Source of the DNA: Gammaproteobacteria bacterium
GTDB lineage: Bacteria > Pseudomonadota > Gammaproteobacteria > CBDBNL01 > JAAOII01
Length of the DNA stretch: 64,000 bases
Direction of reading: 5' to 3'
Assembly: GCA_965209035.1 (NCBI GenBank)
Contig: OZ242372.1
Location: 288,001-352,000, forward strand
Shown here: in pieces, positions 1 to 64,000 of the stretch
Position numbering within the stretch: the stretch's first letter is position 1
Layout of the letters: each line of letters starts with the position of its first letter
Position numbers and translations under genes: made by a program
Notes under the pieces: generated by a model
What the model saw: the letters and a program-made list of their open reading frames with translations, nothing else
Databases searched by the model: none
What the model was told of the DNA's origin: nothing

Positions 1-1
1 A

Positions 2-229
2 GAAAACGAATCGTTTGATTATGCTTTGCGTCGGTTTAAACGCTCGTGCATTCGTGCGGGTGTTATTGCCGAAGCACGCCGCCGGGAATACTACGAAAAA
101 CCCACCTGGGTGCGCAAGCGCAAGAAACTTGCCGCCAAACAAGCGTCGAAACGCCATAACTGGTATAATTCGCCGCGCCGACTGGCAAAACATTCTTCTT
201 TTTCCCTGCCGTTTCAAACCGTCAAGTAA
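2..229 (+). CDS. rpsU: 30S ribosomal protein S21 (5' end outside window)
   Basis: Frame reads [16 protein letters not shown]...[10 protein letters not shown], the S21 signature; C-terminal tail somewhat extended. Confidence 0.93.
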
Positions 230-253
230 AAACTCTCGGCTCTTTTTTGTCTC

Positions 254-703
254 TTGTCCCGCGCCCAAGATATTCAAAAGTCCGTTAACGAGGCGTTGCG
301 TGCGGGTGACAGCGTGCGTGTCAATGCCCTGCGTTTGATCAAATCGGAACTCACAAGGTTGGAGCAAGAAAAACGAGAAGAACTCTCGGATAGTCTTTTT
401 TGGCAACTTCTTAACCGCATGCGCAAACAAAGACGGGAATCCATTGAGCAATACGAAAAAGCCAAGCGGTCGGATCTGGCGGACAAAGAGCAGTTTGAAC
501 TTAAAGTCATTGAATCCTTCTTACCGCCGCAACTTGAAGAAAGCGAACTCCTCACATTAATTGAAAACACGATCAAGGAAACCGGTGCCGTCCAAATGAA
601 AGACATTGGTAAAGTGATGGCAAAATTAAAGACCCCGCTGGAGGGTCGTGCCGATATGAAGCACGTGAGCGAAATCATCAGAAACCGATTGGGGCAGTCA
701 TAA
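254..703 (+). CDS. GatB/YqeY domain protein
   Basis: KQRRESIEQY..A.RSDLA..E, FLPPQL, DIGKVM, GRADM motifs; usual position after rpsU; TTG start uncertain. Confidence 0.9.
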   Translation: MSRAQDIQKSVNEALRAGDSVRVNALRLIKSELTRLEQEKREELSDSLFWQLLNRMRKQRRESIEQYEKAKRSDLADKEQFELKVIESFLPPQLEESELLTLIENTIKETGAVQMKDIGKVMAKLKTPLEGRADMKHVSEIIRNRLGQS

Positions 704-802
704 GTAACACAACAAATAACACAATAGCAATCACAAAAAATAAATCATAAAAACAGCAAGACAAACTGCTGTTATCTTGCAGATTGATTCATCTTCTAAA
801 TC

Positions 803-1525
803 TTAATGACACATCACGGTAATTTCGTTTCTGATCCTGTCCGCGGTAGTAGGAGAATCATAACCCGCCGCCAGCCTTCTTAACAGTTCACCGACAAACT
901 TTGTTCCTCTCTCGGAGCAATTGCGAAAGAGCAATGTTTCCGTATCTCGGTCAAGATGCACCCCAAGTTTTTCCGCGCGCAGGCGCACAAAGTCTTTGAG
1001 TAAGTTTCCTTTTAGGGGATGCACCCGAAATACATAAAAAGACAACAACCGACTGACAAGATCATCGGATAAAGTATTGAGTTTGGCGGGGTTTCTGTCG
1101 CCACTGAGCAGCACAATTTTATCCAACTCGACACTCTCTTTAAGAAAAGAAAGAAGTTCCTCTTCTTCGGCGGATTCCGGGCGAACAAACTGAATATTAT
1201 CTATCACCAACCCGGCCGCCCCCTCGCCCGATGCTCCAAGGGCAAACCGCCTGCCGAATGCTGTCTCCGCATCAACATAATCAATCCGAATACCGCGCTC
1301 TTGCCAGTAAAAGCAATAGGCGCGCAACAAATGGCTCTTGCCGCTGCTTTGTCCCGCCCAGAGATACATAGAATTACCGTATCCGTAATGCAGCGGATCG
1401 GATGCTCGCATAAATTCGCAAAGAGATGCATTTGTTCCGGCAACAAAGTTTGAAAAAGTCTGGTCCTGTTCCGTCCCCAGTTGCAACCCCAGTTGACGAA
1501 CAGAAAAAAGATGATTGTCCGGCAC
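803..1525 (-). CDS. hda: DnaA regulatory inactivator Hda-like AAA+ protein
   Basis: QLGLQL clamp-binding-like motif, TFSNFVAG, YLW..SSGKSHLL, DLVSRL. Confidence 0.8.
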   Translation of the reverse strand: MPDNHLFSVRQLGLQLGTEQDQTFSNFVAGTNASLCEFMRASDPLHYGYGNSMYLWAGQSSGKSHLLRAYCFYWQERGIRIDYVDAETAFGRRFALGASGEGAAGLVIDNIQFVRPESAEEEELLSFLKESVELDKIVLLSGDRNPAKLNTLSDDLVSRLLSFYVFRVHPLKGNLLKDFVRLRAEKLGVHLDRDTETLLFRNCSERGTKFVGELLRRLAAGYDSPTTADRIRNEITVMCH

Positions 1526-2823
1526 TATATTTTGCCCGTCGTTTCCTGTTTGCTGTCGGTCAAGACATCGCGATATTCAATATAGGCTCGGCTGCGGATA
1601 TCATTCAACCAAAAATCCCGCACCTGTCTCAGTTTTTGCTGAACCAACAAATCGTAGGCTTCTTCGCGCAACCGCTCCATAACCACATCCTTCTCACGCT
1701 TTTCTTCCAACAATAACAAATGCCAACCATCGTTGATATTTAAAGGAGACGACAGTTCCCCCGCTCGCATTGTATCCAAAATAGCAACCAATTCCGGCGG
1801 CAAAAACGAACGGCGTTGCCATTCCAAGTGATAAGCGGCAAAGGGGGCGTTGGGATGACCATAAGTTGCCGCCAACTCGTCAAAATTCTCTCCCGCTGAC
1901 AGCCGCCGATGCAAATCATTAATTTGCACCTCCAATTGCTCCGAAGTATAAATAATATCCGTTAAAAGCGAGAGTGTTTTTAGACGATACTCGGTTTGAA
2001 CGGAGTCGCGCGGATAACGGACCGCCAGCAACTTGATGAGATGAGATGCCCCGTCTTCGTCGCGAAAGGAAAGCACCTCGCCTTCTTGCATAAATAGGAC
2101 CCTTTCGGTAAGAAGGCGCGGCAGGCTATCCGGCTTGCGGTTGCGAAACTCTGTCGGCCGAACATCTGTCTCCTTCCATTCTTCCTGCACCAAATCGGCA
2201 AACGAATCCATTCTTTCAAACAAACTTCGGGCTTGCCGCAAGGCATCGGTGTCCGATGCATCCGACACAGTATGAATAAAATCGTAGTTTGTTTGACGCA
2301 AAAATGGCGGAATATTAGATGCCAGATATTCGTCAACATCCGTGGGGCTCACTCGAATATAACCGCTTAATTGTTGCCTTTGCAATTCGTTAATGACAAG
2401 AAACTCCCGGATCTCTTTACGCCATTCAAGATAATCGCTGCCCGCCGCTTCCAGCCGTTTGGCGTGCTGTGCCGCGGTCAGTTGATTGGCGTTTAGAAAA
2501 TTACGAATGTAGTCCTGCATGCGATCTTCGCCGATATAAATCCCTTGTCTTTCCGCCGTATCCAACTGAATCTTACGAATCACCAGAGTATCCAGGGCGC
2601 GGCCTATGCCAATTTCCGAATTGGGAGATCTTCGCAAAAGTCCGTCATAAAACCGATTCAACTCCGAACGCAAAATCACATCGTCGTTGACGACCGCCAC
2701 TATGTCGTCCAAGGGCTGTTCCGTCTCGGCCGCATACAACAATATCGGCTGCATACCAAACATCCGACAAACGGATACCAACAAAACAAACCGAACAAGA
2801 ATTTTCCAAGCCATTATCCACAT
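1525..2823 (-). CDS. surA: Periplasmic chaperone/PPIase SurA (divergent)
   Basis: LDDIVAVVNDDVILRSEL N-terminus, GENFDELA..., GWHLLLL, WLNDIRSRAYIE C-terminus; follows lptD. Confidence 0.88.
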   Translation of the reverse strand: MWIMAWKILVRFVLLVSVCRMFGMQPILLYAAETEQPLDDIVAVVNDDVILRSELNRFYDGLLRRSPNSEIGIGRALDTLVIRKIQLDTAERQGIYIGEDRMQDYIRNFLNANQLTAAQHAKRLEAAGSDYLEWRKEIREFLVINELQRQQLSGYIRVSPTDVDEYLASNIPPFLRQTNYDFIHTVSDASDTDALRQARSLFERMDSFADLVQEEWKETDVRPTEFRNRKPDSLPRLLTERVLFMQEGEVLSFRDEDGASHLIKLLAVRYPRDSVQTEYRLKTLSLLTDIIYTSEQLEVQINDLHRRLSAGENFDELAATYGHPNAPFAAYHLEWQRRSFLPPELVAILDTMRAGELSSPLNINDGWHLLLLEEKREKDVVMERLREEAYDLLVQQKLRQVRDFWLNDIRSRAYIEYRDVLTDSKQETTGKI

Positions 2824-2863
2824 TAAACCATTAAATTATCAAATATTGTGTCAATAAAATATC

Positions 2864-5248
2864 CTAACGACTGATACCGAACAAAATACTATTATAAATT
2901 TCTTCCGTCCCGGCTGTTAGACCCCGGTTCACCCCGATGCTTCCCCAAGGCTTAAAAACAAACCGAAGGATGATACCCGTTTCCAATTCCTCGCCGCGAC
3001 GCTGTTCATACAGGCCGTTCACAATGCGGATACAACAATTTTCATAAGAAAAACCGGTCAACAAACTCGCCCATTCCCTCTCCGGAACATCATAGCGGAC
3101 GGCATTAAGAACAGACCACTTATTATGTACTTGCCAAACAACACCCCCACCCCACTGCTCCGCTTTATCCTGATAAAAGGTATTCTCCCGACCATAATAA
3201 GAAACGGAAATGTCATAAAACCGGCGATCTGTCGCATGCCCCGCGATATGACGATTAACCGCCGCTCCGTCCTCTTGAACCAGCCCCGCTTCCAAATAGC
3301 CCCCATAGGGAAAAAACCATGCCAGATCAAATACCCAAGGCGAAAAATTATTGTTTTGGTCTTGCTCCCCGGGCGTAAGTTCTCTGTCGGTCAGGTAAAA
3401 GGCACGTGCCAAACGCAGTCTGTATTCTTCGCCGCCGGCAAGATTAATTAAACGACTCTCCGTCCCAACCGCAACACGCTGTTCGGAGGCAAGATAATCC
3501 CCGCCAATGTAATGCCGATGATCAAACAACGCATCGTAGTTTGGGAATTGCCTCGCTGTGTCAAATGTCCTGTCTAATCCCAGCCCCAAACCCACGCCCG
3601 AACTCGTTCCGATCCTGTCCGTTGGATGCCGCGCCCGCTGCCTTTCCGCATACAAGGCATAAAACCTTGGCTCAAGGGTCACATAGCAATCGCAAATCGG
3701 CGACGGGGCGGAAAAAATCGGTTTCCCGTCCAGGTAAAACCCGCTGCGAGACAAGGAATTTTCCGCAAAATCTTGTTCGGTTGCACTGAGGCGATATCGG
3801 ATGTCTTCCAGAAACAGATTAGCCTTCAAAAAGCCTCCCTGCCTTGCATAGGTCCAAAGCAACGACAGTTCGTTAAACAAACGAGCATTGTTTCCCGTGT
3901 AAACTTCCGGGTGGTCTTCCGAGTCGGCTTCTAAGCGGGCTTCCGGGCTGCCCGCAGGCTCGCCAAACAGAATGTACTCGCTGTTCTGAAACCAAGAAAA
4001 GCCGTAGCCGAGATGACCCAGATAAGAAAAGCGCGTATAGGGCAACTGCCGATAGGGCGCAAGGCGTGTCCTGTTTGCGGTATCCGTCATCTCGGCCAAC
4101 AACTGATCACTGCGAAAGCCGAATGACCAATGAATACTCTTGCTGTCGTAACGAACCCGAGCATCGCTCGGCAAGCTGAAATCGTCACCGGCTTCAAAAA
4201 ATGTCGGCAAGTCTCGCAGGTAATCCGCATCACTGACCGCATTGAGCGAAACATCACCCGACCAACCGTTCCGAACAACCGAGTCAAACCGGAAATGCTG
4301 TGCCACCCGCCGCTTCTGTTCGCGCGCATCCCGATGCAAGTAGCCATAACCGACAGTCCCGTCTCCCGCAGGCGACAGCCATCGCAATTCTTGTTCCAAC
4401 AGAAAACCGCGCTCGGAGAGGGCATGGGCGTAAAAGGTGGTATCCAGGTTGGGGCGAATGTTCACATAAAAAGGCTGGCTGTAAACAAAACCGCTGCGGC
4501 TGTTCACATTGAAAGTCGGAAACAACAGGCCGCTTTGCCTGGCATCGCCCAAAGGAAACTGCAAGAACGGCAAGGCCATCACCGCCGAACTGCCGGCAAA
4601 AAAACGAACACCGCGCGCCTTGCCCTGCCCGGTCGCCCGGTTCAAGTCCAATCGGCGCGCACGCAAGTGCCAAGAGTTTTCCGTCGGATCACAAAAACTG
4701 ATGCGTGCTTCTTCCATTTCAATTCGCGCAAACCCGTTCTTCCGGGTTGCCCGCAAGTTGCCCGCATTTCCCCAAGCATGCAAACCGGGTAAGGTAAACC
4801 TTAATTCTTGCGCCGACAGGGATTCTGTGTCCGCATAGTAATCCGCTCTTTGACCCGCCGCAAGCAATGTGTAGCCCGCCAATTCAAATCCGGCTGACAG
4901 CTCAAAATAGTTCTTATCCGGATAGTAAAGTGCCAGCTGCGTTTTTAGGACAAGATCTTCGTCCAAAATAACAACATTGCCTTGTAACCCCAAGCGTTCG
5001 CTATCTCTAAAAACTTGATCCGCACGAATATCAATATTGTCGGGATTCTCAATGTCGATAGCGACAAGTGGCGAAACAAAACCGCCGGCACAATACCCCG
5101 GCACCGATCCCGGTACCGAGCCCGCCTGCGGAAGATCCTCTTTTGGCACCCAACCAAGAGGCGGCTCATCCGCCGCCATTGTGACCGCCGCCGACATAAA
5201 AACAGAACACGCACACAAACAGAAGAACCGGCGACAAAAGACAAGCAT
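2864..5248 (-). CDS. lptD: LPS assembly outer-membrane protein LptD
   Basis: Signal peptide, SFCDP..SWHLRA, RQSGLLFP, PFYVNIRPNLD, VSDADYLRD, YENCCIRI. Confidence 0.92.
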   Translation of the reverse strand: MLVFCRRFFCLCACSVFMSAAVTMAADEPPLGWVPKEDLPQAGSVPGSVPGYCAGGFVSPLVAIDIENPDNIDIRADQVFRDSERLGLQGNVVILDEDLVLKTQLALYYPDKNYFELSAGFELAGYTLLAAGQRADYYADTESLSAQELRFTLPGLHAWGNAGNLRATRKNGFARIEMEEARISFCDPTENSWHLRARRLDLNRATGQGKARGVRFFAGSSAVMALPFLQFPLGDARQSGLLFPTFNVNSRSGFVYSQPFYVNIRPNLDTTFYAHALSERGFLLEQELRWLSPAGDGTVGYGYLHRDAREQKRRVAQHFRFDSVVRNGWSGDVSLNAVSDADYLRDLPTFFEAGDDFSLPSDARVRYDSKSIHWSFGFRSDQLLAEMTDTANRTRLAPYRQLPYTRFSYLGHLGYGFSWFQNSEYILFGEPAGSPEARLEADSEDHPEVYTGNNARLFNELSLLWTYARQGGFLKANLFLEDIRYRLSATEQDFAENSLSRSGFYLDGKPIFSAPSPICDCYVTLEPRFYALYAERQRARHPTDRIGTSSGVGLGLGLDRTFDTARQFPNYDALFDHRHYIGGDYLASEQRVAVGTESRLINLAGGEEYRLRLARAFYLTDRELTPGEQDQNNNFSPWVFDLAWFFPYGGYLEAGLVQEDGAAVNRHIAGHATDRRFYDISVSYYGRENTFYQDKAEQWGGGVVWQVHNKWSVLNAVRYDVPEREWASLLTGFSYENCCIRIVNGLYEQRRGEELETGIILRFVFKPWGSIGVNRGLTAGTEEIYNSILFGISR

Positions 5249-5429
5249 AAGAGTATTTTATATCCGCAATTTTCTATTTTGAAGAAATTTCCAAACGCAT
5301 CTGTGGTAACCGCCGACGACGACCTGATGTACCCGAGAAACTGGTTGAAAAATTTATACGCTGCTTAAATCTAAAATATTGACAACTCTTGGATATGCCT
5401 GCCTAAACCCGTTTCCTATAATAGCCAAT

Positions 5430-6800
5430 ATGACAAACCGTTTTGCCGGGCTTTTTCTTTGCCTTATCTTGCTTACGATACCAAATATTCGGGGGGTTCG
5501 GGCAAATGTTCTGGAAGATCTCCTCACAGCCGCGATGAAATATGACAATCAACTGCTTCTCGCCGAGGCACAATTAAACGAAGCAAAGTCGCGAGCGCGC
5601 GGTGCGGCCGGACAGATGGCGCCGCAAGTAACGGCAAGAGTGCAGAGTAACAGGCAGGATGGAAAGTGCTCGGGCGATTTTTGTTCGCAAAGTCCGACAT
5701 CGGGAGAGCGAGACGGAACAGCCACAACCCTTTCTTTGACACAATCTATTTACGAACCGGCGGTTCACTCGACTTTCAGAAGAGATCGAGCGCGTGCCGA
5801 ACAACGGGGATACTTATATGCTGCCGCGAGACTGGCTGTGTTTCAAAGGCTTTTGTCACAGTACATAGACATCCTCAAAGAAACGGACAGGCTGCGCACT
5901 CTGCGCTCGCAGCGAGAAACTGTGAGCAAACAAGCCGAGCGCGTGGCGGCATTGGTTGCCAACGGCGCACGCAGGCGGACAGACCTAACGGAAGCACTGG
6001 CGGCCAAAGATTTAAATGCGGCGCGTATTTTTCAAAGTGAAATCACTCTGCAGACTTTTTACGAGGGGTTGAGCGAAGCCACAAAACTTTCGATTAAGAA
6101 TCTGCCACCGATACGCAAGGATGTTAAATTACCCAAACTGGAACCCGCCAATGCGGCGCACTGGAAGCGGGAGGCATTGGAACAAAACTTCAACCTGAGG
6201 GCGGCACGCAAAGGAGTGGATGCGGCTCGTTTTGAAGTGCGGCGGCTTTCTTACGGCCCCGCACCAAAGTTAAATATTTATGCCGACTATACGGAAAGCA
6301 GTTTAAATTTGGAAGCGGGCAACCAAAATCAACGACAAACCGAAGTGGGTATCCGCTTGAGTTTACCGATCTACGAAGGCGGACTTTATGCGGACATCCG
6401 CGCCGCCAAATCGCAAAAAAGGCAGGCGGAACAACAACTTCTCCTCGCGGAATTGGAAGTTAAAACACTGGTCCCTTCGTTGGTTCGGTTGATCAATCGC
6501 GGGCAGGAGACGGTGGATGCCGCATTTCAAAACATGCGGGCAAAGGAAGAGAATGCCCGGCAAACCTCTTTGGAATACCGCGACGGGGCCGCGAGTATTA
6601 CGGAGTTTTTGGAATCTTACGACAACTTTTATCAAGCGGAAAGAGACTATTACGAGAGTTTGTATGCGCACATTATGAATTACGCGGATTTTTATGTTCG
6701 GACGGGAACATTAAATGAAAAGACCGTGCGCCCGTTTTATGACATAGCCGACTTTACCGATTACGACCCCGAAAATCCTGTTTACCCCGAAACGAATTAA
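5430..6800 (+). CDS. TolC-family outer membrane efflux protein
   Basis: Signal peptide from ATG 5430; LSLTQSIY and GIRLSLPIYEGG beta-strand motifs of the two OEP repeats; coiled-coil segments. Confidence 0.85.
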   Translation: MTNRFAGLFLCLILLTIPNIRGVRANVLEDLLTAAMKYDNQLLLAEAQLNEAKSRARGAAGQMAPQVTARVQSNRQDGKCSGDFCSQSPTSGERDGTATTLSLTQSIYEPAVHSTFRRDRARAEQRGYLYAAARLAVFQRLLSQYIDILKETDRLRTLRSQRETVSKQAERVAALVANGARRRTDLTEALAAKDLNAARIFQSEITLQTFYEGLSEATKLSIKNLPPIRKDVKLPKLEPANAAHWKREALEQNFNLRAARKGVDAARFEVRRLSYGPAPKLNIYADYTESSLNLEAGNQNQRQTEVGIRLSLPIYEGGLYADIRAAKSQKRQAEQQLLLAELEVKTLVPSLVRLINRGQETVDAAFQNMRAKEENARQTSLEYRDGAASITEFLESYDNFYQAERDYYESLYAHIMNYADFYVRTGTLNEKTVRPFYDIADFTDYDPENPVYPETN

Positions 6801-6855
6801 TGTTTGTGTCGCGTACAGCCGGCACGCAAGATTGCAACTTTTCTTTTCTCTGCTT

Positions 6856-8919
6856 TTAAAGACTAATCAAGTCGCCCTTTTCTTCCAACCATTCCCGGCG
6901 TTCGGCTGCCAACTTCTTGGCAAATAATTTGGGAAGTCTTTGTTGAATCTCCGATTCGTCCTCCGTTTCCAACTGCAATAGTCTGCGCGTCGCGGGTGCC
7001 ATGGTGGTCTCGCGCAGTTGGCGCGCGTTCATTTCGCCGAGACCTTTAAATCTTTGAACATCCACTTTGCCCTTGCCTTTCATACCTGATAAAATCTTTT
7101 TTCTTTCGACATCATCCAGGGCATAAAAAACGGAGTTGCCGCGATCAATACGGTATAGCGGTGGCATGGCAACATACATATGACGCTCTCGGACCAATTG
7201 CGGAAAATGCTTAATAAACAACGCACAAAGAAGCGCCGCAATATGCATCCCGTCCGAATCCGCATCCGCAAGAATGCAGATTTTGTCGTAACGCAAACCG
7301 CCGAGATCTTCCGCCTTCGGCATGACGCCGATTGCCCTGATAATATCCAAAATTTCATTCGATTCAAGGATCTTTTGACCGTCCAGTTCCCATGTATTGA
7401 GAATCTTTCCTCTGAGCGGCAAGACCGCTTGGGTGTTTTTGTCCCGTGCCTGTTTGGCGGAACCGCCCGCCGAATCTCCTTCCACCAAAAACAGTTCCCG
7501 TTCTTCCGGTTTCTTTGAAATGCAGTCCGCCAACTTGCCGGGCAGGCCGCCGGATCGAAGTTGTTTGTTCTTTTTTGCAATGTTTGCTTGTCGGGCGCGT
7601 TCGCGCGCATTCTCGATCACCATCAACACGATCTTTTCCGCCGTCTGCGAGTGTGTGTTCAGCCAATTCAAAAATGTCTGTTTGACTTCGCCGGCAATAA
7701 ACGCCGTTTGATCCTGAGAAGTTAAACGCTCTTTGGTTTGACCGGCAAAATGCGGATTGCGAATCATCACGGACAACACATGACCGCAGTTCTTCCAAAT
7801 GTCTTCCGAAGACAGTTTTGTGTCTTTTGGTAACAGATTACGGTATTCGCAGAATTGTTTGATTCCTTCGTATAGCCCGCTGCGAAACGAGGTGACATGT
7901 GTCCCGCCCAAAATCGTCGGGATCAGGTTGACATAGGTTTCCGTAAGTGTCGGGTCGTCCTCCAAAGTCCACTGCACTCCCCAACTCAGTTGTCGCTCCG
8001 CGGAATGTGTCTCGCCGCAAACAGGTTCCGCAGGCAGGCATAGGATATCGCCGTTCATCTCTTGTATATACTCTCGAATACCTCCTTTGTAAAGCCAGGT
8101 TTGTTGTGTGTGCCTCGGGTTTCTTTTGCCGGCTGCCTGATGCGTATGATCCGTAAAACTTGTCCGCAATCCGGGACAGAGAACCGCTTTTGCCCGCAGT
8201 AAATGGATAATATAAGAAACGGAAAAATTGGGACTGTCAAAATAGTCAGTGCAGGGTCTGAAGGTGATGCGGGTGCCCCTTCCCCCTTTTTCTCCTCCTC
8301 CTATCAGACGGGGCGGATCCGAGTTCTCGGTCTCTTCGAGTTCCGCCTGTTTTTCGCCGTGCCGAAAAGACATCCGGTACTTCTTGCCGTTCTTCCATAT
8401 CTCTGCGATCAGTTCTTCGGAAAGAGCATTCACCACGGAAACTCCCACTCCGTGTAACCCGCCGGAAAAAATGTAATTCTTGTCGGAAAACTTCGCGCCG
8501 GAATGCAATCTTGTAAAAATCAGTTCCACACCGGTGACTCCGTGTTCGGGGTGAATATCCACAGGCAGGCCTCTGCCATCATCGGTCACTCGCACCCTAT
8601 TGTCGGGGAGAATCTCTACGGTTAAATTTTTGGCATGACCGGAAATAGCCTCGTCCACGCCGTTGTCAATGACTTCCTGTACCAAATGGCGCGGCGAGGA
8701 AGTATCCGTATACATTCCGGGGCGCTTGCGCACCGGGTCCAGTCCGACAAGAACCTCTATGGACGAAGCGTCATACTTATCTTTTATGTTTTTGAGGTTT
8801 TTGAGGTTTTTGATGCCTCTTGTATCTTTTGTGTTTTTTGTGTTTTTTGTAGCGGAGGCAATGGCGGTGACTGTCTCTTCTTCGAAAAGGTCCTTGTTCG
8901 CCTTATTCGTCTTGTTCAC
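6856..8919 (-). CDS. parE: DNA topoisomerase IV subunit B
   Basis: YDASSIEVL.GLDPVRKRPGMYTD, EVIDNGVDE, GGLHGVGVSVVNALS, LVEGDSAGGSAKQAR, DADSDG, QRFKGLGEMN; GTG start overlaps clpB stop. Confidence 0.95.
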   Translation of the reverse strand: MNKTNKANKDLFEEETVTAIASATKNTKNTKDTRGIKNLKNLKNIKDKYDASSIEVLVGLDPVRKRPGMYTDTSSPRHLVQEVIDNGVDEAISGHAKNLTVEILPDNRVRVTDDGRGLPVDIHPEHGVTGVELIFTRLHSGAKFSDKNYIFSGGLHGVGVSVVNALSEELIAEIWKNGKKYRMSFRHGEKQAELEETENSDPPRLIGGGEKGGRGTRITFRPCTDYFDSPNFSVSYIIHLLRAKAVLCPGLRTSFTDHTHQAAGKRNPRHTQQTWLYKGGIREYIQEMNGDILCLPAEPVCGETHSAERQLSWGVQWTLEDDPTLTETYVNLIPTILGGTHVTSFRSGLYEGIKQFCEYRNLLPKDTKLSSEDIWKNCGHVLSVMIRNPHFAGQTKERLTSQDQTAFIAGEVKQTFLNWLNTHSQTAEKIVLMVIENARERARQANIAKKNKQLRSGGLPGKLADCISKKPEERELFLVEGDSAGGSAKQARDKNTQAVLPLRGKILNTWELDGQKILESNEILDIIRAIGVMPKAEDLGGLRYDKICILADADSDGMHIAALLCALFIKHFPQLVRERHMYVAMPPLYRIDRGNSVFYALDDVERKKILSGMKGKGKVDVQRFKGLGEMNARQLRETTMAPATRRLLQLETEDESEIQQRLPKLFAKKLAAERREWLEEKGDLISL

Positions 8920-11522
8920 AGTGATTTTGTTTGTCCCGGCACAACAACAAATCGTTTGTCCTTATGGTCTATTTCTATCGAGGTCTCCGGCTGAATTGCA
9001 TCATTGAGGATCTTCTCGGCGAGAAGGTTTTCTATGTATTTTTGAATCACTCGTTTTAATGGTCTGGCACCGAACACTTCATTGTAGCCATAGTTTACAA
9101 GAACACGCTTGGCGTCATCGGTAATGTGCAGTCGGATTTTATATTCCGCCATCAATCTTTCCGCCAGGAGAGCAATTTGCAAGTCGGCAATTCGCATAAT
9201 CTCTTCTTTGGTGAGATGACGAAAAATGACCATCTCGTCTATCCGATTAACAAACTCGGGACGAAAATGCGCATTGACATGCCGCATCACCATATCATGC
9301 AGAACATCGTAAGGCTCGTCTTTGAGGCTGATAATATCCTTGGAACCCAAATTGGAGGTCATCACAATTACGGTATTCTTAAAATCTACCGTTCTCCCCT
9401 GTCCGTCCGTCAGGCGCCCGTCGTCAAGAACTTGCAAAAGGATGTTAAAGACATCTTTGTGCGCCTTTTCAACCTCATCCAAAAGAATCAACGAATAGGG
9501 ACGACGGCGGACTGCCTCCGTCAAACTTCCCCCCTCTTCGTAACCGACATAACCGGGCGGTGCCCCCACCAGGCGCGCCACCGAATGTTTTTCCATATAT
9601 TCGGACATGTCTATGCGGGTGATTGCATTTTGGTCGTCAAACATCACCTCCGCCAGAGCCCGACACAACTCCGTTTTACCGACTCCCGTGGGGCCCAGAA
9701 ACAGGAAAGAGCCGTTCGGGCGATTGGGGTCCGACAAGGCGGCACGGGCCCGCCGAATGGCGTTACTGACCGCGGTGACGGCTTCTTTTTGACCGATGAT
9801 GCGTTCCGCAAGTTGTTTTTCCATGTCCGCCAATTTCCGCTTTTCTCCTTTCAGCATACGTGTGACAGGAATGCCCGTCCATAATGCAACAATTTCCGCC
9901 ACTTCGTTTTCCGTTACCCGATTGCGAATCTGATTTTGTTTGGCTTCTTGCAGAGAGGTCATTTTCTTTAAGGCTGCTTCTTGCTTTTTCTCCAGGCCGG
10001 GAATCACCTCATACTCCAGTTCGGCAACACGCGTGAGTTCGCCATCCCGGCGTGCCGTCTCTTGTTCCATACGCGCTCTGTCCAATTCGCTTTTGAGTTC
10101 TTGGGATCTTTGCAGTTCGTTTTTTTCTTCCCGGAATTTCTCATGCAAAGAGTCGTATACGCGCTGACGCTCGGCAAGTTTCTTTTCCAATTCCAGCAGT
10201 TTCTGTTTGGATGTCTTGTCGTCTTCCTGTTTAAGGGCTTCGCATTCTATCTTCATTCGGATAATTTCCCGTTCCATCTTGTCCAGGGCTTCCGGCTTGG
10301 AATCCATTTCTATGCGGATGCGACTTGCCGCTTCATCTATCAGGTCAATGGCTTTGTCCGGCAATCGCCTGTCGCTGATATAACGCACGGACAAACTCAC
10401 CGCGGAAAGAAGCGCCTGATCCGTGATATCCACGCCATGGTGAATCTCGTACTTTTCTTTGAGGCCGCGCAGTATGGCAACAGTGTCTTCCGGCGACGGT
10501 TCTCCCACAAATACCTTTTGGAAACGGCGTTCCAGGGCGGCATCTTTTTCAATGTATTTTCTATATTCGTCCAAGGTGGTCGCACCCACGCAGTGGAGTT
10601 CGCCGCGGGCAAGCGCGGGCTTGAGCATATTACTCGCATCCATGGCACCGTCTCCCCGTCCCGCTCCAACCAGCGTGTGCATTTCGTCCATAAAAAGAAT
10701 GACTTGCCCTTCCAATTTTTGCAGTTCCTTAATCACGCTCTTAAGACGCTCTTCAAAATCGCCGCGAAACTTAGTGCCGGCGATCAATGCCCCCATATCC
10801 AAAGCAAGAACACGTTTGGTCTGCATGGACTGCGGAACCTCCCGATTGATCATTCTCTGAGCCAAACCTTCCACTATGGCGGTCTTGCCGACACCCGGTT
10901 CGCCAATGAGAACCGGATTATTTTTGTTGCGCCTTTGCAGAACCTGTATTGTCCTCCTGATCTCGTCATCCCTGCCGATGACAGGGTCTGTTTTTCCTGT
11001 CTTGGCGCGTTCGGTCAGATCAATGGTATAAAGCGACAAGGCACTTTCACCGCTTTCTTGGCCGGAACCTTCCACCTTGTCCTCGCCGCGCACATTTTTA
11101 ATGTCTTCCAAAAAAGTTTCTTTCTTTAACCCGAGGGAGCGTAAAACAGCCGACACAGGACCGCCGACATCCGTCGCAGCCGGCATCACCCACTCGCCGG
11201 AAACATAAGTATCGCCGTTATCCCGGGCATATTTTTCCGCCTGGCCAATTAACTTGATAAACCCGCGCCCGGCCGAGATGCCCGCATCGCCGTCGTTTTT
11301 GATGGTTGGCAGCTTATCCAGTTCTTTTTCCAGCTTCTTTTGCGCGACCGCAGGCGAAACCGATTGTTTTTCCACCAACTTGCATGCCAAACTTTCTTTG
11401 TCGCGCATCAAAGCAAGCAGAAGATGGGTCGGTTCCAGAGTTGCATGGTCCTTTTCTATGACCAAACTCTGGGCGTTTTGCAATGCCTGTTTTAGTCTGT
11501 CCGTATATTTGTCTTGTTGCAT
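8916..11522 (-). CDS. clpB: ATP-dependent chaperone ClpB
   Basis: Two AAA+ modules ([16 protein letters not shown]), coiled-coil middle domain, [10 protein letters not shown]. Confidence 0.97.
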
Positions 11523-11700
11523 ATTTGTTTACTTCCTCTCTTTTTCAATATAGGTATTATTGAGAAAAAAACAATTGAAGCGGGTTAGATATTGTGCCGG
11601 AAAATCACTTCCGGAATTCCGGAATTCAGGTGTTGCTTGTGCCGGCCGAAAAATCGGCGGCGGGACATCCGCAAGGACATCCATAAAGAAATGATGGATG

Positions 11701-13284
11701 TTAACCGTGCCAAAAACAACGATAACCCGTAAATGCCATTGCAATGCCGTGCCGGCGGGCTGCCTCTGTAACTTCTTCGTCTCGCTTGGAGCCACCCGGC
11801 TGAATCACTGCTGTGATTCCCGCTTCCGCTATTAATGCAACGGAATCGGCAAACGGAAAGAAACCGTCCGATGCCAGGACGGCGTCCTTTAAACCGGCTC
11901 CGTTATCCTTGGCGCGCATGATGGCCGATCTGACCGCAAAGACGCGACTGGTCTGCCCGGCACCGATCCCGCATGTGGCTCGGTTTTTGGCAATCACAAT
12001 GGCGTTGGAGCGACAGAACCGAACGGTCTGCCAGGCAAATATCAAGTCTGCCACAACAGAAGTGTCCGGGGGCTTCGGTGTCACCCAACGCAGGTCCTCT
12101 TCCGTGAGTTGTTGATTGTCCGGCGACTGAAGCAACCAGCCGCCGTTGACCTTTCGGGTTTCCGGCATCGGTTGGGTTTGCCGGCCGGAAGCATCGCCAA
12201 TATTCTCCGTTTCCCCCACAACAAAGACACGCAGGTTTCTTTTTTTCTTGAAAATCTCAGCCGCTTCGGGAAGAATTTCCGGGGCAATAACAAGTTCCGC
12301 AAACTGCTCGCTGACAGCCAAAGCGGTTTCCCGATCCAATGCGCTGTTGAAGGCGATGACACCGCCAAATGCCGATTCCGGATCGGCACGGTAGGCCGCC
12401 CGATAGGCATCTGCCGGGCCTCCTCTTTCCGCAACTCCGCAAGATTGGGCGTGTTTGATAATGGCACAAGCGGGTTCCGTAAACGAACGGACAATTCGCA
12501 GCGCCATATCCGCATCGGCATAGTTGTTGTAGGATGGTTCCTTGCCTTGTAACAGTTTGGCGGCAGCCAGTCCGACCGGCGGCATCGCATCCGCATAAAA
12601 TGTGCCGGTCTGATGCGGGTTCTCACCGTAACGCAATTCCTTGGCGGCATAGCCGCCAAATAGAAAAACAGACGATTCAGGGGCTTCCCGGTGATAATCT
12701 GCGGCGAAATAGGAGGCGATTTGTCTGTCATAATCCGCGGTGAGTAGAAACGCATCGCGAACCCTGGCACGCCGAAAGGCATCCGACACCTTGCCTGAGT
12801 GCGCATCAAGTTCCCGTCCCAGTGCCTCATAATCATCCGGCGATGTGATCAGAACAACATTATGATGATTTTTTGCCGCAGCGCGTATCAATGTGATGCC
12901 TCCTATATCAATGTTTTCTATGATCTCTTCGGCTGAGCCGCCCCGTCTGCGGACCGCGGCAAAAGGATAAAGATTGACAATCACCAGGTCAATGTGTTCG
13001 ATTCCCTCTTGTTCCAGATCTCGCAGATCTTCCCGATGCCCCTTGCGTGCCAAGATACCGGCATGAATCGCCGGGTGCAGCGTCTTCACCCGCCCGCCCA
13101 ATCTTTCCGGGAAACCCGTTACCTCCGCAACGGAGGATACGCTTATCCCAAATCCGGCAAGTGCCTCGGCGGTCTTGCCTGTGGACAAGACCGCGATTTG
13201 ATGCTTTTTGAGAGTCCCGGCAAGAGTTTCCAGACCACTTTTGTCGGAAAGGCTAACCAGAGCGCGATTAATTTTCAACATCAT
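11701..13284 (-). CDS. purH: Bifunctional AICAR transformylase/IMP cyclohydrolase
   Basis: RALVSLSDKSG, GRVKTLHP, ENIDIGG, LRYGENPHQ, ASDGFFPF, IQPGGS.RD. Confidence 0.97.
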   Translation of the reverse strand: MMLKINRALVSLSDKSGLETLAGTLKKHQIAVLSTGKTAEALAGFGISVSSVAEVTGFPERLGGRVKTLHPAIHAGILARKGHREDLRDLEQEGIEHIDLVIVNLYPFAAVRRRGGSAEEIIENIDIGGITLIRAAAKNHHNVVLITSPDDYEALGRELDAHSGKVSDAFRRARVRDAFLLTADYDRQIASYFAADYHREAPESSVFLFGGYAAKELRYGENPHQTGTFYADAMPPVGLAAAKLLQGKEPSYNNYADADMALRIVRSFTEPACAIIKHAQSCGVAERGGPADAYRAAYRADPESAFGGVIAFNSALDRETALAVSEQFAELVIAPEILPEAAEIFKKKRNLRVFVVGETENIGDASGRQTQPMPETRKVNGGWLLQSPDNQQLTEEDLRWVTPKPPDTSVVADLIFAWQTVRFCRSNAIVIAKNRATCGIGAGQTSRVFAVRSAIMRAKDNGAGLKDAVLASDGFFPFADSVALIAEAGITAVIQPGGSKRDEEVTEAARRHGIAMAFTGYRCFWHG

Positions 13285-13437
13285 CCGCTCTTGCTCTCCA
13301 AGTGTCCGGGTGCCAAAATGCCCGGCAAGTTCTAACTACCCGCAGGCGGTTTTCGTTCGCCTCGTTTGTTTCAAATGTTTCAAACCGCACCCCAAAGTTT
13401 CCGGAATACCCGGAAGATTTGGAATCTATGCCGAAGA

Positions 13438-15513
13438 CTAGGCCGACAGGGCTTCTTTGATACTGAGCCTAATTTTTCCTCTGTCCAAACCCAGAACCTT
13501 GACTCGCACCTTTTGCCCGACTTGCAGATAATCTTCCACCTTCTCCACACGCTCTTTGGCAATCTGGGAGATATGCACAAGACCGCTCTGATTGGGAAGG
13601 ATTTCCACGATCGCTCCCACCGGAATAATGCGGACAACCTCGCCCTCATACACCATACCGATTTCCGGTTCAACGATGACCTTTTCTATCTCTTCTTTGG
13701 CGGCAAAAGCACCCGCACGATCTTCGCCGTAAATGGTGATGTTCCCTTCTTCTATGTCAATATCGGTTTTGGTGCGCTCCGTGATCCCGCGAATCACACT
13801 GCCTCCCTTGCCGATCACATCGCGCGTTTTTTCCGGATTGATCGTCATTGTCAGCATATAAGGCGCCAAAGGAGATATTTCCTCGCGCGAAGCGGGCAGC
13901 GCCTTGTTCATCTCAGTTAAGATCAACATCCGTGCTTCATGCGCTTGTTGCAGGGCTTCCTTCATAATTTCGGGCGTAACACCCTCAATTTTGATGTCCA
14001 TCTGCAAGGCGGTCACGCCGTTCTTGGTGCCGGCAACCTTAAAGTCCATATCCCCGAGATGATCCTCATCACCCATGATGTCCGTTAAGACGGCATGCTT
14101 GTCGCCTTCTTTAATCAGACCCATGGCAACTCCGGCAACTGGCTCTTTAATCGGAACACCCGCATCCATCAACGCCAAACTTGCGCCACAGACTGTTGCC
14201 ATGGAGCTGGAACCGTTGGATTCGGTGATTTCGGAAACCACCCGCAGCATATAAGGGAAATCCTCTTCGTTCGGCAAAAGAGCACGCAGGGCGCGCAACG
14301 CCAGACGGCCGTGTCCTATTTCACGCCTTTTGGTAGAGCCGATAAAAGAAATTTCACCGACACAAAAAGGAGGAAAATTGTAATGCAACAAGAAGTGATC
14401 CTTGTGTTCGCCTTCCAAAGCGTCTATGATCTGTGCATTTCTCTTGCCGGCAAGCGTGGCAGTAACCACAGCCTGCGTCTCACCGCGCGTGAACAGGGCG
14501 GAGCCATGAACACTTGGCAAGAGGCCCGCATCAATCGAGATGGGACGCACCGTTTTGGTGTCTCTGCCGTCTATGCGCGGTTCTCCTTTGAGAATGGCAT
14601 TTCGCATCACCTCGGCACTGACACTTTCCAACAGCATACCCACAGACTGGGTTTGCTCCGCGTCATCGGCGTCCGCATGCTTGGCAAAAATCTCTTCCCG
14701 GAGAGTATCCACCTGAGCCCCGCGCTCCTGCTTGTCTCGCACGGAATAAATTTCTTTAAGTTTTGCGCCGTGTTCTGTCGCAATTTTCTCACGCAGATCG
14801 GGAAGTTTTTCTTGCGGAGATTTCCATTCCCACCTGGGTTTCCCCGCTTTTTGGGTCAATTCGGAAATCGCGTTGATTGCTGTTTGCATGTTTGTGTGGG
14901 CGAATTCTACCGCACCCAACATCGTCTCCTCCGGCAATTCAGCGGCTTCGGATTCCACCATCAGAACGGCATCCTTTGTTCCCGCAACCACCATATCCAA
15001 CTTTGAATCTTTCAACCGGCTATAAGTCGGGTTCAACAAATATTGCCCGTCCGCACCATAACCGACGCGCAATGCCCCCAGAATGCCCTTGACAGGCAAG
15101 CCGGAAAGACTCAACGCGGCCGATGCGCCCAAAAGCGCACAGATGTCCGGATCCACATTTTTATCGGTGGAAAGAACGGTGCACATCACCTGCACTTCGT
15201 TGCGAAACTCTTTGGGGAAAAGCGGTCGCAAGGGTCGGTCTATGAGACGAGATGTAAGAACCTCTTTTTCACCGGGTTTTGCTTCTCTTCTAAAAAAACT
15301 GCCCGGAATTCTGCCGGCAGCATATGTCTTTTCTATGTAGTGAACCGACAAAGGAAAGAAGGGATTGACCGCTCCTTTCTTATAGGCAACCAGAGTTACC
15401 AAAACCCCGGTGTTTCCTCGGCGCACCATCACGGCGGAAGTCGCCTGACGGGCAATACGGCCTGTTTCCAAAATGTACTCGCCGTCGCCGTAATTAAATG
15501 TTACTGTTTCCAT
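13438..15513 (-). CDS. pnp: Polyribonucleotide nucleotidyltransferase (PNPase)
   Basis: [54 protein letters not shown] (VIGKGG) and S1 domains. Confidence 0.97.
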
Positions 15514-15516
15514 GGT

Positions 15517-15819
15517 TTATCCTCTAATTCCAAGTTTTCCAATCAGTGTCTTATAGGCATTGGGGGTCTTGTCCTTCATATAACGCATTAGTTTGCGTCT
15601 TTTTTCAATCTTTTCCCTCAAGCCGTGTCTGGAATGGTGATCCTTGGCATGTGTTGTAAAATGTTGTTGCAAATGCCGAATACCTTCGGTTAAAAGTGCG
15701 ATTTGCACCCCGGAAGATCCGGTGTCCTTGTCTTTTGTTTGATAGGTTTCAATCACAGATTTTTTTAATTCTTGCTGCCCTTGAAATTCTTTCCGTTCCT
15801 TATCTTGTTTATTTTTCAT
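15517..15819 (-). CDS. rpsO: 30S ribosomal protein S15
   Basis: DTGSSGVQIALLT, KDHHSRHGL, LGIR; directly upstream of pnp. Confidence 0.95.
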   Translation of the reverse strand: MKNKQDKERKEFQGQQELKKSVIETYQTKDKDTGSSGVQIALLTEGIRHLQQHFTTHAKDHHSRHGLREKIEKRRKLMRYMKDKTPNAYKTLIGKLGIRG

Positions 15820-15937
15820 GTTCTTATAATTTTTTATAACTTGTAATGTTCTTATTATACCTTTATAAACCTCGGCAGTTGTTAAGTTCTTTCGGACTTA
15901 TCCGTAAAAATAAAAAATAAATAACCAATAAATAAAA

Positions 15938-16729
15938 ATGTTTTTCGGCTTTGATATCAATGTTCTGCTTTTAATCCTTGTCATCGTCACAGGTGTCGTC
16001 TGGGGAGCACATCTGTTGTTGGCGGGAGCAAAGGCCAAGGTTGTTGCCAAGCAGAAACCGCCCTGGTGGCTGGACTATTCGCGCTCCTTTTTTCCGATTT
16101 TATTGGCCGTATTTGTTTTTCGCGCCTTTTTGTTTGAACCTTACCAGATCCCCAGCGGCTCTATGTTGCCATCTTTGCGCTCGGGTGATTTTATCCTGGT
16201 CAACAAGTATACCTATGGTTTGCATCTCCCCGTGAATAATCTGCAGCTTACCAAAGGTGCCACCCCCAAGCGGGGAGAAGTCGTTGTATTTGACTTCCCG
16301 CCGGACCCGCGTGTTCGGTATATTAAACGCCTGATCGGACTGCCGGGCGACAAGATCCTTTACCGGAATAAAACTCTGACCATTAACGACGCCGAAATAA
16401 CTTATGAGACCAATGGCGAGGATGCGGACATATTTTGGGAATATCTCCGAGATAGCGAAGGTTCGGGGGCAAGAAAAGGCGAAGGCGAAACAGAAAGAGA
16501 AGCGCATGCAATTCGCCTGGACCCGCTGCTACCGAGCGGCGAAGGCCAATGGACAGTCCCGCCGGGACATTACTTTGTGATGGGCGATAATCGGGATAAC
16601 AGCAACGACAGTCGCTATTGGGGTTTCGTCCCTCGCAAAAACATGGTAGGCAAGGCCGTGTATATTTGGATGCATTGGAAATCTTGGAAGGAGCTGCCGG
16701 GTTTTGAGCGTAATAAGCGCATCCGGTAA
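15938..16729 (+). CDS. lepB: Signal peptidase I
   Basis: EPYQIPSGSMLP (catalytic Ser), YIKRLIGLPGD (catalytic Lys), GDNRDNSNDSRYWG. Confidence 0.96.
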   Translation: MFFGFDINVLLLILVIVTGVVWGAHLLLAGAKAKVVAKQKPPWWLDYSRSFFPILLAVFVFRAFLFEPYQIPSGSMLPSLRSGDFILVNKYTYGLHLPVNNLQLTKGATPKRGEVVVFDFPPDPRVRYIKRLIGLPGDKILYRNKTLTINDAEITYETNGEDADIFWEYLRDSEGSGARKGEGETEREAHAIRLDPLLPSGEGQWTVPPGHYFVMGDNRDNSNDSRYWGFVPRKNMVGKAVYIWMHWKSWKELPGFERNKRIR

Positions 16730-16787
16730 CAGGCACTCTCGGACATTCCTCGTCATTAAAATTGAAGATGAATGAATATGAATCAAG

Positions 16788-17462
16788 ATGAAGAATGAAC
16801 ATAACGACCATAAGAACCATTGCCCGGGGGCTGCTCCTTATATTTGGCGGGCGGAGAACATCGACGCAACCCGCCGCTTGGCAGAGTATCTGGCACAGGC
16901 ATTAAAAGACCATACGGAAACGAGCGACAACAAAGCAGAGCCAAATATTCCTCTCGTTTTTTTCTTATCCGCTCCGCTGGGTGGGGGTAAAACGACATTC
17001 TGCCGCTTTGTTTTGCAAAAACTAGGTTGGTCGGGGATTGTACCCAGTCCCAGTTTCGGTCTTCGGCATTCCTACAAGATTCCGAATATGCATCTCCATT
17101 TGCATCATCTGGATGCTTACAGGATCGACGAGCCGGGAGAGTTTGAGGAACTCTGTGATGCGGAACTGTCGGCTTCCAATTCGGTGCTGTTAATAGAATG
17201 GCCGGAGCATATCGGCACCTTTCCGAAACCGGATATTGTTATCCGTATTTGTTATGGGTGGGCAGTGGAAACCACAACCAGTGCGGGTGATATGGGCGAG
17301 ATGGGCGGACCGGGTGCCACGGGCAGTTCCGGTGGGGCCAACGGTGAGGCCCACAGAGAGAACGGCAATGCACGAATCTTTACCATCACACCGAAAAGCC
17401 CCCGCGGAGAGACACTGTTACAGTGCATTCGGCAACAAGGGCAGCAAGAGCAACAAGAGTAA
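16788..17462 (+). CDS. tsaE: tRNA threonylcarbamoyladenosine biosynthesis ATPase TsaE (with insertions)
   Basis: LGGGKTTF Walker A, VPSPSF, HLDAYRI, LIEWPE; Gly-rich insertion near C-terminus. Confidence 0.9.
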   Translation: MKNEHNDHKNHCPGAAPYIWRAENIDATRRLAEYLAQALKDHTETSDNKAEPNIPLVFFLSAPLGGGKTTFCRFVLQKLGWSGIVPSPSFGLRHSYKIPNMHLHLHHLDAYRIDEPGEFEELCDAELSASNSVLLIEWPEHIGTFPKPDIVIRICYGWAVETTTSAGDMGEMGGPGATGSSGGANGEAHRENGNARIFTITPKSPRGETLLQCIRQQGQQEQQE

Positions 17463-17611
17463 CGAGAAAAAGAGAAGTTACTTCTCTTATTAAACTAAAT
17501 CGGAGGAACAACAAAGCAGACCGGGGTGTTTCCTCCTGCTCGCTTTTGTCCGCTTCATCGCGGATGGCGGGGGCGGCGGTAATTTGCTATGCTATGTATG
17601 CAATGCAAAGC

Positions 17612-17638
17612 AAAAAAAAGGGAGCCGAAGCTCCCTTT
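17612..17638 (-). terminator. Rho-independent terminator of the porin-like gene
   Basis: Minus strand AAAGGGAGC-TTCG-GCTCCC followed by an 8-T run, ~22 nt after the stop codon. Confidence 0.9.
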
Positions 17639-17660
17639 GATGAAATAAGGTTTCTAACAG

Positions 17661-18887
17661 TTAGAAGCCGTATTCAAGACGAACACCATACTTGCCGGTA
17701 GTAGTGGGATCAGCATCCCCTACTGTTTCGGTGCCGGAAGTGTATGCCAAGGCAACTGTCAGCGGATCCTGATTGGTTGCCCACATCAGATCAAAGCCAC
17801 TGGAAGTGGTTTCCTCATCGTTAGTTTCTTGGGTACCGGATCCATATGCCAGGACCAGATCGGAAGCACCCAAACCAAGTGAAACACCCAGGTTCCAACC
17901 ACTTCTGGAGTATTCCTCTACTTGAACCCCGCCTGCCAAGGCTGCCACATCGGGAGTTACCTCGCGCGTCTGTGTTCCAAAGTTCAAGAAGGGCGTGAAC
18001 TTGCCTTCTTGTATGGGAAAAGCAAGATATAATTGGGTTACACCGCCTGTGCTTTCCACCTCGGCATCTCCTCTATCGGTATTTGTGTTTTGGCTGCCGG
18101 ACAAAACGGTCAACTCGGCATCTACGGCACCATGAGTATAACCCACACGCAGACCAAAGCCATTCGTATCCGTTGAGTAAACAGCCGGATCGGTTGCATT
18201 CGGGGATGCAAGAGCCGCATCACCGCCTAGGCTGCTGGCCGCAGCGGCTGCACCGGCTGGCACGGAATCACGCTGAATTAACAACGCAACATTGAGGCCA
18301 AGACCTTTCCAACCCAGCGCGTGCAAAGAAAAACGGTTGTTTGCCGCTTGACCGGAAAAGTCCTTGGTTGCAGTCAAGAAATCGGTGGTGTAGCCTTTTT
18401 CGTTGTTCAGCCACTCCTCACGACCAATCTTGTAGTAGACACCGGTAGGACTATGCGTCAAAATGGCGAATTGATCGCGACCGGTAAGATCGCCACCAAA
18501 ACCGTCATTGCTTTCCCATTCGGCCTTGAGGGCGGCATTATAGTCACCCAACTGCGAACTGGCTTCCACATTGTAGCGAATAGCGTTATTGGCTGTGAAG
18601 CGAATAAAGCCGTTGCCCGCGGTGTTGCCGTCATCGGAAGCGAAATGATGATTCCATTGCAGATGGGTGTCCCCGCCTGTGCTGGATGCTTCATCATCAC
18701 CGCCAAACGATGTGGTAAGAGTCTCTATGGCGGTGTCGCCGTCATTCACTGTCGTGGACTGGGACTCTACCCGGACATTGCCACTGAAAGACTGGCTGTA
18801 TTCCGCCGCCTGAAGACTCGGTAAAACAAGTCCGCAGGATGCGAAAATAATAAATAAAGTTTTTTTAAGGTTCATTTTAAAGTTCAT
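17661..18887 (-). CDS. Putative outer-membrane beta-barrel / porin
   Basis: Signal peptide ending LQA, G/T/S/N-rich alternating strands, C-terminal YGVRLEYGF (terminal Phe), strong RBS AAGGAG, own terminator. Confidence 0.72.
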   Translation of the reverse strand: MNFKMNLKKTLFIIFASCGLVLPSLQAAEYSQSFSGNVRVESQSTTVNDGDTAIETLTTSFGGDDEASSTGGDTHLQWNHHFASDDGNTAGNGFIRFTANNAIRYNVEASSQLGDYNAALKAEWESNDGFGGDLTGRDQFAILTHSPTGVYYKIGREEWLNNEKGYTTDFLTATKDFSGQAANNRFSLHALGWKGLGLNVALLIQRDSVPAGAAAAASSLGGDAALASPNATDPAVYSTDTNGFGLRVGYTHGAVDAELTVLSGSQNTNTDRGDAEVESTGGVTQLYLAFPIQEGKFTPFLNFGTQTREVTPDVAALAGGVQVEEYSRSGWNLGVSLGLGASDLVLAYGSGTQETNDEETTSSGFDLMWATNQDPLTVALAYTSGTETVGDADPTTTGKYGVRLEYGF

Positions 18888-19180
18888 TGTTTTCTCCTTT
18901 AATTAATTGATAATAATAATAATATCAGTGATCACTGACCTTACAAGTATGATCACTCATACCCATAAAATCATGTTGTGTCGCAAAGCAAGCTCCCAGT
19001 CTCATATCCCGTTGAAATCCCGAACCAAAATCCGAGAATCTCAACCAAAAATAACGGGACGAAGAATCTGCCACGGCACAACTCTTCGTTTCGCAAATAT
19101 TCAAATATGCACGAAACATACAAAGATTATAAACAAATATCGTCAAAATAATCATTTTTTTGGATTTTTTATAAAAATTT

Positions 19181-19975
19181 TTAAATTGCCACTTGTGCCT
19201 TAATATGCGGCTGCGGATGGTAATCCGAGAGCTCAAAATCGTCATAAACAAAATCTTTGAGATTGCGGAGATCCCGTTTCAGTCGCATCTTCGGCAAGGG
19301 TCCCGGTGTCCGCTTCAATTGCATGTCCGCTTGCTCCAAATGATTTTCATACAGATGGACATCGCCCAGGTTCTGCACCAATGTATCCGGCGTCATGCCA
19401 CATACCTTCGCCACCATCAGGGTAAGCAGCGCGTATGAAGCGGTATTAAACGGCAAGCCCAAAAAGATATCCGCACTGCGCTGATACACACTGCAAGAGA
19501 GCCCGCGCCTGCCGACATAAAACTGAAACAGAACATGACACGGCGGCAAACGCATCCGCGCAAGTTCGCCGACATTCCAAGCACTGACCAGATGGCGGCG
19601 GCCGTGCGGATCCGTTTTCAAGCCGACTATTAATTTTTCCAGTTGGTCTATTGTTTTGCCGTCTGCGGTTTCCCAAGCGCGCCACTGCTTGCCGTATATA
19701 GGACCGAGTTCGCCCTTCTCATCCGCCCATTCGTTCCAAATAGACACCCCTCTTTCTTGCAGATAGGCGATGTTTGTTTCGCCGCGCACAAACCACAGAA
19801 GTTCGTGAAGGATGGAAGGCAGATGCAGTTTCTTGGTGGTCAGTAGCGGAAACCCTTCTCGCAGGTCTGTCCGCATCTGATAGCCAAAGATGCTGTAGCA
19901 TTTCAACCCGGTTCGGCTTTCTTTGAGTTCGCCATCCCGGCGCGTCTTATGCAAAAGATCCAAATACTGTTTCAT
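19181..19975 (-). CDS. thyA: Thymidylate synthase
   Basis: [40 protein letters not shown]. Confidence 0.97.
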
Positions 19976-20187
19976 TGTTTGTTTAGTTTGTTTAGTTTGT
20001 TTAATTGCTTAATTGCCCACCCGAAGTCACTTATGATTTTTTATTTTTACTTTTCATTTTAAGGAGTGCTTATTAAGGCGTGCTTAAAAAGTCAAGTTGG
20101 TATCATTGAATGCTATTAAATGCTATCGGATGATATTCGTCTTTTCTCTTGTTTTGATTTTGATACCGGATAAAAAACAGATCCTAT

Positions 20188-20868
20188 TTAAGGGGTCGCC
20201 GGTTCCGGCAGCTTCTCGGTTTTGCGAATGAGTTGCATGATCTTCTCGCGCCCCGCAGGTGTTTGCTCTTTGACCAACAGTCTATTTAAGAGACGCAACG
20301 CTTCTGTCCGATTGCCCGCCGCCGTATGTTCGGCCGCCAGAACAGACAAGAGTGTCGGATGTTCGGGATTGAGATGTTCCAGTTGCCACAACAGAGATGC
20401 CAATTTTTCGGACCAAGCCGGGTCGGTATTTTGATAACCCGCCTCGTAATGCATACGCAGAAGCAGGGCACGGGCATCCTCGTCCGATTGCAGGCTTGGA
20501 TGTTCCAACACCGAACTTGCCCGCAAAGAATTACCGGACAAGTAATAGAAACGCCCCAAGTCAAGTCGGAGTCGGGTGTTGTCGGGGTCCTGTTTCAAAC
20601 GCGTCTCCAAGGTCGCAAGTTCCGCGGCCAAGATATCTTGCATACTCTTTTGTTGAAACTCTTGTTTTAATGTTTCCCAACGCAGGATCTTGCTCAGTTG
20701 CGGATATGAGAATGCGAAGGCAAGCAAGGGGGCAGTTAAAATCGGCAACCAAAACCATCGCCCTTCTTTTTTACCGAGTTGGCGGCGCACCGGCAACCAA
20801 AGAAAGCAACATGCCACCAAAACAAGCAAGGCGGCAGCGATAAAAAAAGAAGAAAAGAAAGCGGGCAA
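20188..20868 (-). CDS. Membrane-anchored TPR protein, CcmI/CycH-like
   Basis: Two N-terminal TM segments, LETRLKQDPDN..LGRFY TPR start; follows ccmH; TTG start at 20868 is a guess. Confidence 0.65.
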   Translation of the reverse strand: MPAFFSSFFIAAALLVLVACCFLWLPVRRQLGKKEGRWFWLPILTAPLLAFAFSYPQLSKILRWETLKQEFQQKSMQDILAAELATLETRLKQDPDNTRLRLDLGRFYYLSGNSLRASSVLEHPSLQSDEDARALLLRMHYEAGYQNTDPAWSEKLASLLWQLEHLNPEHPTLLSVLAAEHTAAGNRTEALRLLNRLLVKEQTPAGREKIMQLIRKTEKLPEPATP

Positions 20869-20908
20869 CCCGGTGAAATCGCGAGGTTTGGGAAAGGACT
20901 GAGCCTGA

Positions 20909-21394
20909 CTAATTCGGGTGTCGGCTGTTCTTTGTCTTCTTGCCGGAATTGCCCCCAAAAGCGGGCGCCGTCTTTGGAAAACCGAAAGTTTTCGTTTTCC
21001 GATGTTTGTGATGATCCGCGAAAATCCGGAACCAGAGTCCGCCAAGAGCCAAGAGAACAAACAACAAAGGCATGCCGATCAACACCACATTATGTTTCAG
21101 AGAACTCGGCTGCCTCAAGATCTCCTCGCCGTAGCCGGATTGCAGGTATTCTTTGATCTCCGCCGCCGAATAGCCGTCAGTCGCCAATTCAAACACAAGT
21201 TGTCGCAGTCCTTCCGCCATAGCCGAGGAAGAACCCGCAATACTCTGGCCGGCACAACCGGGGCAGTTAATCTGCGGTAAGGCCTGCTCAAATACCTTTC
21301 TGTGCTTGGTATCGGTAAACTCATAGACTTCTTTTGCCGACACCGGAATTGTCGCAGTCCAAATCAATAAAAGAAAAACGAAAAGGACACGCAT
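20909..21394 (-). CDS. ccmH: Cytochrome c biogenesis protein CcmH (CycL/NrfF-type)
   Basis: Signal peptide, CPGCAGQSIAGS (CxxC), EIKEYL..YGEEIL..P, C-terminal TM. Confidence 0.85.
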   Translation of the reverse strand: MRVLFVFLLLIWTATIPVSAKEVYEFTDTKHRKVFEQALPQINCPGCAGQSIAGSSSAMAEGLRQLVFELATDGYSAAEIKEYLQSGYGEEILRQPSSLKHNVVLIGMPLLFVLLALGGLWFRIFADHHKHRKTKTFGFPKTAPAFGGNSGKKTKNSRHPN

Positions 21395-21565
21395 AGGGTT
21401 AAGATTGGGGCAAGTTTGAGATATGCGATTGGAGTGTGCTGTCAACTCTGTCAAACTTGTCAAGCCTGCCAAGCTGAAAACAACCTCGGACAAACGCGAA
21501 CCGACAGTGTCCTTTAATGTAAAGATTGTTGGACTTCCTTTCTCTTACTTACTTAAAGGAAGCGA

Positions 21566-22090
21566 TCAAATATGTTCTACTTTTTCTATCCGGTAATACG
21601 CGGTTTCGCCGGAGGGCTTGGTAAGAGTCACCACCTCTCCTTCGTTTTTGCCAATCAGGACCCGCGCAAGAGGCGCCGCATAGGAAAGTTTTTTGTTTTG
21701 AATGTTGGCTTCGTCCTCACCAACAATTTGATAAGTGATACTCTCCTTGGCGGCTTTCTGTCCTTTGCCCGCCTCTTTTGTTTCTTTTGTTGCCCCGGGA
21801 TCTTTCACCGTCAAAAGAGTCACAGTCGCACCAAAAATTACCCTGCCGTTGTGCGGGATAGCGGTAATGTCTATCACGCGCAGGTTCCCCAAACGACTTT
21901 GCAGGGTCCCAATGCGAGATTCCACCATTCCTTGTTCTTCGCGGGCCGCATGATATTCCGCATTCTCGCGCAGATCACCGTGCGCGCGCGCCGTGGCAAT
22001 ATCTTGAATAATACGCGGACGCTTCTCGCGAACCAACCTGTCCAGTTCTTCGCGCAGGAGTTTTTCTCCCAGAATGGTCACCGGGTTCAT
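21566..22090 (-). CDS. greA: Transcription elongation factor GreA
   Basis: ARAHGDLRENAEYHAARE, VIFGATV, YQIVGEDEA, PLARVLIGK. Confidence 0.96.
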   Translation of the reverse strand: MNPVTILGEKLLREELDRLVREKRPRIIQDIATARAHGDLRENAEYHAAREEQGMVESRIGTLQSRLGNLRVIDITAIPHNGRVIFGATVTLLTVKDPGATKETKEAGKGQKAAKESITYQIVGEDEANIQNKKLSYAAPLARVLIGKNEGEVVTLTKPSGETAYYRIEKVEHI

Positions 22091-22900
22091 CTACCAATTC
22101 CCGTTAAGAGACCAGTCATAATCCAAACTTTCAATATCGTTTTTCCCGACGGAATAACCGGAGTAGTCGCCAATCAGTTTGATAATCCCCGCCGAATGTC
22201 CAAAGTCCTTGTCATACCAATGGAATATTTTGGATAGGCGGATCTCGACGCTTTCGCCGCCTTTACGAACAATCCGCATCCCCTTGGACGGGTTATTCAT
22301 AAAGCGTTGTTCTTGGAGTTGCAACTGAGCATCCAGACGAGAGCCCTCATAAGGTTCCTCATAAAGATCCGGGCAGGAAAGTGACGCACAGTTAATTGCA
22401 TAGTGGACGCGCGGCTCACCCATTGGGCGTAGGATTTTGTGTTCAATGCGATGTAGCGTGTGTTCCTTGTCATTAATTTCCCAATCATGAATTCGCCATA
22501 CATTGCGCAGCAAGCCGCCCAGGTTGCGAATACTTTCTTTTTCTTCATTTTTGATGATCAGGTCTATGGTAAGAATGTTGTATGTGTTAATCCAAAACGC
22601 CATCCGATCCGCTCCTCTTAAATGTTTGGGATTAATTGTCCGGATGCTTGCCATCACCCGGGCATGCAAAGGGTCCCGTAGCCATCCGTCATAATCTACC
22701 TCCGTATAGGTAATCCCATTTCTCACCATATCCGGGCGAAGATAATTTGACAGCAATACGCGATAGTCCGCGTAAATAGCACGAAGGGCTTGATAAGCCT
22801 CATCATAGTCCTCAACGGATTGTGCCAAAACCGAGGCACTTCCGATTCCTCCCAAAACTCCCGTCAATACAAGAGAGCATATCAACCTTCTTATTGCCAT
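22091..22900 (-). CDS. DUF547 domain exported protein
   Basis: Signal peptide, VDY, AFWINTYN, IEHKILR, EPRVHYAINCASLSCP, SKIFHWY..DF, YDWSLN. Confidence 0.85.
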   Translation of the reverse strand: MAIRRLICSLVLTGVLGGIGSASVLAQSVEDYDEAYQALRAIYADYRVLLSNYLRPDMVRNGITYTEVDYDGWLRDPLHARVMASIRTINPKHLRGADRMAFWINTYNILTIDLIIKNEEKESIRNLGGLLRNVWRIHDWEINDKEHTLHRIEHKILRPMGEPRVHYAINCASLSCPDLYEEPYEGSRLDAQLQLQEQRFMNNPSKGMRIVRKGGESVEIRLSKIFHWYDKDFGHSAGIIKLIGDYSGYSVGKNDIESLDYDWSLNGNW

Positions 22901-22951
22901 ACTTTTATTATATCCTTAATTATGCAGATATTATCACGAACACAAAGATGA

Positions 22952-23025
22952 TCGGGACGGCAGGATTTGAACCTGCGACCACCACACCCCCAGCGTGGTG
23001 CGCTACCAGGCTGCGCTACGCCCCG
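22952..23025 (-). tRNA. tRNA-Pro(GGG), CCA not encoded
   Basis: CGGGGCGTAGCGCAGCCTGGTAGCGCACCACGCT-GGG-GGTGTGGTGGTCGCAGGTTCAAATCCTGCCGTCCCGA folds as a cloverleaf; followed by TCA. Confidence 0.95.
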
Positions 23026-23158
23026 ACATGAGAAAGATTATAAGGCATTCATTTTTTTAATGAGGAGAGATGTCTTACCCAAAGAATATTTTCCGGTCGC
23101 ATTCGGCTTAATGCTTCCCGATGCTTCCCGTGCCGGTGTTCAAACCGGAATACTCCCC

Positions 23159-23783
23159 TTAATTTTCTAATGTGTCTCTTTCTTTCAAATAATTAATGGC
23201 ATTCATGAGATAGTTCTTGCCATTCTTAAATCTGCCCAAACCCGTATTACAACTATCACAAATAAAATCTCTGATGTTGCCTGTGTGATGATCGTGGTCC
23301 GCAACTACCTTGGTCGTAATCCCAACAATGGAACGCTTTTGACAAATGGGGCACTTAAAGTAATCTCCTTTTTGAGGGCGGCTTTTTTCCATACGCTTTG
23401 CCTGTATGCTCTTAGGGGATCTCTTGTCTATATCGGTTCGACAACTAATACAACCGGGACGACGTATGGAGCCATGTTTATTTGTTTGGTTTATTTGTTT
23501 GGTTAAGGCTAAACTTGATTGTCGGTCTTAGCCTATGACAAATGTTACAAATCTTTTGTTGATGTCTGTCGCCTGTTTTGTGCACATCCAAATCGGTGAT
23601 TTCATTCTTCGCGACAGTCCAAGTTTCGTTTCTGCCAATTAACCAAACAATCGCCATCCCGCCCTCAATCTTTTTTAGTAACCCCACCGAGTTGGCGGGA
23701 AAGTGTGTGCTGTGTTTTGAAGGCGTACCATCTTCATGTAAATGACCCTTCCCCTTGAGACAAACAACCCATTTAGACAGCAT
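23159..23783 (-). pseudogene. Hpy99I-family (beta-beta-alpha-Me, Zn-binding) type II restriction endonuclease, frameshifted by a 13-bp duplication
   Basis: Two ORF halves: PANSVG...KICNICH...NQT and CPICQKRSIVG..DHDH.TG..RDFICDSCNTGLGRFK; removing one tttatttgtttgg copy (23477-23502) gives a continuous 203-aa frame. Confidence 0.88.
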
Positions 23784-24679
23784 CTTTTATTAAGTCCAAT
23801 CGTTTTTTTGCTATATCAATATACTCATGTGAAACATCCACACCTATATACTTGCGCCGATTAATGGCCGCCATTTTACAGGTCGTTCCCGAGCCACACA
23901 TAGGATCGAATACCAGGTCGCCATCATTTGTCCAAGATAATATATGCTCTTCGGCCAGTTTTTCGGGAAATACGGCGGGGTGATTAAATGCGATCTTGTC
24001 CGATCTTGTCCGATATTGCCCCGCCCATACCAACCGCATAGGACCATATATTTGTTCTAGTTTTTTCTTTTTTTAATTCTCTTAGAATTTTTTTATTCAC
24101 CCCGTCGGACTTTTTGTTGTGAACAACCATTTCAAGCCCGTGCCTGACTGTTTTTTCTTTTAGCGGGTTAAATATTTTTGGTTTTCCTTTGCTCAAAACA
24201 AACATAAACTCGTAACAATTTGTATAAGCATTACTGCGCATAAACGGAGTATTCTTCTTTTGGTAAATCATCACATCATGTGCGCTAAATCCGATATCTC
24301 GAAAGTAAATTCCTTGCTCAAAACTGGTGAGAGTTCGCCCTCCGTTAATTCTATCGCCGACAACCCAAACGACAATACCTCCCTTTTTGGTAACTCTGTA
24401 TAGTTCCCGGGCAATCAATCTAAAATCAAAATCGTAACCCTTGTAATCTCGTAAATTGTCATAAGGCGGAGAAGTAATTGTCAGATCCACACTATTTTCT
24501 GCCATATCTCGCATAAACTCAACACAATCACTAACATGAAGTCCGCACTTTCGATCATTTGTGATTCGGTTGGATGACGAAACGGCGGAGCTTGCGGAAG
24601 TTGTTTCCATGTCCGGGGCATCCGGCGCGAATAAATCCGAACTGCTCATTTCACCGCGATCACACTTCTTACATTCCAA
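23773..24679 (-). pseudogene. N4-C/N6-A DNA methyltransferase (beta class), frameshifted by a 10-bp duplication
   Basis: DLTITSPPY motif IV before HPAVFP and DPMCGSGTT motif I; removing one cgatcttgtc copy (23991-24010) restores the frame; start codon uncertain. Confidence 0.9.
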
Positions 24680-24712
24680 AAAGATTGCCCAAAACGGATG
24701 CCCGCGCCTTGC

Positions 24713-27238
24713 TTACTCGGCACGCAGGACGATGTTGTGCTGCTGCGCCAATTGTTTTAGAAGTTTATCCGCTTGTTTTCCGGTATAGTCGTCCGTCAGG
24801 GTTTCTGTCGGCGACTGCCAGCCCAACCGAATACTCATGCTTTTTTTGTTCTCGCCTAACTTGGGCGAGGTATAAACATCCAACAGTTCCACAGATTGTA
24901 ATTGCCGGTCCGCAAGTTTTTGGATATAACCTTTTAATTGGTAATAGTTAATCTCTTTATCCATCACCAAAGACAATTCAAACTGTGCGATCGGATAACG
25001 CGAAAAAGGGGCGTAATTGCCGGTGCTACCGGCATTGCCGGCAGTCATTTTCTCGCCATGCAAAATATCAATCGTAAACTCAAACACATAAATACTTGCC
25101 TTACCAAGTTTGTGTTTTTCACGCAAGGACGGATGCAACTGCCCGGCATAACCGACAGGCATACCATCTCCCGGCCGCGTCAACGATAAGAAACAACCGG
25201 GATGAACACAGGAGGGAGGAGGAGTATCATAAGAAAAGTTGGCATCCGCACCGCAAGAACGGAGCAGTGCCTGCATATCACTTTTAAGTGTCCAAAAATC
25301 ACAGGGTTTATCACCAAAGGGTCTGCCTTCCGGCACATCCAAAATCGCCCCGCCGATGCGTGTCTCTTGCAGAAGATTGTCGGAAGGATTCTTGCCGGGA
25401 ACAAAGCACATACCAATCTCAAAAATGCGACGGGAAACCGGCCGCTGTCGGTAATTGTAAAACAGACAACGCAAAAGACCGGGAAGAAGATCCGAGCGCA
25501 TCATAGACATGGCTTGAGAAATCGGGTTTGCTATTTCCAAGGGCTGCTCTGAAGACGGAGACCGGGCGATATCCTCCGCACCGATAAAACTATAATTAAC
25601 CGTCTCGCGATACCCCCTTCCCGCAAGAACACTCCTTGCCCGATCTTCGGCAAGAAACGGAGAAACGGGAAAATTCTCGGAAAACGCTACCTTAGGAATA
25701 TGTGCGGGAATCTTGTCATAACCATAAACACGCGCCAGCTCTTCGGCCAAGGATTCCCAACAGTCCAGGTCAAACCTGTGCGATGGGGGCGTAACCCCCA
25801 ATGTGCGAGATATTGCCGACTCCTTGCTAACTTCCTTTTGCTTTGCCGCGGCCGTCTTATTGCCCCGCACTTCCTCTCGGGCAACCTTCACTTGCATCCC
25901 CAACTTCTCAAGAATTTCAATGATGTTAGTTTCCGACAGAGCATCCTCGGTCACGCAGGATGCCGAAGCCAACCCAAGAAATATGTTCAGTCGTTCGCTA
26001 TTAATCCGTATGCTCTCGCGGCGCGGCAGGTTCTCCCGGCTCAGGGTACCGACAATCGGCCCCGCCTTCCCGTTTCCATACTCCGCCAGCAAGGCAACCG
26101 CACGAGACATCGCATTTTCGGTGTTTCCATAGTCCACCCCCCGTTCAAACCTGTGTGCCGCATCCGTTTGCAAGCCGTATTTTGCCTGCTTGCCAAAAAT
26201 AATCTCCGGTGTAAAAAACGCCCCTTCCAAAAAAATGTCTTTGGTATTCTCGCCAATTGCCGTGTCTCTGCCGCCAATCACACCCGCCAATGCCACGGGG
26301 CCCGTATGATCCGCTATCACCAGGTCTTCGGCATCCGGCAGAATGACCTCTCCGGTCAGAAGTTTTAGTTTTTGTTTGCCGTCTCCTCGCCGCACCCGAA
26401 TGCCTTCTTTAATAGTGCGCAAATCAAACGCATGTAACGGCTGCCCCAACTCCAACATCACATAGTTTGTGACATCCACCGCCAGGTCCAAAGGACGCAA
26501 GCCCGCGGCAAGAAGTCTGCGTTTCATCCACTCGGGAGTCGGCATGCCGAGGTCAATCTCTTTAATGACACAACCATAATACGCCGGACATTCTTTCGGC
26601 GACAACAACTCTACCGGCACAGATTCCCGGTGCTGCGGCATCAAAAGAGTTTCTTTCCCGCCCGTTTCGGTCGGAAGCCGAAGTGCCGCATTGCAAAGAA
26701 CCGAAACTTCACGGGCAATACCGCGCAAACAGAAACAATCGCCGCGATTGGGCGTAACAGCCAACTCCATCACCTTGTCGTCGGACCCCAAATAATCCGC
26801 AAGTACTTTGCCCACAGGAGCATCGGCGGGCAATTCCATAATCCCCGCAGCGTCCTCGCCGATTTGCAACTCTTTTTCCGAACAAAGCATTCCCTCGGAT
26901 TTGACACCGCGCAGTTTGGCAACCTTAATGGCGGTTCCGTTTGGCAATCTCGTCCCGACTTTGGCAAAAGCACTTTTAAGATTCTTACGCGCATTCTCCG
27001 CACCGCATACAACCGAATAGGACTCCTTTCCGTCTGTGACCTCGCAAATCCGCAACCTGTCCGCTTGCGGATGCGGGCTGACATTCACGAGGGTTGCCAC
27101 CACTATATCCTTGGATAACACAGCCGGAATATGGATTTCCTCTAATTCTAACCCCGCACCCGTAAGAATTTCCGCTATCTCCTCCAAAGGCAATGGCGGA
27201 TCCGTCCATTCGCGCAACCAGGATTCGCTTATCCGCAT
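24713..27238 (-). CDS. pheT: Phenylalanine-tRNA ligase beta subunit
   Basis: MRISESWLREW, HPQADRL, VVCGA.N, SEGMLCS, TPNRGDC, RFERGVD. Confidence 0.96.
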   Translation of the reverse strand: MRISESWLREWTDPPLPLEEIAEILTGAGLELEEIHIPAVLSKDIVVATLVNVSPHPQADRLRICEVTDGKESYSVVCGAENARKNLKSAFAKVGTRLPNGTAIKVAKLRGVKSEGMLCSEKELQIGEDAAGIMELPADAPVGKVLADYLGSDDKVMELAVTPNRGDCFCLRGIAREVSVLCNAALRLPTETGGKETLLMPQHRESVPVELLSPKECPAYYGCVIKEIDLGMPTPEWMKRRLLAAGLRPLDLAVDVTNYVMLELGQPLHAFDLRTIKEGIRVRRGDGKQKLKLLTGEVILPDAEDLVIADHTGPVALAGVIGGRDTAIGENTKDIFLEGAFFTPEIIFGKQAKYGLQTDAAHRFERGVDYGNTENAMSRAVALLAEYGNGKAGPIVGTLSRENLPRRESIRINSERLNIFLGLASASCVTEDALSETNIIEILEKLGMQVKVAREEVRGNKTAAAKQKEVSKESAISRTLGVTPPSHRFDLDCWESLAEELARVYGYDKIPAHIPKVAFSENFPVSPFLAEDRARSVLAGRGYRETVNYSFIGAEDIARSPSSEQPLEIANPISQAMSMMRSDLLPGLLRCLFYNYRQRPVSRRIFEIGMCFVPGKNPSDNLLQETRIGGAILDVPEGRPFGDKPCDFWTLKSDMQALLRSCGADANFSYDTPPPSCVHPGCFLSLTRPGDGMPVGYAGQLHPSLREKHKLGKASIYVFEFTIDILHGEKMTAGNAGSTGNYAPFSRYPIAQFELSLVMDKEINYYQLKGYIQKLADRQLQSVELLDVYTSPKLGENKKSMSIRLGWQSPTETLTDDYTGKQADKLLKQLAQQHNIVLRAE

Positions 27239-27242
27239 CGGG

Positions 27243-28283
27243 TTATACGAAAAAATTGAGGAAGCGCATATCGTTTTCGTAGAATAAACGAATGTCGTTT
27301 ATCCCCAGGGACAACATCGCCATACGCTCCACGCCCAAGCCAAAGGCAAATCCGCTGTAAATGTTTGGGTCCAGACCGCCCGCCTTCAAAACATTCGGAT
27401 GCACCATACCGCAACCGAGTATTTCCAGCCATTGATCCTTGGCGGAAACTGCGGCTCTTTTATTGTCGGTTCCGAGGGCAACGCTCTCACGCAGAATGTC
27501 CACCTCGGCGGAGGGTTCCGTGAAAGGAAAATACGAAGCACGAAATCTAAGGCGCGCCTTGTGCCCAAAAAATACATTAACAAACATCTGCAGGGTCCCT
27601 TTAAGATCGGCGAAACTGATCCCTTTGTCTATGACCATCCCTTCCACTTGATGAAACATTGGCGAATGGGTGGCGTCATAGTCACATCTGTATGTCTTGC
27701 CCGGGCAGATGATCCGAAACGGCGGTTTACGCGTTTCCATCGCACGAATTTGACCCGGCGAAGTATGTGTCCGCAAAAGTTGTTTGTCGGCAAAATAAAA
27801 AGTGTCGTGCAGAGTTCTTGCCGGATGCATCGGGGGAAAATTCAAGGCTTCAAAGTTGTAGTAATCGCTTTCTATTTCCGGCCCTACGATCGTCTCATAG
27901 CCCGCACGGGTAAAGATTGCCTCTATCCGGGCGCGCACCCGGCTGATTGGATGCCAGCCACCGCCGGTATTTTCTTCCGCAGGCAAGGAAGTATCAATGG
28001 CTTCGGAACGCAGCCGCTCCGCCAAAGCATTCTCTCTGAACCATTCTTGTTTTTCGTCCAATGCGGTGCGCACGGATTGCACCGTCTCATTTAAAAGACG
28101 ACCCCGATGCGCGCGCTCATCCGCGGGCAGTTTGGATAACTCCTTTAATTGCAGGGTGAGTTTGCCTTTCTTTCCCAAAAGAGAAAGGCGTAACTTGCTA
28201 ATATCTTCTTCGCACCGACAAGCATCCAAGACACGATGCGCCTCCTCGGCCAGGGTGTTCAGTGTGTCAATAAAACGCACCAC
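27243..28283 (-). CDS. pheS: Phenylalanine-tRNA ligase alpha subunit
   Basis: NFEALNFP..HPAR, LLRTHTSP.QIR, THSPMFHQVEG, YFPFTEPSAEVD, GFAFGLGVER. Confidence 0.97.
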   Translation of the reverse strand: MVRFIDTLNTLAEEAHRVLDACRCEEDISKLRLSLLGKKGKLTLQLKELSKLPADERAHRGRLLNETVQSVRTALDEKQEWFRENALAERLRSEAIDTSLPAEENTGGGWHPISRVRARIEAIFTRAGYETIVGPEIESDYYNFEALNFPPMHPARTLHDTFYFADKQLLRTHTSPGQIRAMETRKPPFRIICPGKTYRCDYDATHSPMFHQVEGMVIDKGISFADLKGTLQMFVNVFFGHKARLRFRASYFPFTEPSAEVDILRESVALGTDNKRAAVSAKDQWLEILGCGMVHPNVLKAGGLDPNIYSGFAFGLGVERMAMLSLGINDIRLFYENDMRFLNFFV

Positions 28284-28295
28284 TCGGGATGCTCG

Positions 28296-28649
28296 TCAGA
28301 GGTTAACTTTAATTTTGTCGACAAGTAAGGTAAATTCTTGCTCGTGATGCATTGCCATATCCGCAAGAACTTTTGTGTCAAGTTCAATAGAAGACTTTTT
28401 TAAACCGAACATCAGGCGGCTATAACTCAATCCGTTCCGACGGGCTGCCGCATTGATACGCGTGATCCAAAGGGAGCGAAAATCTCTTTTTCTCACTTTG
28501 CGATCCCGATAAGCATATTGTGCGGCACGTATGACCGCCTGTTTTGCCGAACGAAATGTCCGACTGCGTGCGCCGTAATATCCTTTGGCTTGTTTTAGAA
28601 CCTTGGCGTGTCGGCGACGGGCTACAACGGATCTCTTTACTCTGGCCAT
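28296..28649 (-). CDS. rplT: 50S ribosomal protein L20
   Basis: [38 protein letters not shown]. Confidence 0.97.
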
Positions 28650-28653
28650 GATA

Positions 28654-28845
28654 TCAATGAACCAGCAGTTTCTTTGCTACGCGTGCGGGCTGTGCACTTA
28701 AAAAGTTTCGGCCGCGCAGTTTGCGCTTTTGTTTCATACTTTTACCGCCAAAATTATGACCGGTAAACGCGTGACGATATTTCAAGCCGCCCGCACTTTT
28801 TTTGAAACGCTTGGCAACTCCTTTGATTGTTTTAATTTTTGGCAT
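28654..28845 (-). CDS. rpmI: 50S ribosomal protein L35
   Basis: [17 protein letters not shown]...KQKRKLR from ATG 28845; between infC and rplT. Confidence 0.94.
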
Positions 28846-29620
28846 TTTCTTTTTCTTTTTGTTGCTTCTTATTAATTCCCGGTGCATCCTCTTTTTTGGC
28901 ATCATCCTGAGTCGGCAGATTTTCCTTAACCGCTACCTTTGCCTCATTCGCCGCCTTCGCTTCCGGCTTGGTCTCACTCGCCGCTTTCGCTCCTAACTTG
29001 GCCTCACTCACCGCTTTCGCTTCTAATTTCGTCCCACTCACCGCTTTCGCTCCTAACTTTGTCCCACTCGCCACTTTCGTTTCCGGCTTGGGCTCACTCG
29101 CAGAACTTTGTTGTTTCTGCAAGGGTCTTAGGACAATAATCAATTGCTTTCCTTCCAACTTGCTCTCATTTTCCGGCTCACTAATAGCGGACAAATCATT
29201 GATCACTCTGTTCAGCACATTATAACCCTGCTCCTTATAAACCACTTCTCTACCCCTAAAACGGATCGTAATCTTGGTGCGATCTCCTTGTTCCAAAAAC
29301 CTTTGCAATTTTTTCAATTTCACTTTGTAATCTCCTTCTTCTGTTCCGATACGAAACTTTACTTCTTTTAAAACCATTCTCTTGTGCTTCTTTTTGGATG
29401 CCGACTGTCGTTTCTTTTTTTCAAAAACATACTTTTTGTAGTCCAACAGTTTGCATACGGGCACACGACTATCTTCTTTCACCTGCACAAGATCGACATT
29501 ATTGCGTTGCGCGTGTCGCATCGCTTCGCCAAAAGCAAGAACGCCTAACTGTCTCCCCTGCAAATCAATTAACCGAACGCGATCTGCCTCGATCTGTTCG
29601 TTTATCTTTAAATCTCGCAA
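28832..29620 (-). CDS. infC: Translation initiation factor IF-3 with repetitive C-terminal extension
   Basis: INEQI...[35 protein letters not shown]; TTG start (in-frame TAA five codons upstream). Confidence 0.94.
28935..29105 (-). repeat. 30-bp (10-aa) degenerate tandem repeat, ~5.5 copies, in the infC tail
   Basis: [56 protein letters not shown]. Confidence 0.9.
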
Positions 29621-29692
29621 ATTAAACTCGCCTTACTCAACCGCATCTTGTTTCTTTCAATAGACTATTTGCAGATTCAATCTTATCAACTC

Positions 29693-31675
29693 TCAACCGA
29701 ATACTTCTCCTCTTCCTCGTGCTTTCGCATTTTCTTCGTTCTTTGGCATTCCGCCTTCCAATTCTTCTTTTGGTCCCTTCCGCAACATAGTCATCAGATC
29801 CGAGGTATGCATAATGCCCAAATCCGCACCATCGCGCTTCCGAACAGAAATACTGTCGGACTGCTCTTCCTTGTTACCCAAGATAATTAAATAAGGAACT
29901 TTTTTCATCGTATGTTCTCTTATTTTATACCCAATTTTTTCGTTTCGCAGATCCAATTCCGCCCGAAATCCTTGTAAACAAATAAATTCACATACTTTTC
30001 GCGCATAAGACGCCTGATCGTCAGTAATCGTCATCACCGTCAGTTGAACCGGAGCAAATTCAAACGGCAAGCTACCCGAATAGTGTTCTATCATGATGCC
30101 GATAAATCGTTCCATGGAACCCAAAACAGCCTGATGTAGCATGACCGGCGTCTTTCGCTCACCCGAAGCGGTCACATACTCGGCACCCAATCTTCCCGGC
30201 ATGGAAAAATCTACTTGTATGGTCCCACACTGCCAAACACGACCTATTTGATCCTTAAGAGAAAATTCTATCTTGGGTCCGTAAAACGCCCCTTCACCGG
30301 GTAACAGATCCCATTCATAACCGCCCGCATTGAGTGCTTCTGTTAATGCTTGCTCCGCCTTGTCCCAGATTGCATCATCTCCCACCCGATTTTCCGGGCG
30401 CGTGGAAAGCTTGAGAATCACCTTATCAAAACCCAGTCGCCGATAAAGACGCAAAATAAGATTGAGCGAACGCAAGACCTCGTCTTTCACCTGCTCTTCG
30501 GTCAAGAAAATATGGGCATCATCCTGGGTAAAGTTGCGCGCCCGCAGCATGCCGTGCAGCGTGCCGGAAGGTTCGGCACGATGGACATTGCCAAACTCGC
30601 CGTAACGCAAGGGCAAATCTTTGTAACTGTGAAGTCCCTGTTTGAAAATCTGCACATGCCCCGGACAATTCATCGGTTTGATCGCATATTCGCGCCCCTC
30701 ATTCTCCGTAGTAAACATCATATCGCGAAATTTTTCCCAGTGCCCGGATTTCTCCCACAGACTGCGTGCCATGATCTGCGGTGTCTTAATCTCATCATAG
30801 CCCGCGTCTTCCATGGTTTTACGGACAAGTTCTTCAAGCAGAAGGTACACCTTCAGACCGCGCGGATGCCAAAAAATCATTCCGGGCGCTTCCTCCTGCG
30901 AATGAAAAAAGGACAACCTCTTTCCCAACTTGCGATGATCGCGCTTTTCAGCCTCTTCCAACCGGTGCAGATACTCGTTTAATTCTTTTTGTGCAGACCA
31001 GCAGGTTCCGTAAATGCGCTGTAACATTTCGTTACGGGCATCGCCGCGCCAGTAAGCACCCGCCAACTTCATCAGTTTCAATGCTTTGGGTTTGATATGC
31101 CGTGTGTTCGGAACATGCGGCCCGCGACACATATCAACATATTCCAGATGACGATATACCTGCAAGGTCTGCTCTTCTTTTGGTATATCGTTAATTAATT
31201 TCAGTTTGTAGTTCTCCCCTCTTTCTTTGAAAATTTTGATGACTTCCGCGCGCGGCAAGACCTCTTTGACAACCTCGTAATTTTGTGCCGCCAATTCTTG
31301 CATACGCCGTTCAATTTTCTCCAGATCCGCCTCGGTCAGAGTCCGCTCCGAAGCCACATCATAGTAAAATCCGTCCTCGATGACCGGTCCGATTGCCATT
31401 TTTGTTTCCGGGTAAAGTTGCTTGATTGCATGTCCCAGCAGATGGGCGCAAGAATGACGAACAATGTCCAACCCCTTGGCATCATTAATCGTAAGAATAC
31501 GCACCTCGGCATCTTCTTCCACCCTGTCGCAAAGATCCCGTTGGCGTGCCCCCACCATTCCCGCCAGGGCGTCCCGGGCAAGCCCCTCGCCAATCCCTTC
31601 GGCTATCTCGCGCAGACTGGGCGGCTGTGCATACTCACGGGCACTGCCGTTCGGTAAACTAATTTTTATAGGCAT
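29693..31675 (-). CDS. thrS: Threonine-tRNA ligase
   Basis: TGS domain, RHSCAHL, DMCRGPHVP, RDHRKLG, KPMNCPGH, GEGAFYGPKIE. Confidence 0.97.
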   Translation of the reverse strand: MPIKISLPNGSAREYAQPPSLREIAEGIGEGLARDALAGMVGARQRDLCDRVEEDAEVRILTINDAKGLDIVRHSCAHLLGHAIKQLYPETKMAIGPVIEDGFYYDVASERTLTEADLEKIERRMQELAAQNYEVVKEVLPRAEVIKIFKERGENYKLKLINDIPKEEQTLQVYRHLEYVDMCRGPHVPNTRHIKPKALKLMKLAGAYWRGDARNEMLQRIYGTCWSAQKELNEYLHRLEEAEKRDHRKLGKRLSFFHSQEEAPGMIFWHPRGLKVYLLLEELVRKTMEDAGYDEIKTPQIMARSLWEKSGHWEKFRDMMFTTENEGREYAIKPMNCPGHVQIFKQGLHSYKDLPLRYGEFGNVHRAEPSGTLHGMLRARNFTQDDAHIFLTEEQVKDEVLRSLNLILRLYRRLGFDKVILKLSTRPENRVGDDAIWDKAEQALTEALNAGGYEWDLLPGEGAFYGPKIEFSLKDQIGRVWQCGTIQVDFSMPGRLGAEYVTASGERKTPVMLHQAVLGSMERFIGIMIEHYSGSLPFEFAPVQLTVMTITDDQASYARKVCEFICLQGFRAELDLRNEKIGYKIREHTMKKVPYLIILGNKEEQSDSISVRKRDGADLGIMHTSDLMTMLRKGPKEELEGGMPKNEENAKARGRGEVFG

Positions 31676-31699
31676 TTTTTACTCATCGTAATTAAAAAA

Positions 31700-31773
31700 T
31701 AGGCACGATTGGACTCGAACCAACGACCCCTACCATGTCAAGGTAGTGCTCTAACCAGCTGAGCTACGCGCCT
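31700..31773 (-). tRNA. tRNA-Val(GAC), CCA not encoded
   Basis: AGGCGCGTAGCTCAGCTGGTTAGAGCACTACCTT-GAC-ATGGTAGGGGTCGTTGGTTCGAGTCCAATCGTGCCTA; followed by TTT. Confidence 0.95.
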
Positions 31774-31804
31774 TCAGTTGGTATTTTATGGTAAGTGAAA
31801 TGTG

Positions 31805-32239
31805 TCAGCCTGACCAGGTACCGGTCAGAATAACCCCCAGAATCAACAGGTTCAGCCCCAATAAGAGGCCTGTCGTTAAGGTGACTTTTGCTTCCAGATG
31901 TTTGACATCTCCCTGAACCTCCAGGATGGACTTCTCCATATCCGAACGCAACGCATTGATAGATTTATCCGTATCCGAACGCAACGCAAGATTGGACCTC
32001 TCCATATCCGAGCGCAACGCAAGATTGGACCTCTCCATATCCGAGCGCAACGCAAGATTGGATTTCTCCATATCCGCACGCAACTTATTGATAGATTTAT
32101 CCAAGGTGGTAAAGTAAAAGTCATACTTTGCCGCCTCACTGGCAATGCGTTGCGCGTTTTCATCCGAAACGCCCGCAGCGCACAAGCCGTTATAAAGTCC
32201 TCTGTTTAGCATACCGCCACCATGTTCATGTTGTTTCAT
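31805..32239 (-). CDS. Coiled-coil protein with C-terminal TM anchor, paralog A (5 x 11-aa repeats; DUF1640/CCDC90-like architecture)
   Basis: Head LCAAGVSDENAQRIA, LRSDMEKSNLA-type repeats, hydrophobic C-terminus; RBS AGGAGAG. Confidence 0.75.
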   Translation of the reverse strand: MKQHEHGGGMLNRGLYNGLCAAGVSDENAQRIASEAAKYDFYFTTLDKSINKLRADMEKSNLALRSDMERSNLALRSDMERSNLALRSDTDKSINALRSDMEKSILEVQGDVKHLEAKVTLTTGLLLGLNLLILGVILTGTWSG

Positions 32240-32291
32240 AATATAGCTCTCCTTTGCTTATGATTTTTCTAAAATAATTACTAACTAGAAT

Positions 32292-32318
32292 ATTATAACA
32301 CTTTTTTTGTTATGACAA
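32292..32318 (-). promoter_or_regulatory. Putative sigma70 promoter repeated before each of the three paralogs
   Basis: TTGTCA-N15-TATAAT with extended -10 TGn and an A7 tract in the spacer; same element at 32863-32889 and, with a 16-nt spacer, 33560-33587. Confidence 0.6.
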
Positions 32319-32471
32319 TTTTTTTGTATCATCCCACCCATTCCCGGACTTTTGTTGTTTTTGCAAAAAGAGGACGCACAATGCTCAACTTAGAGTCCGG
32401 AACCTTTATGAGATCATGCTCCTACTTATTAAATAACCGGGCACTCTGTTTTTAATCTGTTATCACAATAT

Positions 32472-32810
32472 TTAGGCCAGACCAATGATACCGGTTAACA
32501 CAACCCCCAGGGTCACCAGATTCAATCCCAACAAGAGACCGGTCGTTAAGGTGACTTTTGCTTCCAGATGTTTGACATCTCCCTGAACCTCCAGGATGGA
32601 CTTCTCCATATCCGAACGCAACGCATTGATAGATTTATCCGTATCCGAACGCAACGTATTAATAGATTTATCCAAGGCGGTGAAGTAAAAGTCATACTTT
32701 GCCGCCTCACCGGCAATGCGTTGCGCGTTTTCATCCGAAACGCCCGCAGCGCACAAGCCGTTATAAAGTCCTCTGTTTAGCATACCGCCACCATGTTCAT
32801 GTTGTTTCAT
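32472..32810 (-). CDS. Coiled-coil TM-anchored protein, paralog B (2 repeats)
   Basis: 5' end matches paralog A, 3' end matches paralog C. Confidence 0.75.
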   Translation of the reverse strand: MKQHEHGGGMLNRGLYNGLCAAGVSDENAQRIAGEAAKYDFYFTALDKSINTLRSDTDKSINALRSDMEKSILEVQGDVKHLEAKVTLTTGLLLGLNLVTLGVVLTGIIGLA

Positions 32811-33042
32811 AATATAGCTCTCCTTTGCTTATGATTTTTCTAAAATAATTACTAACTAGAATATTATAACACTTTTTTTGTTATGACAATTTTTTTGTAT
32901 CATCCCACCCATTCCCGGACTTTTGTTGTTTTTGCAAAAAGAGGACGCACAATGCTCAACTTAGAGTCCGGAACCTTTATGAGATCATGCTCCTACTTAT
33001 TAAATAACCGGGCACTCTGTTTTTAATCTGTTATCACAATAT

Positions 33043-33507
33043 TTAGGCCAGACCAATGATACCGGTTAACACAACCCCCAGGGTCACCAGATTCAATCCC
33101 AACAAGAGACCGGTCGTTAAGGTGACTTTTGCTTCCAGATGTTTGACATCTCCCTGAACCTCCAGGATGGACTTCTCCATATCCGAACGCAACGCAAGAT
33201 TGGATTTCTCCATATCCGCACGCAACGCAAGATTGGATTTCTCCATATCCGCACGCGACGCAAGATTGGATTTCTCCATATCCGCACGCAACGCAAGATT
33301 GGATTTCTCCATATCCGCACGCGACGCAAGATTGGATTTCTCCATATCCGCACGCAACTTATTGATAGATTTATCCAAGGTGGTAAAGTAAAAGTCATAC
33401 TTTGCCGCCTCACTGGCAATGCGTTGCGCGTTTTCATCCGAAACGCCCGCAGCGCACAAGCCGTTATAAAGTCCTCTGTTTAACATACCGCTATGTTGTT
33501 GTCTCAT
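33043..33507 (-). CDS. Coiled-coil TM-anchored protein, paralog C (6 repeats)
   Basis: Same head and anchor; (L/S)RADMEKSNLA repeats. Confidence 0.75.
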   Translation of the reverse strand: MRQQHSGMLNRGLYNGLCAAGVSDENAQRIASEAAKYDFYFTTLDKSINKLRADMEKSNLASRADMEKSNLALRADMEKSNLASRADMEKSNLALRADMEKSNLALRSDMEKSILEVQGDVKHLEAKVTLTTGLLLGLNLVTLGVVLTGIIGLA

Positions 33508-33685
33508 AATATAGCTCTCCTTTGCTTATGATTTTTCTAAAATAACTACTAACACAAACATTATAACATCTTTTTTTGTTATGACAATTTTTAAATCTAA
33601 TCCGTTGAGATAATGCGTGCTTTGAGAGATGCCGTCGGGCTCATCGCAAAAACCCTCTAACAAATAATCACAATATAATAAAAGG

Positions 33686-34510
33686 ATGCCCGAACTACCG
33701 GAAGTGGAAACAACCCGCCGGGCTTTGGCGGGTGTTCTGAAAGGAAAAACCCTACTGAAACTAATCATTCGCCAACCGAAACTGCGTTACCCGGTCCGAG
33801 CGGATCTCCCTCAACTCTTGGAAAAAAGAACAATCACAGACATTTGTCGTCGCGCGAAATATGTGATCATCAAATTCTCACACGGCAATCTTCTGATTCA
33901 CTTGGGAATGTCCGGCAGTTTGCGAATGATTGAAAAGACCAAACAGCCGCCACCGCCTCTAAAACACGACCATCTGGAGGCACACTTTGCGGATTACCTC
34001 CTTCGCTATCATGATCCCCGCAGGTTCGGCTACTGGCTTTGGGAAGATGCCAAACTGCCCGCCGAACACTCCAAGTTGAGCGGTCTCGGTGTTGAACCGC
34101 TGGAGCGAAAATTTTCCGCCGCCTACTTCGGCGCAGTTATTCGCGGCAAAACAACTCCCATAAAATCCCTATTAATGAACAACAAATACCTGGTAGGTGT
34201 CGGCAACATTTATGCCAGTGAGTCCCTGTGGCTTGCCGGCATCATTCCGTTTCGGGCGGCGGGAGAACTCACAACGGACGAAACCGCCAAACTTGTCCGT
34301 TCTGTCAAAAGTGTCTTAAAGAAATCACTGCAAGCCGGAGGCACCAGCCTGCGCGACTATGTCACTGCGGAAGGAACCCCCGGCTACTTTGTGTTGAAAT
34401 TAAATGTTTACGGCAAACAAGGGTCCCCTTGCCGCAGATGCGGTGCCTCTGTCCGACGATCCGTTCTGGGGCAACGCTCGGCTTTCTATTGTCCGAAATG
34501 TCAAAAATAA
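33686..34510 (+). CDS. mutM: Formamidopyrimidine-DNA glycosylase
   Basis: MPELPEVET, RRAKY, HLGMSG, DPRRFG, GVGNIYA.E, C-terminal CxxC...CPKCQ zinc finger. Confidence 0.97.
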   Translation: MPELPEVETTRRALAGVLKGKTLLKLIIRQPKLRYPVRADLPQLLEKRTITDICRRAKYVIIKFSHGNLLIHLGMSGSLRMIEKTKQPPPPLKHDHLEAHFADYLLRYHDPRRFGYWLWEDAKLPAEHSKLSGLGVEPLERKFSAAYFGAVIRGKTTPIKSLLMNNKYLVGVGNIYASESLWLAGIIPFRAAGELTTDETAKLVRSVKSVLKKSLQAGGTSLRDYVTAEGTPGYFVLKLNVYGKQGSPCRRCGASVRRSVLGQRSAFYCPKCQK

Positions 34511-34543
34511 AAACTCATCCCGCGGATTTTTATCCGATTGGAA

Positions 34544-35980
34544 ATGAATCATAAAAAAGACACCGCGGCGAAAGACAAACTGCTAAAAGGATTTCTTAAA
34601 GAGCCTGCGGAACGCCTGACGATGCAGTTCTCCGCTTCGCATCGTTTTGATCGTGCACTCTTTAAGCAAGATATCGCCGTATCTCTGGCACATATTAAGA
34701 TGCTCAAAAGCATTGGTTTGCTTGATGACAAAGAACACGAAAAACTCAGCAATGCTCTCCTGCTAACGAAAGACAAAATTGCCAAGGGAAAGGTGGAATG
34801 GCGGGACGAATTGGAAGACATTCATATGCACATAGAATCTGAGATCACCCGGCAACTGGGGGAGACGGGTCGCAAGTTACATCCCGGCAGGTCACGCAAT
34901 GACCAGGTCGCAACGGACATACGACTTTACCTGCGCGATGCGACAGACGACCTCATTGACACGATTGCCCGACTGCGACAAGTTTTGGCGGAGCGTGCCG
35001 AAGAATATCATGCCGTCCTGATGCCCGGCTTCACTCATCTGCAACCGGCACAGCCGGTCACATTCGGTCATCATTTAATGGCATGGCAAGAGATGCTGGT
35101 GCGCGATCAAGAGCGGCTGACAGATTGCCGCAAACGCATTAACCAAATGCCCTTGGGGGCGGCCGCTCTGGCGGGAACTTCTTTCCCGGTGGATCGCACT
35201 CTGCTTGCCAAAGAACTCGGGTTTGACGCACCGATGAAAAACTCGTTGGACGCGGTCAGTGCCCGCGATTTTGCAATAGAGTTTGCGGCGGCGACGGCAA
35301 TCTGTATGCAGCATCTGTCGCGCTGGTCCGAAGAACTTATTCTGTGGTGTTCGCCTCAGTTTGGTTTTGTGGAACTGCCGGATCATCTTTGCACAGGATC
35401 TTCCATCATGCCGCAAAAGAAAAATCCGGATCTGCCGGAACTTGTGCGCGGCAAGAGCGGGCGTGTCTTTGGAAACCTCGTCGCACTGCTCACCCTGATG
35501 AAAGGACAACCGCTCGCCTACAACAAAGACAATCAAGAGGACAAGGAGCCGTTGTTTGATTCGGTGCGCACCTTGAAAGATTGCCTGAAAGTTTGGATAC
35601 TCTTGGCATCTGGCATGTGCGTGAACCCCGCCCGAACCGAAGCCGCGCTCAATCTCGGCCACATCAACGCCACCTGCTTGGCGGACTACCTGACCGCAAA
35701 AGGCATGCCGTTTCGCGAAGCATATGCCATCGCCGGTAAGGCGGTGCGTCAGGCAATCCGGAAAAAGAAACGACTGCAAGAACTCAAACCGGAGCAATTC
35801 CGACAACTGTCCGAGTTGATAGAAAAAGATATCTACCCGCAATTGGACTATGCCAACATTGTTGCCTCTTATGACCTGCCCGGCGGCAGTGCGCCCGCCC
35901 GAGTCCGGCAGGCCGCCCGCAACACCCTACTCGGACTCAAAAAGAGAGCAACACACCGGACCCCGCCGAATAAGACCTGA
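34544..35980 (+). CDS. argH: Argininosuccinate lyase
   Basis: EDIHM, GRSRNDQVATD, MPGFTHLQPAQP, TGSSIMPQKKNPD, YNKDNQEDKE. Confidence 0.97.
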   Translation: MNHKKDTAAKDKLLKGFLKEPAERLTMQFSASHRFDRALFKQDIAVSLAHIKMLKSIGLLDDKEHEKLSNALLLTKDKIAKGKVEWRDELEDIHMHIESEITRQLGETGRKLHPGRSRNDQVATDIRLYLRDATDDLIDTIARLRQVLAERAEEYHAVLMPGFTHLQPAQPVTFGHHLMAWQEMLVRDQERLTDCRKRINQMPLGAAALAGTSFPVDRTLLAKELGFDAPMKNSLDAVSARDFAIEFAAATAICMQHLSRWSEELILWCSPQFGFVELPDHLCTGSSIMPQKKNPDLPELVRGKSGRVFGNLVALLTLMKGQPLAYNKDNQEDKEPLFDSVRTLKDCLKVWILLASGMCVNPARTEAALNLGHINATCLADYLTAKGMPFREAYAIAGKAVRQAIRKKKRLQELKPEQFRQLSELIEKDIYPQLDYANIVASYDLPGGSAPARVRQAARNTLLGLKKRATHRTPPNKT

Positions 35981-36116
35981 TACCGTCCGGACACTCCCCC
36001 TTTTACCCGAACACCTCCAACTTTTTTGATCCGAGATACGGTTGGGCGAGTTCATCATGTGGCAGCCACGCCCCTGCCGTTGCATATTCGGTGTTCCTAT
36101 TCCTATAATATTTTCT

Positions 36117-36653
36117 ATGAAAGCCCTCATTGATTTTTTACCCGTTGTCGTCTTCGTTGTCGCCTATGTTCTCAGCGGAAGTATTTTTGTTGCCACCGCC
36201 TGGATTCTTGCGGCGTCCTCCGCCCAACTGACATTGACTTGGCTCATCTGGAGAAAGTTTGAAAAGATCCATCTGTTCACTTTCGGTGTGCTTTTAATTT
36301 TCGGTGCCGCCACCTTGATTTTGCGCGACCCGCGCTTCATTCAATGGAAGCCCACCATCGCCACCTGGTGTCTCGCCGTCGGCTTCTACGCCAGCACCCG
36401 CTTCGGGAAAAAGTCTGTTATGGAACGATTACTCGGAACAAAAATGACACTCCCCGGCGAAGTATGGAAGAGTTTGACTGTCTTTTGGTCGCTATTCTTC
36501 CTCGTTTCAGGCGGTGCCAACTTGTATGTATTGATGAATTACACCGAAGAGTTCTGGGTGTACTTCAAACTATACGGTCAACTCGGCTTAACGGTCGTTT
36601 TCCTGATACTGCAGAGTATTTACATTAGCCGCAAAGTTAAAGCGGCCGGTTAG
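36117..36653 (+). CDS. yciB: Inner-membrane septation protein YciB/IspZ
   Basis: MKALIDFLPVVVF, FIQWKPTI, FWVYFKLYG; start moved to ATG 36117. Confidence 0.92.
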   Translation: MKALIDFLPVVVFVVAYVLSGSIFVATAWILAASSAQLTLTWLIWRKFEKIHLFTFGVLLIFGAATLILRDPRFIQWKPTIATWCLAVGFYASTRFGKKSVMERLLGTKMTLPGEVWKSLTVFWSLFFLVSGGANLYVLMNYTEEFWVYFKLYGQLGLTVVFLILQSIYISRKVKAAG

Positions 36654-36666
36654 GTCATCATTCATC

Positions 36667-36966
36667 ATGTGGTATGCAATCATCTGTCGGGATCAGCCGC
36701 AGAGCGGGGAACTCCGCAACAAACTGCGCGACGAGCATCTGAAACGCCTAGATTCCTTGAGAGCGGAAGGCCGTCTCTTACTTGCCGGACCTATGCCCGC
36801 CACGGACAATGACCAAGCCGGCGAAGGCGATATTCTCGGAAGTTTAATCATTGCCGAATTTGAAAACCGGGAACAAGCCAAACACTGGGCAAGCGAAGAC
36901 CCTTACACCAAAGGAGATGTTTACCGGACAGCGGAGATTTTCCCCTTCATTCAAAGATTACCCTAA
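36667..36966 (+). CDS. yciI: YciI family protein
   Basis: MWYAI, R..HL.RL..L..EGRLLLAGP, GSLIIAEF, WA..DPY. Confidence 0.92.
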   Translation: MWYAIICRDQPQSGELRNKLRDEHLKRLDSLRAEGRLLLAGPMPATDNDQAGEGDILGSLIIAEFENREQAKHWASEDPYTKGDVYRTAEIFPFIQRLP

Positions 36967-37156
36967 TCAGGCATCTCCGCGCATTAATATTCCCCCGGCT
37001 CACACAAACATTACGGGTCCTGTTGAACTGTGAACAATGCAGCGAACAATGCAGCGAACGACGCGGCAAACAGCGCGGCGGTTTCCGCTTCCTTCCGGCT
37101 ATTTTTTTGTGCCGGAGTCCATTGGCAATCTCAATACCCGCGGTCATCCCACAAAA

Positions 37157-37879
37157 ATGAACGAAGATATTAATCGCGGTCAACTGCCGGAGGATTGGAA
37201 GAACATGATGGACTTCGCGCTGAAACAGTCTTTTATGGAGAAACTGAGATCCTTTCTTGCCTCGCAAAAAAAAGCAAACAAGACAATTTACCCGCCGATG
37301 GACATGCTTTTCAACGCCTTCAACTTGACACCCTTTGACCGGGTGTCCGTCGTTATTCTGGGGCAGGACCCGTATCACGGACCCGGCCAGGCACACGGAT
37401 TAAGTTTTTCCGTCCCCAAAGGGACCCGTCCGCCGCCCTCTTTGCAGAACATCTTCAAAGAACTCAAAAGCGACCTGGGCATTCAACGCACCCGCACAGA
37501 TCTCAGTGATTGGGCCCAACAGGGCGTCCTGCTGCTCAACAGTGTTCTCTCCGTGGAAGCACACAAGGCAAACTCGCATTCCAAGCGAGGATGGGAACAG
37601 TTTACCGATGCGGTCATTGACGCTTTACTCAGAAAGAGAGGGCAGAATCTGGCATTTGTCTTGTGGGGAGCGTCGGCACAAAGAAAGGGAGAGCAAATTA
37701 ACGCGGACCGGCATCTGGTGATCCGTTCGGCACATCCCTCCCCGCTTTCGGCTGAAAGAGGGTTCTTTGGCAGCCGTCCGTTTTCTCGCATTAATGCATT
37801 CCTGATGGCGGAAGGACGCGAACCAATTCACTGGGGAGAGGCGGAGCAAACCTCGCCTCCAAATGAGCACCCAAATTAG
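37157..37879 (+). CDS. ung: Uracil-DNA glycosylase
   Basis: VVILGQDPYHG..QAHGLSFSV, PPSLQNI, GVLLLN, HPSPLSA; start moved to ATG 37157. Confidence 0.96.
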   Translation: MNEDINRGQLPEDWKNMMDFALKQSFMEKLRSFLASQKKANKTIYPPMDMLFNAFNLTPFDRVSVVILGQDPYHGPGQAHGLSFSVPKGTRPPPSLQNIFKELKSDLGIQRTRTDLSDWAQQGVLLLNSVLSVEAHKANSHSKRGWEQFTDAVIDALLRKRGQNLAFVLWGASAQRKGEQINADRHLVIRSAHPSPLSAERGFFGSRPFSRINAFLMAEGREPIHWGEAEQTSPPNEHPN

Positions 37880-37894
37880 CATTCAAGTTATTAA

Positions 37895-40156
37895 ATGAAC
37901 GCTTTTATCGGAAACTTTTCCCTGGCAATCGCAATGACCCTGTCGCTGACATTGTCAGTGTTGCCGTTTCTGTTGCCGGGCAAAACCGGGCAGAGCCCGG
38001 CACTGCCACATACGAGCGCAAACATACCAAAACTGCTGCGTAACTATTCTCGCTCTCTTGCCGGCGGTGTTCTGTTCTTTCTTGTCTTGTCTTTGCTTGC
38101 CTTGATGACCGCTTTTGTCACAGATGACTTCTCGCTTGAGTATGTTGCCGCCAACAGTGGCAAAGCACTCCCGCTCATATTTAAGATCAGCGCTATTTGG
38201 GGAGCACACGAAGGATCTATGTTGCTCTGGTGTTTCATATTAAGCGGATGGTTTTTTGTTTTCGCCAACTTGCGCCAAAAAGATCCCACAAACGCGCCGG
38301 GCTTCCGGATCACCGTCCTTGCCCTGGCAAGTGCTTTTCTGAGCCTGTTCCTTGCCTTCGTGCTGTTTCTGTCCAACCCTTTTGGAAGCGTCTTCCCCCC
38401 GCCTGCGGAAGGAAACTACCTCAATCCCTTGCTGCAAGATTTTGCGTTCATCATGCATCCGCCCTTTTTGTATATGGGATATGCGGGTCTCGCCCTGGTT
38501 TGTGCCATCGCACTGGCAACATCTTTGCATAATTTGCCGCCAAGGGAAAGCGGTCGTCTTTTAATTAACTGGGCACGCAACTCTTGGGCATTTCTGACAA
38601 TCGGCATTGGTCTCGGCAGTTGGTGGGCATACTACGAACTCGGTTGGGGTGGTTGGTGGTTCTGGGATCCGGTTGAAAATTCTTCGCTCATGCCCTGGCT
38701 TGCCTTGGCCGCCCTCGTTCACTCCGCCGCCGCTCTAAGAAAAAGGCAACAACTCCAAGGTTGGGTTCTTTTTTTGGCTCTTCTGTGCCTGAGCTTAAGT
38801 TTGATGGGCATCTTTCTGGTGCGTTCCGGTCTGCTCACCTCCGTGCATGCCTTTGCTCTGGATAAGGAACGCGGGCTATTTTTACTTGCCATTTGGCTTC
38901 TTTGCACCCTGGCCGGCTGTGTTATGCTTTACCTCGGTTACAAGCGCGAACGCAAAAAGATTTCCCCCCGATCGCGCACCCTTGTTCTCTTATTGAACAA
39001 TCTGTTACTGCTCAGCGCGCTTTTTTGTGTGTTTGTCGGCACCTATTATCCGCTTCTTGCCGACTGGCTATATGGCAGACCCATTTCCGTCGGCGCACCC
39101 TACTTTTCGCAAGTCATCACTCCTCTTGCCCTCGTGGGCGGCTGCATCGCCGCCTTTGTCGCTTTGTTCTCATGGAATGAGGCGAACGAAGGGAGTGTGG
39201 GGGAAGGGAGTGAGGACAACAAGAGGAGTGGCGACAGAATCACTAAAATGGCAATACCCGGCAATTCCGAGAATTCCGACAAGGACCCCGCGCAAAAAAA
39301 CATCTTACCGATAAAAAAATTATCGGGTTTCTTTTTAATCTGTGTTTATATGATTCTGTTTTCCGCAGGGGTTGCCCTCGCCTTTCCTTATCTGTATGCA
39401 GGCAGTGCTAATCTCGGCGCGTCTCTGTTTGTTTTTGTCGGTGTTCTCTTATTGTGCGGCACCCTGGCGGAGGTCCGCAACCTTGTGAAGCCGAGTGCCG
39501 CCGGAGAAAAAGGCAAACAAAAGTCACTCAAAAGAAAAAGAAGGAAAAGATTGTGGAGTATTCTTCCGGGACATCTGGGGTTTGTGCTCTTGATACTTGG
39601 CACGGGGCTCAACGGTATTTATCACCAAAAGGTGCGTGTCATTGTCCAGCCCGGCGAGAAGTTTGAGCAATTCGGCTACGAATGGACGCTCAAAAATATC
39701 GAAGCGGGCAGAAAAGACAACTACGAATACATGCGGGCACGACTGATTGCCACAGACCCGAAAAACGGCAAAGAAATTCAATTCTTACCCGCCCGCCATC
39801 TGTATGACATCAGGCAACAGGTAACCGCCGAGTCGGCGATTCATCCGGGAGCCTTTGCGGATATCCTTGCCACATTTTCACCTGATTTTACGGGGTCTCC
39901 CAATCGCAACAAAGGGCATTTGTTTGTTCTGCAGTGGCAACCGTTTGTCCGCTGGGTTTGGGCGGGCGGAATTTTTATTGCCCTGGGAGCATGGCTGGGT
40001 TGGTTGGGGGAGCGGAAGTCTCGCCGGCACCACAAACGCAAGGAACGCCACAAAAAAAGCGAGGAACGCGAGAAACACAATAAAAAACTTCCCGGAACTT
40101 CCCAAACGGCAGCATTAATAAGCACCGGGATAGGCACCGGGACAAGCACAAGATGA
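37895..40156 (+). CDS. ccmF: Cytochrome c heme lyase CcmF (with charged insertions)
   Basis: WGAHEGS, LNPLLQ, HPP.LY.GY, WAYYELGWGGWWFWDPVENSSLMPW, LVRSG.LTSVHAFA. Confidence 0.95.
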   Translation: MNAFIGNFSLAIAMTLSLTLSVLPFLLPGKTGQSPALPHTSANIPKLLRNYSRSLAGGVLFFLVLSLLALMTAFVTDDFSLEYVAANSGKALPLIFKISAIWGAHEGSMLLWCFILSGWFFVFANLRQKDPTNAPGFRITVLALASAFLSLFLAFVLFLSNPFGSVFPPPAEGNYLNPLLQDFAFIMHPPFLYMGYAGLALVCAIALATSLHNLPPRESGRLLINWARNSWAFLTIGIGLGSWWAYYELGWGGWWFWDPVENSSLMPWLALAALVHSAAALRKRQQLQGWVLFLALLCLSLSLMGIFLVRSGLLTSVHAFALDKERGLFLLAIWLLCTLAGCVMLYLGYKRERKKISPRSRTLVLLLNNLLLLSALFCVFVGTYYPLLADWLYGRPISVGAPYFSQVITPLALVGGCIAAFVALFSWNEANEGSVGEGSEDNKRSGDRITKMAIPGNSENSDKDPAQKNILPIKKLSGFFLICVYMILFSAGVALAFPYLYAGSANLGASLFVFVGVLLLCGTLAEVRNLVKPSAAGEKGKQKSLKRKRRKRLWSILPGHLGFVLLILGTGLNGIYHQKVRVIVQPGEKFEQFGYEWTLKNIEAGRKDNYEYMRARLIATDPKNGKEIQFLPARHLYDIRQQVTAESAIHPGAFADILATFSPDFTGSPNRNKGHLFVLQWQPFVRWVWAGGIFIALGAWLGWLGERKSRRHHKRKERHKKSEEREKHNKKLPGTSQTAALISTGIGTGTSTR

Positions 40157-40683
40157 CCCGCAAATCTCCCTATCAAATCGGTATTTTTCTGGTAGCCCTG
40201 ATCGCGTTTGCGGTAGGCATCAGCCTTTCCGTTATTCTGTTTTACGAAACAACTGAAACAAAACCGCAAGATTCCGCACTGCCGCAGTTTTCAATGCCCG
40301 TTTTGGAAACAGCGGGACAGGCACCGGCAATATTCACAAACCGGCAATTGGAATTGCCCGCCCTGTTCAATGTCTGGGCAAGTTGGTGTGTCTCTTGCAG
40401 GTATGAACATCCCGTTCTAATGGATCTTGCCGACCGCGGCATTCGCATTTACGGCATCAATTACCAGGACGAAACAGCCGAGGCACAAAAATGGCTCCAA
40501 CAAAACGGAGATCCGTATCTTGTAAGCATCAAAGACAAGCGCGGTATTCTCGGTGCCAAACTCGGGCTTTTCGGAGTTCCCGAAACCTACTTTGTTAATG
40601 CGGACGGTAAAATATCCGAACGCCACATCGGCATCCTGACCGAGCAGGTCTGGCAGGAGAAGTTCCGGCATCTGTGGAAATGA
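40153..40683 (+). CDS. ccmG: Thiol:disulfide interchange protein CcmG/DsbE
   Basis: N-terminal TM, NVWASWCVSCRYEHP, GVPETY. Confidence 0.93.
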   Translation: MTRKSPYQIGIFLVALIAFAVGISLSVILFYETTETKPQDSALPQFSMPVLETAGQAPAIFTNRQLELPALFNVWASWCVSCRYEHPVLMDLADRGIRIYGINYQDETAEAQKWLQQNGDPYLVSIKDKRGILGAKLGLFGVPETYFVNADGKISERHIGILTEQVWQEKFRHLWK

Positions 40684-41816
40684 ATGACACCCGCATCCGC
40701 AATATGAAATCGGCAAGTAGTTTCCCGCGGCAAGTTCCCGTCCCCCGCCCCCTTAAAAAAGAAATTTCGGTCAATAGCGAAGTGCGGGAAATGCAAGAAA
40801 TACGCGAAATGCGCGAAATGCGCCAAATACACAGAGGCGTTTGTTACCGACTTTACAAAACGGCTATCAAACAAGCCGGGCAAGCCAAGGAGCGGGATGT
40901 TGTTTTGCGCGTCCCTGTCCGAGGGGTATCTTCTCTCAGCCCCATCGGCGACCTTGAACACATCGGCAACAGATACAATCAATTTGCCGCCACCGGCTAT
41001 TGCGTCGCCGCACTCAAAGTATTTGAAATCAATGACCCTCTCATCTATCCTGACGGCGCCATCATGACTGAACATATCACAGGGCGGCGGGTACAATTGC
41101 CGGCAGACTTCTCTTACGCCGCCGAGTGTTTATTGGCATTACACCAAAGCGAAGCGGAAGGTGACATGCATGAGACCGCAAAAAAGAAAGAATTGAATCT
41201 TGAGGAAACGATCAAACACAGAATGCGGTATCTTGAACTTGCCCCGATTGAACCACAAAGCAAACAACTAATACGAGACATCAGGGAAAAAGCCGAGAAA
41301 AAAGCAATGAGCGGCGGCGACGGCAGAGTTCGGGTCACTCGTAGTTTTCCAATCATGGCCGACACCCATCCGGGCAACTTTGTGGTTACGAAACAGGATG
41401 GCAAAGAAAAGATGATCGCTCTGGATGTGGAAAGTGATTACACAGGTGACCCCGTTTGGGATCTGGCACACTTTTCTCTGCTTTCTTCTCTCCTCTGGTG
41501 TCATCCCGGAGCAACGCCTTTGAGCACAAGTAGCATCCTTTCGTTTTACGAAAAATACCGCGGATTGAATGCGACGTCCCCCAAAAGAAAACAAATTCCC
41601 GTCGACTCCCTGACACCCGCCCGCTGTCTGGCGGCAAGATGGCAGATCCTATGTCGCACCCTTGGCTGGATGCTGTCGTTAATGTGCCTTGCCAAATCGG
41701 GAGAAATTCGCCCGCCCCAAAAGGCACTTGAAGCCGCGCATCATATTGTTTGTCCGGATAATCTGAACAGGATCATCCGGCAAGAAGAGGAACTGAACAC
41801 AGCATGGACAGCATAG
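40680..41816 (+). CDS. Aminoglycoside phosphotransferase/choline kinase-like protein
   Basis: MTEHITGR, LLALH, ADTHPGNF (Brenner-like), LDVE, GDPVWDLA; ATGA overlap with ccmG. Confidence 0.65.
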   Translation: MNDTRIRNMKSASSFPRQVPVPRPLKKEISVNSEVREMQEIREMREMRQIHRGVCYRLYKTAIKQAGQAKERDVVLRVPVRGVSSLSPIGDLEHIGNRYNQFAATGYCVAALKVFEINDPLIYPDGAIMTEHITGRRVQLPADFSYAAECLLALHQSEAEGDMHETAKKKELNLEETIKHRMRYLELAPIEPQSKQLIRDIREKAEKKAMSGGDGRVRVTRSFPIMADTHPGNFVVTKQDGKEKMIALDVESDYTGDPVWDLAHFSLLSSLLWCHPGATPLSTSSILSFYEKYRGLNATSPKRKQIPVDSLTPARCLAARWQILCRTLGWMLSLMCLAKSGEIRPPQKALEAAHHIVCPDNLNRIIRQEEELNTAWTA

Positions 41817-42363
41817 AATCTTGCCTTCAACAAGAGGCACATTTCGGCATAGTCCATAGCCAATTTAATGGTGAACTCTGCGACAGATTGGTCACCGGTG
41901 CGGAAGAATTTTTAAGAAACCGCAAGATCAACGACAACCGCATCATCAAACTTAAAGTTCCGGGGGCATTTGAATTACCCTTGGGTGTGCAATATCTTGC
42001 CGAGCATTTTGCCGGGCATCAAACTGCCTCCTCGCCAAACACACCGGTCGGAGTGATCGCGTTGGGCGTCATCATCCGCGGCGAAACGCCTCATTTTGAA
42101 TATGTTGCCGCTGAATCCGCGAGCGGGATCATGCAAGTGAGTCTGAAGTTGGCATGCCGGTCGGCTATGGCGTCATCACGGCAAACTCTTACCAACAAGC
42201 CGAAAACCGTTGTTGCCTCGATATCCTACAAGCAGGGAAGGATACCAAAAAGAAAGAAGAATCTGTCCGAACAAATAACGGCTATCAGGCGGCCGGTGCG
42301 GTGTGGCAAATGCTTCTTGCCAAAAATTGTCTCAAATCTGGCCCGAAGCCGGCCCAAAACTGA
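41804..42363 (+). pseudogene. ribH: 6,7-dimethyl-8-ribityllumazine synthase, 1-nt frameshift near 42150 (pseudogene or sequencing error)
   Basis: VPGAFELP, IALGVIIRGETPHFEYVA in the first frame; MPVGYGVIT...QA..R...NNGYQAA in a second frame (42154-42363). Confidence 0.85.
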
Positions 42364-42392
42364 ATCGGAGTGAGTTAGAAGTTAGTTATTAA

Positions 42393-42863
42393 ATGAAGCG
42401 AGAACATCCCATCATGCAAAGACGACTGGCACGGCGTCTGGTGCTGCAGGCCCTGTATCAATGGCAAGTATCCGCCGAACCGCCGCAACATGCCGAAGAC
42501 TATGCCCGGCACAGCAAAAATTACGAGAGGGCGGACAAAGAATACTTTCACAAATTGTTTGTCGGCATTACGCAAGATGTCGCTTGCTTTGACGAACAGA
42601 TTGTTGAATGCACCGACATCCGCCCCGAAGATCTGCACACAATGGACACCCTGATATTGGGCATCTTGCGTATCGGTGTTTACGAATTGATGCGCGAACC
42701 GAACCTCAGCGTTGCCATTGTCATTAACGAAGCCGTTATTCTCGCCAAAAACTTTATGCATCGGGAGGCAGCCGGATACATCAATTCCATATTGGATCAA
42801 GTTGCCGCTTGCCTAAAACGCAAAACCGATGCCAGTCCGACATCGGCAACAAAATCAACATGA
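42393..42863 (+). CDS. nusB: Transcription antitermination factor NusB
   Basis: RRLARRLVLQALYQW, ILRIGVYEL, VINEAV.LAK.F, YINSILD. Confidence 0.94.
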   Translation: MKREHPIMQRRLARRLVLQALYQWQVSAEPPQHAEDYARHSKNYERADKEYFHKLFVGITQDVACFDEQIVECTDIRPEDLHTMDTLILGILRIGVYELMREPNLSVAIVINEAVILAKNFMHREAAGYINSILDQVAACLKRKTDASPTSATKST

Positions 42864-43067
42864 CACAAACAACGGAAACAGATTTGGATCAGATTGCCGT
42901 TTGCCTAAAACGCAAAACCGATGCCAGTCCGGCATCGGCGACAAAAGAAACATGACACAAATAACGGAAACAGATTTGGATCAGATTGCCGTTTGCCTAA
43001 AACGCAAAACCGATGCCAGTCCGACATCAGCGACAAAAGAAACATGACACAAACAACGGAAACAGAT
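42792..43067 (+). repeat. 92-bp tandem repeat x3 spanning the nusB stop / thiL start; encodes two 31-aa mini-ORFs (42860-42955, 42952-43047)
   Basis: ttggatca at 42792, 42884, 42976; ATGA at 42860, 42952, 43044. Confidence 0.93.
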
Positions 43068-44150
43068 AAAGAAACTTCCAATCCGTCTCCCCAACCCGCG
43101 CAAACCCCACCGGACGAATGGGAAACAATCCGTCTAATCAAAGAAATCGTCAACAAAGATTCGCTGTTATCCGACATCGCTTTGCTCCCCATAGGAGACG
43201 ATTGTGCCTGCCTGCAGCCGCGACCTCCCGGTCGGATTTTAAGTTGTTCCGCGGACAGCTTTTACGAAGACACCCACTTCCCCGTCGGTGCGGATCCTTT
43301 TCTCATCGGTTACCGAACTCTCAACGCCGCCGCCTCGGATCTTGCCGCCATGGGATCCTCTCCCTTGGGCTTTTTGTTGGCCGCCGGACTGCCGACACAC
43401 ATGCGACAACGTCAAAACATCGTCCATCTTGCGGCGGGATTTCGGCTAGCCGCTTTGCACACCCGGTTACTTCTTCTCGGCGGTAATCTTTCCGCCAGTG
43501 AGCGGACCAACCTGACCATCACCGTCATTGGTGAAAACCCAAACAAACAATCCGTTCTAAGGCGCGGAACGGCGTCGGTCGGCGACAGTTTGTTCGTAAG
43601 TGGCTGTTTGGGCGGTTCCGCCGCCGGCTTACGGTATGCAAAATTCTCCGCCCAAGAACTTGACACCCGCAGCGCGTCTCTGCGAGCATCTTATTTCTGC
43701 CCGCAAGCAAGACTCCGGCTGGGGGCATCCCTGCGCGGCATTGCATCGTCTTGCATTGACATTTCCGACGGGATTGCCTCGGATCTGCCGCATCTGCTAA
43801 CCCCCGCAGGCATGTCCGTGCCGCCTCACAAAACAATCGGAACAATCGGAACAATCGGAGAAATAGAAAAAGATAGAAAAATGGGCGCACGACTTTTCTT
43901 ATCCGAACTGCCCTTGTCGCCGGAACTCACGCCGACAAGAGAAAACAGAATCCTTGCTCTGACAGGCGACGACTATGAATTGTTATTTACGGTCCCGCCC
44001 GCCCGAGAAAAGATAACAAGCGAACTCGGCGAAAAACTGGGCGTTGCCGTCAAGAAGATTGGCGAGATTACCGCAGAACCGGCTATGGTTTGCACAGAGG
44101 CAGACGGCAAAGAATACCCGTTACCGGCCGGCGGCTACAAACATTTTTAA
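43044..44150 (+). CDS. thiL: Thiamine-monophosphate kinase
   Basis: IGDDCA, ASDLAAMG, LLGGN, IDISDG...DL, GDDYELLFT, GYKHF; start placed at the last ATGA repeat. Confidence 0.92.
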   Translation: MTQTTETDKETSNPSPQPAQTPPDEWETIRLIKEIVNKDSLLSDIALLPIGDDCACLQPRPPGRILSCSADSFYEDTHFPVGADPFLIGYRTLNAAASDLAAMGSSPLGFLLAAGLPTHMRQRQNIVHLAAGFRLAALHTRLLLLGGNLSASERTNLTITVIGENPNKQSVLRRGTASVGDSLFVSGCLGGSAAGLRYAKFSAQELDTRSASLRASYFCPQARLRLGASLRGIASSCIDISDGIASDLPHLLTPAGMSVPPHKTIGTIGTIGEIEKDRKMGARLFLSELPLSPELTPTRENRILALTGDDYELLFTVPPAREKITSELGEKLGVAVKKIGEITAEPAMVCTEADGKEYPLPAGGYKHF

Positions 44151-44219
44151 AACATTCAAACAAAACTGCCTGTTTGTAAAACCATAGCGGGCTATGAAGG
44201 ATATAATGAATCTATTCAC

Positions 44220-44744
44220 ATGCAAAAAATATTCATTGACTGGGAAGAAATAAAACCCGGCCTGCGTAATCCCGTTGTCCTGCTTGCCCAAGGACTCGGA
44301 AGCGGCTGCATACGTCCCTTCCCCGGTCTCTGGGGGACAGGCGCCGCACTTCTCATTTATGTTGTGGTGGTGCATTTTTTTGCGTTGGATCAAAACACCT
44401 GGGCTGCTTGGACTCTGGCTGCCGCCGCTTTCGGTATTCCTTTGGCAACCTACGCCGAGCGGATCATCGGTCAAAAGGATCCCCATTCGGTTGTTTGGGA
44501 CGAATGGTGCGGAGTCTGGCTGGCATTTCTGTACTTGCCTTTCAGTTTCACCATCCTCATCATTGGTTTTTTTCTTTTCCGATTTCTGGATATCAGAAAA
44601 CCTTGGATCATTGGCATGGCGGACAGCCGCTTAAAAGGAGGATTGGGTATTATGCTGGATGATATTATTGCCGGTGTCGCGGTCAATATTTTCTTGCAGG
44701 TTCTCTTATTTGTCTTGCGAGGATTCGGAGTGAATCCAATTTAA
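44220..44744 (+). CDS. pgpA: Phosphatidylglycerophosphatase A
   Basis: GLGSG...PGLWGT, DPHSVVWDEWCG, FRFLDI.KPW.I, GGLGIMLDDIIAG. Confidence 0.94.
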   Translation: MQKIFIDWEEIKPGLRNPVVLLAQGLGSGCIRPFPGLWGTGAALLIYVVVVHFFALDQNTWAAWTLAAAAFGIPLATYAERIIGQKDPHSVVWDEWCGVWLAFLYLPFSFTILIIGFFLFRFLDIRKPWIIGMADSRLKGGLGIMLDDIIAGVAVNIFLQVLLFVLRGFGVNPI

Positions 44745-44820
44745 ATTAGACTTTTATTCCCTTATTGAATCAATAATACGCGCCCTTAACAAAAATAAAC
44801 AATAAGGATATCAATCCTTA

Positions 44821-45942
44821 TTAATGCCTATATATGCCGCCCAAAGGACGCTCTCCTTTGGCACGGGTTACAACCGGCAGATTGCCCGGCTTTTTTTCCA
44901 AAGCACACTTTGCCAACCAAGCAAAAGCGAGCGGCTCCACCCATTGTGCCGCAACACCCAGTTCGTCTATGAGACGAATCTCGCAATGCACTAGTTTCTT
45001 AATACGCTCCACCAAGTAAGTATTTTTAGTTCCGCCGCCGGATAAATACAACACCGCAGATTCGCGCGGTTTGATTTCTTCGCAAACACCCAGCGAGATA
45101 CACAAGGCGGTCAGGTCGGCAAAGGTTGCCTGCACATCTTCCGCCTTAGGGCTTATCTTAAGTTTCTTGATGTGACCTTCCCCCCACCGCAAGTTGAAAT
45201 AAGCCCGCCCGGTAGATTTTGGCGGCGTCCGCGAAAAATAAGGATCCTGCAAAAAAGAATACAGCAATTCGTTAATGCACTCGCCGGAGCGCGCCCACTC
45301 GCCCCGATCATCAAAAGGCATATCCAGATGCTTCTCCGCCCACTCATCCATCAAACAGTTTGCCGGACCCAAGTCAAAGCCACCGACGACTGTCCCGTTA
45401 AATATCATCGTCAAGTTAGATATTCCGCCCATATTGATGATACCGCGGTCCGTATCGGCATCCGCAAAATATTCCTGATGAAACCCCGATGCCAGGGGCG
45501 CCCCCTCTCCGCCCGCCGCCATATCGCGCCGGCGAAAATCCGTAACAACCGTAATGTTCGTCATCTCGGTCAAAATATTCGGATCCCCGATTTGCATCGT
45601 CCGATGTTTTTCCGGGTTATGGGCAATGGTTTGACCGGGATAACCGATCGCACGGACATCTTCCGACTTGGTGTTGGATTGTTTTAGAAGCGCCAAAACC
45701 GCTTGCGTCGCCATCTCGGAGATTTGAGATTCCAACCATGCCAACTCATCCAAGTCACAAGTTTGCCGTTTGTTCAGTTTGAGCAGCCGCTCTCTGACTT
45801 CCGCAAAAAAAGGAACAGAAACAGAAGCCAGCATTTGAGGAGGCCTGGCGGACATGTCCGCCAAAACACCGTCCATCGCATCCAGACTGGTCCCCGACAT
45901 CAGGCCCACAAAATATCCGGGAGCCTGATTATTAGATGCCAT
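44821..45942 (-). CDS. anmK: Anhydro-N-acetylmuramic acid kinase
   Basis: GLMSGTSLDAMD, GQTI.H.P, DFRRRDMAAGGEGAPL, NMGGISN, PPKSTGR, EPLAFAWLA. Confidence 0.95.
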   Translation of the reverse strand: MASNNQAPGYFVGLMSGTSLDAMDGVLADMSARPPQMLASVSVPFFAEVRERLLKLNKRQTCDLDELAWLESQISEMATQAVLALLKQSNTKSEDVRAIGYPGQTIAHNPEKHRTMQIGDPNILTEMTNITVVTDFRRRDMAAGGEGAPLASGFHQEYFADADTDRGIINMGGISNLTMIFNGTVVGGFDLGPANCLMDEWAEKHLDMPFDDRGEWARSGECINELLYSFLQDPYFSRTPPKSTGRAYFNLRWGEGHIKKLKISPKAEDVQATFADLTALCISLGVCEEIKPRESAVLYLSGGGTKNTYLVERIKKLVHCEIRLIDELGVAAQWVEPLAFAWLAKCALEKKPGNLPVVTRAKGERPLGGIYRH

Positions 45943-47338
45943 TACCGGTCAGTTGTGCCGTGTCTCCCTCTTGCCAGTCCAGTTCGCGTTGTCCGTATTC
46001 GGCAATCACCCCCTTGGCATAACGCCGAAACCTTTGCAGTTCACTTTTGTGTAACTTGGCATTTCTCGGCAGTCTGACTGTCAGCGGATTATGATGCACC
46101 CCATTAATACGAAATTCATAATGGAGATGCGGACCGGTGGACAGCCCGGTGGAACCAACATAACCAATCACATCCCCCTGTTTGATCCTCTTACCGCGCG
46201 ACATCCCGCGGGCATACCCGTGCATATGCGCATAAAGAGTCTGATAACCCGAACCGTGATTAATGATAATCGTTTTACCGTAACCGCTTTTATAGCCCAC
46301 ATGAGATATGACGCCATTGCCGGCCGAATTAATCGGCGTGCCTCTTCGGGCGGCAAAGTCAGTCCCTCTGTGCGGGCGGACTCTGTTCAAAATAGGGTGT
46401 CGCCGCTTGAGATTAAAGCGCGAACTGATGCGCGAAAACTTGACCGGCATCCGCAGAAAGCGCGTTTTCATAGATTCTCCGTTCGGCGTGAAGTAACCCG
46501 TTTCCCCGGCGTTATTGGTGTACCGGATCGCGGTAATCTCTTTTCCCCGATTAACGAACTTAACCAAGGTGATGGTGTCCTGCTGCACCGTTTGATTGTC
46601 AACCAGCAGGTCTTCAAGTAGCATAGAAAATGTATCGCCCTTACGAACATCATTGGCAAAGTCTATGTCATAGGCAAAAATCTCCGCAAAGCGAATCACC
46701 AGAGCATCGCTCATACCAATATTCAGACCGTCTCTGTATAGCGAACTCTGAATCTCTCCGCCAAGATAACGATGTTGCTTGCTGTACTCGGCGGTATAAG
46801 CGGCACTCCGATACTTGCCTTCACCATAATTAAGATAACTCGTCCCGCTAATCGCCCCCTCCATCACAATCAGTTCTTTCAAAGAGTCATCCGGATGCAG
46901 CGCAATATAAAGTAAATTATTGCGCGGCAATTTGTTTAGTTTGCGCCGTTCCTTGGCACTCACGGATTTCACCAGTTCGTTAACCTCGCCGGTATCCAAT
47001 TGCAGTCGGGAAAAAAGCTTGGTGAGGTCTTCTCCTTTTTGCAGTTTGACCCGAAATCGTCTCGGCAACAAGGACAGTGACAGTGCTTCGGCTTCAGCGG
47101 TACCCGGCACAAGATCCACAACAGGCAACGGTTTTTGAAACGATACGGGAATCACTTGTTCGGCGGGTTCTTCCTTAAGAGCAAAAGAAATGGCGAATAA
47201 CCCGAGAAACAAGATGAGAATACTAAACAGTCGCTTCTCTTTTTTCTCGTAGTTATTTTTGTAGATACCTTTGTGGTTACCTTTAAGGCTACTGTTAAGG
47301 CTACTGTATTTGAAATCCCGTTTTCTGAAGAACTGCAT
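45932..47338 (-). CDS. M23-family peptidoglycan DD-endopeptidase (MepM-like)
   Basis: TM anchor, RISSRF..RRHPI, HRGTDFAA (HxxxD), TLYAHM, STGPHLHYE (HxH). Confidence 0.93.
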   Translation of the reverse strand: MQFFRKRDFKYSSLNSSLKGNHKGIYKNNYEKKEKRLFSILILFLGLFAISFALKEEPAEQVIPVSFQKPLPVVDLVPGTAEAEALSLSLLPRRFRVKLQKGEDLTKLFSRLQLDTGEVNELVKSVSAKERRKLNKLPRNNLLYIALHPDDSLKELIVMEGAISGTSYLNYGEGKYRSAAYTAEYSKQHRYLGGEIQSSLYRDGLNIGMSDALVIRFAEIFAYDIDFANDVRKGDTFSMLLEDLLVDNQTVQQDTITLVKFVNRGKEITAIRYTNNAGETGYFTPNGESMKTRFLRMPVKFSRISSRFNLKRRHPILNRVRPHRGTDFAARRGTPINSAGNGVISHVGYKSGYGKTIIINHGSGYQTLYAHMHGYARGMSRGKRIKQGDVIGYVGSTGLSTGPHLHYEFRINGVHHNPLTVRLPRNAKLHKSELQRFRRYAKGVIAEYGQRELDWQEGDTAQLTGNGI

Positions 47339-47600
47339 TTGTTTTATTATACCCGATTTTTATTCAAAATGAATGACAGTGTGCATCATCCAAACGCCTC
47401 CAACACTTAAATAAGTTTCGGAAGTCAAGAACTCTCTCAGATTGATTGGGCTAAAAGGTATTAGACCCAATACTTTTTTGTAACACCGGTATGTTGGTTT
47501 TTTATTACGGCAGCGTGTTGAACCGCGACATCGCATCCATACCCAGATGTTTATTTAAATGTTTAAATAGTTAAATCAAAAAGTAAAAACGCCTTCTTTC

Positions 47601-47879
47601 TTAACGCAACATAAAGAATAGTGCAGCAACAATCGCGATAATCAATGATGCAATAATACCTGACATGTAAGGCGACATTTTTGCAAATCTTTCTATTTTG
47701 GCTAATTTCCCTTCCCGTAGTTCTTTTACTTGTTCTATAAGACCTTTACTCACTTCCACATCCGGGTCACCAAAAATATTTTTCTCTAACTTTTGTAACC
47801 TTGCTTCCGTATCGCTTATTTTCCGGGGCGGGACATTCGGATCGCGTAATTCTTCTTTTGGAGTAGAATATTCACCCAT
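47601..47879 (-). CDS. Small hypothetical protein, coiled-coil plus C-terminal TM helix
   Basis: AT-rich 92-aa ORF, hydrophobic terminal segment IIASLIIAIVAALFFML. Confidence 0.55.
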   Translation of the reverse strand: MGEYSTPKEELRDPNVPPRKISDTEARLQKLEKNIFGDPDVEVSKGLIEQVKELREGKLAKIERFAKMSPYMSGIIASLIIAIVAALFFMLR

Positions 47880-48211
47880 CCTTTACTCTTTGGATTCTTT
47901 TGATTCTTTTTCTGATCACTTGGCCGAGACGGAGCTGTTACTAGAAAATCCCAAAATTTTTGCGAATAAAACCCATTGTAAGATCCAATCTCCGTAGCAA
48001 ACCCGACCATTTTTCCCTCCGGGTTAAAACCGGTCTTTTCTATTACCGAAGAGACAGTTTGACCTTCGGTTTTAATCGCCCAGGTAGTGGAATTGTTTAG
48101 TTGGTAGACATTCTCTTTTCCATACATACCTTTCAACTTCTCATCTATATCCGTATGCGCCGGAATAGCCCCTTTTTCAAAATAAATTAAATATGTCTTG
48201 AAATTCGCCAT
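47816..48211 (-). CDS. Hypothetical protein
   Basis: AT-rich 131-aa ORF; first ~90 aa look globular (TYLIYF...STTWAIK...GFYSQKFWDFL); tail overlaps the next ORF by 64 nt. Confidence 0.55.
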   Translation of the reverse strand: MANFKTYLIYFEKGAIPAHTDIDEKLKGMYGKENVYQLNNSTTWAIKTEGQTVSSVIEKTGFNPEGKMVGFATEIGSYNGFYSQKFWDFLVTAPSRPSDQKKNQKNPKSKGWVNILLQKKNYAIRMSRPGK

Positions 48212-48637
48212 AACAATAGTATATCACATCTTGATAAATAAAATCATGCAATGATTTCTTTTATCTCGCGACTCCTTAACAAAAATGCTGATACACGGTT
48301 CTCCCGTATAACGGTCGCCGGAAAATTTTTCAGAAAACCCTACCGCTGTAATATTGGGTATCTTGAGATAATCCAACGCTTGTTGAGCTGCGATATCTAC
48401 AGCACGCTTTGCGATTTTTTGCCTTAAGATACTGTAAATGTTTGGTTATATTGTGAACTCAAGTAACTAGTGCAACACTGTGAAATGTTTCCAAAATAAT
48501 GCACGAGATGATCCGGCTCTTTTTAGACCGCCCGCATAGATCCGCATAGGTCCCAAAATACAAAATACAACATTAAAAAACATTTAAATTACCAAGCCAG
48601 CAAGTCACCAAACGACCAAATAAAGTATAATAACAAT

Positions 48638-49315
48638 ATGATGCAAAACAAACTAACAATCTTATTGGCACTTGTGCTCCTTATGTTCATGAGTGCCGTC
48701 ATTAAAGCGGAAACACTTAAAAGGTCCACCCTGTCCACTCCGGTGGAAGGTCGCCATTATACGGTTTTGAAAAACCCCGGCAAAACAAAAGCCCCAACCG
48801 GCAAGGTGGAAGTCGTCGAGTTTTTCTGGTATGGCTGCCCGCACTGTTACAGGCTGGAACCCTATATGGAAAGTTGGGAAGCAAGCAAACCGGATGATGC
48901 CTATTTGCGACGCATTCCCGTTCCCTATAACAAGCTGTGGAATCTGCATGCTCGCACCTATTACACCGCCGAAAAACTGAAGGTTTTGGCAAAAAGCCAT
49001 CGCCCGTTTTTTGATGCCATTCACAAGGAGCGAAAGCCTCTTACTTCACAAAGAGCAATTGCCGGGTTCTTCACCCAATACGGCATCACAACAAAAGACT
49101 TTAACGACACCTTTTCTTCTTTTAGTGTGGAAGCCAGAATACGGCTCGCATCAAAAGATTCGGATTTTTACAAGATAGACGGTGTCCCGAATATAATCAT
49201 CAACGGCAAGTACAAAACCAACCCTAATATGGCAGGGTCCGAAGCCAATATGATCACAGTCATTCGTTATCTCGTAGAACAGGAAAGAAAAAATCCTTCC
49301 GACACTTCGGGATAA
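48638..49315 (+). CDS. dsbA: Thiol:disulfide oxidoreductase DsbA
   Basis: Signal peptide, VVEFFWYGCPHCY, GVP..IINGKY. Confidence 0.94.
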   Translation: MMQNKLTILLALVLLMFMSAVIKAETLKRSTLSTPVEGRHYTVLKNPGKTKAPTGKVEVVEFFWYGCPHCYRLEPYMESWEASKPDDAYLRRIPVPYNKLWNLHARTYYTAEKLKVLAKSHRPFFDAIHKERKPLTSQRAIAGFFTQYGITTKDFNDTFSSFSVEARIRLASKDSDFYKIDGVPNIIINGKYKTNPNMAGSEANMITVIRYLVEQERKNPSDTSG

Positions 49316-49598
49316 ACAATGCACAGCCCGCAGGCTGTTGTTTGTGTTTGTGTTTGCGTTAAAGAAACAACAAACTTAGGCAGCCGCCTGTTTAAACCTT
49401 AACTCGTTAAGCCTGTTAATCCCATTAAGCCCATATAAGCGGCGGCTTGGCACTTAGTGCCATTCGTGGGATAAACAATTCACAGCCCACAGGCTGTTGT
49501 TTGTGTTTGTGTTTTTTAAGAAACCACCAAACTTAGGCAGCCGCCTGTTCAAACCTTAACCCGTTAATCCCATAACCGGCGGCTTGGCACTTAGTGCC
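49309..49598. repeat. Diverged duplication of the whole dsbA-folA convergent intergenic region (49309-49461 and 49468-49598)
   Basis: Both copies start gggataaacaat.cacagccc (dsbA stop) and end ggcggcttggcacttagtgcc (folA stop). Confidence 0.88.
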
Positions 49599-50604
49599 GA
49601 CCGTCCGATTTGCGGTCCTTACGATCCTTGCGATCCAGGATAAGAAACCTGTATTTCCATCCGCCGTCCGTGCCTCTTTCTTCTGTCGTCGTCACCCAAT
49701 CCTTCATATCGTATTCGGGAAAGAATACATCCCCGCGGATGTCCGCCTCAACCAGGGTGACATACATCCGGTCGGCGTCTTTGATAGATTGACGGTAAAG
49801 TTCCGCACCGCCGATTACAAAGATTTCTGCATCGCTGTCTTTCTCTTGCTCTTTCTCCTTCTTTTTCCCATTTTCTCCCCCCGCCCGGCTGTCGGCGTTC
49901 GCACAGTCTGCCGGGCTTGTACGCGGAATGAACTTCCATCCTTTGTGTGACGACCCGGGAGGCGATATCTCTTGAGTTTCCGACTTAGCGGATGCCTTGC
50001 GGATGTCGCCCATATATTTGATGTAGTCTTTAATATAGCCGCCTTCCCGCTGTTCTTTAGACAGTCCCGGCGGCAGTTCGGGTAAAAAATCTCGGAGTTG
50101 TCGGATAGGATCCGTCCCGGTATTATTTTGATCCGCTACCCTCCCGGCTGAATATGCATCCCCTTTCCGCGCGTCTTCTCCACTCACCTTTTTGTCAGAA
50201 CTCCCGGCAAGGCGGTCCATATGCACAATGTGACTTGCCAAAAAATAAGCATCTTCCAGATTAGTGCATAACAGGGTTCCCGGATAGGCGGCGGATAGAC
50301 GCGCAGACAAAACCAAGTTATACCTTCCGGGCAAGGGCTTGCCGATAGAAAGATAAGTATTCTTTCCCATGATGACCGGCTTACCGAGTGTCACTTGCCT
50401 GAACCTTCGCAGGTCCTGCGGCAGATGCAGCGGAAAACCCTGTTGATCCTGCGTGTCCTGTTGGGCACGCCGGCGAAAAAATGTTTTGCCGTCGCGCACA
50501 TAGTGTTTTAGATGGTCGTAAGGATGCAGCGGCATGATCCGATACTTACCGGTGCCCAAACCGATACAACGATTACGGCTGTGGGCGACGATTAATGATA
50601 TCTT
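49591..50604 (-). CDS. folA: Dihydrofolate reductase with two large insertions; start codon unresolved
   Basis: [15 protein letters not shown] (in frame upstream of the tracked ORF), [59 protein letters not shown]. Confidence 0.85.
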
Positions 50605-50694
50605 TGAGATTTTAGTATCTTGCCGGATGTCCGGTGCTCGTCGGGATCCCAGCCGATGCGGTGAAAAGATTCCGCGAAAAACTGTGCATCCGCT

Positions 50695-52992
50695 CTATAA
50701 TTTTTGGAAATTGGTATAGCGTAAAATCAACCACATTTTTCCTTCCGTTTCAAAATCCACTTCCACACGCGCACCTTCCCCCCGTCCTTCCGTGTCAGTC
50801 ACCACTCCGTAGCCATAAGAAGGATGGAGCACTCCCTGTCCTTTTTTCATCTTGGGCGCGGAATAGCGAAGTGCCCAATTAGGTGCCCCTTGCTTGTTGC
50901 TTTGGGCTTCGAAGGCAGGGGAGGCATCGGAAGCATCGGGGGCATCAGAGGCATCATGATCATTGTGGTCATCAGAAGCGTCCGAATGATCGGAGTTATC
51001 TTCTCGTTCTTTTTTTTCCTCTTCCTCTTGCCCGGATAGCCCGACATTCTCCAACAGTTCTTCCGGGATCTCTTCCACAAAGCGGGAGACGGCCTGCTCG
51101 GAACCATAGCCGTTAGAGCGCAGGACATAAGAGATCATATGCAGCCGCCGACAGGCACGGGTAATTCCCACATAACACAACCGCCTCTCCTCTTCCAGAT
51201 TTTCCGATTTGAAAAGAGAATTCTCGTGCGGCAACAACCCTTCGTTCATTCCCACCATAAAGACCAAAGGAAACTCCAAACCTTTCGCCGAATGCAGCGT
51301 CATCAACTGCACCGCATCCTGTGCTTTTGTCTCTTCTCTTTCCCCGCCGGCTTCCAACGCGGCCGTATTAAGAAATGCCGACATCCCCGCCACCCCTCCT
51401 ATTGGGATACCGGAAGCCGCATTCACCAGTTCCCGCAGATTTTCCTTGCGGGCTTCGCCATCTTTTTCGTCTTCCAAGTTTTCGTAGTAATGTGCCAACC
51501 CGCTTTGTTTAATCACTTGTAAAACGGTTTCCGGCAGGGTCAGCCGCGCAATCTCTTCCCGCATCTTCTCGAGCAATGTCAAAAACTGTTGCAACGGCAC
51601 GGCGGCGCGCGCCGGCAAGATGTTCTCGGCAAGCAACTGCTCCGCCGCAACCGGGTAAGACAGAGAATGCGACTCCGCACGGGAAGTGATTTTTGCCAAA
51701 GTGGCTGCGCCAATGCCTCGCCTTGGAACATTAATAGCACGCACAAATGCCACACCATCCAACGGGTTAACGATGAGCCGCATATAAGCAAGGGCATCTT
51801 TAATTTCCGTTCTTTCATAAAAGCGCAAGCCGCCGTATATGCGGTATGGCAAATTGGCACGCACAAAAACACTTTCAAGGACGCGAGATTGGGCGTTGGT
51901 TCTGTAAAGGACGGCACAATCGCTCGGCTTGCCGCCGCTATCCGTATGCTCCCGGACGGTGTCCGCCACATAAAATGCTTCCGCCGTGTCGGTTTGCGCC
52001 CGGTAAAACTTGACGGGCGTCTTGTCCCGGTCGCTTGTCCAGAGTTTTTTACCCAGCCGGTCGGCGTTGTGTTCTATTAAGTGGTTCGCCGCTTCAAGGA
52101 TCGGCGAGGTGGAACGGTAATTCTGCTCCAAGCGAAAGACACGCACATCCTTGAATAACTTATTAAAACGAAGGATGTTGCCGATGTCCGCACCGCGCCA
52201 ACCATAGATGGATTGATCCTCATCGCCAACCGCCATCACATAATTCGGTCGTTTGGGATCCGGCGAATCCTGTAATAGCCGAATGAGACCAATCTGCATT
52301 TGATTGGTATCTTGAAACTCGTCCACCAGAATACACCGAAACTGACGACGGTAATGTGCGAGGATATCCGGCTTGTTCTTCAGAAGTTCATAAAGCCGCA
52401 ATAGAAGTTCGGAAAAATCCACCATACTCTCCGCCGCTGCGGTTTTCTCGTACAGTTTATAGGCCTCCAGCATCATCTCTTGCGTGTAGTGATTGCCGAT
52501 CACAACATCCCGGCTGCGCAGTCCTTCCTCCTTCCAGCCGGAGATTTTGTTTCGCAATTCATTCGGACTCAACTTGCCCATGCCTTGGGATACCGAACCC
52601 GCCTGTTTGAGAATACGCCGAATGAATGTCAGTTGATCTCCGCTATCTGATATGGAAAAGTTTTTTTCCAAGCCCGCCTCTTCCCAATGTCTGTGCAGGA
52701 TGCGGTTCGCCATGGAATGAAAGGTATTGCACCACAGCCCGACCGGCGAGCGTTTCAATATCACGCTGATGCGGGCACGCATCTCCTTTGCCGCTTTATT
52801 GGTAAAGGTCACTGACAAAACGGAATCCGGTATGAACCCTTCTTCCGTCAAAAGCCAGGCAAACCGATGCACCAGGACGCGCGTCTTACCGCTACCCGCC
52901 CCCGCAAGAACCAACGCATTGCAAAGAGGGGCGGAAACCGCCGCACGCTGCTGTTCGTTCAAGCCTTTAAGAATAGCAGAATCTTGCATCAT
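50695..52992 (-). CDS. uvrD: DNA helicase II (UvrD/PcrA family)
   Basis: LNEQQRAAV, AGAGSGKT, TFTNKAA, VDEFQD, GDEDQSIYGWRGA, LEQNYRS, TLHSAKGLEF, EEERRLCYVGITRA, C-terminal Tudor-like domain; start moved to ATG 52992. Confidence 0.95.
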   Translation of the reverse strand: MMQDSAILKGLNEQQRAAVSAPLCNALVLAGAGSGKTRVLVHRFAWLLTEEGFIPDSVLSVTFTNKAAKEMRARISVILKRSPVGLWCNTFHSMANRILHRHWEEAGLEKNFSISDSGDQLTFIRRILKQAGSVSQGMGKLSPNELRNKISGWKEEGLRSRDVVIGNHYTQEMMLEAYKLYEKTAAAESMVDFSELLLRLYELLKNKPDILAHYRRQFRCILVDEFQDTNQMQIGLIRLLQDSPDPKRPNYVMAVGDEDQSIYGWRGADIGNILRFNKLFKDVRVFRLEQNYRSTSPILEAANHLIEHNADRLGKKLWTSDRDKTPVKFYRAQTDTAEAFYVADTVREHTDSGGKPSDCAVLYRTNAQSRVLESVFVRANLPYRIYGGLRFYERTEIKDALAYMRLIVNPLDGVAFVRAINVPRRGIGAATLAKITSRAESHSLSYPVAAEQLLAENILPARAAVPLQQFLTLLEKMREEIARLTLPETVLQVIKQSGLAHYYENLEDEKDGEARKENLRELVNAASGIPIGGVAGMSAFLNTAALEAGGEREETKAQDAVQLMTLHSAKGLEFPLVFMVGMNEGLLPHENSLFKSENLEEERRLCYVGITRACRRLHMISYVLRSNGYGSEQAVSRFVEEIPEELLENVGLSGQEEEEKKEREDNSDHSDASDDHNDHDASDAPDASDASPAFEAQSNKQGAPNWALRYSAPKMKKGQGVLHPSYGYGVVTDTEGRGEGARVEVDFETEGKMWLILRYTNFQKL

Positions 52993-53463
52993 TTTTGAAA
53001 GAGGATCTTTGCCACTCCCGCAAGAACCAACGCATTGCAAAGAGGGGCGGAAACCGCCGCGCGCTGCTGTTCGTTCAAGCCTTTAAGTATAACAGAATCT
53101 TGCATCATTTTTGAAAGAGGATCTTTGCCACTACCGCAAGAACCAACGCATTGCAAAGAGGGGCGGAAACCGCCGCGCGTTGCTGTTCGTTCAAGCCTTT
53201 AAGGATAGCAGAATCTTGCATCATTTTTGAAAGAGGATCTTTGCCACTCCCGCAAGAACCAACGCATTGCAAAGAGGGACGGAAACCGCCGCGCGTTGCT
53301 GTTCGTTCAAGCCTTTAAGCATAGCAGAATCTTGCATCATTTTTTAAAGAGGATCTTTGCCACTCCCGCAAGAACCAACGCATTGCAAAGAGGGGCGGAA
53401 ACCGCCGCACGCTGCTGTTCGTTCAAGCCTTTAAGCATAGCAGAATCTTGCATCATTTTTTAA
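52901..53463 (-). repeat. 116-bp tandem repeat, ~4.8 copies, of the uvrD 5' end; encodes four 39-aa mini-ORFs
   Basis: ATGATGCAAGATTCT at 53456, 53340, 53224, 53108, 52992 (period 116). Confidence 0.95.
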
Positions 53464-53717
53464 ATAACATTTAAAAGAATCCTTAAAAGAATCTCGGAAA
53501 GAGTTTTATAAAGATACTCTTTATCGCCACGCCCGGATACATGTCCGAACCCAAGCCCCTGCCCACACTATGTCCAAGACCCGGCTCACGCCATGCCCAT
53601 GCCTATGCCCATACACGCCCGACATCTTAACTTGCCTGTCGCCGGCATTCTCTCCACACGCCGGCGGTGTGTTTATGATTGCCGGGGTTTCCATCACAGT
53701 TGCCATTACAGTTGCCA

Positions 53718-54443
53718 TTACAATTTATAGCCCTCGCCCAGATAGGTGCGGCGCACTTGTTCGTTGTTGACAATACTTTGTGCGTCGCCTTGCGCGATAA
53801 TACGCCCTTCGCCGATGACATAGTTTTCGTCACAAAGCCCCAGCACATCCCGAACATTATGATCATTAATGAGAACCCCGATTCCCAACTTGGTTAAATT
53901 CATCGTCAGCCGCTTGATCTCATCCACAGAGATCGGGTCCACACCGGCAAAAGGCTCATCCAAAAGTGCGAACTTCGGCTTGGTGGCAAGAAGACGAGCA
54001 ATTTCGGTTCGGCGCCGCTCCCCGCCGGAAAGCAGTCTGCCCTTGCCATGGCGAATCCTTTCCAACGAGAACTCCGCCAACAAGCGTTCGGTCTCTTCTT
54101 TCTGTGAGTGCGCATCCAGATCCGCCCGAAATTCCAAGGCGGCGCTAATGTTCTCTTCTACCGTCAGGTCGCGAAAAACGGAGTTCCCCTGCGGCAAGTA
54201 CCCCAAACCCAGCCGCCCGCGTTTGTTCATCGGCATTCGGGTGATGTCCCGTTCGTCCATCAGAATGCTGCCGCCGTCCGCCCGGATCAAACCAATCAAA
54301 ATATAAAAGAGAGTGGTCTTGCCGGAACCGTTGGGTCCCAAAAGTCCTACTAATTTGCCGGTATCCACTCGCAAACTAATCCCCCGCAAGATTTCTTTTT
54401 TACCGTAACTTTTTACGATGTCCCGAACCAAAAGAGAACTCAT
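53718..54443 (-). CDS. lptB: LPS export ABC transporter ATPase LptB
   Basis: GLLGPNGSGKTTLFY, GYLPQ..SVFR.L, LSGGERRRTEIAR, LLDEPFAGVDPISV, YLGE. Confidence 0.96.
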   Translation of the reverse strand: MSSLLVRDIVKSYGKKEILRGISLRVDTGKLVGLLGPNGSGKTTLFYILIGLIRADGGSILMDERDITRMPMNKRGRLGLGYLPQGNSVFRDLTVEENISAALEFRADLDAHSQKEETERLLAEFSLERIRHGKGRLLSGGERRRTEIARLLATKPKFALLDEPFAGVDPISVDEIKRLTMNLTKLGIGVLINDHNVRDVLGLCDENYVIGEGRIIAQGDAQSIVNNEQVRRTYLGEGYKL

Positions 54444-55939
54444 CTGTCCCGCTGTTGCGACTCCTTGGGAATTAAAATGTGCACGCGCGTGTCTTTTGGT
54501 GTTTGGTCGCTTTCCGCCGCAGCCGGGTCTTTCGCATCCCCCGTCTCGCCCGTCCCTCCCGACAACCGAAAAGTATCTTCTTTGATATCGTAAAACAATG
54601 TTTCGCCGGTTGCTTGCTTGCCGTCTTGATCCAAAAAAGCATTGCCGGATAATTGTAAGGTCTGCTCGACAACATCATAAAAAATACTATCCGCTCTCGC
54701 CAAGAGTTGCTTGTCCGGGGTGTCCGGAGTGCCCGGTTTGCCCGGCTGTTCATTCAACACAAAAGCGGGCGAACCCGACGAACCCAACAGTAGAATCTTG
54801 TTGTTGTCTTCAATATGCATCTGCCGGCCCTCCCCGCTCAATTTTGTTTCGGTATTTCCCGCTCCTTCGCCGGCACTTATTGAGGTGAATCTTAGAGGTG
54901 TGCCAAAGACTTGCATTTCTTCGCGATTGCCGGGGTTGCCGGCTGCCCCGTCACCGCCAACCGGGGCAGAAGCAGTGTGTAAAACATAATGCAGGTCTGT
55001 CCCGGTGCCGCTGATGGTTGTCGCACCCGGATAGATGTATGTAACCGGATTGCCCGAGGCGTGAAATACACGGATGCCGGTTTCATCACTCCATTTCGTT
55101 GTCAAAGTATCGCCTTGCACCTGCATACCATCTTGCTTCAAAGTAAAAGAGTTGGTGAAGTTTGCCTGCCCCTCATAAGGACGCACCTCACTTTCCCCTG
55201 CGGTGATGCTCCCGCCATTTTGCAAGTCTGTCCCGGTGCCGCTGATGGTTGTGGTTGCCGCACCCGGGTAGATGTATGTGACCGGATTGCCCGAGGCGTG
55301 AAACACATGGATGCCGGTTGCATCACTCCATTTCGTTGTCAAAGTATCGCCTTGCACCTGCATACCATCTTGCTTCAAAGTAAAAGAGTTGGTGAAGTTT
55401 GCCTGCCCCTCATAAGGACGCACCTCACTTTCCCCTGCGACGATACTCCCGCCGGTTACCAAATTTTGCAGAACCACTGTGTCTTTAAGGAATATTCGGT
55501 TTGCCGAACCGCTCATTTGCTCCGCTGCCAAACGCACCCAAGCGTCCGGCTTCTGCCCGAGGACTTCTGCAAATATGTTCCCGGTGCCTACCGATAATTT
55601 CGGCAGGGTTTCGGCACTTGTCGTCAATGAAACAGATGAGACAGATGAGGCATTCGCATTGGCACCCTTAAATAAAAATAATTCCGGTGTTCGGGCTTCC
55701 AGTTGGCCGGAAGGAGAAACCGTCCCCTCCGCAAAGGTTAATCGGTAAAAAGGAGTTCCGTTGCGGAAATGGGTTTGTGTGGCATCTCGCAAAAAAAGAA
55801 ACGACCCGGTATCCGCGGTTTCCGGTCTCGCCGGCAAAAGAAAATCGTCTTTTACAAGATTCAAACTTCCCCAAACAGCAACCACCAAAAGAATCGGCAT
55901 GAAGTTGGCAAGGAGATAGCGGAAAAAGTTTTTCATCAT
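54440..55939 (-). CDS. LptC/LptA-like fused beta-jellyroll protein with internal 79-aa duplication
   Basis: N-terminal TM anchor (LptC-like); ASGNPVTY and ARADSIFYD...LQLSGNAFLDQ...GETLFYD...RVHILIP (LptA/OstA-like); ATGA overlap with lptB. Confidence 0.72.
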   Translation of the reverse strand: MMKNFFRYLLANFMPILLVVAVWGSLNLVKDDFLLPARPETADTGSFLFLRDATQTHFRNGTPFYRLTFAEGTVSPSGQLEARTPELFLFKGANANASSVSSVSLTTSAETLPKLSVGTGNIFAEVLGQKPDAWVRLAAEQMSGSANRIFLKDTVVLQNLVTGGSIVAGESEVRPYEGQANFTNSFTLKQDGMQVQGDTLTTKWSDATGIHVFHASGNPVTYIYPGAATTTISGTGTDLQNGGSITAGESEVRPYEGQANFTNSFTLKQDGMQVQGDTLTTKWSDETGIRVFHASGNPVTYIYPGATTISGTGTDLHYVLHTASAPVGGDGAAGNPGNREEMQVFGTPLRFTSISAGEGAGNTETKLSGEGRQMHIEDNNKILLLGSSGSPAFVLNEQPGKPGTPDTPDKQLLARADSIFYDVVEQTLQLSGNAFLDQDGKQATGETLFYDIKEDTFRLSGGTGETGDAKDPAAAESDQTPKDTRVHILIPKESQQRDR

Positions 55940-56046
55940 TAATAGTAATTGCGGGCTTACTGAGGGCTTACTGCGGTTCGGTTTCGGTTGGGTTCTATTG
56001 GCTGGGGTCGGCTTCTATTGGCTGAGGTATTAACTGAGGTCGGGTA

Positions 56047-57927
56047 TCAATCATTATAGCCGTTGGTAATCGGATACCGCCGGTCGCGCCCGTAAGAACG
56101 CAAACTGATGCGCGTTCCCACCGCCGCCTGAAATCTTTTGTGTTCGGCAAAACGAACCATTCGGATCACCCTGCGGACTGTGTCTTTGTCATAACCGCAG
56201 GCGAGAATCTCCTTATCCGCTAAACCCTCTTCCAGATGTTTCCGCAGAATGCCATCCAAAATATCATAGGGCGGAAGTTGGTCGCTGTCCTTCTGCCCGC
56301 CGTATAATTCGGCGGAAGGTTCCCGGTCAATGACAAAGTTAGGAATGACCTTGCCGATTGCATTACGAAACCTCGCCAGCGCATACACATCGGTCTTAAA
56401 GACATCTATTAAAGGACAGAACCCGCCCGCCATATCTCCGTAAAGCGTGGAATAGCCAACCGCAAACTCGCTCTTATTACCGGTTGCCAATAGCAAGGCA
56501 TCTTCCCGGTTTGCCCAGGTCATTAACATCAGGGCGCGACTGCGTGCCTGGATGTTTTGCAAGGTCGTTCCGCTGTCGGTCTCATCCTTCAAAAACTCCG
56601 ACATCGTCCCGCGCAAGGCCTCGGTCACAGAGCCTATGGGAAACTCCCGGGACTCCGCTCCCAAAAGTGCAACCTGCTCTTGGGCGTAACGCAAACTCTC
56701 CGATGAGGTATATTGACTCGGCAAAAGAAGAGCCGTCACCTTGTCCGCCCCCAGAGCATCCGCGGCAATACACAATGTCAAAGCCGAATCTATGCCGCCG
56801 GAAAGCCCCAGCACCGCTCGCTTAAATTTGTTCTTGCGATGGTAATCCGCCAGCCCCAGCGTAAGGGCATCGTAAACCTCCGCCAGATCGGCAGACCCTG
56901 TCTCGTCCGTTTTCGGTACTTTTTTAATGTGATCTTTCGCGGAACCTGTGCTCGGCTTGGGGTCGCCTGTTTTATCCAAGTCGGTTACCAAAAGACCCTC
57001 CTGCATACCCAAGGCAAACAAAGAAGATACCACCTTTCCGTTTTTGTCGCAAACAAAAGAGTTGCCGTCAAAAACAAGACCGTCCTGCCCGCCACAGGCG
57101 TTGATATACGAAACGGGTAATCCAAATTCTTTGGCTCTTTCTTGCACCAATCTGTGCCGAGTAGCCAACTGCCCTCTGTGATAGGGAGAAGCATTAATGG
57201 TGATCACATGCTGGGCCCCGGCTGCCCGGCAGGCTGCCATAGGTTCGGGCCGCCATAGATCTTCACAAATCAGAAGTCCGAAGCAAATTCCATCCAAAAC
57301 AAAGACCGCAGATTCCGTGCCCGGAATGAAATAGCGTTTTTCGTCAAACACCGAGTAGTTCGGCAAGGTTTGTTTCGCATAAGCGGCGAGTCTGCGCTCG
57401 CCGAAAAAAACATCCGCCTGATTTGTGGCAATCGGCGCGGTGCAGGTTCCGGCGGCTTCTCGCCAATCTTGTTCTGTTTGTTCTGTTTGTTTTGTTTGGT
57501 GTTCAGGTTGCTCCGATTGCCCTGCTTGTTTTGCTGGTTTTGTTTGTTCTGTTTGTTCTGTTTGTTCTGTTTGTTCTGTTTGCCTCGGTTGCCCTGCTTG
57601 TTTTGTTTGGTGTTCGGGTTGCTTTGTTTGTTTTGTTTGGTGTTCAGGTTGCTTTGCTTGATGCCCCGGAAAACCCGGATACCCGATGACAACCGCCAGG
57701 TCGGGCAGCTGTCGAATCAGCCTGTCCCGCACAAGTTGACAGTCTGTGATGAATTGTTTGTCCAGCCAGAGATCCTGTGCCGGATAACCGCACAGGCTCA
57801 TTTCCGGCAGCACCAGCAGATCGGCACGATGTTCGTCCTTTGCTTTGTGAGCCAACTCCAAGATGCGGTTGGCATTGTCATTTAAAGCACCAACCGTTGC
57901 ATTGAACTGCCCCAAGGCTATGCGCAT
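56047..57927 (-). CDS. nadE: Glutamine-dependent NAD+ synthetase with Gln-rich repeat insertion
   Basis: Nitrilase domain (PEMSLCGYP, KQTLPNYSVFDEKRYF, ICEDLW) and synthetase domain (GLSGGIDSA, NIQAR, TGNKSE.AVGY.TLYGD). Confidence 0.96.
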   Translation of the reverse strand: MRIALGQFNATVGALNDNANRILELAHKAKDEHRADLLVLPEMSLCGYPAQDLWLDKQFITDCQLVRDRLIRQLPDLAVVIGYPGFPGHQAKQPEHQTKQTKQPEHQTKQAGQPRQTEQTEQTEQTEQTKPAKQAGQSEQPEHQTKQTEQTEQDWREAAGTCTAPIATNQADVFFGERRLAAYAKQTLPNYSVFDEKRYFIPGTESAVFVLDGICFGLLICEDLWRPEPMAACRAAGAQHVITINASPYHRGQLATRHRLVQERAKEFGLPVSYINACGGQDGLVFDGNSFVCDKNGKVVSSLFALGMQEGLLVTDLDKTGDPKPSTGSAKDHIKKVPKTDETGSADLAEVYDALTLGLADYHRKNKFKRAVLGLSGGIDSALTLCIAADALGADKVTALLLPSQYTSSESLRYAQEQVALLGAESREFPIGSVTEALRGTMSEFLKDETDSGTTLQNIQARSRALMLMTWANREDALLLATGNKSEFAVGYSTLYGDMAGGFCPLIDVFKTDVYALARFRNAIGKVIPNFVIDREPSAELYGGQKDSDQLPPYDILDGILRKHLEEGLADKEILACGYDKDTVRRVIRMVRFAEHKRFQAAVGTRISLRSYGRDRRYPITNGYND

Positions 57928-58025
57928 CGGTAAAGGGCCTTTATTAGGACCGGGTGATCAGGAATATAATGATGAGTAAAAAATCTTTGGCTTATTTTTG
58001 TGCCAACTCGTTCGGAAATACCAAA

Positions 58026-58583
58026 TTAACGCCAGCCGCCGCCAATCGTCACACGCCACTCATCAATCGCATAGGATGTGCCGATATAAAAACCGCGCAG
58101 CAAAAACCCAACTCCCAGATCCAGACTGTTTTTGCCGCCAAGGTTTCTTTCCGGGGATACATAACGAAATCCATCCTCGTTAAGACTCTCTTGATATTCT
58201 CGAGAAGTGTCCTCATAGTAGGCATAACCGAACTGCACACTAAAAAACGAACGCTCACCAATCGGAAGCGCATAGGCAGGACCTAGTGCCAGATAGTTAC
58301 GCTCCGTATACTCCCGGATAGGTGCCTCTAGCAAATTTGCTGCAAAAACGAGCTCTTCACTATTTCTCCCGCGCGGTTGCCGTCCGGATACGCGACCCGA
58401 CCCCAACGCAACATAACCGCCCCAGCCGTCACCACCATGCCCTTGAAACTGCAAGCCCTGAACTTCAGAATCCGGCGCGCGAAAGTAACCGACAGACCAA
58501 GCAAATCCTTCCGCCCTTGCTTCGGTCGCAATGAGTGAACTCAGAGAAGTAAGGACAAGGATTCCAAAAAAGAATTTTTTCAT
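58026..58583 (-). CDS. Putative small outer-membrane beta-barrel protein
   Basis: Signal peptide MKKFFF...ARA from ATG 58583; G/Y-rich alternating strands; ends WRVTIGGGWR. Confidence 0.6.
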   Translation of the reverse strand: MKKFFFGILVLTSLSSLIATEARAEGFAWSVGYFRAPDSEVQGLQFQGHGGDGWGGYVALGSGRVSGRQPRGRNSEELVFAANLLEAPIREYTERNYLALGPAYALPIGERSFFSVQFGYAYYEDTSREYQESLNEDGFRYVSPERNLGGKNSLDLGVGFLLRGFYIGTSYAIDEWRVTIGGGWR

Positions 58584-58721
58584 AATCAAATATTTAAAGT
58601 AGTAAAAAAACAAAGTTGTTAACTCTATTTTATTGACAAACCTTCCTCTCGCAACCGATTTTAAGAAAGGTTTGGAAAGCAAACCAAAAAATACGGCCGG
58701 TCTTCGTCTTCCCCTTCACCA

Positions 58722-58790
58722 CTAATCGGCAACACGAAAACCACTCGCCAAAAGTAACCGGGCCATCAACAGACAGACAATATGATGCAA
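58722..58790 (-). other. Displaced second copy of the rhomboid gene 3' end (att-like scar)
   Basis: Reads LHHIVC-LLMARLLLASGFRVAD* versus LHHIVGAVAGLLMARLLLASGFRAAR* at 61463-61543. Confidence 0.85.
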
Positions 58791-58856
58791 CCAGCATTAA
58801 GTTAGACCTTCGGGGTCCTTGTGTATAATATCGATAAATTCATTTGAAACGATACT

Positions 58857-60545
58857 ATGACAAGCATTTACACACCAGAACCATTATCTGTAGAAGCGGT
58901 ATTTCAAGATACTGGGAACTTTTATGAGGTTCCTATTTATCAACGCCCATATAGTTGGGGCGAAGAAGAAGTCAATGAATTATGGGATGACTTGTCTCAA
59001 GCCAGTGATTCATCCGCGGAGGAATACTTCTTGGGTTCGCTCATAGTGGTGCGAAATAATAAGGATGATCCTTATCAAGTAATAGACGGTCAGCAAAGGC
59101 TTGTTACCCTCACCCTACTATTTTGTGCTATTCGAGATTTCAGTGATATAAAAGAAGATGGCTTATTAGAAGACATTAGGGACTGTATTAAGAAAAGGGC
59201 CAAGGAACGCGTTATATTACATTCAAGAAGTGATGAGCACATAAAATTCAATGAGGTTTTACAGGGGCTTGACCGGGATAAACTAAAAGAATACAGAAAA
59301 GGGAATAATCTCTTTTTTGATAATGTTCGTATCTTTTGTGAAAAAATAGATAAATTAAAAGAAGACGGAGGGGAAGAAGCACTGCAAAAATTTATAGATT
59401 ATGTTTTCACGCAAGTAACCTTTATACGCATAACTTGCTCGGATCTGGCATCATCCATCCGATTATTCAGAACCATAAACGCACGCGGTTTGGACTTAAC
59501 TCCTGCAGATCTGGTTCGCAGTTTTTTGATGGGGTTACCGGATGTCGAAAGGCATCACCACGCATTGGATAGCACATGGAAAGAAATAGAAGAAGAGGCA
59601 AAACGGATGGGGAAGCATAATATAGTGAATGTTTTAACTTATTACGCATATTTTAAAAGACCAGATACCACACGGAAAGAATTGTACGAGGAAATAGCAA
59701 AACATTGCAAGGATCTGCGGGGGGATCAAGTGTTGGTGTTTCTAAGCGATATTCAAAAATTTTGGCATGGTTATGAAAAAGCGTATACCCAAAGTAACAG
59801 CATACCTCGGCAAATCATTGACTCACTGACCTGGTTACCCCATAATCCCTACTGGCGAACTCTTCTATGCACAGTTGTTTATCAAGGTTGGACGGGAGAA
59901 GATATCTTAAAGATGCTAAGGGAAATACAGAAATTTTTTTATATGTTCTGGATTGCCGGATACACGAGCGGGACAATTAAAGGCTATTCACATGCAGCTG
60001 TAAGAAAAATTAAAGAGGGAGATGATCTCTCTTCATTAAAACAATTTTTCCAAGAAAAAATAGAAGAAAAAAATGTTATTCAGCGTTGTCAAGAAGCCTT
60101 AGGGGATAATGTCTATGGGAAAAGATGGCTTAAACCTCTTTTTGGCATTTTGGATCAGCAATTGGTAGAGCCGGATTCTTCCAAAAAAATAGAACTAATT
60201 CCCGATGATGCATGGGTAGAGCATATTCTCTCTCAAACACCAGGAGCAAACAATCCCTTTGAAGGGGGGCAAGAAGGATGGGATAAAGTGATGCATAAAC
60301 TGCCCAATCTAACTCCCCTATCGGGCAAGAAAAACATAAGGGCGAGCAGCCGGGATTACTCTGAAAAAATAAAAATCTACTCAGGAGAATCGGATGGTAA
60401 AGTAACCCCATGGAGATTAACAGAAAAAGTCGCTGCGGACTACGACAAATGGACCAAAGCAGAGTTTAATGACAGAGCCGAAAAACTTGCGAAAAGTATC
60501 AACGAGGTTTTTGACGAACCGATCTACAAACCGGAACCGAATTAA
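58857..60545 (+). CDS. DUF262 + DUF1524 (GmrSD/SspE-like) putative modification-dependent nuclease
   Basis: VPIYQRPYSW, VIDGQQR, FRTINARG (DUF262); VEHILSQ...NLTPLS.KKNIRAS (HNH-like); AT-rich. Confidence 0.88.
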   Translation: MTSIYTPEPLSVEAVFQDTGNFYEVPIYQRPYSWGEEEVNELWDDLSQASDSSAEEYFLGSLIVVRNNKDDPYQVIDGQQRLVTLTLLFCAIRDFSDIKEDGLLEDIRDCIKKRAKERVILHSRSDEHIKFNEVLQGLDRDKLKEYRKGNNLFFDNVRIFCEKIDKLKEDGGEEALQKFIDYVFTQVTFIRITCSDLASSIRLFRTINARGLDLTPADLVRSFLMGLPDVERHHHALDSTWKEIEEEAKRMGKHNIVNVLTYYAYFKRPDTTRKELYEEIAKHCKDLRGDQVLVFLSDIQKFWHGYEKAYTQSNSIPRQIIDSLTWLPHNPYWRTLLCTVVYQGWTGEDILKMLREIQKFFYMFWIAGYTSGTIKGYSHAAVRKIKEGDDLSSLKQFFQEKIEEKNVIQRCQEALGDNVYGKRWLKPLFGILDQQLVEPDSSKKIELIPDDAWVEHILSQTPGANNPFEGGQEGWDKVMHKLPNLTPLSGKKNIRASSRDYSEKIKIYSGESDGKVTPWRLTEKVAADYDKWTKAEFNDRAEKLAKSINEVFDEPIYKPEPN

Positions 60546-60580
60546 ACTCTTTCTTTAAATCACCCAGCCCGATTTGAACT

Positions 60581-61033
60581 ATGGAATCCGGATCAGATCA
60601 ACTACCGGGACCAACAAAAAGAATCATGCCAAACCCAAGTCGCCGGAAGCATCGATTTCAACATTTTGAAAAATCTTTTCAAGTTTTATCGCGAATGATA
60701 GATCTATATGATGCTAACCCGGAAGATGAAGTCTACCGGTTGGCAATGATTCGGTCTTTTAAGATGACCTATGAACTGTCTTGGAAAACAATGCAAAACC
60801 ATTTGGAACAAGAGGGGATTAATCAATCCACTCCAAGAAGTGTCATCCGGGCGGCATATCAAGCGGGCATTATTAAAGAAGGCGAAGAATGGTTAAATAC
60901 CATAGAATTTCGTAATCTGACATCTCATGCCTATGAAGAAGAAATATCACAAAAGATAATACAGTTTATTAATAACACTTTTTATGCTCTTGCCCGGGAT
61001 CTTTACCGGCAACTTCTTAAGAAGGAATTATGA
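60581..61033 (+). CDS. HEPN toxin (HI0074-like nucleotidyltransferase substrate-binding family)
   Basis: F..TYELSWK.M, PRSVIR.A, RNLTSHAY (Rx4H followed by Tyr); start may be 60626. Confidence 0.88.
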   Translation: MESGSDQLPGPTKRIMPNPSRRKHRFQHFEKSFQVLSRMIDLYDANPEDEVYRLAMIRSFKMTYELSWKTMQNHLEQEGINQSTPRSVIRAAYQAGIIKEGEEWLNTIEFRNLTSHAYEEEISQKIIQFINNTFYALARDLYRQLLKKEL

Positions 61034-61335
61034 GATACGGACTTTCTGATGAACAACTAAAAAAGATATCCGCTATTCTTTCCAAACATCCTGCGATTGA
61101 AAAAGCCCTGCTCTTTGGATCGCGTGCTATGGGGAATTACAAAAAGGCGTCGGATGTAGATATTGCCGTAGTCGGCAAGGGTATAAACTTTTTGCAGACT
61201 GCATCCATCAAGAACGATCTGGAAAAGACGAATATCCCCTTCTTTTTTGATGTTTTATCCTATGACAATCTCAATTCCCAAGAAGTCCGAGAGAATATTG
61301 ACGAATACGGCAAGGTCATCTATCGGAAAATCTGA
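61030..61335 (+). CDS. Minimal nucleotidyltransferase (MNT) antitoxin
   Basis: LFGSRAMGNYKKASDVDIAV (GSx10DxD); ATGA overlap with the HEPN gene. Confidence 0.9.
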   Translation: MRYGLSDEQLKKISAILSKHPAIEKALLFGSRAMGNYKKASDVDIAVVGKGINFLQTASIKNDLEKTNIPFFFDVLSYDNLNSQEVRENIDEYGKVIYRKI

Positions 61336-61462
61336 CATCGATTGTTCGATTGAGCAAGTGAGGCCGGGCGATACCGGGCGATACCGGATAAGACAGCCAA
61401 AATTCAAATGGGACAACGTTAACCTCCGACAACTTCCGTCATCCTCGACTGCGGTCGGTCAA

Positions 61463-62077
61463 TTAACGAGCAGCACGAAAACCGCTCGCCAGAAGTAACC
61501 GTGCCATTAACAGGCCGGCAACCGCCCCGACAATATGATGCAAGGAAGATGTTTGCGGAACGAAAATATCAATCACAAACTGCAGCACGAAGATGATTGC
61601 CAACTGGCGGGCAAATACCAGAGCAACCGGGTTGCGATTTTTGCGCCATAGTTGCCACATTAAATATGCGGATGCCGACATGATGCCAAGGATGGAAGCC
61701 GAAGCCCCTATGGCACAGTAGGAAATGATGTTGGTCCAATAGGCGAATGCAAGAGCAATCAGGTTGGCGACAACACCGGCGGCAAGGTAAATGAGAATGA
61801 AACGCCACTTGCCCCAAAAGCGTTCGGCATAGGAGCCAAAAATTAAAAGTGCCACACTATTAAATACCAAATGGGAGAAACTGTAATGCATGAATATGGA
61901 ACTGGCTAGCCGCCAATATTCCTTTTCCACAACAACACCAAAGAGCGACAAACCGCCAAAACAAAAACTTTTTGACGGGAGAGAGAAAAACTGCGCGACA
62001 AGATAAACCGCCAGATTGATCAAGAGGATGCTGATCATCACGGGGTTGCTCCGTAAATTGACGGTGACGGGAAACAT
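61463..62077 (-). CDS. Rhomboid-family intramembrane serine protease
   Basis: EYWRL..SIFMH...HLVFN, IGASA (GxSx), LHHIVG (catalytic His). Confidence 0.9.
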   Translation of the reverse strand: MFPVTVNLRSNPVMISILLINLAVYLVAQFFSLPSKSFCFGGLSLFGVVVEKEYWRLASSIFMHYSFSHLVFNSVALLIFGSYAERFWGKWRFILIYLAAGVVANLIALAFAYWTNIISYCAIGASASILGIMSASAYLMWQLWRKNRNPVALVFARQLAIIFVLQFVIDIFVPQTSSLHHIVGAVAGLLMARLLLASGFRAAR

Positions 62078-62079
62078 TA

Positions 62080-62133
62080 TTCTACTCTACTCTACTCTAC
62101 TCTATTCTGTCCTGTCCTGTCCTGTCCTGTCCT
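62080..62133. repeat. Compound pentanucleotide microsatellite (tctac)n(cctgt)n
   Basis: tctactctactctactctactctattctgtcctgtcctgtcctgtcctgtcct, immediately 5' of the rhomboid ATG. Confidence 0.9.
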
Positions 62134-62231
62134 ATTTTGTTTTGCCTTGCCATGGCGTCCGGCTGCGGCGAACAACAACAAACTAAACTTTCCTCTCGTG
62201 TCCGCCGTAGCCGCGTGCATTAATGTTGCCG

Positions 62232-63350
62232 TTAGTCTTCGGACGAGTCCGGCAGTTGCTTCTTGGTATCCGCGCCGAGTTCCTTAATTTTTTCGGCACG
62301 ACCTATCAGGTTCCCCCTGCCCTGCGATAACTTATTGCGTGCCTCGCTCACACTCTCTTTGGCGCGGTCCAAAAACTTGCCGATACCATCCACATCCTCC
62401 ACGAAGCCGCAGAGTTTGTCATACATCGCACCCGCCTGGCGGGCGATCTCTTCGGCATTTTTATTGCGTTTCTCGTTACGCCAAATATTATGAATGACTC
62501 TGAGCGTTGCCAAAAGAGTGGACGGCGCCACCGGGATAATTCGCTTTCGCAGAGCATAACTAAACAGAGTGTTGTCCTCCTGTTGGGCAAGAATAAACGC
62601 CGGCTCCACCGCAAAAAATAGCAGAACATATTCCAAGCTGTTTAATCCCGGCAAACGGGAGTAGTCCTTGTCTGACAGACTGTCCACATGCTTTTTTACG
62701 GCTGCCAAATGTTGTTTAAGGCAAACCGCGCGCTCCGTCTCATCCTCGGCCTCGTTGTAAGACACATAGGCATTCAAAGAAACCTTGGCATCCACAATAA
62801 TCTGTTTATTGTCCGGCAAGAACACCACCGCATCCGGCCGCAGAACGCCCCCCTCTTCACTGCCAAACGAAGGTTGCAACTTGTATTCGCGGTCCTTCAC
62901 CAGACCGGAATGTTCCAACACGCTCTCCAAGATCATCTCGCCCCAATTCCCTTGCATCTTCTTGTCGCTCTTTAGTGCCCTGGCAAGACCCTGTGCCATT
63001 TCCTCCACCTCTCTGTTCGTTTCCAGCAGATTAACGATATGCTGTTTCAGTTCGGCACGACCGCTTTCCTGGTCCTTGCTAATATCTTCCAGACGATTGC
63101 GAAAGCCTTCTATGTTTTGTTTGAGCGGTGCCAGAGTTCTTTCAATCTCGCTGCGGCTCTTTTCGTTTTGCAGGGTAAAAACACGATTGGCAATGTTTTC
63201 AATTAACCCGCCTTGGTCCTTGGTCTCTCCCATAAGGCGGGCGTTCTCTCGTTCAAGTTCGCGATTCTTTGTATTAGTTCTAAAAAAAAGACCGACAAAA
63301 ACCAGTGTGGTCAATGCCAGAACCACTATCGGCAGAATATTGCCGTCCAT
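62232..63350 (-). CDS. rmuC: DNA recombination protein RmuC family
   Basis: QGNWGEMILE.VLE.SGL, RPDAVV.LP, VDAKVSL, LSDKDY, SEARNKL..GRGNL. Confidence 0.93.
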   Translation of the reverse strand: MDGNILPIVVLALTTLVFVGLFFRTNTKNRELERENARLMGETKDQGGLIENIANRVFTLQNEKSRSEIERTLAPLKQNIEGFRNRLEDISKDQESGRAELKQHIVNLLETNREVEEMAQGLARALKSDKKMQGNWGEMILESVLEHSGLVKDREYKLQPSFGSEEGGVLRPDAVVFLPDNKQIIVDAKVSLNAYVSYNEAEDETERAVCLKQHLAAVKKHVDSLSDKDYSRLPGLNSLEYVLLFFAVEPAFILAQQEDNTLFSYALRKRIIPVAPSTLLATLRVIHNIWRNEKRNKNAEEIARQAGAMYDKLCGFVEDVDGIGKFLDRAKESVSEARNKLSQGRGNLIGRAEKIKELGADTKKQLPDSSED

Positions 63351-63377
63351 TCGTTTTCGCTTTTTGGGCTACGGCGG

Positions 63378-63806
63378 CTAAGAGTTGCCCTGTCCCGGTT
63401 TTCTGCCGCGGCGTCTTCCGCCCCCCGAATGAACCGCATCCGCATGCCCCGCCGCCGCGCGCGGCTCGGCATTGTGTGCCATCTCTCTGGTTAAGAAAAA
63501 ACTGATGACCGTCCGAATGATCACAATACCGCCCAGAAAAAGAAGATCCTCTGTCGTCCGGCTGATGACCGTGTGGATGATATCCGAGGCGATCATAAAC
63601 TCCAAACCCAGTAACAGATATCCGCCCAACTCGTCGCGCAAACGCATATCCTTTTTGCGAATGTCGCCGCCGCGACCGATGATCTTAAAAAATTCCAGTC
63701 CGCCGAACCACCATAATCCTTTAACAACTCCCCAAACCAAGATAGCGACCGCCGCCAAATCAATGACAACCGCCAGCAACTCAACCCAATATGCTATGAC
63801 TGTCAT
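63378..63806 (-). CDS. DUF1622-family membrane protein
   Basis: [36 protein letters not shown]; ATG 63806 overlaps lgt stop. Confidence 0.85.
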
Positions 63807-64000
63807 GCGGAACCGTAATTGGGGATGACGGACTTCCGCCAACCATAAACGAATATGATCATGCCGCCAATAATCATCGGCAAACTTAACAACTGCCCTA
63901 CGGTCAGCCAGTCAAATGCCAGATAGCCGATATGGGCATCCGGTATGCGCACAAACTCCACCAGAAATCGCATTAATCCGTAACCGAACAGGAAAAGACC
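63803..64000 (-). CDS. lgt: Prolipoprotein diacylglyceryl transferase, 3' part
   Basis: [26 protein letters not shown]...[11 protein letters not shown]; 5' part outside window; not in ORF track. Confidence 0.93.

Follow-up and report, generated by a model that had tools for sequence, protein, structure and literature searches.

The start of the uvrD gene in this genome, from an uncultured family of the Gammaproteobacteria, is preceded by an array in which a 100-nt piece of the gene, running from position -8 to +92, occurs in five head-to-tail copies, four beyond the gene's own. The array is probably a lineage-specific tandem segmental duplication, or minisatellite, derived from 100 nt of the uvrD start region, and in all likelihood arose through careless duplication and has been tolerated, rather than serving as a new control device. 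It offers a clean and instructive example of how a tandem duplication whose period is not a multiple of three (non-3n, as opposed to 3n) can settle on an important gene without breaking it: the final copy stays whole, and those added ahead of it would be read as short ORFs, each ending on the start that follows. No new mechanism is opened by it. The array lies in a 64,000-nt window, which is the whole stretch of DNA that was analysed, and the main features of the locus, from upstream to downstream, are the following.

53718..54443, minus strand: lptB-like ABC ATPase gene, the same-strand upstream neighbour (Pfam ABC_tran and BCA_ABC_TP_C)
53465..53717, minus strand: unique spacer from lptB to the array, with small 23-nt and 12-nt repeats
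52901..53464, minus strand: tandem array, period 116, 4.86 copies (TRF, alignment and unit table)
53001..53016, minus strand: 16-nt filler, with identical fillers at 53117-53132, 53233-53248 and 53349-53364
52901..53000, minus strand: copy 5, uvrD's own start region, consisting of 8 nt of leader and the first 92 nt of the gene
50695..52992, minus strand: intact uvrD gene of 765 aa (Pfam UvrD-helicase and UvrD_C)

The product of uvrD has the parts of a full-length helicase, with both the N- and the C-terminal domain (UvrD-helicase, PF00580, 1-270/271, E 7.7e-80; UvrD_C, PF13361, 2-347/350, E 1.3e-68) and a Walker A motif, AGAGSGKT, at residues 30-37, and its N-terminus aligns with those of relatives starting at residue 2. 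Apart from a RecB-like ORF the genome has no other UvrD/Rep-type match, and the gene therefore probably must be expressed. In four of four family relatives lptB and uvrD are adjacent on the same strand and separated by a gap of 31-63 nt, as against 725 nt here, from which it follows that the array probably sits inside an operon junction. The spacer also holds an unsupported ORF of 65 codons (53521-53718, minus strand), the ATG of which overlaps the lptB stop.

How is the array put together? TRF reports a period of 116 with 4.9 copies, 96% matches, no indels and a score of 1044. The initial annotation had described about 31 repeated codons with a 116-bp period; the period holds, but the repeated stretch of the gene measures 30 codons and 2 nt, to which 8 nt of leader are added. 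Nor does the array consist of whole 116-nt units, for its 564 nt are made up of five copies of 100 nt and four fillers of 16 nt, which is no integer multiple of 116. With its constant period, high identity and a unit taken from local sequence, the array has the properties of a minisatellite. The unit is unique to the uvrD locus, the only other match to 52850-53520 in a BLAST search of the whole genome being one of 27 nt. The filler is invariant across its four occurrences in the unit table, and no full-length source for it was found elsewhere in the genome, where only chance words of 12-14 nt matched. The proposal that this junction is a recoded, frameshifted Walker A was rejected, the likeness being no better than chance: the filler matches uvrD at 9 or more positions in 20 of 2283 offsets, and the Walker A offset falls outside the best eight.

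Seven columns vary among the copies in the unit alignment, which agrees with the earlier count of about seven differing sites, one of them a codon seen in all four third-position states. This is codon 7, the third position of which (53436/53320/53204/53088/52972) holds all four bases across the copies. The probability of at least 3 of 9 changes landing on one site is about 0.006, a pattern that simple neutral decay fails to predict and that counts against the reading as a tolerated duplication. The changes number about 5 non-synonymous and 4 synonymous, a ratio indistinguishable from neutral. The RNA of unit 4 plus the gene start folds no differently from its shuffles (z = 0.15), and a search of the region for known RNA families gave none, only one chance match below threshold, with a eukaryotic UTR family.

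Arrays of this kind invite the question of whether the genome truly holds one copy, or some number other than that assembled. Such an assembly artefact is very improbable. It is true that no read or contig spans the array and that, as no piece in the Logan contigs covers the whole of it, the order and exact number of the copies rest on the assembly. However, 7 sites distinguish the five copies, and the words specific to each unit were found without differences in the Logan contigs (three runs of one sample) at near the depth of the flanks. Relative to the flanks, depth was 0.64-1.6 for pieces occurring once in the array and 1.76-2.73, or about twofold, for those occurring twice. Neither alternative joints nor loose ends are reported in these contigs, and the genome is assembled in 2 contigs with hundreds of arrays resolved. 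The tandem copies are accordingly present in reads, with unit-specific words at single-copy depth, in a sample that is probably the assembly's own source and whose runs therefore give no independent support. A run from another sample with the same species label (X4) contributed 5 reads only, with 95-99% likeness and all within 52500-52969.

The four upstream copies each contain an open reading frame.

53337-53456, minus strand: mini-ORF 1, 39 codons, in the upstream-most copy
53221-53340, minus strand: mini-ORF 2, 39 codons
53105-53224, minus strand: mini-ORF 3, 39 codons
52989-53108, minus strand: mini-ORF 4, 39 codons, its TGA overlapping the ATGATG of uvrD

The ORF list and the translations agree with the initial annotation that these are four intact 39-codon ORFs, each with its TGA inside the ATGATG of the next and the last overlapping uvrD. 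In all four the last base of the TGA lies 3 nt beyond the first base of the next ATGATG, such that both ATGA and TGATG stop/start overlaps, as in coupled ORF pairs, are formed on one strand, the final TGA of the chain overlapping the uvrD start at 52992. Mini-ORFs 3 and 4 are enclosed in the ORF list by longer ORFs with TTG starts. This geometry arises because the period is 3n+2, the gene starts with ATGATG and only 8 junction codons had to be kept open; the chain of mini-ORFs is a by-product of the 3n+2 period and of a gene that begins with ATGA.

What of the peptides themselves? No two of the four are alike, and the consensus earlier proposed for them, although it describes real ORFs, leaves out the private substitutions A6V in unit 4, A21V in unit 2 and G31V in unit 3. 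The 39-aa products might be imagined to have a function of their own, as Q-motif pieces of UvrD acting on the helicase or on proteins that work with it, and in keeping with this the ORFs are intact and each has the uvrD initiation region. Yet each carries a different substitution, the 8-residue tail is read-through of the junction, the analogous truncated ORFs at other genes are unrelated in sequence and the peptides are conserved nowhere else, all of which makes such a role extremely improbable.

The uvrD array is one of 211 non-redundant arrays with a period of at least 30 in this 2.24 Mb genome, and their placement depends strongly on the class of the period. Among arrays with at least 85% match, 70/86 of those with a 3n period fall inside ORFs, compared with 5/36 of the non-3n arrays (Fisher p = 2e-12), where the ORFs are a crude longest-ORF set, made without gene prediction, and where a non-3n array in a true gene would of itself interrupt the frame. 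In the family relative G001 all of the non-3n arrays (14/14) are outside ORFs. A non-3n duplication survives only if it leaves one copy of the gene whole, that is at gene borders and in intergenic regions. The arrays of the family reveal a clear selection filter by period class, and the lineage amounts to a natural experiment on duplication, on tolerance at gene borders and possibly on the birth of uORFs. Eight arrays carried a label for contact with a gene start as well as a gene end; on inspection, five of these are at junctions of recognisable genes, and the other three (periods 392, 464 and 358) have only small ORFs and no recognisable gene. Further gene starts in the genome have been amplified in like manner, including those below.

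KDPG aldolase: 295 nt x 3.9, giving three truncated ORFs of 88-91 aa
DNA methylase: 227 nt x 2
aldo-keto reductase: 128 nt x 2
442-aa gene: 50 nt x 4, giving three 17-aa ORFs with the same ATGA overlap
radC: 332 nt x 5

With respect to origin, an imperfect first duplication would have joined two copies of the uvrD start region through the 16 nt of filler, after which unequal recombination or replication slippage may have expanded the array to five copies, with point mutations since then accounting for the 2-5 differences per 100 nt between copies. Why would such an insertion in front of an important gene be tolerated? The gene is probably read from an lptB-uvrD transcript, and each copy retains the initiation region of uvrD. 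Translation would then cover the additional 464 nt of leader nearly free of gaps, ribosomes being passed on from one ORF to the next by termination-reinitiation, with UvrD synthesis presumably little affected and the mini-ORF peptides produced as waste. Translation and coupling of the mini-ORFs may therefore be the reason that the array is tolerated.

A stronger version of this idea is that the chain has been selected, either as a relay that brings ribosomes over the enlarged lptB-uvrD junction or as a dosage tuner in which copy number sets the level of UvrD. The initial annotation had suggested a copy-number-tunable ribosome relay; the reinitiation geometry into uvrD stands, and nothing indicates a selected device. 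The attraction of the idea is that the ATGA/TGATG overlaps are unbroken all the way into uvrD, that by direct reading no Shine-Dalgarno-like stretch lies within about 20 nt of the uvrD start, and that synteny places the array at an operon junction. In addition, another ATGA chain exists in the same genome, at the 442-aa gene, and mycobacterial interspersed repetitive units (MIRUs) offer a precedent, in that a coupled ORF keeps their effect on the gene that follows to a minimum (PMC12548453). However, the overlap geometry follows from arithmetic, and the non-3n arrays that touch gene starts are not enriched in 3n+2 periods, with 3n+1 and 3n+2 in balance at 6 vs 8. At three other amplified gene starts there is no overlap, the ORFs stopping 20-60 nt short of the start that follows. 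Each of the four peptides is distinct, their changes showing no departure from neutral, the array is missing from all 20 uvrD loci examined in 19 other genomes, and an intact last copy cannot be switched on or off by copy number. On balance a selected relay or tuner is unlikely. A phase-variable contingency locus was also considered and rejected, as the last copy runs straight on into the intact gene at any number of upstream units; each of these units holds only 8 nt of leader.

Transcription has also to be considered, for the minus strand of 52700-54500 contains one promoter-like match.

53086..53115, minus strand: promoter-like match TTCAAA-18-TATACT with a preceding TG, in unit 4 only (consensus match)

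Substitutions in unit 4 could have created a compensatory promoter with an extended -10 (TGnTATACT, with TTCAAA at -35), in which case uvrD would be transcribed from within the array and units 1-3 would have no bearing on its expression. Both private changes of unit 4 lie in or beside the -10-like hexamer, whose fourth position is the four-state site. Against this, the one site found compares with 1.2 expected in shuffles and so is not evidence of function, the proposal is drawn from a consensus match only and the same hexamer frame is present in every copy, the gene's own included; a compensatory promoter is thus highly doubtful. A composite of these ideas, which is itself quite improbable, would have start-region duplications at operon junctions across the family selected into translated relays that cross the inflated gaps and shield the transcript, with the uvrD array perhaps also gaining the unit 4 promoter through the four-state site, and with copy number modulating the only UvrD/Rep-type helicase and, via it, the recombination of repeats.

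A tolerated duplication has parallels in known systems. Termination-reinitiation coupling at overlapping gene pairs (ATGA/TGATG) was reportedly described by Huber et al. in 2019 and 2023. The uvrD chain has the same overlap motifs in consecutive ORFs on the same strand, but those pairs are real genes, often encoding subunits of one complex, whereas the ORFs ahead of uvrD are shortened versions of uvrD itself, and their coupling is putative.

Tandem repeats in Ehrlichia ruminantium carry truncated gene fragments. Those in its non-coding regions are subject to active expansion and contraction (PMC10710844). The similarity extends to head-to-tail local copies of 100 nt or more (VNTRs), to the many arrays per genome and to their location mostly outside intact coding sequence, where truncated gene fragments are left behind. 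The present host differs in belonging to an uncultured gammaproteobacterial family, a different phylum-level lineage, and the uvrD unit differs in holding a start codon and initiation region, such that a chain of translatable ORFs results.

The MIRUs have an internal ORF that is coupled to the downstream gene through a 4-nt overlap and are thought to leave expression of that gene nearly unchanged (PMC12548453). The uvrD units resemble them as short repeats placed at operon junctions or the starts of genes and in having a mini-ORF that overlaps the downstream start codon, which is the case in all 4 units. MIRUs are nevertheless dispersed over many loci and apparently mobile, while the uvrD unit is the gene's own start and is confined to one locus; there is no sequence relation between the two.

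Finally, the repeat load is a family trait, and the uvrD array is one outcome of the tendency to duplicate in this group of genomes. Counted per 200 kb, arrays with a period of at least 30 number 21 in this genome (G000) and 22 and 48 in its family relatives G002 and G001, in comparison to 6 and 2 in two genomes of other families (G005 and G017), which corresponds to about 100-240/Mb in the family vs 10-30/Mb outside it. At the uvrD locus itself the best UvrD identities were 53% among GTDB relatives, 49% among contigs of named genomes and 42% among metagenome contigs, and none of these matches was usable at the DNA level. The suggestion that reduced UvrD could explain the duplication load is not supported, since G002 and G001 lack a uvrD array and yet match or exceed this genome in load, which undercuts that cause, and uvrD itself is intact by Pfam. 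A lack of the repair genes looked for, MutS_V, RecA and recJ, was rejected as the source of the load, with family matches to all three present in open frames.

The uvrD gene of this genome begins within a tandem array that is built from copies of its own start. The two features are:

50695-52992, minus strand: uvrD, intact, encoding a 765-aa UvrD helicase (Pfam)
52901-53464: tandem array over the uvrD start, period 116, 4.9 copies, 96% matches, no indels, score 1044 (Tandem Repeats Finder)

The protein matches the Pfam profiles UvrD-helicase over positions 1-270 of 271 and UvrD_C over 2-347 of 350. Alignment of the copies and their tabulation in register resolve the array into a 100-nt piece present five times, comprising an 8-nt leader followed by 92 nt from the beginning of uvrD (30 codons and 2 further nt) and stopping just short of the Walker A codons. 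The five copies, each of which retains the A/U-rich uvrD leader and first 30 codons, are connected by four 16-nt fillers, all identical. The length of 564 nt is thus exactly 5 x 100 + 4 x 16, the mark of a single imperfect duplication that expanded afterwards; the filler would lie at the joint of that duplication, and the array would then have grown by mispairing of copies. The unit is confined to one locus of the genome, and no source for the filler was found across the rest of the genome. A recoded Walker A, as which the junction had been read, is at chance level, with 20 of 2283 uvrD offsets agreeing with at least 9 of the 16 filler positions and the Walker A offset lying outside the best eight; it was rejected as the source of the filler on these grounds.

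Is the array real, or is it a misassembly of a single copy? The stretch is present in three sequencing runs, all of one sample from which the assembly was probably made, and therefore they do not represent independent support. The k-mer contigs of these runs break at the repeat, as expected, yet they hold every unit-specific word with zero differences, and depth, scaled to that of the flanks, is 0.64-1.6 for pieces with a single place in the assembled array and 1.76-2.73 for those with two. Together the unit-specific words and the depth exclude a single copy. No alternative joints or loose ends are reported at the array in the run contigs. Copy order and the exact copy number are taken from the assembly, as none of the run records crosses the whole array; a fourth run, from a different sample, contributes five reads only.

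What the initial annotation described in the sequence is confirmed, whereas its functional reading is not. All four 39-codon mini-ORFs, one per upstream unit, are present, the last base of each TGA lies 3 nt beyond the first base of the ATGATG that follows, the last mini-ORF overlaps the start of uvrD itself, and seven columns vary among the copies, where about seven sites had been counted. The coupling geometry is therefore real, but it requires no selection: a period of 116 nt is 3n+2, so on reaching the following ATGATG the frame is set back by one base and yields TGA, and only eight codons of the junction need be free of stops. Pairwise, the copies diverge at 2-5 positions per 100 nt, with about 5 non-synonymous to 4 synonymous changes and no departure from neutral expectation. 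Functional mini-ORF peptides are unsupported, each of the four being unlike the other three. The same applies to a copy-number-tunable device setting UvrD dosage, as the geometry is a matter of arithmetic and the overlap is not enriched among arrays that touch gene starts. The mini-ORF chain is a by-product.

This last comparison draws on the whole genome (G000; 2.24 Mb, two contigs, 49% G+C), which holds 211 non-redundant arrays with a period of at least 30. Placement was scored for arrays with at least 85% match against a crude longest-ORF gene set, on which 70 of 86 3n arrays lie inside an ORF as opposed to 5 of 36 non-3n arrays (Fisher p = 2e-12). The other 31 non-3n arrays touch only a gene start (6), only a gene end (9) or both (8), or lie between genes (8). 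A gene start is touched by 14 of the 36, with eight of period 3n+2 and six of 3n+1; it is this balance, along with truncated ORFs that end 20-60 nt short at three genes, which argues against enrichment of the overlap geometry. Several of these arrays are direct analogues of that at uvrD.

Analogues of the uvrD array in G000 (C1, a contig of this genome)
G000:C1:1123666-1124821 (L183): KDPG aldolase gene (KDPG/KHG), 295 nt x 3.9, three truncated 88-91-codon ORFs upstream of the intact gene
DNA methylase gene: 227 nt x 2, before the gene
Aldo-keto reductase gene: 128 nt x 2, before the gene
recN/radC junction: 332 nt x 5, array confirmed here
G000:C1:1543523-1543723: 442-codon gene, 50 nt x 4, three 17-codon mini-ORFs before the gene

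In the 50 nt x 4 array every mini-ORF ends on the next ATGA start, with the same geometry as uvrD; at the aldolase, methylase and reductase genes, a gap of 20-60 nt separates the end of the truncated ORF from the next start. Two non-3n arrays (G000:C1:432845-433307 and 914822-915085) touch the starts of DNA methylase-like genes, one confirmed by Pfam (N6_N4_Mtase) and the other judged by eye. DNA-metabolism genes (methylases, uvrD, radC) look frequent among amplified starts, in numbers too small for a test.

UvrD identity to the nearest proteins is no higher than 53% within the GTDB family, the corresponding values being 49% for a named gammaproteobacterial MAG and 42% for metagenome contigs, and no array was found at the uvrD start in 20 uvrD loci from 19 other genomes. 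Array load was counted on 200-kb samples.

Arrays of period at least 30 per 200 kb
G000, this genome: 21
G002, same family: 22
G001, same family: 48
G005, same order, other family: 6
G017, same class, other family: 2

This corresponds to about 100-240 arrays per Mb in G000, G001 and G002 against 10-30 in G005 and G017, so that a high duplication load is common to G000 and the two family members sampled. A weakened uvrD had been offered as its cause; G001 and G002 carry the same or a higher load with an ordinary uvrD start, which speaks against this. Family matches to MutS, RecA and RecJ are present in the genome, all with open frames. All 14 non-3n arrays of G001 lie outside ORFs.

In all four same-family genomes uvrD is preceded on the same strand, at a distance of only 31-63 nt, by an lptB homologue (60-67% identical); in none of 15 other-family loci does lptB occur within 1.5 kb upstream, the extent of the loci. 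Such tight conserved linkage suggests an lptB-uvrD co-transcript. In G000 the gap is 725 nt, of which 253 nt are spacer, 464 nt come from the added array units and 8 nt are the leader of the gene itself. The spacer, which contains small repeats, has no promoter-like site at threshold on the uvrD strand, and no terminator-like site was found on the minus strand. UvrD probably has to be made, as it is the only UvrD/Rep-type match in G000 besides a RecB-like ORF. With UvrD as query, G000-G004 (G000 and its four family relatives) gave RecB-like pieces but no second UvrD/Rep-type gene; in several other genomes of the class there is a second match at 37-39% identity. Within the spacer, a 12 nt x 3 repeat (53687-53722) copies the lptB stop region (TAATG) and opens a putative 65-codon ORF (53521-53718, minus strand). 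This ORF takes up most of the spacer, and its ATG shares bases with the lptB stop.

The mini-ORFs run contiguously into uvrD, with stops overlapping starts. Ribosomes may initiate on every copy or reinitiate at the successive overlaps, and the added leader would thereby be translated almost throughout, avoiding a long untranslated gap and leaving UvrD synthesis about unchanged, with the 39-aa peptides as presumed by-products. The same reasoning is put forward for mycobacterial interspersed repetitive units (MIRUs), where an internal ORF coupled to the downstream gene by a 4-nt overlap is described as thought to minimise the impact on that gene (PMC12548453). The uvrD unit itself is not MIRU-like, being present at one locus only. 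The nearest described genomic counterpart is Ehrlichia ruminantium, for which PMC10710844 mentions tandem repeats in non-coding regions that actively expand and contract.

The proposed account leaves one feature unexplained, the clustering of changes at the third position of codon 7, where the five copies read G, G, C, A and T; that a single one of 116 sites should take at least three out of nine changes has a probability of about 0.006. This site is also the fourth base of a -10-like hexamer. The two private changes of unit 4, the copy just upstream of the gene's own start, give TTCAAA-18-TATACT, preceded by TG. It is the only promoter-like match on the minus strand in 52700-54500, where shuffles expect 1.2, so a possible new promoter just upstream of uvrD is a lead and not a finding.

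Other repeats in the window include a 92 nt x 3 array (42792-43067, 94% match) at the junction of a 156-codon ORF and an AIR-synthase-related (thiL-like) gene, which repeats a candidate start region. A 237 nt x 2 in-frame duplication (54990-55453) within an ORF of 499 aa with an LptA/LptD_N domain (54440-55939, minus strand) exemplifies the 3n class surviving within genes. Finally, 9/18-nt repeats at 57469-57639 put a QTEQTEQ-type low-complexity stretch in a 626-codon ORF (56047-57927, minus strand) that was read by eye as NAD synthetase-like.
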